Below the pieces are notes generated by a model. The model was given only the letters and a program-made list of their open reading frames with translations. It did no database searches and was not told the DNA's origin. DNA of 64,000 bases from Setoptus koraiensis (Eukaryota; Animalia; Arthropoda), in assembly GCA_048013815.1 (NCBI GenBank), contig CM106586.1, positions 11,098,001 through 11,162,000 of the forward strand. The letters run 5' to 3'. The translations under genes were made by a program, and so were the position numbers. This document shows positions 1 through 64,000 of this stretch, in pieces (position 1 is the stretch's first letter; every line of letters begins with the position of its first letter).

Positions 1-3000
1 TATCCTCAAACACAGATACTTTCAACTGAATTTTGAAAATTGAATTGTTGATGCACGCAGCTAGGTACAATATCGAGTCATATGCAAATTTTTTGTGAAA
101 CCAGAAATATGATCCGGTTTATCGGAAGGTTTGCAACTAGAATGGTACAATCTAACCAATAATTGTGATTGATTAGTTAGCCTTTCTGGAGCTGTTACTT
201 TCATCCGTTGTTTGGTTACAGGATATTGTACCACGAACCAGTAACGGTTTAATAATCCATTCTTCTCTACTTGATATAGAAGAAGTGGGCAACAACAATT
301 GATGTTGTTGAACATCAAGACGGCCAAGACAATTACACTGGCTATTATGTGATATGCAAGGTTTGGATAGGTTATATATAGTTGTATATTAATGGATTCA
401 GATATACAGCTTTGCTTTGTTGCCAAAATAGTAGTAGGAAAACACATAAACATGCGTCTATGTTTGAGTTACACAATCGCATAGTGTATTAGGTGAGAAT
501 ACTGACACCATTCTGATTCTTTCTTCGTTTTTCTGTTGAATTGTTCGAGCGCTTCGTTAAACAACCATTGGTCTGGTTTACACGTAACGTGAGTTCAACT
601 TGATTCTGAAGTGGAACTGGTTTTGGTCCAGACACGTACGTATCAAGATTGTATCGACAGAAAGAGACCCCATGAGCGTTAGTCGCTTGTTCTCTCAACC
701 AATTCATTCATTCCCAAATCGACCCAAAATAGATGGTGGTGGCTTAAGAAGAATGTAAGAGTAACGCACTATAATCTAAGTAGGGGGCATCATAATCTCG
801 AATGAGCAGAGGCACAACATACTCGTATCAGACTATAACTAATAGAAGGAAGAGCCTCATCTTCTATTAGCCAACTCTAGTGGCACAATCATCATCGCTT
901 TATTTCGATTACGAGGAGATGATTATTAGATTAGAATCTGAGTCTATTTCTCTCGTTGCTAGTGCACTTGACATGAGGCACATTCTCTCTCTTCATTGTG
1001 TTGTTTTTCTCCGTTAGTTGTACGCATCTTAAGAGCTTCCGTTTGCACCCCGGTTCTGGGGGCCAAGATGGAAAGGAAGTCAGATTGCTTCATTACCGAG
1101 ACGTGCCGGCATCATCGTTCACATACAACAAATAACAAACACTGCTAACCACTCATAGTAGTATTAAAAGTAAAAATTGCGTTCAATAATAGCAGTTTCA
1201 TTATTTTATTAACAGTACTTGTACCTAGATAGATGGCCGCTTGGGACGGGAGCTGGTTTAGAATAAATGGTCATGAAAGCAGAGAGAGAGAGAGGGAGTT
1301 TTCTAGCTCTGGAAATTCAATATCCCCGTGTAGAATTGGCGTGTAGCTCTTGGTACAATAGACTTGCATATCTCGCTGGTAATTGTCTCGCTTTGTTTGT
1401 ACACGTCTTCTATCTGAGAGGCTCCGTCAAGAAGTTTAAGTTATTGTTCCGCTGGTATGAGGTCTGTCTGAGAGGAGTTGTATTTCACAAGTCTCCTCTA
1501 TAGCTGTTTTAAGCTAGGCACGTACTTGTGGCAGCAACACACAAGTGCGCATAACAAAGTAAATAGAGTTAAAGTAAGGAAATTTAGTTGGTCGGTTCAG
1601 TCGGGCTCGGCAATGTCGACGAGATTATGCATAATCCCAACTGGTCCACGACCCTTGAAGCAATTTTGTGTTTTTTGCTGGCGAAACAACAGCTGAGCTG
1701 TCTTTGTGAGGCCATTTCATAGTCGTGTCATCAGAGAAGTGCCATTTCTTTTTGCCCGGGGGAAATTTCATCCAACTCAAAATCTCGCGACCAACGCTGA
1801 CTGACTGACTGACTGACTATACGCGCCAGACCCAAGGTACAAAGTTTCTTGACAGACACACTCACACACAAGAACAAAAAAGAATAGTAATAACAACAGT
1901 GATGCCTCGGTTGACACCAGCGCTCTCTTGGGCAATTTATCCGACGATGATGGATAGTTCAAGGTTCACAAGAGTCTAATCTGGCCTCTGAGTGAGGACC
2001 ACTATCTCTTGAGTTGTGTGCCGTCTTGTTAACTTTTAATACATTGCATGTTGAGTGGCATACGAGATGACGATATTGCGCTCAAGATTCATATGAGAGT
2101 TCACCAACAATTGTTTGTTTTGTCTTATCTCCTGTCTCTCTAGAGAGAGCCACTGCTAGCCAGCAATATATTTGTGGAGGCGAATTCTGTCGAAAGTTTA
2201 GAATAGAACCAATCTGTGACATGTGCTCCAGTACCTACAGTGTATCTGTGCGGTATTGGAGGCTCAAAATAAGCTGTATGCAATAAAAAACATTAGCATA
2301 TGCAACATTTGACAACGTTGTCGACAGTATCAGCAACAGCTGCAGCCTTGATATAGCCAATTAACTGTGGCTTATGCGAAGCACTAATTGTATATCATCA
2401 ACGAAATGACAGCAACATTTGAGGCTCAATAATAACAGGGTTAGATCAACACGAATAACTTGATGCTAAATCACGCTAGTATTATTGTCGTGAACACACG
2501 ACGATATTACACACAGTTGTAGCTGAGCAGCTAACCCAAATAACTCTTTTGCCTAATATGCTGTTATTATTAGCAGAATTATATCATTAGAGAGGCACAT
2601 GCAAGATGAGAGAGCCAGATAACAGGTTGAAATGAATCAGTCTAAATTATGACTATAGCTACCAGCTAACAATGTAAGCATTGTGTAGTGTGTGTGTGTG
2701 TGTGTGTAAGCCGCCGAACGAGAATTAGATCAATTGATGATGCAATCAGCTTCAACTATCTAGCCGTGCTGTGCTGTATTCGAACCGAGTAATAATTCCA
2801 ACTGAGTAATAAGGCGCCTCCGAACGTAACCCGTATAGTATCTTGTAGGATCTCTGGTATATTTGAGGAATTTGTGCCAAAATGCGGCTAGATGTGTGTG
2901 TGTTCGCTCAATGGCTCACTACGGCTATCTATAAGCGCTATCTGGCAATACTTGACGGCAGCTCATTAGGCTCATCGAGAATCTCTACAAGCGCCATCAA

Positions 3001-3600
3001 TAAGCAAACAATAATCAAAGCGCCAGTTTGGCTCATTCGCTCGTTGCTCATTGCATTCATATCTAGAGCAAAATTTGTGTATATGGTAGTGCCTTGGCGG
3101 CCTTGCAAAGGTTGTCGACTCGATAGACTACACTGTAGTGTTGGCTATAGATCTTATGACACCCGCTCTATCATGTATAGTCGGACACCATAGCGCACAC
3201 GACTACAAACAAAACAAATACGACCAACGAGGCGCCGTCGTTAGTTTATCAGTGATCGCTATAGGCATACGCTTCTATCGTCTGTCGGAACGGAACTAAC
3301 GGCAACAAGATTGGGCATGGCTGGTTTCTGTAAAGTATGCGCGCCCGGTAAACCAATCGCGCACGAAGCTCCCAAACAAACACTGCTCAGCAATCAATCG
3401 GATAGTGGACAGTAGTGGCATATACTGTATATATACTGTATATATATATATATTGTTTCCAAGCACGTGACACGCAGCGAAATAGCTGGCCCATGGTGGC
3501 CACTTGGCACACCGCAGCTCGATGATAAAACATCAAATAATCATTTCAGAACGATGGCCGATGGCTTGTTAGCGGGCCGTTGCGCATCCGGCGCTGAGCC

Positions 3601-3700
3601 CATCGCCAGCGTAATCTGCCGCCCATCGCCAGAGCAATCTGCCGCCCATCGCCAGCGCATAATCTGCCGCCCATCGCCAGAGCAATCTGCCGCCCACCAG
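3601..3700. repeat. Minisatellite, 4 copies of a 23-25 bp unit (catcgccagagcaatctgccgcc) alternating between two variants
   Basis: Units at 3601-3623, 3624-3646, 3647-3671 and 3672-3694, plus a partial unit. No unique spacers. Confidence 0.9.
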
Positions 3701-6111
3701 GAGCCCCATTTACAGAAACAACAAATAGTTATTGAAGCCAATTCATTTGCCATGGGACAGCTTCTCATATTAGATTAGTTGTGATGCTTGTTAGCATTAC
3801 ATAAGCGTTTCCACAACAACAAGATTATGGCTGCTGCCGGACGACACACACACACACTCACACACTCACAAGATAGGTAGGCGAACGCGGTAAAGATTGT
3901 CGCGCATATCCTATGAATGTGCGAATTGGATGAGCACTGCTTATTGGGGTGCCAATATGGAATGGGTCACTGACCCATGAGTGACATAACATTATCGTGG
4001 AACACTAAACAGACGACACTTGACGAATATCAATTTATCTCGGCTCTGTTATGAAAACACGCATCGTGGCCTTCGCGCGATGATACGCGATAGTAAGATA
4101 GTTCACTTATTACGCCTTCGGCTGGGCCAACCGTTAGCCCGTAGCTGACAACTGGCATCCTCCGGCAGGGCGATTGTTTTACCGTTTTGTGTGTCGCACC
4201 ATGTCGTTTGTGCGTTGTTTTGGGCTGGCCAGAGCCAAAACTGATCCGAGTCGCCGATAATGCGCGGCCGTATACTGAGATACTGAGAGGTATACTGAGA
4301 GTACGGCCGTCCAAATACCGACCGCGCTGCTGTTACGTAAGCCAGCGGCCATAAATACTTGACGCGCTTCTATATGACCTATCGCAAATATCTGGCCGCG
4401 ATGCACCGACGACGATAAGAGGTGTGATTGTTGAGCGCCGGAGCGTCAGCGCTGGTCAGCAGCGGTGACACTCCGGCGGGGGCGCTCATAGCGGCCATTG
4501 TGGCGACTGCACGGCGCTGCTGAGATCTGGACGCCATCCTAGAGACCGTCCCAGAGACTGTCCCAGGGACCATGCCAAACCACCGGAATTCGGTGGCTTG
4601 ATCGTCCGGCAGGGCACATTGTCGTGTCGACTGGCCAGCAGCAAGTTAGCGGCCAGTGGCCGGCAGCTTGAACCGGCTAAGTGGGTTAGCGGCAACGAGA
4701 GCCCGCCAATGAAAATGAATTGACGCCAGTCAACGCACTCTCCCCACCGCACAACGGGCACTCGAATGGGAGGCTCCCAAAGTGGGGGCCAAACTTGATA
4801 AGGGTCAGCGCATCAACTGTATTACGTAATTGTTGTTAATGGTGTTTTGTGCGGCGAGCCCCAAGCGCGGCTCTAACGCACAGGGCTCGCCAACCAACGA
4901 ACAGTAGTAACACACGGGGCCACAACAAAGGGAAAAGTGATTGAATTAATCAAATCGCCATCATCATCATGCCGTCGAGTTATCCGAGTTGAGCGACCAA
5001 TCAAGCGGCCCGATTTGGCCTGCATCAGCCACAACGCCGAAACGCGACTGCCCAGCCATTCTCTTTGTTGCTCTCTTGTGCTACCTGGTTTGCAATTCTA
5101 TACTCTCGCCCCATAACGATCTAACCAATCGCTAATAGATTGCCAACACCGCCAACACCGGCCATAGATGGCCCCTATAACCTACAGCACAAACGGCACG
5201 CTATGTAACGATAAACATACGGCGCCCATCGTCGGTAATTGCTGCCCGGCCAAATTTGCTGTCTGTCTGTTATTTTGTAGCGACTCCGACAGCGGTGCCG
5301 GCGGTTGGTACAACGACCCGCATGCATACTGCCGACGGAAATTGGTTGCGATCAGTTGGGCCGCGTCAGCTGCCAGTATTGAGCGAACCCAACGGATCCC
5401 AAGTTGATCCGAACGATGGCATCTAGCGGCTATTAGCTGCTGGCCAATCAATGGCCGTTGCTTGACCATTAATCAATTTCGTTCAAATTTCAAATTTGTG
5501 TTCACTCTATCTAATCTCATCTCTTGCAAAATTATCCATGAATATCCACAACACACGAGATAATCGCTTGAACGCGTGGCACGCGCGATGCCTATCTGTG
5601 CGCTTTTACAATGATTGCGCTACGGCTGTCCATTACTTTTCTATGGTCAACACTAATCAATGTGCTGCACAGAGCACAGAATTTGTGGCACAGCCGATCA
5701 TTAACTGCCGAGGATGCTCTACTTGGTAGAGTCTACTAACAACGTAATGCGATTGAGTGGGCTGAATTCTTACATCACCAACCAAACGTTGATGACGAAA
5801 GCGATTAAAACTGGCTCAATGGGTTCTGTCAATGGGTTGCGATCATCGCAGCTGATCGCGACACAACAGATTGAGGTGCAGCACCATGCCCAATGGCGCC
5901 AAAATGGCCCAAACAGTCGTATGTGTATTTGTATCACCTGGACGCCAGGGGCCAGAGCCATCGGCCAGATAATCAATTTGAAATGAAGCGGCAAGTCAGT
6001 TGGTGGGCAATGTTTGGCCTGGCCATGGTTAGCATCACGTGCAACTGTCACAGCTGTCACTGGCTAGCGAGTCGATTTGGATGACGTTACGACAGGGCGC
6101 AGTTCCGGTCA

Positions 6112-6131
6112 GCGCCACTATATAGTGGCGC
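6112..6131. repeat. Perfect 20-bp palindrome gcgccactatatagtggcgc
   Basis: The sequence equals its own reverse complement. Confidence 0.9.
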
Positions 6132-9100
6132 ACTGAGTGACGTTTGGTTCACAAACCGGCGATTTAGTAACTGATACAGCTGATGCAGCGCGAGGCACGG
6201 CACTGATGGGCTTAATTGAATGCAATTGTTGTTCGCCGTAGCTATGTGACAGTCATGTATGCACGTATTCGTTATGGCCCACGTGTGACACATAACGGTT
6301 CATAGCTTGTCAACTAGCGAAATGAATGAATTATTGGAGGCACCAGCTGGCAACAGTGACAATAAGAGATGGAAACGTGTAACTGTCAAATAACATCGTT
6401 TGTTTGTGTTGTTTGTTGCGCAGCCAATCACACACTAACGAACAATTCACTGAATTGGCGCTACATAGAGGGTGCCACAAAAAGGTACACACAAAAGGTG
6501 TACAAAAGGTGCAAAAGTCGTTAACGGTCCACTCGGCAATCTCGGCTGTGATGATAAGTGCTAATCACACACTTCACACGATATACACAGGCATTGCAAG
6601 TTGGATGGTTAGTTATAGAAATGTGATGAATTTGAGCCAAGGACAAACGAAAGGGCGCGCGCGTAGAGAACGAAATTAGAGATCGGGATTACAGTGACAG
6701 AATGGAGAGAGAAAATCTGGCCCCCAATCTATCTCTGGCTGGCAGCGTTTCTGGCCACTGTAGATGTGATGATCACTCTGAAATCAAGAGTCTGGATAGG
6801 TGGCCCGTGACTCATCGGTCTGGCCGTTTAGCTCGCTCCAGCGGGCACATAGGAGAGTCAGTTTTTCAGTTGTTGCTGTTGCATGGGTGTCGTTTTGTTT
6901 TCAACTGCAGCAGGCAAGCATCTATGCCACACAGTCCATGGCCAATTCATGGGGCGAAATTCATAATAGCGTGAAAGATAGCAGGCGAAGATAAGATCTT
7001 GACAGAGATTTAGAACGAGGACGGGGCGCGAGCCGAGGCGAGCAGAGGCGAACAGAAGCGAACAGAAAAATATTATCCACCAAAATGGATTTGCGCGCTC
7101 CTCCTCTTTGGCTCTTTATCTGTGTGACGGGCGGCAATTTAACTCTTGTGCCAGTGAATGATTGTTAGTGCCGGTGATCTTGTAAATAGATTGAAATTGC
7201 AACTTTCAACTGCACCTGTGCCCCCTCACCCATTTCCTATTTGCATAACTCGCTGCTGCACTCACAAGTCAGAGTATCATCGCGTGGTGCCAATCTGACT
7301 AGTGCCAGCACTCAAGTAATGCACTCATTGGACCAGTTAGTCGAGTTATCAAAGAGGGCGAGAGCACCGAAGTTAATAAGAGAGAGCTCGAATGCCATGC
7401 AAGGCGATCAATAGACTCTGTTGGTGTCCCTTGTCGGGGCACTGCTCGCAAGTGAAGTGGCACCGCCAAGGTGCGTTGTTGGCGAGATCATCACCGACCC
7501 GCATGCTATAATCACTACAGTGTTGTGAAACGCCGCAGTCTAACGGTTTTGTTTTTTTTTTTGTAAACTTCAAAGTTGGCGCCCTTGCGCGCTTATCGGC
7601 GAAACTTTTGTTCGTCGTTGGATTGCTCTTTTGCTTCGTGTTGTTTTTTTTTGTTTTTTGTCTTGGGGAGCCCCTTTCTGAAGCTGCCACTGCCGTCCTA
7701 CAATCGACCGGCGCCCACATGCTCCGAACGGGTTTATCTCTAATAGATTTAAAATTCTTTCATCTCACTCTCATTTGAATAGATGTGCCTGGCGCGATAC
7801 TTTGAAAAGTGTGTGAGTGAAGTCCTGATTGCGCCGACACTGGGGACCGGCATCTCGAGCGAGCATCTTGAGGCAAGCAGAGTTTCGAGATGCAACAACA
7901 ACAACAGCAACAGCAACAACAAGCTCCATCGATTGACTGGTTTTGGGTGGCTAGCCGATACGCGCGAGATACGCGCGTTTGCTCGCTCGAGTGTTCAACA
8001 GCGAACGGCGTATCAAGTCGTCGTTTCGGGGGCCTCATCATTTATCACTCGCTTATCTGTTGTTGTGTTTGCGAGGGTAGGATCCGATGTATGTAGTCAT
8101 AACAAAAACAACTATGACATTATTGCCTCTCTTTATTTTAGTTTGTTGCCGTTCCGCACGGTGTCGTATCGTATGTCATGTAGTGGCTTCGCATGGTGAC
8201 ATCATTCAGATTCGAGACACTAGCTAGCGAAAATTGATTAGTAGTGGAGTGTTGGTAGCGGTTCCATTTGCATAATCTCACACTTTATCTATCTATAAGC
8301 TATTAATATGACTGTGTGTTTTGTTTGTATTATGTGGCCGATATAAGCGTTATACTTGTGTGAGTATAACTTGGTATCGGCGATGTCGTCGTGAGATGTG
8401 GCCATGTGGCGGTGTCCTATGTCTCGCTTCTATACACAACACGCTGCATACAACATGTGCTATCTCTCTATGTTTATATATTATTATTATTATATTTTAT
8501 ATATTATATTTATGTCTATTTTCGATATATAAATTCATTAGATTAGGAAGATACATTGGCTTTAGAGACATTTTCAGACACTGACTGTGTGTGTGTGTGT
8601 CTTGGAAGCCCACTAGTGTGCCTATAGCAAATACGAGTGTGTGTATTATGTAACATTCAATCACGGCCTAACAAGATGAGTGCGGAACGAATGAGAGGGG
8701 CTAACTAATCGGAGGAAGTGTTATGATTGGCGCACTGTTGTTGTAAAAGGCAACTCTGGCATGCTTTTGTATTGAATGTTTGTGTTTGCATTTGTATTTG
8801 GATTGAACACTATTAGAAGACACTCAACTGAGCTTGTAAATAGATAAATGATAAAAAGAGAGCTTCTTACACACCCAGCATGCGCTTGCGAAAGTGGAGC
8901 TAACAAAAAGTTCACTAATTGTCGCCGGCGTGAACGAACAACAGAGATTTGTCTTCGCTTGGTTTAGTGTTTGTTTCATTGATAATTGTTGTTGTGTTGT
9001 TTGAGCCTTCGCTGATGTTTAGAGCCAAAAGCAGCGACAACGACCGCGCAAAGAGCGATACAATATGAGCCTTATACTATGAGGGATAAACGAAATTAAA

Positions 9101-9598
9101 ACAAAACGAAGCGATAAACTCGATGATGAACTTGAACCTGCTGTCTGTGCAACACTATTTCTGGCTGCAGTCATCGGCGACCATGAGCGACACGAGAATG
9201 GCGACAATGGCTATACAGTGGTGAAATATCCGATTAGCCAAATGAAGGGCCGTCCCAGAGACAGTGAGAGAGACAGCTTTGGAGTGGGAGCAACGGACTC
9301 ATCAAGGGAAAATCTTGTTTGCCTGATTAGTGATCGAAAGCGAGAAGCTGATCCAGTGTCGCTGCACAATGTGCCCAGCACTGGATATATACTACACTAC
9401 TGGTATATAATTAATAATGGCGACTAACAACAACAACACATGTATATTTGTGTGTTTGCATTTGTACACAATGTATTGTGTGGTTGTCATCCGAGGCTTA
9501 GCCATTTTAATTAGTCGCGTTGCTTGTTTCAACTAGTCGCCGTCGTCTGCTGCTGCTGCTGTTGTTGACTAGTCACCATTAACAGCGTCACCGATCAC

Positions 9599-9790
9599 AA
9601 CAACGGCATGAACGACAGCGACAGCGGCAACAACAACGGCGATATCAACAACAACGACAACAACGGCGATACTAACAACAACGACAACAACGACAACAAC
9701 GAGATCAACAACGACAACAACGAGATCAACAACAACGACAACAGCGGCATGAGCAGCACAACAACGACAACCGCAACGATAACAATCGCG
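9599..9790. repeat. Degenerate (AAC/GAC)n trinucleotide-rich tract
   Basis: Runs of caa/cga/aac. One frame is open (9608-9814, Asn/Asp-rich), but coding status is unknown. Confidence 0.7.
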
Positions 9791-10465
9791 ACGGAGCCAA
9801 TGAAGATTAGCTAGCGCCGATAATAATAAATTAATCAGCGAGCCGGCGTGCTTGCTGGAGCGGCCATGACGCCACTTTTTTATTGTCTTCTTCCTTTCTG
9901 CGGCCCGTCCTCCGCTACAACAATACAATCACACAATACGGGCCGGCCGTCGTAAAGCACGCACTGTTCACCGCTAGTTGGTCAGTTGGTCACTTTGTCA
10001 GCGACTTGCGAACAGGCTGAGAAGGCGATCCGAGCGGGAAGGCGATCAGTTGGCGAGAGTGGGCCGAAGCCGGCCAAAGTTCTGGCCACACTGGAACAAT
10101 GTGGCGCGTTTGCGAGTATCTCACAAGCGGAACCTCAAATGTCGGTCACATTTGTTTTAGCTTGTCGTGTGTCGACTAGCTCCATTAGTGGCGAGCTGCT
10201 GTTCGGCGCCGACAGCGTGAGGTGCTCCAATGAATTTAACTGGCCGGCTCGTGCTGGCAATGGCAAGCTTCCAGTTGGAAATCCTATTAGAAACAGGCCG
10301 GTCATTACGTAATGTTGAGCAATTGAGGACAGGATGCTGGGCTGTTGATGCTTCAGTGATTTGCTTGTGACTATTTAACTAAAGGCCATCATCATTAAAT
10401 TATCAACAATCATTATTGCACTCATGATGTTTGCCCGCCCGCCTGCACTGGTAGTTCCTGTTCAT

Positions 10466-10609
10466 GACCTACCAGACCAACCAGACCTACGAGACCTACG
10501 AGACCAACGAGACCAACGAGACCAACGAGACCAACGAGACCTACGAGACCTGCGAGACCTGCGAGACCTGCGAGACCTGCGAGACCTGCGAGAACTACGA
10601 GACTTGCAA
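10466..10609 (+). repeat. 9-bp tandem repeat (gacctacga-like, about 16 units), possibly coding (D-L/Q-R)n
   Basis: Units gacctacga, gaccaacga, gacctgcga, gaactacga and gacttgcaa lie inside ORF 10424-10675. Confidence 0.85.
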
Positions 10610-10940
10610 CAGCCGGCCCACATTCATGCTGGCAACTATATTCAGATGTTACGCAACAAGGTGATGCAATGGTGAACACGAGCATTTGTCGCTCACCGTT
10701 GCTGTCGGCGTCATTTCAGTTATTGCTACTAGCAGCGGTGTTGCTGCTGTTGTTGAGTGGTCCGCACTTGGACTCATGACCGACAAATAACATTGCACAG
10801 TTGGTCTCAAGTTGGTGTGTAAATGACACTGATTACATAACTCGACAACGCAAGAGTGACTCTCCATAATGTTGATTGCGACCATTGTTGCCCACTGGCA
10901 TTATTCAGACTCAACGTTATTATTGTTGGCCATTGACAAA

Positions 10941-10972
<32 letters not shown>

Positions 10973-11958
10973 GCCTCTCCCTCTCTCTCTCTGTTTTCTT
11001 CATCGTGTGTCTACAGCTGATGATAGTAGACGCGATAATAAACTTGCACACTGGATCATTAGGTTCACTTTCTTTCTAATTTCAGTCGGGCAACGGCAAC
11101 AATTTACAATGTTGTCACAACAACACACAGCGACCGTTTATTTGCCATTCTATGCATGCTATATGAATGTCGTAAATGTAGTACACAGATACAAACACAC
11201 CGTCTGACACTGTTGTAAGTCGGACATAGACAGTCGGACATTCGGCGGACAGGATACAGTCACTGTCCGCTCGATTGTTTACCGGCGACACATACATGCG
11301 ATACAACACGAAAACAAATGAGCGCGCCAACCAGGTGACCGGCTGTTTAAATTGAAATTCAAGAGCAATGTTTGCCTATTTGCCTCTATAGATACATGTA
11401 CAACCAAACACACAAAATGCATGCCATCCAGTAACAACTTATCAATGCCGCTCTCTCTCTCTCTCATACTCACAACGCGTACAGTAGAGCAACTGATGAT
11501 GCAACGCTCCAATGATCTGCTTAATTATGGCCTGACCGGTGGCAAAATGGTAATAACAATATTCTCCCACTCACTGTCGCAAATCGTTCACGAATAATAT
11601 CTCTTTCAGTGGACGGCCATTGGGTCCGATCGGTCGCACGGCTCGCCGGCCGACACTATACACGATTTGCAAAGCACGGTGTGGGGACACACGAATCGCG
11701 CATATCACACAATGATCAACCGAGCATATTTCGTGTACAATTGACCGGGCTCTAGTTTCGCTTTATCGTCGTTTGATCAATCAACAATCCTTCAACTTTT
11801 TTTTCAAACAGCAAACATGACTCAGTGAGTCTACAAGATCTGATAAGTCGCATCTTACAGACTGCGCGCTCGCGTCATGCGTCGTTGTTTGGGTCAAATA
11901 GACCCAAAATCGAGCCAAATATTATAAATAAAGTTAAACTCTTGCGGCCACTACTTAC

Positions 11959-12349
11959 CCAATTTGCCCCCGTTAGTGTTTATCACATGTCTGGTGTGGA
12001 GAGCAAAAACTGCTATCGTAATAAATAGGCTAATATGATGCTTCGTTCGTTTTGACATTGATGCGCTGCACCTGACGCAATTGACAGAGCGTTTTCTCCT
12101 CTGGCTTGCCGGTGCGGTTTGATGTGACAGTTGTGGTTGTTGTAGTTGTAGTTGTGGTTGTTGTTGTGGTTGTGGTCGTCGTTGTCGCGTTTGCCGTTGG
12201 AATTGTTCACAATAGGAAAAGGGTGCTGTCGCTCTAGGGTTGCTGTTTGGCCCAGCTGGCCGCTGGTTAGACCCATGTCTGTCTGCCCTCATGGCGCCGG
12301 TCGGTATATTTTCTGGCACAACACTGATGGACACTTGTTTGCTGCTCAT
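11959..12349 (-). CDS. Putative first coding exon of an unidentified spliced gene (Q-rich N-terminus, then a hydrophobic segment)
   Basis: ATG-initiated 130-codon frame with the hydrophobic stretch ISLFITIAVFAL. It ends in a consensus donor TGG|GTAAGT (GT at 11958-11957). An NRF1-type palindrome lies about 340 bp upstream. No domain was recognised and downstream exons were not established. Confidence 0.4.
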
Positions 12350-12688
12350 TTGTTGACTAATGAGTTGCTGATTGGCTTGCTATCGATTGTGCTGCTGGCT
12401 GTTGTTGGTTTGATCGACGTCGATGAAAGTTTCCATCAACAAACTCGTCCTCTCATTAATTGTTGCACTCATCAAACTTCACTAGCTCATCATAACTGTC
12501 AACTAATTAATATTGCCTCTAATGGAAGATTCTTCTTACTTACAGACGTTTCGCCGTTTCGCTATAACTATCATACTTTGAACACTTTCTCAACAAATAC
12601 AAATACATCACGCAAACTTAGGTGAAAGTAACTCACTAGTCAACCAATGCAAGACCATGGGACCCAATATCACTAGTTTCGCCATATG

Positions 12689-12700
12689 TGCGCATGCGCA
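12689..12700. promoter_or_regulatory. Perfect NRF1/Erect-wing consensus palindrome TGCGCATGCGCA
   Basis: Exact match to the known NRF1 consensus. A partial second site (gagcatgcgta) follows at about 12716-12726. It sits at the GC/AT domain boundary upstream of the 12349 ATG. Confidence 0.5.
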
Positions 12701-13230
12701 ACAAAAACAAACCGGGAGCATGCGTAAACCAATGAATCAATTGAATAGATGGCGCCATCTGTCCAATGGGGCCAACTATTAGCCCGTCCGGCATCACCAT
12801 TGAGAAGGGGCCCCTCTGTTAGGTCGACGGCCATGTGGGTGACAAATTTCAAGATAACAAAACAGGAAACCTATCAAACTCATTGACCAACCAGACATTA
12901 ACTATACAAGTGTATAAATAATTGTAACGGTAATGATACAATTCTCGTTAGGGAGTATTTAATATGTGAGAGAATGTTTCAGTCTATTATACACTTATAA
13001 TACAATATAATGAATACAATACAATATTCATCAAATTCATCAAACAATAGATGAGTTACCGTGTGTTTTTTGTTTGTGTTTGTGTGTGTAAGATAAGCAA
13101 TAATAATATTTATAATAGTAGTAGTAACAATACCAAAACAATTTACTTTTTCTGGATAACATGTGGTCGATTGAAGAAAAGCGAAGTAAAGCCTTCTATG
13201 GAATTGATTATTTTTCTTCTTTTCTTCTCT

Positions 13231-14697
13231 TTAGTCGATCTTGAGCCTACGAGCAAAGTCCTCCTGTTGTTTCTCTCTCCATTCTGTCTTGGCTAGTGTC
13301 CTCTTCAATTGACCATCCCAGGCTAAGTCAACAAGGCCACCCTGGTGGGCAATCTTCGATTTTACTCTACTAGCAAACTCTGCTGATGTTTCATCCTTCA
13401 AGCGATACATAGGTGGCAGGTACCAAACATCACATTTAATTGCCCAACTCGACATCATAAGAAATAGATAGTGCATGTAGCCTTGTTTGGAACTATTCCA
13501 AAATGGATCACCAAATCTAGAATCGTACTTGATGGCCACCGGGCAAACTTTGTTGCTTGCCTCAAAACTTCCTTTTTTAAACATCATCACTGCTGAGTTA
13601 TTTATACAGGTCCCTTCGGGAAAGATAAGGATGGGCAATTTGTTTTTGTCATCAACGTGCTCTTTAATCCTATCCACAACCAATTGACGATCACGCATCT
13701 CACTACGTTCAAACCATACATGCGAGGCAGCTCGCGATAGAGCACGCTCCAATATTCCAATAAAGCCGCCATGACGTTGTCCTACCAAGGCATAACAATT
13801 GTCACAAGCAAGAACAACAACATCTATGGGCGACGTGTGGTTGGCAACACAAATATCGCCACATTTTGCTCTATATTCACGATTGTGAAATTCAAGTGTC
13901 GCCGTTATACCACAGGACAACATTCGGAAGCACATTAGACTGACATGCCAGTAAATTTTGCTGCGTATCGGCTCTGGGAAGCAACCAACCAAAATAGTTG
14001 AAATCTGAAGAATAATCATACCTGTAAATGTGAATATAATACGTAATGGCATAAACACAACATAACGTAATAGAAAACCAACTGACCACGATACAGCCAA
14101 TCGTATAGAATGAAATTGATAATTGCGTCGACTGTTACGTGTCAACAAGTTCCATGATGACAATTCTTCGGTATTGAAACACTTAGTTACTTGATCGTCT
14201 ACAATAGCGGCAAATCCCTTACTGACTAGTGTGCATGCTTCAGGTATTGTAAATTCATGTTGTTGGCATTCGCCATTATCGTGCTCGCCTAATAGGAACA
14301 CCGGCGGCTCTGGTAACTGGTGCACGTTGATGTTGTTATGTTCGTTATTCTTGTGAAGATTTTGGCTTATTACATTGGTCTTCCTTTTAGAGGGGCTCAC
14401 ACTTGATGTGTTAGAGGCATTTGTTGGTGGTGAGTTTATTTCTGTTTTGTTGGTATCGGCTTTTTTCTCGGTGTTTTTATTATCATCGCAACTATCACCG
14501 TCATCATCTTCGTCATCCTCATCGTCTGTACGCTCAATCTCTACTTGCTGTATTCGTTGTCGACCAAACTCAAATAAAGCATCCAGAAATTTGACATATC
14601 CATTAATTATACCAAAACTCCAACCAAAGGCTGATACAATGAGCGTGGTTACTGTCACCAGACAATAGAATTGCAATATATAGGTGAGTATACTCAT
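13231..14697 (-). CDS. GPAT4: Glycerol-3-phosphate acyltransferase 3/4 (AGPAT9/AGPAT6 family), intronless, 488 aa
   Basis: Acyltransferase motifs NHTSPID (HxxxxD), VWFERSE and IFPEGTCINN; also FKKGSF, YDSRFGDPFWNS and WDGQLKR. N-terminal and central TM segments. GPAT3 and GPAT4 cannot be separated by eye. Confidence 0.95.
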   Translation of the reverse strand: MSILTYILQFYCLVTVTTLIVSAFGWSFGIINGYVKFLDALFEFGRQRIQQVEIERTDDEDDEDDDGDSCDDNKNTEKKADTNKTEINSPPTNASNTSSVSPSKRKTNVISQNLHKNNEHNNINVHQLPEPPVFLLGEHDNGECQQHEFTIPEACTLVSKGFAAIVDDQVTKCFNTEELSSWNLLTRNSRRNYQFHSIRLAVSWSVGFLLRYVVFMPLRIIFTFTGMIILQISTILVGCFPEPIRSKIYWHVSLMCFRMLSCGITATLEFHNREYRAKCGDICVANHTSPIDVVVLACDNCYALVGQRHGGFIGILERALSRAASHVWFERSEMRDRQLVVDRIKEHVDDKNKLPILIFPEGTCINNSAVMMFKKGSFEASNKVCPVAIKYDSRFGDPFWNSSKQGYMHYLFLMMSSWAIKCDVWYLPPMYRLKDETSAEFASRVKSKIAHQGGLVDLAWDGQLKRTLAKTEWREKQQEDFARRLKID

Positions 14698-14939
14698 AGT
14701 AAATAATAATATCCCTTTATATAATATCTGCCCTTATAATGGTTATGGTGGTTGCTTGGACAGATTTCTAATAATAACGAAGAGTGATCATGTATAGATA
14801 CTATTTATGATACAAATTTCTACTATTATAAATATATATCTGTATATATATGGGGATATATATATAATATGTAGGTATGTGTAGTCATTCATATAAATAT
14901 ATACTCAGAATAATAAATACAAACAACGAAAATAATTAT

Positions 14940-15229
14940 CTATTCGTATGTGTACCAAGTGTGCTTGGGCTTGTAAACTTCAGAATAGTTCGCGAAACGA
15001 ACACTTGAGGCGCTTGGTATTCCAGATAATGTGCTATTTGCTATTAGAGTGTCTCGATAAATATCTCTATACTTTTCTTTCTTCTTGCGTAACTGCAATC
15101 CGCGAGCAAATCATCAGACCATAACAATATTTATGATAAGAATAAATGCGCAGTGCACAAAACTAATCTTACCTGCAGAGTATCGTCGTTGATTTTTAGC
15201 TGAATCCTGACAACAGAGAGCGCCTCCAT
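14940..15229 (-). CDS. Putative 69-aa spliced small ORF (exons 15229-15173 and 15092-14940); could be a GPAT uORF or the tail of a larger gene
   Basis: ATG, donor CAG|GTAAGA, an 80-nt intron (similar to the 78-79 nt introns nearby) and a TTGCAG acceptor. The phase-0 join stays open to TAG. No homology recognised. Confidence 0.3.
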
Positions 15230-16912
15230 GCGTTACTCGTCATAACTATATTCAAGTAACATTGCAATCTCCGAATTTGTTGGTGTTTGATTTGCACATA
15301 AATATGTTGTGAGTAGCATGCAATAGACTGAAGAAGAATGATTTGTTTGCTAGTGCTTAATGATCAACACTGGATATATGGAAAATTCTTATATGAAAAA
15401 TTAGCTTAATTTTGTTTATGAGAATCAACACCATAAAGCATGTGGCAGCTTGTGAGTACATCATCGTAAGCGACATCTATGGCCTTTGGTGCCGTTCATT
15501 CTACTTTTGTTGTTGTAGTGCCATAAATTGTGTTGGGATAATCCTAATGTTTGCCAATTTGTTTGATAATCTTACAAGCTTTGAGCTATTAAGAAAAGTC
15601 AAGTAGAGATAAGGCGACAGGAACTCATACGCCACCACTAATACGCGAAAACATCCGTCTTAGAGTCGATAAATGATCAATTTTGATTTTCGACATCATT
15701 CAATCGCTAGACCTACACATCATTGTGTAAATTTCAGTGTGTTAATAATGGTTAGTTTTTCTCTTCAATACCTAGCTCTCGCAGTAGCGGCACTAGCTTG
15801 AAAAAAATACTTCTCTAATATTTAACTGCTATTATGGTATTTAGTATTTATCCTCTGCCTGACCAGGATCAATCGAAAGTCCGATGCGATGCTACATAGT
15901 ATAAGTATGTCTGACTAACTCGTTGAGTATACGAATGAATAATATCTGTAAGGAGCTTACATACTTTTCCTCTTGAAACACCAAACATTTTGGTGAGCTG
16001 TGTCCTCGCAGACTGAGTTTAAATAGGACAAACGTCAATAAATTCCTCGATGAATAAAATCCTCTGATTTGACTTATGAAAATATCCATCTTTTGTATTG
16101 AACACCTTGGTTAAGCCTATCATTTCGCACATTTCCTTTGTACTCGATAGCAATGTGGGCTTTCGAGTTCATAGTTTATCAATAATGTAAAGTTTTATAA
16201 CTATTTGAATGCATGGCCAAGATATCAGTATTATAGGAGAAGCAGAACTTTTTGATCACGCACATTCGAAAGAGTATTATAGTTGAAAATTTTTCATTTA
16301 AATTCGTTGATTCAAATTGATCAGTGTGATACGATTTCTAGTCCATTTTGGTGTCCCCATTGTCTTGCATCCATCCATCAGGTAAACAACTAAGATATTA
16401 AACATAAAATCACAGACATCGCCACGGATGTATGCACGAATACTGCTGCTTCAATTTAATGCCTGAAAATCATTCGCAATCATTGATATAATATTCAATT
16501 ATATAAGACAACACACCATCTGAGAATCATGCCGCTCTTCAACCGATACATGTCTGTGCAGTATTACACATTCAATCACACAATTCAGATCAATTAAACT
16601 TTTCTCGGAAACATGATACCTATCGTATTATTAAAGTAGTCAAATATATTGATTCATCAAATTTTCTATCAGTGAAATAAACCTTCCAGAAACTTACAAA
16701 ATACGATACCATAGATGTGATGAAACGAGTCGCACTCAAGGTAACAAGCATGCAAGTCAACATGCGTATGTACGCCTGTTAACGCTTTGAAAGTTTTGTA
16801 TATCTTTTACTTATTGCAACTTCATTACGTTTATTTTAAGGTAGAATACCAAATCTCGTCAACACTTGAAGAAACAATCAGATGAAGATTAGTATATCAA
16901 TTTAGATATGCG

Positions 16913-18919
16913 TCATCTGAATTCATAGACTTGCGTTGAGTGTTGACCAGCATGACAAAGCTCTAGTGATTGAAATTTTTCAGTCTGGCGGTGGAAATAA
17001 TATCCACTTATTTCACCTTTAAGTTTCGAGAAACAAGTATAGTAGAACCCAGCGAAACTAACACCATCTACGTGCGTGACAGTGTGGTCAGGCACCAAGA
17101 AACTTTCTTTCCACCTCATGTAAATGTTGTCTGCGTCCTGCACGACGTCATGATCGAAGCTGTCATTATTGAAATCATCAGCGTATTTAAGTCGGAACTC
17201 TGGAAATTGTGACCAATGTTCCCGGTCCAAATCCTCGTCAACATCCCATTTTCTTGTGAGGAAGGGATGCTTTTTCGATATAATCTCGCCGTTGAAGAAA
17301 GTGGTTAGACAAGGGTTCTTGTCAGTGAGATTTCTTATAGTCATGTATCCACAAAGGTAAGAATTGTTCATGTCTACATGTTTGAGAACTACCTCAACTT
17401 GATGCTCACAATCCATAGATCTTTGTCTGCCTTTGAATTTCGAGCCCCCCCAGAATGCACTAGAGATTGTGCCAGGTTGACGTGGGCTCGTGAATGCGGG
17501 TGCACACTTGTACGGATTATAGAGTCGCTTGGCCGGTTTCAGAGGTAATGTAACCTTGAAGTTGGTTTCATCTTGGCGAATATCGGTTTTAACAGATTTA
17601 CGGGTTGATTCAATGTAATCTAAGTCATCAATTATCTCTTGATCGTCAATTTTAATACCGTTAGTTGCAATAATCTTCTCGCCTACTTCCGCTAGAGTGG
17701 AGATAGACTTGTTAAAGTTGGCTCGGATATCGATGGTATTGAAAGATGGTGAAGTTTTTTGCCAATTACTACTGCCACAAGGTGAGAAAAAAGCTGCCAG
17801 GCTCGACTGCCGGTGATTATAATTCCGGCTGAAGAAGTTGTCGTTCGGCGAAGTAGTTGGTTGGTTGTCATAACCCATTATGGAATCGTTATCTTGAACC
17901 AGAATAATAGACCTCAAACCATTTGATGACGAGGATGATTGTTGCTGGTATAGCTGGGGTTGCAGATTTTCATTTGGACTTGAACCGAATGTATTCGGAC
18001 TGCTGGAACTTGCCGGCGCTGACGGCAAATTAGAATACTGCTGGTTCCGAGTATTGTCAACCCTGTGATCATTCAAATTGGAATTTGATTGTTCTCCTAA
18101 GATGGGACTACTTATACTACTTATTGCACCGTGACTGGCATCGATAGAATTGTTGGACACATTAGATGCGACATGTTCACGAAGATCATTGCTTATTTGA
18201 TCGAGATCGGCCAAAGAAGGTTCACCTTCTAATATTTGAGAGCCGATATCAACAATAAGTTCACGTTGGCGCGATTGGTGAAGCTGCTGCCTCAATTGGT
18301 GCAGTTGCTGCTGTCGCCTCTGCCTTTGCTGGAGCTGTAGCTGCTGTAGCTGGATATCCTGCCGCTGGAGTTGTTGTTGTTGCCTCTGTTGTTGCCTCTG
18401 TTGTTGCTGTTGTTGTTGTTGCTGCTGTTGATGTCTCAAGTTATTCAATAGATGATGATGTATTGGAATAGGTGAATGTCGATTAAGTCTTGAACCAGCA
18501 ACTGTACTGGGCACACCACCGCCAAAAGATGACGACAATAAATGTTGGTTAATTCTATTGAGAAAATTGCCACTTCTATTATTTCGCTCTAGAAATTGTA
18601 TTTGCATATGTTCGTGTAATGATCTATGCTGAAGGTGAGGAAGTTGATGGATGATATTCTGTATGTGCGAATGAAAATTGTTTGTGCTATTGATAATGTT
18701 GTTCAGAGGCCGGAATTGGGATGAACTATTTTGTTGTTGATTGTGAAGTTGATGTCGTTGATCATCTAACTGTATCTGGTGTTCTGGCACAAGTTGATTT
18801 TGTGGACTATGATGATGGTAATGATTATGCCGACGATGATGGTGATTATGATTACCCATAATTAGAACCTCGTCTCCACAAGTGCAAGAATCAATGGGTT
18901 TCCATCGCACAGGCATCAT
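16913..18919 (-). CDS. GID4: GID4 (Vid24-family) Pro/N-degron receptor of the GID/CTLH E3 ligase, with a long H/Q/N/S-rich N-terminal region, intronless, 668 aa
   Basis: The C-terminal ~200 aa match the family: GSKFKGRQ, SYLCGY, TTFFNGEIISKKHPFLTRKW, YMRWKESFLVPDH, SFAGFYY and a terminal YEFR. Confidence 0.95.
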   Translation of the reverse strand: MMPVRWKPIDSCTCGDEVLIMGNHNHHHRRHNHYHHHSPQNQLVPEHQIQLDDQRHQLHNQQQNSSSQFRPLNNIINSTNNFHSHIQNIIHQLPHLQHRSLHEHMQIQFLERNNRSGNFLNRINQHLLSSSFGGGVPSTVAGSRLNRHSPIPIHHHLLNNLRHQQQQQQQQQQQRQQQRQQQQLQRQDIQLQQLQLQQRQRRQQQLHQLRQQLHQSRQRELIVDIGSQILEGEPSLADLDQISNDLREHVASNVSNNSIDASHGAISSISSPILGEQSNSNLNDHRVDNTRNQQYSNLPSAPASSSSPNTFGSSPNENLQPQLYQQQSSSSSNGLRSIILVQDNDSIMGYDNQPTTSPNDNFFSRNYNHRQSSLAAFFSPCGSSNWQKTSPSFNTIDIRANFNKSISTLAEVGEKIIATNGIKIDDQEIIDDLDYIESTRKSVKTDIRQDETNFKVTLPLKPAKRLYNPYKCAPAFTSPRQPGTISSAFWGGSKFKGRQRSMDCEHQVEVVLKHVDMNNSYLCGYMTIRNLTDKNPCLTTFFNGEIISKKHPFLTRKWDVDEDLDREHWSQFPEFRLKYADDFNNDSFDHDVVQDADNIYMRWKESFLVPDHTVTHVDGVSFAGFYYTCFSKLKGEISGYYFHRQTEKFQSLELCHAGQHSTQVYEFR

Positions 18920-19863
18920 GAAGCAGATCTTGTTAGATAGTTACGTTTGTGTGTTTATTGCAAAAGATAACAATAGAGGCCAATTTAAGGTCGGGCATCT
19001 TATGTAATAATAATAATATGTTGCGTGACTTGAGTGATTTGTTATATTTTGTTGTTAGATTGAATTGATTTGTTTAATATGCTACTTTGGTAAATATAAA
19101 CAAATTTATATAATAATAAGTGTTAGTTGTAATCACAATAGTGGAATAATTATAGATGATGATAAATATAGAGATCCATCAATGGCTGAGATAGAAGGCC
19201 TTGTACACGGCGTCTAGGAGTGAGTATTTGTGCTAGAGAGACTTTTGTAAATTGCACACACAAAAGACTACCAATGATAATAGTGGCTTAATATACTGAT
19301 AATTTTGCCGAAGATTCCTCCTGATAATGAGCTACTAAGGAGCAATGATCCCAATTTGTAGTTTGGGACTACTATCAACAATAAATATTACATAAATTGT
19401 AATAATGATGTTAGTTGATGTTAAACAAACAAAGTGTATATGTAACAATTGGGTTCATTGATTTATCATCAATAATTAGTAATCCCTCTATTTGTATAAA
19501 TACATTGACGAAAATTGTGTTATTATCTATAATAATAGTATATTCTCCTGGAAAGAGAGAAAAAATTCGATAAATTGTGTAATGCGAATGAATCTTCAAC
19601 ACCTTTAACGGATTCACATTCTGTGTGTCGCTCTTTATTTGCTCTATTTCATTCGGTTCTAGTTCAGAAAAAATGTGTTAGAGGCGCTAGCATCGCTCTA
19701 GATCTCAACTCAACATTGACACTCACTGAGAGGCCACTGCGGAATTTAATTTTACCGCTGAACAATATAATGAAATTAGCAAAAACGTGATCCTTTTTCG
19801 TATTTAGACTCCAAATTCTGGAGGTATCATATTCGGAGGACCTTAATTTTACCAATATTTACA

Positions 19864-20850
19864 ATGTCCGCGACGGAGCAAATGAGAGCCATGTTGGATG
19901 AACTGATGGGAACAGCCCGAGATGGGCATGAGTCACAAAAACAACATCTTAGTTTCACCGATCCTAGGGTTTGCAAATCATTTTTATTAAATTGTTGCCC
20001 ACATGACATACTTGCATCGACTCGTATGGACTTAGGCGAATGTGCCAAAGTACATGACCCTGCTTTGAGGGCCGATTTTGAGACAGCCAGTAAAACTCGG
20101 GACTTCTTTTACGAATTAGATGCTTTGGATCATCTGCAGTCATTCGTCAATGACGCTAATAAGAAAACTGACCAAGCGAAAAAGAGACTAGCCGAAACCC
20201 AAGAAGAGCTAACTGCTGAGGTTACCAGTAAACAAGATAAAGTCCATGAGTTAGCGGAGAAGATTGGTAAAAAATTAGCCCAAGCAGAAAAAGAAGGTGC
20301 TGAGGGTGCCATCGAACAAAGCCTCAAATGTTTAGAGGAGGTTGAGAAGATGAAGAAAGAGAAGGCTTTGGCAGAGACAGAGTATAAAAATTCTATGCCA
20401 GCTTCCAGTTATCAACAACAAAAATTGAGAGTCTGTGAAGTTTGTTCCGCTTATTTAGGTATACATGATAATGACCGCCGGCTTGCCGACCATTTCGGTG
20501 GTAAATTACATTTAGGATTTATAACTATCAGAGAAAAACTCGATGATCTCAAGGTAAGAACAATAGAATTTATATATCTCAGTCTATATATAATTTCTGT
20601 GCTAATCAATTTATATTTAATAACAATCTAGTCTGTTGTGGCGGAGAAGCGTCGCAAGGGTGGCCACTCTAGGGACAGTAATAAACATAGAGATAATAGG
20701 AGCAGAAGTAGAAGTCGTGATAGACTGGGTGGTGACTCAAACCGTTCAGGAGATAGATCACGCAGGAATCATGATAGATATGACAATCACAGAAGACGCA
20801 ATAGGTCAGACAACAACGCCAGAAGAGATGGTGGCCGCCGCTATAGCTAG
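19864..20850 (+). CDS. LUC7L: LUC7-like U1 snRNP protein, 302 aa; exons 19864-20553 and 20632-20850
   Basis: MSATEQMRAMLDELMG; ZnF1 CKSFLLNCCPHD; ZnF2 CEVCSAYLGIHDNDRRLADHFGGKLH. Donor AAG|GTAAGA and acceptor CTAG join in phase 0 to an RS/RD-rich C-terminal exon. Confidence 0.93.
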
Positions 20851-21226
20851 AGGGCTACATGTTCGTCATGTATCGTAGTTGTATTATATTGAATTTAAAT
20901 TAAAGATAAATTTATATATATGCTTACGCAGACTCTTCAGTAAACAAACTTTGGCGAGCCAACTATCTGATCTCCATCCATCAGTTCATCAGGCATCATT
21001 ACTCGGTTCTATATTGATATTATGGACTTTTCTACCACCATAAACTACTCTTATATCGATTATCGTTTGACCTACTGACAATATACCTTCATGTCTGAGT
21101 AACTACAATCTGATGTATGGTAAGATCTGCTCGATCAATTAGGGATGTCGGTCATCAAAGGTTACAAAGACTAAGTTCCAACAAGTCCTGAGCTGTGTTT
21201 ATCTGTTTTTGAAAGATTGGAAATGA

Positions 21227-21254
21227 TATAAATAGAGGCTAGCTCCCTTCATTC
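21227..21254 (+). promoter_or_regulatory. TATA box (TATAAATA, 21227-21234) and Inr-like TCATTC (21249-21254) upstream of the Gly/Tyr-rich gene
   Basis: Canonical TATA followed by an arthropod TCAKTY-type initiator, about 110 nt upstream of ATG 21360. Spacing is slightly short. Confidence 0.4.
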
Positions 21255-21359
21255 ATGATGATTCCAGTTGATCAGTTAAGAGAGGAACATTGTGCCAACG
21301 TCATATCAGTGAATCTTGTTTCTTATTTAAATAGATAATACCTCATGGAACAAACCAGG

Positions 21360-21828
21360 ATGAGCAGATTTTTTGTAAGTATTCAACGATATGGCTAATC
21401 GAGAAATACTCTAGAATTCCCTCCACTAATCACTATATTATTACAAATATCTTCGATTGTTCTGGCTCCAGGTCGCGGTTTTTTTGATGACAACCATCTA
21501 TTTGGGTCTAGTTGTCGCAAGCAAGGCCCCTGGATATCCTTACCTTGGATATGCAGGCTATGGTAGTGGCTACGGAAGTGGGTATGGTAGCGGCTACGGA
21601 AGTGGGTATGGTAGCGGTTACGGTGGCTACGGGGGCTATGGTGGATACAGCGCATACAGTCCTTACAATTACGGAGGATATGGAGGCTACGGTGCATATA
21701 GCCCATACAGTACCGCAGGATATGGAGGCTACGGTGGCTATGGAGGTTACGGAGGTTACGGGGGTTACGGAGGCTATGGCCTTGGCGGATATAGCTCGAG
21801 CTATAGTAACCAACTCTACAAAGCCTAG
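21360..21828 (+). CDS. Secreted Gly/Tyr-rich structural protein (cuticle/eggshell/cement-like), 123 aa; exons 21360-21374 and 21472-21828
   Basis: Micro-exon ATG AGC AGA TTT TTT|GTAAGT joins at CTCCAG|GTC, giving the signal peptide MSRFFVAVFLMTTIYLGLVVAS. GSGY and GGY repeats follow, with synonymous codon variation. Confidence 0.85.
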
Positions 21829-24800
21829 ATCACTAGTCGTTACAGATTTAACACTGCACAAAATAATTTAGAACCCGTAGATTCCAATCCACCTAACTAA
21901 GCAAAGAGCCACTAAAAAATTCAACAGACGCCCAATAACTCATCATTTGCAACATCTCCACTTCCATGGTGCATGATCCAAGCAACAGAGCCTCGTAATA
22001 ATTCCACACAGTCATCCAATCTAGTTCACAATAATGCAATCAATTAAACAAAGATCCAACCTGTCCGGAGAACTTGACTCTACATGGCGAGTGGGGTGAA
22101 ACCCAAAGTCAATACCAACAACATTCTTTTTGATTTGTAGAGTATCAGCAATTTTCAAACTCAGAGGTGTTACCTAGATAGTGCAGTCGAAAGTAATGTG
22201 TCGAGCACAACCGTTAGTCTTGTTCAGTTCAACATACTGCTATTATATGTAGAATTATAACAACACAAATAAAACCTTTCAGAAATGAAAATCGAAACAG
22301 TTACCATAAGGCCTTCAATCAATATATTTAGCATATTTCATGACGGTCGCATTCTTTCTTTTAATTTTACAATTCTGCCTGTTGAATAGATGATTTTGGA
22401 GAGCGAATACGCTATATTTTTTTAATTTCGTGTGCTTTTCACCCACCGAAGATATAGAAATAGATTCGCTATGGAAACCAGACATATTTTTGCATCGATT
22501 ATGTTATGCAATGAGCGACAATCTTCGCTCAAGTTGTTGTGTTGCTCCATTGTGTGTCCACCGGTGTCAATAGGAGATTGAAATCGAAACTAACAAGGCT
22601 TTAGAAGAATGAACGATGAGAAGTAACAATAGCAACATCGAGTTGACAACAGCATCGCTGGTGATGTTGGGGAATCCAGCAAATAGTAAAACTAGCTGTC
22701 GATCACACAATGCCGACGCCAACAACGAGATATCGGCCTTAGTTAGTTTTATTTGCTGCCCCCTCTCAGCAAGAACTTTCTAGCAACCGAACCAGCACAC
22801 ATAAATTGCAATCTAATCAAATCCAAGGCAGCAAATCAGATCAACGATTATATGAGTTTGTTTTATCCGAACTCTGCTCGTGCCGTGAACGAAGGTAGGA
22901 GCACGCATTGCGTGAAGCCTATATCTTATACAGCGATTGCTATCGTCATAAGTTTTGCGTATAGTGCAGCGAGGGAGCAGCCTGAATTAATTTAGCCAAG
23001 TTTAAGTAAGGCCATATCAGCATCAGCATCAATGTTTGAATACCATCGCATAAAAAGAATCGTTTTCTATGGGAATGGCCATATTTCAAACGATCGACTG
23101 TCAATTGAGGGAAGAGCCGGGCGAGTTTGTCCCCGTTTGTTGGATGCCTGTGGAAGCATGACGAGGCTGACCATTGGTCAGGGAAGCAGCAAATGAAAGA
23201 AGATAGCCATTATAATCATTACGATAATAACGAAGCCGTGGTTACTTTGTTAGCTGGTCGTGGTGGGATTGTAATAGCAGCAATAAGCGCAGCACACATC
23301 GGGTTGGTAAAGATTGATCGATAACAACAAAAGCAACAGATTTTCTCCAACTTTGCTGATGCTTTCGATTTGAAGATTAACAACAAACATGCACAAACAC
23401 ACACACACACACACACACACATACACCAACACACACCAACACAACGCACCAGCACACCAACAACACACTGCGAGTGACCGACAAAGCCCAAATAGAATGT
23501 TTATGCTTATTTGTATGGAATAATTTCGCGAAGGGTACAGCAGTGGAAGAACAGAGAAAAGAAGCAGCATCATCGCGTTCGAATTTCGAACCCCGAACCC
23601 CGAACGTTGAAAAAGAAACTTGTTGCTGTTAGCGCCGCTGGTTATGCCCAGAGATTGTGTGCTCAAGCATATAGCGGACATTGGAACTTTTTATAGCTTC
23701 TACAGGCAGATGCATCTTCTCTCTGTCTTTTTTATCTCCTGGTGCGTACTGCTGCGCGAATACGTGCACGTACTATATTTATCTACTGCTCTATTGATGG
23801 ATCCATGCGCGTACTGGCATCTCTCGTGCTCGTTGCTGCCCCAATACATAGATGCGAGTGTCATTAGGTCTGGTCTTTTTTAATCTCAATACACACACAC
23901 AAACGCATTGGTTCGTTTGTATTTATCGCCAGATATTGCCGTTGCCACATATACGACCCATAAACGATGGAGGTGTTCCCATTTTCTCGAGTATGTTTAC
24001 TCTAGTCTGCAATTGGATTTTTATCGACAATTCAAACATCGCCATAGCGACCACGAATAGTTGTTTGGTGGCAGCAGTTGAGTTGCTGGAAAACTAGAAA
24101 AACTTTGCTTGTCGAGAGATGAACGAGCGTTTGAAAAGGACACCCTTGTTGCTGGACTGTGTCTTTTGCCCACAGAGGGCGCCCCGTCCTGTAGGCTTCG
24201 GTCACCTGAACGATTAGGCATGGCTTACCTGGCACTCGAACCACCGTCATGAGTCTGCATCACGAAGTGGCTTCTCGAACTTTTTCGCTCTCCTGACCAG
24301 CCCATTCAATCGCAACACGCCAGCATTAGTTTGGGTTGAAGTTCAGCGAGTGATAGCAAGTGGCCGGCAGCAGCATCAGCATCAGCGAAGGTCCTTGGTT
24401 TTTATTGCTACCTTCTCATGTGTGCCTATCTTTCTAAACCTGTCCGCCAGTTGCTTCCATGTTTGAGTCGGCCATTTCAAGGCGACTCGGATCAATGTGC
24501 CGGCAACAACTCTGCCCGGGTGTGTGTGTGTGTGTGTTCACAATGAGACAACAAGTGTGTATGTGTATGTGTCTGACTCAGAGACTCACGAACACAAGAC
24601 GAACGAGCTCGATGTGCTGTTGTGGTTGCTCTGACGCTGGCCAGAGAAAGTAGCCAATACAAAGTTCATTCTCTCAGCTATAATCACTCTAAAAGTAGTA
24701 GAATGTGAGTGTGATTGATCTGTCTAGACTCTGGCGAAACGAATGGTTGTAAGTGAACAGACAGCGAGGAAAGCGTCTAGAGACAGTGAGCCTCACTGAC

Positions 24801-25156
24801 AGTGAGGAAAGTGTATGCGGACAGCGAGAGATCCTGTTTCATTGACACCTACAATGCGTGGCCAGCGAGAAATAACAAACAGAGCACAACAACAAGTGCA
24901 AATGGGACAGTATTGTGATTGTGAACTTGAACTTGACAGAGAGCGAGCGAGATCACCGAGCGACTTGCCAGTTCCGACTCGATCGATCCCATTGACAAGG
25001 AGCTGGTGCAAGGCTCCACAAGCTGGCCAGGGTATTATTAGTTGCGTGTGTGCGATTGCGACAAGAGGGCGAGATATTGTTTTGCGACTAGGATTGTTAC
25101 TTTGCATATTGTTGCTAACGACGCTGCTCACACCTTTTGCCGCCATGATGCAGCAA

Positions 25157-25258
25157 ATAATGATGATCGGATATGGCGACAAGCGTTTCCGATCATCATT
25201 ATCCGCGTCAGACGCAAGCAATCGGAAACACTTGTCGCCATATCCGATCACTATTTGC
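25157..25258. repeat. 30-bp-arm inverted repeat (25164-25193 / 25221-25250, 1 mismatch) with a competing 15-bp hairpin
   Basis: Arms were checked base by base. The mismatch C25184/A25230 becomes U-G on the minus strand. The alternative stem is 25157-25171 / 25188-25202. Confidence 0.9.
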
Positions 25259-25369
25259 AATTCAATGATTGGAGCGAATTACTTAATCACACAATTATTA
25301 TCTCAATAGTTGCCGGGGCAAACTTAACAGCGACACGACGATGAGCAGCAACGACAGGTAGTCGTTGTT

Positions 25370-25400
<31 letters not shown>

Positions 25401-25941
25401 TGAATTCAAACGAAAAGCAGTGCTGAGTCACAATTTGCAAAAATAAAAGAAATCGCTTACAACACTGTACACTGTGGCGCGATACAGGTGAGCATTGTTG
25501 AGCGTTGCAGCATTTGAAAAGTCGCTGCAACTCACGCAGCACGCGCACTTGTTGGATGATCTTGTCAGCGATCGTTGCTCTCTCGTTGCTCTCACAGGTA
25601 CAGCCTGTAAATGTGTTGTGTCAACTTGACGCTGTTGGGCTACCCTTTTACCACAAGCTTATTATGCCAGACAAACGTGTGTTATCGCACTCCCATGAAC
25701 TTACCATGAGCCATGAAATTATTATTATCGTTGGCGGCTCAGACAGCTTCATGTTACTCACTACCTGTATTTATCCTGATATGTGTATGTGTGGCTGCCG
25801 TCATCATGACTATGGTTGACGTACGACTTTGTCAGGCATCCAGCTTTTGCGCTCCGAGGCAATGTAATGAGTTTTTTCCATTGACTCTCACACTCGCCTG
25901 CCCGCCATGTAGACGGGCTGCCGATGCAACAGGTAGAGACA

Positions 25942-25989
25942 GCAGCCTCGCATTGGGCAGCCTCGCATTGGGCAGCCTCACATTAGGCA
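25942..25989. repeat. 15-bp tandem repeat x3 (gcagcctcgcattgg)
   Basis: Two perfect units and one degenerate unit. Confidence 0.85.
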
Positions 25990-26574
25990 CCAGGGCAGCT
26001 GAGGCAGTGGGCAGGTGACGGGCACACTTGGGCAGGCTTTTTGATTCTTTTTCGAGCGCGGGCCTCGAAGACTCTTCGATGAAGAGCTGACACAGGCGCT
26101 TGTTTATTGATATTCGTTGATAGTTGGCCATGGCGCGATATCATGATGGCAAGAAGAGAGGGCCCGACAACACTCATTCGAGGCTATCTTCGAACGAGTG
26201 CAGCACAAGGACATGTCGCAATTAGGGCATCCAAAGAAGCAGAAACGTTCTCTGAGAAATCAGTGTCTTTCATCACTGGTCAAAATTTACTTTCGTCTTA
26301 AACTAGTGCCATGTGCCTCGGCACAAACTGCACAAGTGGCAACTATTCGGGAACGCCGATTTGGTTGCACTCGTCAACAATTATAGAGCACATATTTGCC
26401 ATAGCCAAGTAATTACAAAACGTCGCTACATGTGCAGCTTGTCACTTGTGCTGTGTCACTTGAGATTCCTTGAGCATTTTCTTCTCATCCATTATCTCCC
26501 AGAAGCGCTTTTGACCACATTGAGCTGGCCTCGCTCGAACAGCTTGTTTGCAATGTTATCCACCGCAAGATTGG

Positions 26575-26631
26575 AGACCCACACATGACTCATATCATAT
26601 GAGTCATATGTGGGTCTTATATGATATGAGT
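26575..26631. repeat. 21-bp-arm palindrome (26575-26595 / 26597-26617, 1 mismatch) plus a duplicated arm at 26619-26631
   Basis: agacccacacatgactcatat-c-atatgagtcatatgtgggtct. Segment 26588-26600 also pairs perfectly with 26619-26631. Confidence 0.9.
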
Positions 26632-28616
26632 GTCGCGTATTTTCTGCAAGATCTTGTTTCCGGCAGCTTGAGAGGCAACGTTACCAAGGTTGACACCTTG
26701 CCTGTATCTGGGGCCGGAATATAATGTCTATTCTATTGCACAATCAAGTTGCGATTGCATCCATTGAAGAAGCGTTTTTGACTGGTTGAAAAATATGGGG
26801 ATCAACCTTTCATTGGTTATTCGCATCTTTCGAGGACCGGATAAAGGTGCGAACTGACTGTAAGAAGCAACTTAACCATAGTAAGACGAGACCTGTAACT
26901 CGACGGATGTCCTGGTAGATGGGTACTTCCGACTTTCGGCTTCAAAGCACCCTGGAATACCCTAATGTACCCAATATGCTGAACTGTGGGTCTGCTGGGA
27001 ACGAATAATCTTCGCTCTTCCGGGACTCGAACGGGTATCAGGACACAACACTCTACCCGAAAATACCCAAATTGGGGTATGTTGTCTTTGCGAACGAGCC
27101 ACGGTATAGGACAATAACGACTAAAAATATACTAGAAGACTAGACTAAAATATAAGCCAGACCAAATAAACAAACAGACAAACACCCTCGCACATCCAAC
27201 TCCTAGCCGGGCATTGAGAGATTGCTCCCTGGGAGAGCCCCACGTCTCCCGTTCCTCCCGTTGCCGCACCACTTATGGCCCACAAGTTATGGGTACACCC
27301 TCGGCTTGGCTGTGCATTTTTGTGCGCCCGCCGCGCTCCTGGCGGAGAAAGAAGCAACTGCGTGCGCTTTTGCCAACGGACCATCGAACTGCAATGATTG
27401 GAGGTACCAGGCGGTCGGCCGGCCTGCCAAAAGGATGCTGTCGCCCTATAGGCAAGTGTGTGATGTAGCAAACTTTGAACAGAATGCGCTCGCAAAAGAG
27501 GGAAAACACAATATGGTGACCGCGCCTAATAACACTCTTGGTTGGGGGGGGGGGAGGCGCAACTAGCGCTCTAATGAGCGTAAAAAGTTTTACTGCGACC
27601 ATAACTATTAGTTTAGTGCTGCCGCTGCTGCTGTTGCCGCCGCTGTGAGTGTATGTGCACTGGATTGTGAGCCTGTGTGTGTGTGTGTGTGTGTGCGCAC
27701 TGTAGCAGCTAGAGTCGAGCATGTGTGTGTGGCAATGGCAATGAGTTGCGAAGAAGGGAAAGAAAGTTAAATAGGGACTACGCTCTCTCTTGTAGAGCAC
27801 CAGTAGTGCGAGCAGTAGTACAAAAAAGGGGGCGGCAACACACGACGGAGGTAAGCGAGGGAAATAGCAACAGACTTGAGCCCCTTGCAGCTTATATAAC
27901 GTGGTTGTGCTCCGGTGTACCCTTCTAGATGCCATTGCCCCGTGGCCTCATGAGAGTGTAATTCTGCCATGGGGTGCCTCCATCAAGTTGTTGCATCGCT
28001 GCTGGCCCAGCCACGGCGCCCTCGGCCGTGCTGTTTGAGAGGTGGCTTGCGAATGCCACGAAAGCACAGAGTGTTCGAAAGCGCGCAAATGTGCGCCTGC
28101 AAACACTATCGGACACATATCCGACACACTGACGTTCACGTCATGCGGCCGAAGCCGAGCAGCCGAACGCTCTGTGCCGGCGCGCCGCACACGGCTCCCT
28201 CCGGCCCGAGCATTTGATCAGGGCACCCTATACGTGGATGAGCACCGACAACCTCTCTCACAGTGCCAGGCTGCTGCTTCGTTGTGTTACACTATATAAT
28301 CAGCTTTAATTTGAGCCATCATCACGCACACATGCACGACGTACGGCCGCCTATAGGAGCCGTGCAAATGCGGCCAGCGGCAAATGCTGGTGCGGTGCGG
28401 TGCGGTGCGGCGTGGTGCTTGTAAGCTCGAGTTAACGCACATATAGGCTGTATGAGCCGGGCACAATTGGCCAGTGTGCGGCACAAAAGCACAGAGCGTG
28501 AAGTCTGATGTCGGTTACCGGCGGGTCGCGTACATGGCAGCCTGCTCAGTGTGCGGTTGATCAGTACACGATAATCGAAGCAGTGTGTGCGCTGATACAC
28601 AAAATGTGCCTACCTA

Positions 28617-28685
28617 GCACGCGCTATGCATTGTAGAAAATGCACCGTGGACACGACAGCGTGGCTTCCACAGTGCCGTGCGAGC
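28617..28685 (+). ncRNA. Candidate divergent miR-33 family precursor
   Basis: The 5p arm aTGCATTGTAG carries the miR-33 seed and nt 2-11. The 3p arm contains TTCCACAGTGC, as recalled for vertebrate miR-33a-3p, with the same A-C mismatch. Basal stem gcacgcgc/gtgcgagc. The 3' half of the mature arm is diverged. Confidence 0.5.
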
Positions 28686-29517
28686 GACTTGATCTTTACA
28701 GCCTATAGATTCGATTTTTCTACAGTATTTCTCAGTACGTCAGTCAGTGCGAGCAAAGTGTGCATACGTTGATTTTTGCTGCTTTACACACTGGATGCCA
28801 TTCGGTGCACATGCTGTGCAGTGCACACAAGCACAGAAGGTACAACGGCTGTTTGCGTGCACCGTGTTGCAGGTCACACTCAACAGCAGCATTTGGCCTG
28901 CTGCTGCAAGCACAAAAGCACACCAGTTTACACTGTGTGCGTATAGGGTGCACTTTTGAAGGTGCTCAGGACAAACAGTGCAAGTTGTACAAGTTTCCCG
29001 TATCACCGTGTACATGTATGGGTGCATAGTGTGCAGTCTGTTTGTACAGTAGGCTTGTGTGGCGCAAGCAGCACTGTGAGAGTGAGTGCATCTCTGTCCG
29101 TGCGTCCTATGGCGTGCCTTTGCAGCGTATGTGTGTGCGTGCCTAAATGTGCGCTCGAATGATCGCTAGTGCACACTAATCTGCCTGCCTGGCTGGCTGG
29201 CTGGCTGGCTGACTGACTGACTGCTGTATAATGTTGTTGCTGCCCCCTCCCCCCCGCGCTCGCTGTGTCTCTCTCTCCTCCCTGATGTCGCTTTAGTTCG
29301 CTAGCTGCATTCATTCCTTTCTATTCATCTCAATTCGCCGAAGATTATTCTTCTTTCTTCTCATTCTTCTTGCATTGCTCCTCTACCACTGCACATCAAT
29401 GCTATAGCACTGCACAAGCCTCCACTGTTGCTGCGGCTGCTTCCTCAACACCGCCGCTGCTGCTGCTATGCGAGTTATATGTCTGCACATTGTCTGCAGT
29501 GTGCAAGTTTACGAGCT

Positions 29518-29526
29518 TGGGTGAGT
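29518..29526 (+). other. Consensus splice donor TGG|GTGAGT, probably ending a non-coding first exon of the ZSWIM gene
   Basis: Strong donor match, 1.3 kb upstream of the ZSWIM ATG, at the GC-rich to AT-rich transition. The acceptor was not identified. Confidence 0.4.
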
Positions 29527-30823
29527 GTTAGTGTAAGCGTTAGTGTGTGTATGTGAGCAAGACAATGTAATATATTCATCGTCGTCAAGCAATGGGGATT
29601 CAATAAATATATACTATAGCTCAAACATATATTTATATATTATGTCTAGCTAATCATAGATATATATACACTACACACATTATATATATATATATATCGA
29701 AATATATATATATATATAGAAATATAATTACTTCCACCACAACATCCAGCAGCCACAAGATCTTCCAAAATCATCATCAGCCAACAACAATTCCAAATAC
29801 CAAGCCAATTCATTATTACACTCACACAAACTCTCATACACACATCAACAGCAACTCAGACAGCCACACCGACAGGCAATATGATAGACCAAATCCAATT
29901 AGAGAACGAATCAAATGCGATAATAATAATAAATTTTCATGAGAAAGAAAGAAAAAACAAAATTCCTTGATAATTGATAAATAATCATTTATATTATTAA
30001 TACTATCAATCGATATATGCAGACATATCATTGAATAATAAGAGCATACATACATATTAATAAAATATATGTATTTCGTGTGTGTCAATGTATATATAAC
30101 GTAAAATAGATTAATATTATTACTGAGGCCAAGGTGGATAAAGAGAGAGGCCTGATAAAACAACGACCCACCTGACAACCAAATACAAAACTAATATCAT
30201 TTGAGAAAAAGGCAACACCATCGTTTATGTAGAGGAATAGTTCTTTCTATCTACTTTATTTCACTTTTCTTCAATTCAAATGATAGTAGCAACATATATA
30301 TGCAAACAACTATAGCAAGTCAACATAACATAAATTATTATAACCAATAATAATACTAATAAGAATAATAATAATTAACAAAATTATTACAATAATAACG
30401 AACTAATAATCCCGATAATACTCAAATACACCCTCAAGTTATACATACCTCAATTCAGGCAGGCACACATACGTAGACGCTGAATTTACCTTGTATACCA
30501 AATATTAGTTCAATTATTATTATTAAACTATTTATGAATAGATAGGTTTCACATAGAACGACATCTTTAGGTCACATTCGCACAATAACATCAACTGTAA
30601 CACTCGTAATAGTATTAATACTGAAAATAAATTTCAACTGTAGTGGTATATTGATATCTATAGTGTGACAGCAACAACTGCAACTTAAGACGTGGTACAA
30701 ATATGATTTAGTAATGTAATTAGAAGTAACGACAAATGCAAGCTAATATATTACAAAAAACATACATCATCTATCGAACATATTATTACTATTCATTAGA
30801 AAATAATAATATCACCATTAATT

Positions 30824-33800
30824 ATGCACGTGGACGTTTGCCAGTCAGGCAATGGCACAAACCCCAACTCAAATCGTCATCGTCAACAGTATCAGTATAA
30901 TACAATACAACCACCGGTGGCAACATCACAACCTCCACTACCTAACCACCATGTGACACATGGTCAAAACAATGGCGGCCCTAGTGGTAATGGTGCCGCT
31001 AATTCACAACCACACCAACCTCTTCTAGCGCTTCACCAAAACTTCAACCAGCTATTGTCTCCGTTTCACAATCATCACCATCATCCCCATCTACCTCACC
31101 ACCACCACCATCATCACCATCATCCCCATCACCACCACCATAGGAGGAACCTTGGTGGTACGGATCAAACAAATTCGTCCACATCGAGCTCTGTTGCACA
31201 AAATAATCCGAATAAACAACACAAGAGCAGGCACCATCAACCAGTTTTCCAGCCAGATACACTACTAGATTTGAGCGCCAGAATTGTTGCCTTGAACATA
31301 CCCTTTCAAACAATAGAAGAGAAATATGAGAGGATACCAGAACCTGTACAAAGAAAAATTATCTTCTGGTCATTCCCTAGGAATGAAGATGACATTAAAA
31401 TGTACTCATCTTTGTCCAGTGAGTCTTCCTCTACGTCCAATTCGATTGGTAACAATTCCACCGCAACTACAACCACCACCTCCAACAACAATATTAACAA
31501 CAATAGTAATAGTAGCACTAACAACAATAATGCAAATTCACCTGTTATTCACAATAACAATGAGGCCTCTAACCAAAATTCAAACAATAGTAACTCTGGC
31601 AACAATGGCAATAATAATTCAACCAATAGACAAACCAACCAACAGCGCCTACCATTCTATAAGGGTCTAAAACTTTGCGAAAATGGAAGCGTCTTTGATG
31701 TCCTCCAGGTAGGATTCCACCTCAGTGGATGTATTAATCTTAAGACATACGGGTCATCTAGACATGGAGCAAACAGGAGTAACTTCACTAGTTTGAATTC
31801 TGCGAGCGGGAACAGTAATCAAACCAGCAACTCAAGCACAGGTTCTGAAAGTCAGAATGATCTCTTCGTGAAAAGTTATCGTGTATCCGTTACTTTTGAT
31901 CGATGCAAAATTATCTCTGTTTCCTGCACATGCGATTCGAGGGACATTTTTTGGTGCGAACATGTGGTAGCACTGATAATTTACAGAATTCGCAACCCAA
32001 AATCTATTGATCTCAGGGTTCCTATATCGGAGACTCTACTACAACTTGACAGACAACAGTTGCAGAAGCTGTTACAGTATATCATAGCAGAACATCACGC
32101 TGAGGTTATACCAACTGCACAGAGGCTTGCAGATGAAATCAGCCAGTCTGTATCCACCATCAACAAGATACAAGGTGCCCCTGATCCCACAGCCGGAGCA
32201 GGTGCTGATGACGAGCACATATGGCATCTGGATGAAAATCAAGTTAGTGAGAGGGTACGCTCTTATCTAAACTCCATCAATTCCAACTCCAAGGATACTG
32301 CTAAGCATATCAATGATATAATTGCATTGTTTGACAAAGTCAAAGAAATGTTAAGGGCCAAGGACTCGAATGGGCCAAGGATGCTTAGACTTATTACCGA
32401 ACAATTCCTCAACGGAAGTACGCGGAACGATAAGTGTAGACCTCTTTGGGATCAACTTGTTTCGCTTTGGGTTGTTGTCATATTGAATCCTCACAGTGAT
32501 CAGTCGGAGAGAAAGAAGTTCAAAAACTTACTCATCGATTGGTCTCATTTACCCAAATGTCCACAAGAGGATGTTGAATTTCGTTCTACAACCAATTATA
32601 GTACTGGAGTAAAAAGGAAAGCGTCGGAGTTGTCGGATGACGAGGATGCGGACGAAAGCATATACATGAACTGTCCATACTATGCTACTTTCAATCACAA
32701 TAATAACTTTCCTGCTCACATGTCCACCCACAATCATCGCTCCTCCTCTAATCCAGGCAATTACCTGATGCGTTCTTATCAGAACCACATGCTACCTCCA
32801 TCGTTCCCGCATTATTTGTACCCTCACTTACTTCAGATGGCACCCAATTGTGACAATTCCTTTTGTGGCTATCATCCAGGTTTCTCAAAAAATAGAGATT
32901 GTCATCATCATACTCATCATGATCCCACCTACACATCATATGCCAAATCACGCTTGCCACCATACAATTTATCGTGCAACCATCCTGGGAGACTTCCGTC
33001 TTACAATCCATCATTCCGATCCAATAACGTCCCTAGATCGGATGCAGCTCCATACTCGGGTCTACACAACCAGCCAAGATCCGCAAATTCTAGTAACTCT
33101 GGAAACCCTCCTCCTGCAGAGATTCACTCAGGGCCTAAAACTATTTTTCAAAGAGCTATCGATGTGAGCGATTTATCTTGGAACGATCCTCATTTAAGAT
33201 TGATATTAGAAAGTGACGAACCATCGGAACCAGATACTTATAAAATGCACTTGTTCGATTACAGAGGTTATCCACTTTGGCTTGAGCCTGTACCTGTTGC
33301 TTGTGCTCGTGTGGAGGCATTAAAATCTCATGGGTACAAGCAGCAATCTCTTAGACTGGCAGTTTCGATTGTAAGAACATTGAAACGTCATCAAGAGCAT
33401 TGGGAAGTTTGCGGCGGAAACTGCAACTCGGCTCTCGGTGAGTCGATAATGTGCAATTTAGAAGGCTGGCTAGGACATCCTTTTGATCCAATTGGTTCTC
33501 TATTTGATACACTCGTGGAAGCTTCAAGAACTTCTAACAAGGAGATCTCTGAACCTTGTTGCGATACGACAAGATGCTCTTGTATGTTTGGATTGAATAT
33601 GCCACATCCATTTGCTAGCCTTCAGGGAGCTCTGATGTTCCCTGACTTGTCTTCAACCTTTGATCATTATCCGCATCCATTCGATTTACCCAACTTTTCT
33701 ACAAGCTCAACTACGCAGTCAAGTTCTACCTCTGGCAGACGTCTTCTGAATCCTCCATCAAGTACGCTTAAAAACTCACAATATTATCATGTCCCAGTAC

Positions 33801-35464
33801 CCGGATGTCGTTATCAAAAAGATAGTTATCTCACACTCGCTATAGATGCCGCTTTGATAGCCTTGGGCCAACATCGGGCCATGCCATCAAATGGTGGAGC
33901 ACACGAGAAAGCGATAAGGCAAGAGAAAAATCTCATAACTAAACTTCAAGAGATTGAAGTTGAAACTGATCCCATCTTGACCGATGTTCTGAAACGACAG
34001 GTCGGTTTCATCCTTAATGGAGGACCGTACGCTAGCTCTTGCTGTAGCCCCATTACGGATCCTGCACCTCTTCATAAATATGCGCTTTACCTGTTCAACA
34101 CTTTGATTGGAAAAGATCCCAGACTTGCTTATCAGGTTGGAATATATGCACTGAAGATACCGGTACCGGCCGAAGATAATAACAATGAAGTTTTCGTCAA
34201 TGGTAATATGAACAATGGCCAGCTACCCCTTGTACAGCGTTCAATTAACTATGCTCATATACAGGCAGAACAACTAGCTTTAGCTGAGGGTATGCTCAAA
34301 ACTGCTAAAGATGATCGACCGAACAATTGTCTGAAAGACGTTTACGATGCCGCAATCGAAAACATTAGGATTCCAGCAAATCTATTCAAGCTGGCCAAAG
34401 CAGCTTCCAGCGCTGCTGTGCAATGTAACCCTGCAAGCAAATACCCGTCATTACAGAAGACATCATTCAAATTAGGCCAGCACGTACTGAAGATGACCAT
34501 GGCACCAACAGCAGCCAACGCTAAGACTAGACGCGATGTATTACAATCTATTGTCAAATGGGCCGTCGCATTGGGCTTTGAGGATACAATAAAATTTTTA
34601 CATTCGTGGCCTGATTATCTAGTGGCTCATGAGGCTGTTACTATGGTATCCAAGGAGCCTTTCACAACCCAAACTCAAATGCATCTCTCTCGAGAACAAC
34701 GACTCATGTTAGACAGCAAGATCAGAGATCTAGCTGTTGAGTGCGTGGAAAGAGACCCCTCTCAATGCGCCTTAGATGCCTTGAAATTGTGTGAACATGA
34801 CAAGACTAAATTTCAACAGGCATACAACCTCGTTATCGAGGCCGGAAAGAATAAAGAAATGGGCTCTGCTCAATTAATAGCAGTTGCAAGTTACCTGGAT
34901 AAGAAGCAACAGACACCGGAGGCTTACGAGATCGCATTAGTAGCAATAGAAAGTATGGTGATACCGTTCAATGTCGACAGTAGCGCCTCTTTCAGCGAAA
35001 TAGACACCACATGCGAGCTCGCTAGATCTATGGACGGTTTTGATAAGCTTATACCTATTCTGATAAACAATGTTCATTGTGCTCCAGTGCTGTCAGAAAT
35101 TTACAAGAGGTACAGGCCTGTTGCTGTTGATCTGAATTCTATCTACAATGGCGATGGGCATCATCAACCCGCCGATTACAGACGTAGATGTCTCACTAAT
35201 AAATATCATGCTGAGCAGAAATTATGGGAAACACTATTGCAGGCAGCTATACGGGCATATGGTCATACAACACAGACAAGATTGGAAAATATATCCCCAA
35301 GGCATTATGCAGAGTTTATCGACTTTTTGGATAAAGCACGACATACTTTTCTCTATGCACATGATGGTCTCGGAAGATTCATGTCTCTCATTCAAGGTAT
35401 CAAGAAGAATTACAAGACAAAAAAGAAGCTTATGGAAAGATTGAAGAATCGCTTTGATATTTAA
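30824..35464 (+). CDS. ZSWIM6: ZSWIM4/5/6-subfamily SWIM zinc-finger protein (BC-box/cullin-box type), intronless, 1546 aa
   Basis: PDTLLDLSARIVA...ERIPEPVQRKIIFWSFPR; SWIM finger FDRCKIISVSCTCDSRDIFWCEHVVAL; GAPDPTAGA; C-terminal ISPRHYAEFIDFL...KKKLM. These match ZSWIM5/6 as recalled rather than ZSWIM8. The symbol marks the subfamily only. Confidence 0.9.
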   Translation: MHVDVCQSGNGTNPNSNRHRQQYQYNTIQPPVATSQPPLPNHHVTHGQNNGGPSGNGAANSQPHQPLLALHQNFNQLLSPFHNHHHHPHLPHHHHHHHHHPHHHHHRRNLGGTDQTNSSTSSSVAQNNPNKQHKSRHHQPVFQPDTLLDLSARIVALNIPFQTIEEKYERIPEPVQRKIIFWSFPRNEDDIKMYSSLSSESSSTSNSIGNNSTATTTTTSNNNINNNSNSSTNNNNANSPVIHNNNEASNQNSNNSNSGNNGNNNSTNRQTNQQRLPFYKGLKLCENGSVFDVLQVGFHLSGCINLKTYGSSRHGANRSNFTSLNSASGNSNQTSNSSTGSESQNDLFVKSYRVSVTFDRCKIISVSCTCDSRDIFWCEHVVALIIYRIRNPKSIDLRVPISETLLQLDRQQLQKLLQYIIAEHHAEVIPTAQRLADEISQSVSTINKIQGAPDPTAGAGADDEHIWHLDENQVSERVRSYLNSINSNSKDTAKHINDIIALFDKVKEMLRAKDSNGPRMLRLITEQFLNGSTRNDKCRPLWDQLVSLWVVVILNPHSDQSERKKFKNLLIDWSHLPKCPQEDVEFRSTTNYSTGVKRKASELSDDEDADESIYMNCPYYATFNHNNNFPAHMSTHNHRSSSNPGNYLMRSYQNHMLPPSFPHYLYPHLLQMAPNCDNSFCGYHPGFSKNRDCHHHTHHDPTYTSYAKSRLPPYNLSCNHPGRLPSYNPSFRSNNVPRSDAAPYSGLHNQPRSANSSNSGNPPPAEIHSGPKTIFQRAIDVSDLSWNDPHLRLILESDEPSEPDTYKMHLFDYRGYPLWLEPVPVACARVEALKSHGYKQQSLRLAVSIVRTLKRHQEHWEVCGGNCNSALGESIMCNLEGWLGHPFDPIGSLFDTLVEASRTSNKEISEPCCDTTRCSCMFGLNMPHPFASLQGALMFPDLSSTFDHYPHPFDLPNFSTSSTTQSSSTSGRRLLNPPSSTLKNSQYYHVPVPGCRYQKDSYLTLAIDAALIALGQHRAMPSNGGAHEKAIRQEKNLITKLQEIEVETDPILTDVLKRQVGFILNGGPYASSCCSPITDPAPLHKYALYLFNTLIGKDPRLAYQVGIYALKIPVPAEDNNNEVFVNGNMNNGQLPLVQRSINYAHIQAEQLALAEGMLKTAKDDRPNNCLKDVYDAAIENIRIPANLFKLAKAASSAAVQCNPASKYPSLQKTSFKLGQHVLKMTMAPTAANAKTRRDVLQSIVKWAVALGFEDTIKFLHSWPDYLVAHEAVTMVSKEPFTTQTQMHLSREQRLMLDSKIRDLAVECVERDPSQCALDALKLCEHDKTKFQQAYNLVIEAGKNKEMGSAQLIAVASYLDKKQQTPEAYEIALVAIESMVIPFNVDSSASFSEIDTTCELARSMDGFDKLIPILINNVHCAPVLSEIYKRYRPVAVDLNSIYNGDGHHQPADYRRRCLTNKYHAEQKLWETLLQAAIRAYGHTTQTRLENISPRHYAEFIDFLDKARHTFLYAHDGLGRFMSLIQGIKKNYKTKKKLMERLKNRFDI

Positions 35465-37467
35465 ACAATGCAGTATCAATTATATCTGTCAAATTCTGGG
35501 CAGGCCTTATTCTCGAGTGCATATAGTACACTAGGATGGTATTAAACTGAAGTCGATAGGACGTAGAATTTATTTAAAGCTTAGGTGTAAATATCTATGA
35601 TAAACTAATTTATATATATAAATTTTGAAAACATGAAATAATAATGTAAAATAATGTCTTTATATTGTCTAAAATACATGAGGTTTCTCGAAACCTGATT
35701 GACCTCACCAAACTATGGAAAAGTAGGAACTATGTAATCATTCGGACCCAAATTGTCCACTCAAAAACTTAGATACCAGTAATAATAATAATAAAGTTCA
35801 TATCACGAGCATTTTTTTTCTATCAACATAGCGTTCCAAGCGTGTTTAATGTTTGATGGCTTCTTGAAACTCCGAGAGATCTGACGATGTTTAGCAGCGT
35901 TGGTTGGTCAGGATCAGATTGTACCCATACTGGCCTGGAATACAAACGATGATTGCTCTGCCAACCAACACTCACCTGTCCTTTTATCGTCATGATCGAC
36001 TTTTACTGTTGAATAAATTATGATTTCTATTCCTTCGTCAGTTTGGGTTTCTAGATTCATGACTGCAGTTAGATAAAAATGAAACCACCGAAAAGAATGG
36101 CCGCAGTCTTTATCCTATTTGGAAAACGTTGCAGCCTTTCAAACGGAGATATCCCACGGAGCTAGATTTTATTACATTATTTCAGGTTGAGTAGAATGAG
36201 ATAGGCCCGAAGACGGTCATGTTTTAGGCTTGACCGGAAAAATAATTGTTTCTCTCGATTGACTGTACATTATGTTTGTTTTGTAATGGAAATAATCGTG
36301 ATATCTTGTAATTTCTTCTGAAGACCAGAGTAGTGTCATAGATATTCTAGCACCACGAAATCAATCTGCATTATTTTGTCAACCAGAAGGGTCGTTTTTT
36401 TCATTCAAACAGATCTCTACAACTTCTCAAAACGACCATGGCTCTAACGACATAACTTGACTGCAGGCTATATCCTGTAAATCTTATCCATTTATGTCAA
36501 TCTATCGCTATCCATGTGAGTTTAATTACTACTCAAGTAGTAATGGGATCAGATTAGCTGATTAGGACAAGATTTGTTTGTATACAGGCTAATATTTGAC
36601 CAATCTTGTTGTTTTTCGCATTCTGTAATGCTCTCCTCTCTAGAAAAACACATTATTTGATTTTTATTGTTGTCATAACGTTCAAAGCCGTTTTTCCGTA
36701 CTATTAATTTTAGTGATGATTTTATAACGATGGTCTAAAACAGAGTGGGACAAGATCAGCCGTATCTAAATATCAAGAAGAGATAAAGGCTTTTTATAGT
36801 TATACTTTTGAAACTAACGAATGAATCGAATACATCTAGCCCGAAGCGCAAAGTAATTGAGTTAATGTGCACATTTAGAAAAGTTTACCTCTAGTCGCTT
36901 ATCCAGTAGAGATTTAACCTGTACTGAAAACCCATCGTAGGTAGATCGAACACAACGGCTATAACTCGAACCCGACTCAAGATTTCAAGCTTCTCATGTA
37001 TTTTATTGGGTCCATCAATTAAGTGAATGTGTATGCGACAGAGCTCGTCATCGTGTCGATTCTGAGTCTATCTTAAAATGTACATGGAATCTATTAATTG
37101 ATAGAAATTGCAGACGACTAAAATAATCTAATCAACTAAGAGTAACTCTGATTTCGGTTGCTGTGTCTAAGAAGCTCGACATTTTACCTCGCGGATCTGG
37201 AGAATGACAGTTATAGGGACTACAGCAATCGCCAGCGAAGGAAATAGAATCTCGGGTAAATTAGATATAAATAGGTCAACCATATAAACAATGTTGAACA
37301 ACTACAACACTATTCGATGAAGATGTTCAAGTTGATATCTCAAGTGAGCGCCTGTGAACGCCGCCGTGGAGGCTACAGAGGGCGGCTGGCATCGTTTTTA
37401 TACAATCGTACTTACATCAAGTTAGAGCATATGTTAGATAAAATAAGCTTTGCGATAAGATTCGGAC

Positions 37468-37470
<3 letters not shown>

Positions 37471-37515
<45 letters not shown>
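37471..37515. repeat. (CT)22 microsatellite
   Basis: Uninterrupted CT run. Confidence 0.95.
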
Positions 37516-37518
<3 letters not shown>

Positions 37519-40049
37519 GTCTTGTCTGGGACCCAGCCGGCTTCATTGCTCACTTATTAGTTAGCCTTGAATTGCCTGCCAGAGTACATGCTGAGATAGC
37601 GACCTAATGGTATTTCAAGAGTGCGAAATATCTTATCATGAACATAAGTGCAATGAGGCATTTCTATTGCAACTAGAAAGTAAAAAGTGGAGGCCGCTTG
37701 ACTACATTGGCGTTTGGGCGCAGACGAAAACCTCCAAAAATGAGTTCGAGATTGGGTTATCGCAAATCGCGTTTGAGATTTCAAATTTTCTGATCTCGTC
37801 TGACTCAAATAAATGCATAAACGATGCTAGAAGCAGTGCCAGCATCAACAACAACACAATCACCGTTGCATGTCTTGACAAACAGACATCAGGGGACCTG
37901 GAATGCACAATGAACGATAGTTTGTCTATGACTATGTCGGTGTGTCATCGCAACACCTGAACAAGTGCAACTTTCAATTCCATCGGTTGGCTACAATGGA
38001 AAGTTGAATCAGGAATAGATCTCAATAGTTGCACTTAAATCCACAGCACATCGTCGTTGTTGACGTTGTTACAGTCTCTGACCAATTTATTATTAGTAAT
38101 AGTATCTAGCATTGCCAGATATCGTTAGGGGCCGATCTGAGGCTGCTCTAGCTTCTGGCTGGATGATGGTGGCGCCCACTAAACCAGAGCACAATCCAAA
38201 TGAGCGCAGGCTAACGACCTCGTCGTCATTTGTGCATGTTTCTATTATCATGCTGCTGGTATCATGTTGTGTGTCTAGCCGAACAGGGCCCCAAATGAGA
38301 GCTTCGCGCTCAAAGCGAATGGATTTTGGCTGGCTGGGTGTGCTTCGCAACTCTTCATTTTGTTTCGTTTGTTGTGTTCTATCATCATCGTCATCTGGCG
38401 CCAGTCTGCTGCTGGCCTAGATTTATTATGTCACCGGCATGTACTATGTAATAAGTCGACTGTGTGTGTGTGTGTGTGTGTGCGAATGTCGGTGCATGCC
38501 AGAGGGAACTCGACAAGCTCGTGGTGGCAGCCATAGATATCCATTGAGTGGGGGCGAATTTTATATCTTTTGTGGTGCTCGTGCCAGAGAATGTGTGTGT
38601 GTGTGTGTGTGTGTGTGTCGGAGCTGTGCGGCATATGCTGCTGCCACTTGTAATGGATTGTGTTGTGCTCACTATGAAGGGATAATAACAAGCCGAGCCG
38701 AGAGGAAGGGGCCAAATTCTTTGGCTGGCCGGCAGGGCCGCCAGTCTCATGAGTCATGACTAGTGCGGGCGAGCGGCTTGCATCGGCAATGCGCATTATG
38801 CAACGGCGCGCCAACAGCAGCACTTGCAAATGACCTAAATAGTGTCAATGCGGTCTTATTGTATTATTGAGGTATATACATACATGTGGATGTACACATA
38901 AAACTGGCTGCTATATAATATAATCATTACACAATAAGCAATAAGTGGCCAACTTGTTAGCAGCAAAGGAACAGCTCAATTGTGTGTGTGTGTGTGTCCT
39001 AGTTTTGTTTGTAATTATGTTTGCAGTTTCTTTTTGCCCGTGTCGTTGGCACCTCCTTCCTGGGGCCCAAATTATTATTTTCCGCCAAACAACCAGCGCA
39101 TGTGTGTGTGTGTTTTCAACGAGGGTGCCCAACGTGGGGCCAACTTTGGTGGCTTCGCGTTTGCCATTGTTGCTTGTGTATCCCCCGCACATATCGTCTC
39201 GAATATCTTACCGCGCCATGTCATGTACATAGGCAACATAAACATTAGCGAGATGCGTTGCATAGAGAGGCCCGCAATTGATCGGAGGCAATTATGTTTC
39301 ACTTGCAATTTGGTCACTGATTGACCAGCGGTCAGCGGTCTGTGACTGCCGAAGATATTGTTGTATTTTTTATAATCAGCGCCATTTGTGACCGATCCAA
39401 CTGAAATGTATGCTGCCTGAAATCAGATCTGACCATATTATTGGCTCGTTGGTGCCCACCGATAACTTCCATTAACCATTAACTGCCGGGCTAAGCTCTG
39501 CCCTGCTTCGATGGGCCCAGTCGCTGGGCTAACTTTGATCTGGCTATTCCAATATCGAGCACTGTCCACGAGCTGGCCCTGTGGCGTTCGTTCCAGCACG
39601 CGTGCACTGTATATCCGTGTCCCATCACGAGCAGTTGCATTATAGAAAGTCCATCTAACGAGGCACGAGAGAGAGAGAGAGAGCGACTGGCCGGATAGCC
39701 GACTAGTCGGAAGTGCAATAGAACAGGCAGCGAAATTGAAACAATGAGGCCAGCATGTAGGCCAATGGACTGACACGCTAAAGTATTGGCGCGTATTAAT
39801 ACCGTATATATATATATATATATACCGTATATATTGAGCGGGCGGATAAGTAGCAGTTAGTAGAGTGTGAATTGCATTGTTATTATTATCACGCTCTGTC
39901 TGGCTTCTTGCATGCAAATGAGCCCGCCAGCCCGCCAGCCAGCTAACCCGGCCACCCAGGCCCGGATTTAAAGTGCAAAGTGTCAAGTGCCAGTCATATA
40001 TTTTATATATTGAGCTGTGCGCCGGTTAAAAACGGGGGCGCAAGGTTCC

Positions 40050-40087
40050 CCACTTTGGAGGCTCCTCGCGAGGAGCCTCCAAAGTGG
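40050..40087. repeat. Perfect 38-bp spacerless palindrome
   Basis: ccactttggaggctcctcg|cgaggagcctccaaagtgg; the two 19-nt halves are exact reverse complements. Confidence 0.95.
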
Positions 40088-43000
40088 CTGTGTGTGTGTG
40101 TCTCACATCACCTGGTGTGAGTGCGTGCGACACTGGCGTGTGCAACTCATTGGATATTGTGATATTGTGCACCCAGTGACATATCCACTTTGCCAGCCTC
40201 AATCATGGCCCATGCAAGCCTCCGTCGTCTCACAATTGTCAGCCGTCGGATGAACGGCTTACAGTAAGACAATAGCGACGCCAACTAAACCAACACACAC
40301 ACACACACTCGGGCTCGCTGAAATGGGGCCAGTTTCGCTGCCATTGCAACTCGTCCATCTGATTACTTTAAATTGTGGGCCCGCCAGCCAGCCAGAGCTG
40401 GCAAGACTGACAAGGCGGCCCGAGCCGCTTGTTTGCGCAATCCTATCTCTGCTCTTAATCTTGCCTGGGCCAATTTTAATCCTATTTCGTGTGTGTGTTG
40501 TGGCATATCCAACCATCATATGAGAGATAATGTGAACAAGCATAGTAAGACTAATAGATGGAGCGGTGGTTGCAGTTGTTGTTGTTCATGAGAAGAGTTA
40601 ATTCCGATGGATGGCTCTCAGCTCAGCTCATCTCAATCGCTGCGCCGAGTTCATTTCCATTGCAATTGTGAGCTGGGTTTGTCCGCTACTCACTATTGAT
40701 TGCTTTTGGTCAAAAGAGTTATGCACAACAATCAGACAATAATAGCAACATGACCCCTCACACAGTCACTCGCTCGCACAATGTCACCTATGCTCAATTC
40801 ATGAATGAGGCGCTGAATGGGGCCAACCGACAAATAACTGGCCCAATGGCAAGACAAATATCCCTGCACGTAGTTGAGTGTATTTGTCTGGCTGAGACAG
40901 TGGCTCACCGGGTTGCACAACTCGTCGCCGAGAGAGTCAGTATGCCCATGAGCAGCAATTTTTATCTTGATATTGTCAGACAATCAAATTGCAAATTGCA
41001 ATTATTGTCCGTGCTAAGCGACCCGCGAACAGTTCACCGACGAGTCACTCATTGGGGCCATTGGGCCGGCTATCTTGCACCGACGATCTCTTGCCATAAC
41101 AAGATCGTCTAACTTGCGTCCTATGGCATAGAGGGCGCACCATTGTGAGCCAATTGGCAAATGGGGCCACCGCCGACTGTGTGACCCAATATCTCGGCCC
41201 TATCTATCGCTATGCGTCAAGATTGTCTGAACACCAGCAGGCACAAGCTACATGGAAGGAGAGATCGGTGGACGGTGCAATCAATCATTTGATTCAGTTG
41301 TTCCTATCAATGGCTAATAAACTGAAATAGTTGCACCGATCGCCACTTGGTTGGCGCCACATCTCATTAGTGTTGCACAAAAGCTGGCCCCGTGCACGCT
41401 GCTTTATACGAATGTAGTGTATATAAATTGGTAAATAGCGCTCATGGGCACCAATGGCAACCAACCTGAGATTATAAGCAACTCAACGGTGCCACTGGCA
41501 ACCAGCTCGACTGGACCTGGTCCAGTGGCCGAGCTACGCTGAATGTAATTGTATAGGCTATTTTGTTGGCCGCGCACACTGGTAAAGTTGGCGCTGGCTA
41601 ACCGAAAAATGATGACCAATGGGGCCCGTTGTCGACAGAAATCATTTAATGCGCGCGGTATACAGTGAATAATTTATTCTTGACAACGGGCGCTCGCTCG
41701 CTCGTTCGCTGTCAATATAATATCGCCGTCGTGTATCATTAGAGCCATCATTGGCAAACATCGACAGCCACGTCGAGCCAGCCAGAGATGATGTGTGCGC
41801 ACGGGTTGTTTAAGGAATTCATTTAATTTGGTTTCACAGATTCAGACGAGATTTCAATCTCGTGCGCGGGTCTGTTTCTGACAAAAAGCGACCATCCACA
41901 CCGAAGCGGCACCCACAGCAACGACTCAGGCAGCAATGACACCCACCCAAAGCAGCCACGACACCAGCAGCAAACCGAGGTCCAGTTGCAGCGGCAACGG
42001 AGATTAATTTTTTGGCAGCGCAAGCCAGCCCGACGACAAGAATGGGCCAGTGACGTCATGAGCAGCATGCAAATGATGCTGCTTGACCGCTTGTGTCGGG
42101 CATAAATATCATGACGATCATATCAGCTAGAGCCACTGGGCCCACAGCAGGCTGTTACAGAGGCGCCACGCAGAGTGTGTCATGTAGTGGGCCCACTTGA
42201 GGCCCGGCTCGGCGCCGCGCTCTAACTCTCTTTTGGTGCGTTAACCAGCTAGATTGTGAGATTGTGAGCAGATAAGCAAACTTGTGAGTGTCAATGGCAC
42301 CAAACAACAATGATTACGGCAAACAATCATTGTTGTAGTGCTGGCATTTGTAGTGAGCGAGCGGCTCGAAATAAGAAAGCTCGTATCGTATCGTATTGTT
42401 GTTGTTGTTGTTGTTGTTGTTGCATGGGGCCTTGCAAAAGCAGACTAAAATCGTTGTCTGTTGTGTGCATTGCGTAAGCAAATCTATTTTGCTGGCTGTT
42501 TGGCTGGTTTATGGCGCACAAATACCATCTTTGGTTGTATGTAGTGGTAGATAGTATTTGGTAGTCGTAGTGCATGCAAGATAGCCTTTGTGCGCGGCTA
42601 TTGGGGCTTGGGTATTGGGGCCCGGGTATTGGGGCCGGCGAGGGCCGCTGGCAGCGCGGCATTGCACAGACTAATGGACCATGCACTCTCTATGCTAGCT
42701 GGCTAGTGACTGTCTGCTGACTAGTGGCTAATAACCCAACTACCGTTACTTGCCGTCACTGGCGCCGTTGTGTGTCTGGCAAATAGCGTCACAAACTGTT
42801 ATGCAAACTGTTGTTGTTGTTGCTGTTGCTCGCCGTGTACACCGTGTTCTGAGGTCGTTGAACTATAGATCCGTTCGCACACACGTAGTTACATAACATT
42901 GCACACTGTGCAATGATCGCCCGACTGGAGAGCGCCTCAATTTATATTCAATACTAAACACACGACCGAGCCTGGCCAGACGGGGGCCCGCCAGAGCATA

Positions 43001-46000
43001 AGACTCATGATGAGCGAGCCAGGCTTATGATGAGGCTGCATTCCGGCCCGAAACTCAACACTAAATAACATGACCAGGGCCCCAGCTTGCATGCGCTATC
43101 GCGCTATTCAATAGCTATATGATTATAGCGTCCCGACTTGCAATAGAGACCCAAACACGCTATTGCAAGAGGTTGCTCGAAAGTTGCCAAAATACCCGGG
43201 CGCATCTTGTCGACATCTTCACTTGGCCGCTGAGTGGTGCCGCGATCTCGGCAATTGAGGCCTTTGGCGTGCTTGCTGCACTGACAACTGCACCAAGGCA
43301 CGCTCTATCGAGAGATTAAACAAACAGGGGGGCCAATCTTGACTTCTCGAGGGTCGCTCTCTCAGCGAGTTTGCAGTTGCCGGCCATACGGTCGCTCTGT
43401 CGGACAAACTCTGTCCGACAGACTCTGTCCGGCGACTCGTCGGCCAGGGCACGGGCCCAACTGCCGGCAGCCAGTGGCCTGACAATGTTACGAAACCTTA
43501 TATTTTCAATTTGCCAGCAAAACACTCAAATTCGAATTGTCACAATTGGATTTTTATATTTGTCCAGTGACTGGAGTATTTTTTTTCTCTCCTCAAATGT
43601 ATGCCCGAATAGCGCACACACTTAGTGTACGGGCCCACTAACATCAATTGTCTATCCAGAATCCGGGCCAAGTGGTCGTGTCGCCGGTCAAATCACAGTC
43701 ACTGTCTGCTATTCCGTGCCACTTCGATGGCAACGACCGCCGCTCGCCGGACACAGCTTGCTGGGGGCCAATAATGTAATTGCGATGTGTGTGTGTTTTT
43801 TTTTCTTTTGGGTGGGGGGCCGATTATTGCACCACGCAATCCATTTTCAATATAATGGGCCAATCTATACAAGAGGCTACGAATATTCCAGACTGGAATC
43901 TCCAGTGTTATCATGCATTGAGGGTGGCCCCTGCTGAACAGAGTCTGTTCTGATTGGGCGCCGGGCTCTCCATTGGTGGCCGCCTGTGGGGCGGCATGAG
44001 TTCTTTTTCGGATATATTCTATTTTTCGCCCGAAGTGGCCTGAAATTTCAGACTGAAATGCCATCAAGTTAACACTATTATACACTATACGAGTGCATAG
44101 TGTATAATTGCCGGTCTCTTGCCGAAAACTCTCGAATCAATGGGACACAAATGTGGATGCCGGGCCCCAATTCTGGCGCGGTCTTGCAAGCAAGTGGCCT
44201 CTGTCGTCATGCAACTGCTATACACTTTATACTTGCTAACTGTCTATGTGCCGTGTATACACTCAGTGTATTACACTGTACATAGACGGTTGAATTTAGC
44301 GAGTGGCACCCATGGAGTTTGTTTTTTGTCGCTGCCTCGAACGGTTCCAGACTCGAACCCAATCACTATCAGCTGCCGCTATGCCAACAATTTTCGATTA
44401 TGCGCAGCTTGCCGGCCGCAAAGCGATCATTTCACACAGCGACTGTGTTTTATCTTTATAAAACTACAACTACTGCTCGCAGTGCTCCCATTGGCGCCCA
44501 ATTGGCCCCCTTCGAGCGCCATCGCGATTTCGATTACCTATGCGGCGCGGCGCCGGGGATATTGGCGCTAGTCGCGGTATTGGCAGGCCGGATCCGCAAC
44601 CAAGTGAAACTAATACAACCATAGATAACTCATACATTATATAAGTGAGCAGCGCTCGCTGTCGGTACACAAAGGCTTGTCGTGACGGTCGCCACGATGA
44701 TACGTGCAATGAATTAGGCAACACAACACGTGATAAATGGGCCCGGGGAAGGTTAGCTCGAAAATTGGCCATGTTTGATTACGACCGGCGCATTACTGAC
44801 ACTTGAACTGATTGCACATTGTGAGTGTGTGTGTGTGTGTGTGTGTGCGGTGGGGCCCGCGTGGAAAGTCGATATGCTGCGCTCTTTGGTCGATCATTGG
44901 CACCGCGGGGCCCCATTGCCAGTCCGACGCTCGCCGAGCCAGCCAAAAACAAGCCCGCGAGTCAGTGCAGCGATCGAGATCTCGATTGTTCTAAGCGGCA
45001 TGCATTTGTGTAAGCCGGGCTGGGGGCTCCAGAGTGTGAGTTTGTTATCGCGATTTTAGATTGACTAGATATTAGATGGGACGAGCGGAGGAAACGGGCC
45101 CACGCCACAATTCGCGTAATAATTTTCACGCAGCACCGACTAATATAACGCAAAGTCGGCTGCCGCCGCTTTCCACTGGCTACACTGCCAAATGGGCCCG
45201 TGTTTCCGGCTCGAGAGCGCCAGAGATCGCGCTGCTTTGAACTTGTGTTAATAGTGGCAGCAGCAGCAGCAGCATCATCCCAACAAATTCCGCGCTGCTT
45301 TTGTGCTAACCAATTTTCTCGATTCAAGCCACACAAACACACAAACAAGTTGCCCCAGGCTGCATCCATCTTGCCGGGCTGGCCGGGCCCGCAACTGGGG
45401 CCCGCTCCTCTTTTATCTGATCTTAATTTGGATCTATTTTTAAGCGCGCCCTTATTTAACCGTGTTAACTGTGCGCTGTTTCATTTTCACAAATAACGCT
45501 GTTGCGGCCCGTAGCTTACGGGCCTGTAGCGAGCGGGGCCCCAACCCAAAGCGCTCCTGTGGGGCGCTTTGTTTTTGTTCGTTCGAGCTGGTCGGCTGGA
45601 TTTTAAAACGGGGCACGGGGAGCGAACAAAGGGATACAGATTTAGCAAATGGCGCCCACTGCCCGTTGTGTCCGTGTTCGCATGCACGCTGTATGAACGA
45701 TAAAATGAACGAATCTGGCTCAATTCTGTCGGCTTCTTATCGCTGTGAGGCGCGATTTGCACCGATTTACCTAGACTGCTGGCCAGCAGCAGCAGCACAT
45801 CGAGCGGCAATAACGGCCCCTCGAGTTAGTTAGTGGACGACGGGGCGCTCTTTTGGTTGGCGCTTTTTTGTGCGCTGGGGCCCGGCGCCGCGGCGATGGC
45901 CCGAAATAGATTGGGCCGCTAGATTTCGTCTTTTGTTGTCGGATTTGATTTAACTGCCGGCCAGTGAGTCTACTGACAGTGAGTACTGACTAGACTGGAC

Positions 46001-46494
46001 TAGTCTGGAGTCTGGTCGGCCATCGATATTGTCATTGTGGGCCCGCTGGCTCCGAAAGAGCAGTTAGCGACAGCGTGCCTATACTGCCGCCACACAACAA
46101 TATAAGTTATATAATATGACTGCCATATAACGGCAATGTTGCTGCCGCTGCTGCTCAATAGAGTGAGTTACACAATGCTTCTTTGGGGCCCGCTCCATTG
46201 CCGTTGCTCTCTTTTTCTCGCCATGTCCATTATTTGCTTGGGCTGGCAAGCGACAACAATGTGTGTGTGTGCGTTCACGGCGAAGCCACCAACAGCCGAC
46301 CTAAAACAACAAAATGTTTCCCTCTGCTCGGGAATGGGGCCCGAGCCGATCCATTTGGTGTGTGCCGTTGTTGTGCCGTCGTGCCGTCGTGCAGTTGTGC
46401 GGTTGTGCAGTTGCGCAAGCCTGGAGCCCTCTGCTTACGGGGCCGTTAGTTTTTGTTGTTGGCAAGGGGATCAAGATTGATGTGCCCTGCTAGC

Positions 46495-46553
46495 GGGCTG
46501 CCGCTTGGGCTGCCGCTCGGGCTGCCGCTTGGGCTGCTGCTCGGGCTGCCGCT
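46495..46553. repeat. 12-bp tandem repeat x5 (gggctgccgctY), T/C alternating
   Basis: Units read directly from the sequence. Confidence 0.9.
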
Positions 46554-47190
46554 GGACTGCGGGCCCCAGCAGCAGCGGCCCGAGCGGAGACTAAGTGAGC
46601 CGGAGCTGTTGGCAATATTCAGCGTGCGCCCATTTCGCGGGCCCCACTGACATGAAATAGGAAGCTGTTGGTGTTTGTGTGCGAATATGTGGCTGGCTGG
46701 CTGGCGTGTTGCACATGACGGCCAGCCAGCCTCGAGCGGGCCCCCATGAAGCCAGAGCCGGATAGCGGCAGACGGGTAGCGGCGGCTAACGAGACCGTGC
46801 AGGACCCATCACTTATTGTTGTTGTCGGGTTGTTTGGGTTGGTGGGCGCTAACGGGCGCCAACGGGCCGCACGCCAGCCGCAAAAAGGCCCAGAATGAAG
46901 CGACTTTTTCGGCTGTCTCGTCGCCCCTTTTCTCCACTCTTGCACTCCTCCACTCTTGCACTCTTGCACTCTTGCACGCCTGAGCCCGCTCGGGCACGTT
47001 CGGGCTCGTTCGAGCTGGGCGGGCCGGCCCGAAGCGTCTATCATCGCTTGGGCTGCGGCCCAAGTTGGGTATGGCGCGCGAGTCGCCGGCCTGCCGACTT
47101 GCCAGCGCCAGATAGTGCCAATTTGACAGTTTTCTTTCGCCTCGTGTTTGCGGCACCGGCGCTTGTCCCGTTGCTGGCGGGCGCCGCCGG

Positions 47191-47210
47191 CGCCGACGGT
47201 ACCGTCGGCG
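47191..47210. repeat. Perfect 20-bp palindrome cgccgacggtaccgtcggcg
   Basis: The sequence equals its own reverse complement. Confidence 0.9.
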
Positions 47211-49120
47211 TGCGGGCCGCAGAACGGCGGTCTCGCTAATGGTGCCACCAGGCAACCATTTGTGTGTGTTTGTGTCTGCATGTGCACAATCAGTCAGAGC
47301 GGGGGTCCGTCAATTTGTGCAATGCACGCCTGCTTGCTGAGCTATGAACTAGACTCTAGATACTGGAGAGAGGCGACGCCGAAAGAGAACGCTTATTTGC
47401 CATTCGTGCGCGATAATACATAGTTAGACGCGTAGCTGGATACACGGCTCGAGTTAGTCAGATTAATGTGGGCCCCAGTGGCGCCAGAGACACACGGCCA
47501 GAGATGGCGAGCGACACACAGCGAGCGGGGGCCCGAGAGAGGGAGCAAGGCAGGCGGTGTAAAGTGGCGCGTTCCATTTGCAATTCAGTTAGCGTGAGCC
47601 CGACAGCGGCCAGCCTGTGTCACGTAAACGATTACGCAACGTAACGCGCTCGCTGTGTCTGTTGTCGAGCTGTTTTTCCCCTCGCGCGCACACCCGACGG
47701 CTCATCCGGCCGCTGGTGGCGCCCCAATTGTAAGTGCTGTGTAAAGTATTACAAAGAAACAGAGCAAGACAGAAAAATGTGCGCCCGTCATCGGCGTAAC
47801 TTATTTCCGAGCTCGGATGGGAGCGTGAATGGGAGCTCGAATGGGAGCCCGAACGGGATACGCGGCGCAGCGGGTTCGCTATACATTGGCGCTGGGTGCG
47901 CTGGTGTGGCTGGGCAGCCCCTGTCGAGGCGCCGTTTCTGGCGCCACTCGCCGAAATGCCGCCAGAAACGGCCCAAAGTTGCAAGATGAAAGCGCCAAGG
48001 ACGCGCCTCGGCCGACGAGCGCACGTCAAGCGGGGCGACAAGAAATGGGGCCAAGACGCACGAGCGGCGCCCGCCAGCGTCGCTCGAGCCAGGGGCGGGC
48101 CCCTCAAGCTCACTGGCGAACAAAGTTGCACAAGTCGACGGCTCAAAGTGCCGGCCATGGCCAAGAATGAGAATGTCGGGCGCTGGCAGCTACCAGTGAC
48201 CGATACGCTTGCTTTCCTTGGGGGGCCCCTCCCTTCGTGCTGGCATCGACGTCCGCGCGATCTGTGATGCCGCGCCGGGAGCCGCCGCCGCTGCTGCCAC
48301 TGACGGCCCGCCGACCACCATTTTGATATTTGTCTCGCTACGCGAGCACCGTTATTATTATTATTATTATCATTACTATTACTGTTATTACTATTACTAT
48401 TACTGTTATTGGGTTCGGCAGTTGGCTCGCCATTCATATGGGGCCCCATACTGCTGTCAGTATGCGTTAGCCCCCCGAACGATATGCGCGTGTGCCGGCG
48501 CCGCATTAAGCTCGCCGAGAAGCTCGTGACAGGCGAGAAAGAGCAGACAAGGACAGCGTTTGACGTTACAACAGCCAGCCAGCCAGCCATGGCGGCCCCA
48601 ACAGCAAGTGCCCTAATGAAGCGATACTGGCGAGCTTGGCATACACACATCTAGTGGGCCCCCAAATGCCAAATGTGGCCAGCACGCCGGAGGGCGCCCC
48701 AATTGCTACAAATTCGTGCTTGCACGTACTCTGTTGAACGTGCCTCTTGCGGGGGGCGCCTGCATCCGCGCTTACGCTGACGAACAGCTCGTTGTGCCGC
48801 TGCACACTGCAGTTTGTCTCACAATGGGGCCCATTATATCGGAGCGCCCAGTTGGAGCAAGTGCGCCGCCAATAGGGTCGCGCATAAAATTGCCAAATCG
48901 CACGCTGGCCCCTCTGACATATCGCTGGCGAGCCGGCTGTGTGCTTGAGCGTCATTAAATCATCGACACGAGTATTTATTGTGTATAACAGCACCGATAC
49001 AACCAATACAACCGACAAGCGCTATGGATGGCCGAAAAAATGTGTGTGCAGTCATTATGATAATGAGCGAGCGTGCTTTTTGTTCAAACAATAATTAATT
49101 GGCGTCGATGTTTGGCGACA

Positions 49121-49186
49121 CTCTGCCCGATAGTGACTCTGCCCGATAGTGACTCTGCCCGATAGTGACTCTGCCCGATAGTGACT
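49121..49186. repeat. 16-bp perfect tandem repeat x4 (ctctgcccgatagtga)
   Basis: Four identical units plus 2 nt. Confidence 0.95.
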
Positions 49187-50075
49187 ATGGCCGGCTCGCC
49201 GGCGATTATTTCATGGTCGACGCGAGCTCGCAAGCGCCATCGTCATCCAGTTGGGGACTCTGTCGGCGGCCGACCGAATCGAGTATTGATTGCACTGGGC
49301 GCTGGCGGGGCCAGCAATAACACAATAATAAATAGTAACAGTTTTACAATGCATCATTGCGCAATATGACGTGCAAACGCTGACCCGTTCGCCACGCTTC
49401 GAAGCGCCAGTTGGCGGCTTGCGACTCGCGACTCGCGACTCAAAGTAACGAGCCGGCCCCTAATCTGGCCCGCGCTCATTAAGACTGCCGGGCCCGGCCG
49501 GCCGCAACAAGCTCACGGCGCGGCCGGCCCGCCCGCCCGGTTAACTGGTCACTGTGGCCGCAGTGACTCGCTACTAGTGAGAGTGGCGGAGTGTAGCGAA
49601 GCATAAATCGCGCTCTCATTTGGGGACCTGATTATGCGCATGCAAATTGGGCATATGCTGGCACGGCTGGGGCCGGGCATTTGAGCCGCTAATACCGGTA
49701 TGTTGTGATGCCGGCCCGCAGCCCCACAATTGCCGTTACACGCGGCCAGTTACACGCGTCGGGTTGTGGCGATATTTATATATCTATATATATATATATG
49801 TGGCGATATATCGCGCTGGCGAGCCATATTTGGCCAAAGAAAGACGTGACTCCATCCTGTTGTCAGTTGGCACTGACTGCGTCACAAAACGGGCGTCTGG
49901 GGCCAGTTAGCTAGCCGGCTGGCGTGGCACACAATGGCGAATAGCATAATGATGCTATTCGCCATCATATCATCCGCGCATAATATAATGGCGCCAGATT
50001 CATCTCTCGGGCCGGCCCGGCCGCCGCCGGTCTGGCCGCTCGCTAGTATTTTGGCGGCACGTCGAGCGCGCCGCC

Positions 50076-50124
50076 AAAATTGTGCCCTCGTGCGGGCTTG
50101 ACGCCCGCACGAGGGCACAATTTT
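50076..50124. repeat. Perfect 22-bp-arm inverted repeat with a 5-nt loop
   Basis: aaaattgtgccctcgtgcgggc-ttgac-gcccgcacgagggcacaatttt. An overlapping 11-bp hairpin lies at 50048-50058 / 50070-50080. Confidence 0.95.
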
Positions 50125-51829
50125 AGCAATCGCTGGCCCAACCAGCGCCAGTCAACGCGAGTGATACAAGCGGCGACGGGGTGAACGGTTGGCCAGATTA
50201 GCCAGCCGAGAGGCCACTTGAAACGGCGGCGGGGTCGGCCCCGCCAGGCGACTCGGGGCCCCAGTTTGGCGCTCGTGAGCGACAGTATTAGCGACAGTTT
50301 GTCTGTTCCTCTCTGGCATGCAAACTGCGTGCCAGCCAGAGGGGAACGGCCGCCGCTAGCGCGCCCTCAGCACCACTCACAGCCAGATAAAAGGGGCTCG
50401 CTTATTTATAAGGCGCCGCTGGGGAACGATGCACACACTCACGATATGTTCGTCATGTTCGCGGGCCCCCTCCCCCCGCGCCCCGATTCGTTATATTTCG
50501 CCTGGCTGGCGCGCATTTGTTATACGGCTCACATACGAGCGAGTTGTTGTTGTTGTGTGCGCCAAATTGGTTATATTCGGAGGGCCGACGCAACACAATG
50601 GGGCCCGCCGGACCAGTCACTTTTGGTTTGGCTGGGCGCTGCAACGGGGGGCGCCGACTCACTCAATCAGCCTGGCGAGCGCTTTGTGCACCAGACAATC
50701 GGTGGCTTCGCTGAGCGGCCTGGGCAACTCGCCGGAGCCCGCACTTTGCGTGGCTCACTGGCGGCTGGCTGGCCACAGTTGCCGCCGATGCAACGGGCCA
50801 AGCATTGGCGCCCCTGCTGCTCCCCTTTGTGGTGCACGGTGCGCCATTGGGGCGCCATTGGGGCGCGTACGCCCGCCGGGCGCCCCTAGGCCGCCGGCCC
50901 GATCGAGTGTGTGTACGTCGGGTGTGCGGCCGCCGTGTCCAGTTGGCCGGACCGAGCGTCGCCGATGTTCAGCGTAGCGAGGCTGTACATCGGCTGCGCA
51001 TCGGCTCGACATCGGCTGGACATTGGCTGGAATTTTCGGCAGAATGCGGCCCCATTCTGCTGCAAATGACGCCTAGCGGGGCCAGCGCCGCTTGATACCG
51101 TCACCGCTGGCGACACAGCACGTGGCAATAAGTTGCCGTTTGAGTGACCGTCGGCGGAGAAGTGTAGTTGTGGCCACTGGCACGAGCTTGTCGAGCTGAC
51201 TTGCTCGAGCACCGTTGGCCGCTGCAACACAAGTTGTATTATGTACAACCGACGACTACTCGGCCGACAAGCTCTCGTCGAGCTTATTCCGCTGACGCAC
51301 GACATGATGGTGGCGCCACCATGCAAGCCGCCATGTCGGGGCCCCAGATTGTGGTGGACCCGAGAGTGCACACACAGTGACACACTAGACGGTCTAGTGA
51401 CTAGACCGAATGTGTTATTTTTCTGGTCGGGTTTGTCGGTTCACCAGCGTGCCCTCCGTGTATCTGTGTTCGAAATACATGTACAGAATAGGTGTATTAC
51501 ACAGAGGTATGTTTCGTCCACTCGGGGCTACATTTCATTCACAGCATGCACGCTGGACCGCACCTTGTTTCACAGAACGTCAGACGGGCCCCTTTTGGCA
51601 AACAAAGAACGAGGCTCCTTTCATATTGTTTGCTCATAACTGAACCATATCTGAACCACAAATTGAGCAACACCAATTAATGAAGTTGCACTCCAACTGT
51701 TGGAGACATTGTCGCGGGCGTGCGACGTTCCGCTATTTGCGTTCAATTTATTGGAAATATCCTCCGTCTCGTTCCGATAGATTTCAGAACCGTTATAACC
51801 GTGGCTTCATTCGATCAAGTTTATTTGTG

Positions 51830-52960
51830 TCACTCGCCGCAAATATTTCACATTCTTCAGCTACAACAAACTGTCATTTGAAACTGTCAACTGAACTGTC
51901 TGCATTGGATAATCGGATATTATCATCGAATATCTATTTCGTCGCAAATGCTTTCAATTGACTTGTTGATGCTGAGCAATGCTGGTGCTCAGATAATAAT
52001 GGGCAATGACCAATTTCTTGCTAGTGTGACGCAATCAATCATTTAAGACACACTATGAGTGGTAGGCGCAATAGTTGATGGGGATTTAGTAGCTTTTGGT
52101 GATGAGCAGCTTATTGAATTAAAACTCTCAATCGATCGCAATTGCCATCATCTTTGCTAGTTGACGGACACCTACAACAAGGCCAGTCTCTGGTTTGTGC
52201 AATCTGAAATTGTCAACATAAATATCTGGCTCGCTAAACGATTAACGGCCAAACGAAGCCATCCAGCCACATGGCACATAATTGGATTTAAAAGACCGAT
52301 ATGGCCTAGACTCAATGAACGTCACTTTGGTCTTCAGGTGGCTATTAACGCAATCGCGTGATGGAAGCCGAAATGAGCTGCAATAACTGGAGCTTCCATC
52401 TAATGAGCCTGGGGGCCCGAAGGGGAGTGATGCGAGTAAGAATCAGTGTTTATCAACGATAATGCTGATGGACTATGCCAATCGAGAGTCGTTCTAATCA
52501 TGATTGCTACATAGCTGGACCAGACTGCACGGATTGAATCACATCTTGACCATTCATTCTGGTATTTAGTGATATCTATTGTAACTGGCGAAATGAGACT
52601 CGCGTTCCAGCCTTTTTAATGTGGCCACACCAATAAGACTAGCTAGGTCATTGTTGTCTAATACTGGTGGTTCAACGATAATCCAAGTATGATTTTTGCT
52701 TGTTCAAAGCTATCTTCGAATGTTCCAAAACTCGTGGCTGACTCTTCCTCTCGATATTGTTTTAATGCGCATTTTTCATGATGTCATTGGCAACACCGGA
52801 GAGAGGGCCTGAGCAAAATGATAATTACGTTCATCTCTAGCATTGAGTTATACCTGCTTTCAAATCCGTGTGAAGGATCATGAAATACCCGTTGTAGGCA
52901 GTGTCCGTTCCACGAACTATACCTAGAGGAGGTGCACGAAAACGGGCCTATCCCATATTT
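51830..52960 (+). mobile_element. Decayed non-LTR (LINE-like) reverse transcriptase relic, copy A; inverted relative to copies B and C
   Basis: Clear DNA homology with copies B and C from 52176 to about 52950. Frameshifted RT-like motifs appear in the expected order: DRYGL...RWLL, GGPKGS (52411; cf. GVPQGS), VFINDNADG (52446), HSWTRLHGLN (52510), YLVISI...LAFQP (52563). Many stops. The family call and left boundary are tentative. Confidence 0.5.
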
Positions 52961-53731
52961 TTGTGCAACTCCGCACAAAAATGCCGGCGTCATTTCAACA
53001 ACTGCCACAACAATGCCAGCACCACGACAATCGAGCGACTGACAAAAATGGGGCCTCAATGTGCGTCAGTCATTATCTAGTGTGTTCGCGGGAGGGCGGC
53101 AGGCTAGCCAGACGGCGATCCGAACATCGCAACGGGGAACAAGTGTCGGTGTGTGTAACTGTGTTCTCATTTGTACAGATACAGTGCTGATACTTCTCCC
53201 GTGCACCCGGCTCCCTTGCTCTACTTTTCCGCCACTCCCCCCAGCCGCACTGGGCGACCGGAGCCCGCGCCACGCATCCCGTTTCGATGATTCACGCTCA
53301 GTGCCTACAGTGGGGCCAATAGTGAGTCACTGCGAACAGGCCAGAGACGCGAGAGGCCAGCGACGCGGCAAGCGAAATGTCTCTTTTGGGGCTATGTTGC
53401 AAAAAGGCGCCCTCCATTTGGGCAGACGAAGCATCTTTCGTTGGTGGCGCGACAGCCGAGGGGACCAAAGATTGTGTGTGTGCGTAAGGAATTATTAGAT
53501 GGATATAGAGCCGAAATGGGGCGAATTAGATTGAATTGAACTCTTGCCGAATCGCTGCACCGAGCGGCAACACATAGCCAAAGGAACTCATAGCGGCAGC
53601 TTGCATGGGGCCAGCAGCGTCACCATCGGAATTGTTATTGCTTCATCGCAGTTCGTTGTCCTTACGTGCAAAGAACTTTGCTTCTTTCCGCGCGAATTTC
53701 TGGGGCCCCGACGCTTCCTCTGTGCGAGGCC

Positions 53732-53771
53732 GCTTGGCTGGCACGGGCTGCACAGCCCGTGCCAGCCAAGC
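53732..53771. repeat. Perfect 19-bp-arm inverted repeat with a 2-nt spacer
   Basis: gcttggctggcacgggctg-ca-cagcccgtgccagccaagc. A second hairpin with a duplicated arm follows at 53786-53822. Confidence 0.95.
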
Positions 53772-54025
53772 CCTGCCCTGGCTGCGCACTGGCGGCTGCC
53801 AGTGCCTCCGCAGCGCCAGTGCAGGGGCCCCAGAGAAGCTCTCTGACGAAGCCAGTGGCTCGTTCCTTGCCAGCGTGTGTGCGTGTGTGTGTGTGTGTGT
53901 GCGTGAGCCGTTGGCTGTCGCCCAAATAGCCGTTTCGCGCCGGAGTTGCGTGCTGCGGTGCACTGGCACACGCACACACACACGCACTCAATTTTGTAGT
54001 CGGTAGCCAACTACAATTGTGCAAT

Positions 54026-54029
<4 letters not shown>

Positions 54030-54089
<60 letters not shown>

Positions 54090-54177
54090 GGATAGAGGAG
54101 GCAACATTTGTCTGAGCCGACGACCCATCGAGCTTGAGAAGGCTCTCAAGCCCGACACACACACACGCACACGCACG

Positions 54178-54209
<32 letters not shown>

Positions 54210-54242
54210 CACACACACACACGCACACACACACACACACAC

Positions 54243-54272
<30 letters not shown>
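54030..54272. repeat. Compound (CA)n/(CACG) microsatellite
   Basis: Two blocks, about 54030-54085 and 54155-54272. These produce the spurious VC/HT ORFs in the ORF track. Confidence 0.95.
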
Positions 54273-54273
<1 letters not shown>

Positions 54274-54987
54274 AACGAGCGAACAGTGGGGCGCGTTGGG
54301 TGCGCGCATAAAAATGGAGAGGACCCGTCTGAGAGTGAGCAAGACTGCGAAGTGTGTTTTAATATCCGATAGCGGCCAGTAGTTGTTGCAAAAGTAGCTT
54401 CGTAGGCACCGCCATGAGTCACACAACGATAACTATAACAACGCTGCCAGACCCATATATATGTTCTATTTGTGTAATGCTACTTCTGGTGATAATGCTG
54501 ACGCTGCCAGTTGTGTGTATATATATATATATATATATGTTACCTAAGTAGTGGAAGCTAAGAAAGAATCAAAGAAGTACGCACAGCACACACAAAGAAA
54601 AGCTTGCTCGCCATCGAAGAGATAGAGGGGGCCAACGAGCGAGAGAGAGAGACGAATTTTGTTTTAGTGCGGCCCAGACGGCCAGGCGATGCCAGCGAAA
54701 ATGAGCGAGCCACAATCAGCGATCAGCGTTTGTCATTCCGTTTTGCATCGCCAACGAGAAAGATTGTATCCTCAATTGTAAAAATAATAATAATGATAAT
54801 CTCGTGCAATATTATCCCGTAGCCCACTGGTGGCAGAATCTCCAATAATACAATAATACAGTAACACACAATATTTCAGTAGACACAAAGTGCAAAAATC
54901 TAGCCGAAATAAAATTATCCGTATTATCCCATCACTTCAGCCGCGCTGCAATAATCAACAATCATCTCGTTTGTCTTCTCCGAGTTT

Positions 54988-55052
54988 CCTTATCATTCCG
55001 CTGTCCAGAATGAACCGAATTGCAATTTTCTGGACGGAGAACTGATAAGGCC
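54988..55052 (+). ncRNA. mir-184: miR-184 precursor; mature 3p at 55031-55052
   Basis: TGGACGGAGAACTGATAAGG(CC) matches the first 20 nt of conserved miR-184. The 5p arm CCTTATCATTC... at 54988 matches the typical star start and pairs with the mature arm. Confidence 0.95.
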
Positions 55053-55454
55053 ATAAGGAGAATAAAATCATCGTTCCATAAACACAAGCAAGCAAGTCGC
55101 AAAACTATTGTAATAAACAGATCATAACAACTGGGCCCACAAATATGGCGTCTTCGTTCGGCCGCGCGTTCGAAGCAGCAGCCCAAATCGCGTAGCCTTA
55201 GCAGAGTTCCCATTGAGTGAATTGAGTGCCAATACTCGCGGATACACAATTCGCGCAGCAGGCTTCGCTGAGAGGTAAGTATTTAGTTAGTTAGCCTCGA
55301 TGGTTGGTTAGTGTAGTAGCCCAATTTATTAGTGAACAAAAAAAACTGGCCCACTTCTATTATTACAATAAAAATCATATAATTCATTATATAGCAATAT
55401 CTAGAACAGTTGTCTCAATTTACGCTTCGATGAAATTTTTGCACAAGTCTAAAC

Positions 55455-56656
55455 GGAATAGGGTCGTTTCATCAATGTACATTTCATTTTCGTACAATTC
55501 CTCGACATGTAGCTCATAGAACTGTCTTTTCGTAGAACGAGTATTTCACAATTGTGCATTTCATACAGGTGTAATTTAATGCTAGAGATACCTTTGTTCA
55601 TTACTGTGAGAGAAGATGCAAATTTTTCAGGCCCTCTCTTTAGTGTCGCCAATAATCGTATAGGTGAAAAGAAAGCTGTATTAAAACAATGGCGAGAGGA
55701 AGGGTCAGCAACGAGTTTTGGAACATTCGAAGATAGCTTTGAACAAGCGAAAATCATACTTGGATTATCGTTGAACCACCAGTATTAGACAACAATGACC
55801 CAGCTAGTCTTATTGGTGTGGCCACATTAAAAAGGCTGGAACGCGAGTCTCATTTCGCCAGTTACAATAGATATCACTAAACACAATGAATGGTCAAAAT
55901 GTGACTCAATCCATGCAGTCTGGTCCAGCTATGTGTAGCAATCATGATTAGAACGACTCTCGATTGGCATAGTCCATCAGCAATATCGTTGATAAACACT
56001 GCTTCTTACTCGCGTTACTCCCCTTCGGGCCCCCCAAGCTCATTAGATGGAAGCTCCAGTTATTGTAGCTCATTTCAGCTTATATCACGCGATCGCGTTA
56101 ATAGCCACCTGGAGACCAAAGTGACGTTCATTGAGTCTAGGCCATATCGGTCTTTTAAATCCAATTGTGTGCCTTGAGGACCTAGCTCGATGGCTTAATC
56201 GTTTGGTGACCCGGATATCAATGTCGACAATTTTAGGCACAAACTCGGGACTGGCCTTGTTTTATGTCCAGGAAAATAAGTTGACTGTCTTGGAAGAAGT
56301 ACCATTATTGGGCCCCAGAAAATTAAGACGGCTACACATTCAGGAATGAAATTATCTCCATGTGACTCAGAGACTGCATTTTAATTGAGTTAATTCTTAG
56401 GAACCTTTTCAGTTGAAATTATCTATTTATTTATCTATTATGTCACTATCATTTAACTTAAAACTATCGGCGAATCACGGAAGGCTTAAAAATTGCGATA
56501 TCAATTGAAAAATTTTCTCGCGGAGTAAGCTAAGAACTGGGTTGAAACAATGAAGTCGCCATGGAACACCAGATCGAATTAAGTAAATGCATTTATAATG
56601 CGAAAAAATGGAAGATATTTCCAATAAATTGAACTCGAATAAGGGGAACGTTGCAC
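55455..56656 (-). mobile_element. Decayed LINE-like RT relic, copy B (about 1.2 kb; direct repeat of copy C)
   Basis: Aligns to 62659-63858 at an offset of about 7200. It is the reverse complement of copy A over about 55680-56261, and contains VFINDIADG on the minus strand. Duplication is certain; the LINE call is inferred. Confidence 0.6.
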
Positions 56657-56931
56657 GCCCGTGACAATGTCTTCGACTTGAATAATTGGTGTTGCTCAGT
56701 TCATGTTTTAGATCGTCTCCTATCTGAAGAGGGTGGTTTTACTTATGAGCGAAAATGAAAGAAGCTTCGTTCTTTGTTTGCCAGAAGTGGCTCGTCTGAT
56801 TCTATGAGACGGGCGCCCCCATCATGTACTGGTTCAGTTAGGGCAGCGGTGGATGTATCTCATAATTGGCATTATAATAATAGCATTACAATCCACTTGG
56901 GTTACATCTCACTTCTAAACAACATAGTAGA

Positions 56932-57004
56932 TTCTGCAAGGGTTTTGATTGTCATCAATGGCTTGGTTGTTGAAGTACATTGATAGATGATAAACTTTGA
57001 AGAA
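56932..57004 (+). ncRNA. Candidate miRNA hairpin with a miR-315-like 5p start (TTTTGATTGT)
   Basis: A hand fold gives an imperfect stem of about 29 pairs and an 8-nt loop. The 10-nt miR-315 match begins 11 nt above the base of the stem. The 3' half of the arm is unlike canonical miR-315. Confidence 0.3.
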
Positions 57005-58857
57005 CATAGTTGGTTCGACGCTGCACTCCATCACTACTTGGGTGTCGTGGCTTATTCTTGATCTGATTTCGAGTGTATGTCATCGAACCAAATCCCTTGT
57101 CTATTTTGAACAGTTTCATACTTGACAACTTCTCTGAGGCTATAGCTATCATACTCTTTATCTTAACGTCAACGTTCTGGGTGGAATTTAAACAGTGTCT
57201 TTCCCGAGCCGTCTATTATTTCGTCGAGGCATTCTGCTTCATTTGTGTCGATCTTGTTATAAAGACTGTAGACAATTGACATGCTGCTATCTAAGCTGTC
57301 ACCGTAGTCGCAACAAGTGGTTGTTGTTGCGATCGAACATAATCCACTTTTTTGTTTGGATTTCATATAATCTAATGGGGACTGCATTTACACTACAGCG
57401 TTTCGTCATTCAAAACACCATCACTAACAGAGTGAAAATGTAGTTACCTAGATTGTCGATCAATAACAAAAGGCAGGTATGACAGTCTTATTCGGTCAAG
57501 CAGATATTATATTGATCGTTTCTTTATTTGCTTGGGCCACCTCCTACAAATCTTCATTAATGTAGCCTCAAGAAAAATAATCTAATGAGCACCATTATCT
57601 ATCACGATATCTTTTCTGAAATTGCTAGAGGAGGAGGGCATATGTTCAACATTCGTATGAACAACAAGAATTTCGTCTCATTACACAAAAATTTGTGGTT
57701 TATCATATCGTTGTTAGAAGCGACAGTTATCGACTGGTTAAGATGCCGCTAATCTCAGACGAAGAAGCTTCAGTGTTGCCATTACAACATCTCCCCTAAC
57801 TAAGACAATGATTCAAGAACGATTCCGAAGAACGATCATCAACAAGTTCAGAAACATCCTTTTGTTATTCTCGGCAGTCGAAAGAATCCAAGAAGCTAAG
57901 TCATTGACGGTGTTGCAGGCCTATGTTACATTTTCCACTGTTTCTATATTTCAGAGGAAAAAAACGTTCATCTATCTGGCTCTTATGACCACCACAATTA
58001 ATTATTATTTATTGAATGAAAATTAAGTAACTTGATCTCGCTAGAACAAACAATAAACTGGAACGAACTCAATGCACATGTAATGGTTTTGAAATAGATA
58101 AGCCCGAAGATATTTCCTATAAATTTAATGCAAATAATAGAAAATTGCAGGCATTCATTAATTGGTGTCATGTATACTATAAATGGAATGTACCGTCGAT
58201 GAGATATACTTCTATCATGTATACTTTCTATTAAGTGAACGCTGATGAAACAACCCAGACCCTTTTCAATTTGCTATGAAATTCTCGTTTATGGTTAGTG
58301 TCTAATCTATTTTAAGAGTTCATTCTTTGTCGGTCTAGACATCTAGACAAGACGTGGATATGTAAAAATTTTGAAATTAAATGTTGTTTCGGCTGAGGCC
58401 CCTGAAACGACTTTTTGATATTTTCACTCAATTCTCAATTGAAAAATTTCCGAAGCTTGATGAACACAGATAGTTGGAACAAGAATAGCTCGAACAGAGC
58501 AAGCAAAAATGATGATTATTTTAATGCATCCTTGAGCAATATTTCGAGACCGTAAAATGAGGTCGATCGCAGATACAAAGTAGATATTTTTAGATTGGGT
58601 GCACAAAATTCGTTCAGGGATATCAAAATCCACGTTGTCTACAAAGACAACTGTAAAGATACTACACCATATAGATGTGACTCATGGAAACCATAGGTAA
58701 TTCTGTTTGATACAAGTTCTTCTATCGTTTGGATTCATCCATCCTTAGATCAGTTCTAGTCTCCTATTGTTGAATTTATTGTTTGTGTCTGTTAGAACAT
58801 ATATTCAAAACACAATAAAAAGAACAAACTTGTGTCAAAAATACCTACAAGATCAAG

Positions 58858-60099
58858 ATGTCAAAAGTCTACATAACGTCTTTCTTCGTTGTTAGTCTTC
58901 TCTATGGCCTCCTTGTAATAAGTGAAGCTAATTTAGATGGCTTGATGGATACAATTAGTGTGCAATGCAATAAGAATCTATATGAATTCGTTTGTAAGTA
59001 GACTTTTACTACATTGAATCTATAGTTAACTATTAAAGTGTGGATGAATGATTAATCAGTCAATGAGCAACTGTAACACATCTCATTATCGCCTGTTTAG
59101 CTGCCTCAATGGATCTAGAGTTGGCACAAATTTGCATTGAAAATAATGCTTGCTTCACAGAGGAGGAGCAAATCGAACATTTTAGACCGGAAAGAGACGC
59201 ATTGCTGAAGGACTTTCCGACTGAATGCGAACGTTTGGGTGCTTGGAATATTACACTTAGCACCTTGATGACGTTTGTCAATACAATGAAAAATAAATCA
59301 GAATCTCTGGGTCGTTTAGATCTCAATCACACGAAAGATCTCAGTTGTGACACCAACGGTGACAACATCATTTCTGTGCTCGGTAAGTGTCTGCCCATCA
59401 TCGATGAAAATGCCCATTAGCTTTATTCGCCACTTACTTCGTATTTTATTGTATTTTCTAGACAAATTCCTGGAAGTTGCTCGTCACATGATTTGCGCTT
59501 GGCAAGAGCTTTGCTTCACGCCTGAGGAGTACAAAATTCGCCTGGCGGAAGCCAAGGAAAAAATCCTGACAGAATTCCGAGAGAAAAGTTGCAATTCCAT
59601 GACTAGCCTGACAAAAGCACAAGAGGGTCTCTTTATGAGTTGGTTAGAGGAATTATCAAAAGAGGGTCAAACATTGGGAAAGGCCCCGACTAAAGAAGCG
59701 TCAGGACCCGATGATGGCTTAGTCGAGGTGTCGAAAGATTTTGACGACGACGACGACGACGATGATGAGGAGGAGGAAACTGCTGCCGAGGGTGACCCTA
59801 AATCGCCAAATATCACAGATCCAGTGAATGTTAGCGATGAACCATTGGAGGTGTTGGTGGCAAGCAAAGATAAAATGCAACAACTCGAGGACATGTTGAA
59901 TAGTGACGATTACGTAGACGTTGAAACAGACGAGGAAGACGACGCTGGTTCGGATGATGAGCAACAGCAATTTGACTTCGACACGAATGCTCGTATACCT
60001 GAAACTCTAAACTCGATCAATGATATCCATATAGAACCCCAGTTTTCAGCTCACGACACAGCCGAATTCGACAAACATGAGAAGAAGGAGGAATTGTGA
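58858..60099 (+). CDS. Unrecognised ER-luminal protein, 351 aa (signal peptide, Cys-containing core, acidic tail, C-terminal KEEL); exons 58858-58993, 59101-59382, 59462-60099
   Basis: Both introns (107 and 79 nt) are GTAAGT...TAG and phase 1, and join into one open frame. Exon 1 encodes MSKVYITSFFVVSLLYGLLVISEA. The protein ends ...HEKKEEL. Confidence 0.8.
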
Positions 60100-61544
60100 A
60101 CGTCATATCTATAGCTATACAACAGTAATAAAGAAAACCAACAAATCAATCATCAGACCGTAAGGAGGTTAAGAACGTAGATATTTATACTTTAAGGAGA
60201 GATGTCACGAAATCGGTCAGACTTCTTTTCTTTATTATTCATTTATTATTATTATATTCCAGTTGCGACACCAGTTTCCACCCATCTCTTCGTTCAAAAT
60301 TCTCCAGTTTCATTTGCTATGCAAGATCCGCTCAAACGCGGCGAATTGGTATGAGTGTTCGTATCTGCCGCTTGCTGGTATTCAGTGTTATTCTTTAGGT
60401 TGTTTATTTCTATACTCGAACATTTGCTCTGATCACCCATCGACTTCGGACGAAAACGAGTTTCCACGTGTCATGACTCATGAGAGCGGCATCCATCTTG
60501 GTCGGGCCGAATCGGTAATGAGTGACAGCAGGGCAGGAACCTCCATCCGATTGTATGATTATGGATGTTTGTCATGCTCTATTGAGCTTCGACATTAATA
60601 AATAATTTTGCACTGAACCTCTCTTGAATCTGTCTGGAGTTCTATTCTTTTGTGCTTGCTGAGTAGTGCTTCGTAAATCTAGTTAAAAATACGAATACGT
60701 CAAACTAACTCGAGTGGAATTATTGACAAAACTACCATTCTATGATATCGTGGTGAAAAGGCCGCATAAAAAGGCTGAAAAGATCGCTACGAACCTTGGA
60801 TGCTGAATAAGCGGACGCCTCAAGAAGACCTATGCGAGTTTTATAGCGGCAATCCATTCTTATGAATGGGCCGTAAAGACGCCAATCAAACTCCGGAAGT
60901 GGAGTATGATCTTTTTCATATCCATAGTCAACTGATGTTGTGCCTGACACAGCTTAGATGTCATCGTTACAACACATGAAAATCCACAACATTGGCGACG
61001 TTGTGGATTCAACGAAACTTGTGTGGTTAGATAGGCTTCCCCAATTATTTCCGTACAAGTTGAAGAGAGTCTTGACAATTTATGGTGATACTGTGCCGCA
61101 CACAAGCACAGAATGTTCAACTGATTTGTGTGTGCTGTCTGCTTTTGGTGTCTCGCGTGTGTTGTATGTGCGCCAACCTCCTGCAGCGATGTGTGTGTGT
61201 CGGCATGCGCTAAACCACAATCTGTGCTCATCGACTCGCCTACTGTTCACGTCTGAAAATGCTCTGCGAAAAGTACGGTTCGCGTGTGAATAGCGCTGCG
61301 AGCGCATTCACGAAACAGAATAGTCGGCAGGCGAGTGGAGCTGAAGCGCAGCCGAAACGAAGCCGAATATGCCTATGCCCTCATGATCCATATGTCGTGA
61401 GGAACGAAGCGTCATCAGAAACAGCCACAATCCCAATTTGGTATCATATGTAGCTGCACACAGTTATTATTTATTTATTTATTTATTATCGATCTCATAA
61501 GCCGACAAAAATATTTATTTATAGACTAGAACATACAAGCCAAT

Positions 61545-62600
61545 ATGTTCGATTATGCTTTATTCAACGTGGACAACGGCTACCTCGAGGGAGTTGTGAG
61601 AGGCTTCAAGGATGGTATTTTGAAGCGTGGTGATTATCAAAATTTGGTGCAATGTGAAACTTTGGAAGACCTAAAAGTTCATTTACAAACAACTAATTAT
61701 GGCAATATATTGGCAAACGAATCTATTGTAAACGTCTCGGTAATCGAAGACAAATTAAGAGAGCAAGCTTGTCGAGAATTCCAATACCTACGCGCACAAG
61801 CATCGGGACCTCTGGCCACCTTTCTTGATTTCATCACTTACTCTTACATGATAGACAATATAATATTATTGATAACTGGAACCTTGCACCAGAGGCCCAT
61901 AGGCGAACTCATACCTAAATGTCATCCACTGGGCAGTTTCGATCAAATGGCGGCCATACATGTCGCACAAACGCCCGCCGAATTGTACAATGCCGTATTA
62001 GTTGATACACCTTTGGCACAATTCTTTTCTGATTCTGTCGCCGAAGAGGATCTAGATGAGTTAAATATTGAAATTATTCGAAATACTCTATACAAGTCAT
62101 ATCTTGAATCATTTTATGACTTTTGTAAAAACAAAATTGGCGGACGAACGGGCGAAGTTATGTGCGAGATACTCGCCTTTGAGGCCGATCGTCGCTGTTT
62201 CATCATAACAATCAATTCATTTGGAACAGAACTCACAAAAGACGACAGAGCAAAGCTCTATCCAAGATGTGGTCACTTGTTCCCGTATGGACTAACATCC
62301 TTGGCGCGTGCAGACGAATATGAGCAAGTGAGGCAAGTGGCTGACTTCATAAACGAATATCGCATTCTATTTGAGGGTTCCAGTGATGGTAGCTTAAACG
62401 ATGACAAAACTCTAGAAGACAGGTTCTTCGAGCACGAAGTCAGGCTTAATGTCAACGCATTCATGCAACAGTTTCACTTTGGAGTCTTTTATTCCTACAT
62501 CAAATTGAAAGAACAAGAGATACGTAATATTGTCTGGATAGCCGAATGTGTTGCTCAGAAACACAGAGCCAAAATTGATAATTACATACCAATATATTGA
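61545..62600 (+). CDS. ATP6V0D1: V-type proton ATPase V0 subunit d, intronless, 351 aa
   Basis: [71 protein letters not shown]. Family-typical length. Confidence 0.98.
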
Positions 62601-62658
62601 TCATTTACAATAATATTGCACTGTATACAAGACACGGCTCTACACAAGCTAAGTTATT

Positions 62659-63858
62659 GGAATAGGGCCGTTTCATCAACGCACATTTCATTTTCGTACA
62701 ATTCCTCGACATGTCATAGAACTGTCTTTTCGTAGAACGAGTATTTCACAATCGTGCATTTCATACAGATGTAATTTAATGCTAGAGATACCTTTGTTCA
62801 TTACTGTGAGAGAAGATGCAAATTTTTCAGGCCCTCTCTTTAGTGTCGCCAATAATCGTATAGGTGAAAAGAAAGCTGTATTAAAACAATGGCGAGAGGA
62901 AGGGTCAGCAACGAGTTTTGGAACATTCGAAGATAGCTTTGAACAAGCGAAAATCATACTTGGATTATCGTTGAACAACCAGTTTTAGACAACAATGACC
63001 CAGCTAGTCTTATTGGTGTGGCCACATTAAAAAGGCTGGAACGCGAGTCACATTTCGCCAGTTACAATAGATATCACTAAACACAATGAATGGTCAAAAT
63101 GTGACTCAATCCATGCAGTCTGGTCCAGCTATGTGTAGCAATCATGATTAGAACGACTCTCGATTGGCATAGTCCATCAGCATTATCGTTGATAAACACT
63201 GCTTCTTACTCGCATTACTCCCCTTCGGGCCCCCAGGCTCATTAGATGGAAACTCCAGTTATTGTAGCTCATTTCAGCTTTCATCACGCGATCGCGTTAA
63301 TAGCCACCCGAAGACCAAAGTGACGTTCATTGAGTCTAGGCCATATCGGTCTTTTAAATCTAATTATGTGCCATGAGCGAGGACCTAGCTTGATGGCTTA
63401 ATCGTTTGGCGACCCGGATATTAATGTTGACAATTTCAGGCCAAAACTACAGACTGGCCTTGTTTTATGTCCAGGAAAATAAGTTGACTGTCTTGGAAGA
63501 AGTACCATTATTGGGCCCCAGAAAATTAAGACGGCTACACATTCAGGAATGAAATTATCTCCATGTGACTCAGCGACTGCATTTTAATTGAGTTAATTCT
63601 TAGGAACCTTTTCAGTTGAAATTATCTATTTATTTATCTATTATGTCACTATCATTTAACTTAAAACTATCGGCGAATCACGGAAGGTTTGAAAATCGCG
63701 ACATCAATTGAAAAATGTTAGCGAGAAGTAAACTCAGAATTGGGTTAAAACAATTAAGTCACCATGGAACACCAGATCGAATTAACTAAATGCATTTATA
63801 ATGCAAAAAAATGGAAGATATTTCCAATAAATTGAACGCGGATAGCGGAATGTTGCAC
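62659..63858 (-). mobile_element. Decayed LINE-like RT relic, copy C, starting about 60 nt after the V-ATPase d stop codon
   Basis: Direct repeat of 55455-56656 with essentially the same end points (ggaatagg...gttgcac). Confidence 0.6.
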
Positions 63859-64000
63859 TGTATCAGTTTGTTTATTTTCACTTAGAGAACTCTTCTAATG
63901 TTAATGACACCTACATCCACCCTGTTTCGTCAATGCTGCGAGAATGAGGTCCTCAAGTTTATTAATCTATGATGGTCAAATCATTCTGAGCCTTGGGTTG

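Follow-up and report, generated by a model that had tools for sequence, protein, structure and literature searches.

A mir-184 gene flanked by two inverted, decayed copies of a GAS2-type gene-fragment repeat in the genome of the mite Setoptus koraiensis

We analyzed a 64,000-nt stretch of the Setoptus koraiensis genome (the window; contig CM106586.1, positions 11,098,001 to 11,162,000) in which a mir-184 hairpin lies between two long inverted repeat arms. This arrangement probably represents an ordinary, conserved mir-184 gene that resides in a single-copy intergenic segment of about 2.6 kb and is bracketed, by chance, by two decayed repeat copies in the head-to-head orientation. The sequence-level tests lean against a dedicated architecture in which the arms clamp the miRNA within a double-stranded RNA, because the arms are decayed members of a dispersed family, the similarity between them is not arm-specific, the paralogous mir-184 locus has no such arms, AATAAA signals precede the downstream arm, and the introns in the vicinity are short. 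The locus mainly shows how inverted repeat pairs that arise by chance can mimic designed RNA architectures.

The mir-184 precursor hairpin (54976-55062, + strand) was identified by its match to the Rfam family RF00657, by its fold, and by an exact 20-nt match to the mature miRNA. In an E-value scan of Rfam (701-nt search), the hairpin matched the full length of the RF00657 model (positions 1-86) with a score of 47.2 bits and an E-value of 5e-9. This score is below the gathering score of the family, 54.1, which is why the default, gathering-threshold Rfam scan gave no match at all in the window and the hairpin was recovered by the E-value scan. The predicted folding energy is -34.8 kcal/mol (z-score of -4.4), and none of the 200 shuffled sequences folded equally well. 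The mature 3p arm, UGGACGGAGAACUGAUAAGGCC (55031-55052, + strand), is identical to the Rfam consensus in 21 of the 22 positions, and its seed, GGACGGA, is that of the mir-184 family. Both its sequence and its fold place the hairpin in this family, with the canonical stem-loop geometry, which bears out the claim of the preliminary description that a miR-184 hairpin is present here. It differs from other mir-184 genes in scoring under the gathering threshold and in the sole substitution in the mature arm, a C in position 21, which is found in both mir-184 paralogs of this genome.

The hairpin is embedded in a single-copy centre of 2.6 kb (52820-55454) that is GC-rich at 53000-54000 and contains CA/GT microsatellites (approximately 53868-54300); matches to the centre elsewhere in the genome come only from the microsatellites. 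The ORFs in the centre showed no Pfam match, and no coding potential was found for them. On both sides, the centre is bordered by the inverted arms. The inverted repeat of about 590 bp noted previously (52176-52766 and 55680-56261) is real and extends further: the gapped blastn alignment of 52170-52819 with 56267-55622 shows 88.3% identity over 660 columns (E-value of 0), and a weaker outer inverted pair links 51567-51765 with 56810-56610 (69.5%). The ungapped blocks of the arm pair are 91-97% complementary, with seven perfect arm-arm runs of at least 21 nt that sum to 321 nt, the longest spanning 80 nt.

Both arms are copies of a repeat that carries a fragment of a GAS2-type CH-domain gene. 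An intact 877-aa copy of this gene is present elsewhere on the same chromosome as the window; the ORF contains the Pfam CH domain PF00307 and matches GAS2 in the PDB with an E-value of 5e-22. Arm A (51567-52819, with the sense strand on -) aligns by blastn with the other repeat copies and by tblastn with amino acids 359-794 of the intact ORF. It is truncated at the 5' end by 167 nt relative to the repeat unit, and the core it has in common with arm B is 52170-52819. Arm B (55455-56846, sense strand on +) starts at the common 5' terminus of the family, and its portions complementary to arm A are 55622-56267 and 56610-56810. The arms are thus unequal, given the 5' truncation of A and the different internal deletions. 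The homology of both arms to the intact ORF is colinear and is interrupted by stop codons and frame changes, as is typical of pseudogenes, and large internal deletions are apparent relative to that ORF. Judging from these sequence features, the arms are pseudogene-like copies of a dispersed repeat and not a dedicated clamp.

The repeat family includes about 30 matches across the genome, on both chromosomes, with 66-95% identity. The repeat unit consists of a 5' module of approximately 450 nt, which is absent from the intact gene, followed by the GAS2-type gene fragment. The 5' terminus is sharp and common to five repeat loci with unrelated flanks. Neither terminal inverted repeats (TIRs) nor target-site duplications were seen at the termini of the family, domains of a reverse transcriptase or transposase were likewise absent, and the transposon reading of the arms was rejected. 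The idea that the arms represent the 3' end of a LINE was abandoned as well because the gene fragment proved to be encoded in the opposite direction.

The window contains a third copy of the repeat, C (62659-63858, + strand), a direct repeat of B (95%) that begins 59 nt past the stop codon of the gene for V-ATPase subunit d; the end of this V-ATPase gene, together with copy C, is duplicated on the other chromosome. A small CH-domain fragment of the repeat was additionally identified at approximately 58052-58270 (+ strand) by DNA matches and by tblastn (amino acids 713-757), so that the 12-kb neighbourhood holds three copies and one fragment. Pairwise identities are 90.1% for A-B, 90.8% for A-C, 91.4% for A-D, 96.1% for B-C and 98.3% for C-D, and copies B, C and D appear to have one frame change in common, as read by eye from the aligned copies. 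Arm A is no more similar to arm B than it is to the copies that do not flank the hairpin, and therefore there is no sign of maintained complementarity. By simple arithmetic, three randomly oriented copies would include one or more inverted pairs with a probability of 75%. Given that gene-fragment repeats cluster in this compact mite genome, inverted pairs are to be expected, and the inverted layout around mir-184 would have arisen incidentally as repeats were inserted or duplicated locally.

A core of 2.6-2.9 kb enclosed by long inverted arms could also suggest a composite mobile element, of the foldback type or with long TIRs, that carries the miRNA as cargo. However, the core is single-copy in the genome, the other repeat copies occur singly, arm A is short by 167 nt and differs from arm B in its internal deletions, the inner arm ends are not equivalent, and the family termini bear no TIR or target-site duplication. 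The arm-core-arm unit is not repeated in the genome, so this scenario is largely refuted and has to be considered extremely improbable. The head-to-head orientation of the copies, with the sense strands pointing outward from the GC-rich centre, is also what would be expected of live CH-domain genes or exons whose divergent transcription originates in the centre, the 5' region of the gene on the right then including miR-184. However, stop codons and frame changes occur even within the conserved CH motifs of both copies, which additionally have lost large internal segments compared to the intact ORF, so that live genes appear very unlikely. Furthermore, divergent sense transcripts would be alike rather than complementary and therefore would not form a duplex.

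The immediate surroundings of the hairpin contain splice-like motifs. An acceptor-like motif, a pyrimidine-rich tract that ends in CAG (54926-54940, + strand; 11 pyrimidines among the 15 preceding nucleotides), places a candidate AG at 54940; among the 480 nt 5' of the hairpin (54500-54976), no other site resembles an acceptor as closely. Downstream of the hairpin, there is a donor-like motif, AG/GTAAGT in the context GAGAG/GTAAGT (55273-55280, + strand), with the G of the candidate donor at 55275. Thus, the acceptor, the donor and the intervening 334-nt candidate exon of the preliminary description can all be read directly in the sequence as motifs. On the + strand of the entire window, AGGTAAGT occurs just once, at this donor-like motif; GTAAGT alone is expected by chance in about 4% of 400-nt segments. 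GTAAGT is also the start of both real introns seen in the neighbouring gene. Because the motif at 55275 is unique on this strand of the window and matches the real donors of the genome, a spliced host transcript that extends towards arm B is plausible. Between the hairpin and arm B, there are three AATAAA hexamers of the polyadenylation type (55061, 55112 and 55367; 55061-55372, + strand); the average density of this hexamer across the window is 0.67 per kb.

If mir-184 is an ordinary gene bracketed by chance, the pri-miRNA would be cropped by Drosha as usual, and its source transcript need not include both arms. This transcript could be a short non-coding RNA that is spliced or polyadenylated, with use of the 54940 and 55275 sites or the AATAAA signals at 55061-55367, and miR-184 biogenesis would involve no dedicated function of the repeats.

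Inverted repeats in flanking introns, such as Alu elements, promote back-splicing of circRNA exons. The mir-184 locus resembles this arrangement in that reverse-complementary copies, with 88% identity over 660 columns, flank an AG/GT-bounded segment; here, in contrast, the splice sites are candidate motifs, and the introns they would imply are much longer than is usual in this neighbourhood. A long, imperfect duplex is a physical possibility in the sense that it would form if a single + strand RNA spanned both arms. Accordingly configured, a + strand primary transcript with an arm-arm duplex extending for about 650 bp (and for as much as approximately 1.2 kb) could drive back-splicing at 54940/55275, or dicing or editing, in competition with Drosha. 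We consider this unlikely. The two reverse-complementary arms that flank the hairpin, the splice-like motifs that are better than the background, and an acceptor-like CCCTCTCTTTAG within arm B, 369 nt downstream of the donor-like motif, are all compatible with such a structure, and the perfect arm-arm runs would be ample for Dicer or ADAR if present on one RNA. Moreover, repeat-rich loci in mites are known to give rise to dsRNA precursors that are processed into Dicer-dependent siRNAs (PMC5805368). However, a single transcript across 5.3 kb would be required, and the AATAAA hexamers come before arm B; the flanking introns would have to exceed 2.1 kb on one side and reach about 1 kb on the other, compared to only 79-107 nt in the two real introns next door. 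The conservation between the arms is not specific to them, and the paralogous mir-184 locus lacks inverted arms. Still less likely, to the point of being quite improbable, is the further possibility that the duplex of pseudogene arms on the pri-miR-184 host transcript couples cropping to back-splicing or dicing, so that miR-184 output would be tuned by the long-dsRNA pathway. If the clamp were real, the maturation of a conserved miRNA would compete with circularisation or RNAi in a natural setting, which would be of interest to RNA biologists. A non-exhaustive literature search uncovered no report of inverted repeats on either side of a mir-184 locus.

Hairpin-RNA (hpRNA) endo-siRNA loci are known from Drosophila (PMC10317233) and are built from duplicated gene fragments in inverted orientation. 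The arms analyzed here are likewise inverted fragments of a protein-coding gene that is represented by an intact relative at another genomic site, and are complementary enough for perfect 21-nt duplexes. In contrast, they are only about 88-90% complementary and 2.8 kb apart, and belong to a dispersed family instead of deriving from the target gene by a fold-back at its own locus. Identity between the arm cores and the intact CH-domain ORF is no more than 71-74%, and the longest exact matches to it are 17-21 nt, so that a trans target of arm siRNAs is doubtful and an hpRNA aimed at the intact parent gene is a weak candidate.

A search for exact 20-nt matches to the mature miRNA revealed the second mir-184 paralog on the other chromosome. 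There is no inverted repeat within 10 kb on either side of that locus, nor a splice-motif pair comparable to 54940/55275. Beyond this genome, an exact-protein look-up with the V-ATPase subunit d and two pattern scans of metagenomes, for the hairpin and for the mature miRNA, gave no matches, a result that carries no information on conservation. Apart from the question of the arms, the analysis yields two modest results, namely, the description of a dispersed repeat family that carries a GAS2-type gene fragment and the pair of mir-184 paralogs, one of which has a lengthened terminal region (loop).

The stretch contains a mir-184 hairpin, as claimed in the preliminary description. In an E-value-based Rfam scan of 54700-55400, mir-184 (RF00657) is matched end to end at 54976-55062 on the plus strand (47.2 bits, E 5e-9), compared with only 27.6 bits for the minus strand; the plus-strand score is below the family gathering score of 54.1 bits, and a default Rfam scan returns no match for this hairpin. 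The mature 3p arm, UGGACGGAGAACUGAUAAGGCC, differs from the family consensus by one mismatch, at position 21, and the 111-nt hairpin stretch has a folding energy of -34.8 kcal/mol (z -4.4), with none of 200 shuffles equal or better. The inverted repeat reported around the hairpin is likewise present, as are the splice-like motifs, and turns out to be more extensive than originally described. The main arm pair, 52170-52819 versus 56267-55622, aligns at 88.3% over 660 columns in gapped blastn, with ungapped blocks of 53-205 nt that are 91-97% complementary, and blastn detects an outer, weaker pair (51567-51765 versus 56810-56610, 69.5%). The two arms share seven perfect runs of at least 21 nt, the longest of 80 nt, and their pairing would be physically certain if one RNA spanned both. 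All expectations for a dedicated, maintained structure that could be tested on the sequence gave negative results, namely, arm-specific similarity, presence at the mir-184 paralog, unit-level repetition, and a credible target in trans. The best reading of the locus, and in our judgment a fairly probable one, is a normal mir-184 gene within a repeat-littered intergenic stretch.

The arms, A (51567-52819, minus strand) and B (55455-56846, plus strand), are not unique to the mir-184 locus. Arm B forms the beginning of a stretch of 1.2 kb (55455-56656) that is repeated in direct orientation, at 95%, at 62659-63858 (copy C). A search of the same genome identified a fourth copy, D, on the other chromosome, within a segmental duplicate of copy C that shares flanks on both sides (98.9%), as well as about 30 further, older matches at 66-83%. 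The duplicated segment of the window, 62283-64000, comprises the final 318 nt of the gene for V-ATPase subunit d along with copy C and corresponds to L011:5494-7211, a stretch of the other chromosome, at 98.9%; the duplication continues beyond the window end and, judging from the sequence, appears to be a recent copy of the 3' end of a gene made between chromosomes. At five loci whose upstream flanks are unrelated, the repeat copies start at one common point, GGRATAYGGTCGTTTCATC. An exact-protein look-up of the V-ATPase subunit d gene gave no match, nor did metagenome pattern scans for the mir-184 hairpin and its mature sequence, and these negatives carry no information on conservation.

An intact related ORF of 877 aa is located on the same chromosome as the window (G000:C2:1617087-1619717, or L005:538-3171 in local coordinates; plus strand). 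It contains a GAS2-type calponin-homology domain (Pfam PF00307; PDB 9kbx, GAS2, E 5e-22) into which a low-complexity stretch of about 270 residues is inserted, dividing it in two. When this ORF was compared with the window using tblastn, arm A (52418 down to 51575, minus strand; aa 359-794), arm B (55956-56846, plus strand; aa 338-808) and copy C were all found to be colinear with it and interrupted by stops and frame changes, the internal deletions differing between A and B; a small extra fragment of the repeat was detected at about 58052-58270. On visual inspection of the alignment, B, C and D apparently have in common the frame change located between WLNRL and FGDPDINVDNF; if so, these copies were already dead at the time of copying. 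About 30 decayed fragments of the ORF, on both chromosomes, are joined to a 5' module, about 450 nt long, that has a sharp common terminus and is missing from the intact gene, an arrangement that suggests a gene-fragment-carrying repeat. Neither a TIR nor a TSD was found in the repeat, nor any protein domain typical of transposons, and we accordingly treat it as an unclassified dispersed repeat carrying a gene fragment.

Within the shared core, identity is 90.1% for A-B, 90.8% for A-C and 91.4% for A-D, and reaches 96.1% for B-C and 98.3% for C-D. Thus, arms A and B are no more alike than A and the non-flanking copies C and D; nothing points to selection or conversion preserving arm complementarity. 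If the three local copies were oriented at random, at least one inverted pair would be expected in three cases out of four. A mobile composite of the arm-core-arm type can be ruled out because the 2.6-kb centre (52800-55460) has no matches elsewhere in the genome other than CA/GT microsatellites.

A second mir-184 is encoded on the other chromosome (G000:C1:12231110, plus strand), its 28-nt mature region identical to that of the window copy. This hairpin (L012:1400-1532, that is, G000:C1:12231009-12231141) has an Rfam score of 35.4 bits and contains about 59 additional nt in the terminal region, yet it still folds well (-37.6 kcal/mol, z -4.7). Such lengthening fits the reported trend toward longer miRNA hairpins in invertebrates, with mir-184 among the families concerned (PMC12553114). 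The 10 kb on each side of the paralog contain neither an inverted repeat nor any other homology to the window, nor a comparable AG...GTAAGT pair.

The acceptor at 54940 and the donor at 55275, proposed to delimit an exon carrying miR-184, are both present as motifs and are somewhat better than chance. AGGTAAGT occurs only once on the plus strand of the 64-kb window, at the candidate donor, and a GTAAGT would fall by chance in about 4% of 400-nt stretches. Pyrimidines occupy 11 of the 15 positions before the AG at 54940, and no better site of this kind occurs in the 480 nt preceding the hairpin. The neighbouring acidic-protein gene (plus strand) has two introns, 58994-59100 (107 nt) and 59383-59461 (79 nt), which start with GTAAGT and end with a T-rich tract and AG, providing local examples of the splice signals of this genome. 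A single plus-strand RNA might carry both arms and form a duplex around the candidate miR-184 exon, leading to back-splicing, siRNAs or editing; the DNA gives neither proof nor disproof of this possibility. The identity of the candidate donor with the starts of these two real introns (GTAAGT at 58994 and 59383) favours a spliced host RNA. Against the duplex model, these two introns are only 79-107 nt long, far shorter than the flanking introns it would need, one exceeding 2.1 kb and the other of about 1 kb. Furthermore, the interval between the hairpin and arm B contains three AATAAA hexamers (55061, 55112 and 55367), a motif that averages 0.67 per kb across the window. On the other side of the hairpin, GC-rich sequence and a TATAAA (54456) separate it from arm A, and a promoter in that interval, if present, would exclude arm A from the transcript. 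An acceptor-like CCCTCTCTTTAG inside arm B, 369 nt downstream of the candidate donor, also favours a spliced host RNA and would, if used, make this arm exonic rather than intronic.

Because the arms derive from a gene fragment, we asked whether siRNAs produced from them could reach the intact 877-aa gene. The longest exact matches of the arms to this gene are 17 and 21 nt, with core identity of 71-74%, and at the sequence level, silencing in trans appears poorly supported. In mites, Dicer-dependent siRNAs arise from dsRNA precursors at repeat-rich loci (PMC5805368), so incidental small RNAs from such arms would be unsurprising. Mite small-RNA surveys include mir-184, and the literature searched gave no account of inverted repeats around a mir-184 gene.

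Several other features of the neighbourhood were observed. A GC-rich block (49000-51400, 54-66% GC) contains long overlapping ORFs on both strands, none with a Pfam match and all with junk-like translations. Located 20 kb upstream of mir-184, a single ORF of 1546 aa (30824-35464, plus strand) has TPR domains and a ZSWIM8 C-terminal domain; target-directed miRNA degradation uses ZSWIM8 as its ligase, and this proximity is probably a coincidence. Just past arm B, the segment 56828-57720 recurs at 71-80% some 47 kb downstream of the window (G000:C2:11207864-11209584), partly as an inverted pair (11207864-11208122 on the plus strand and 11209234-11209584 on the minus strand).
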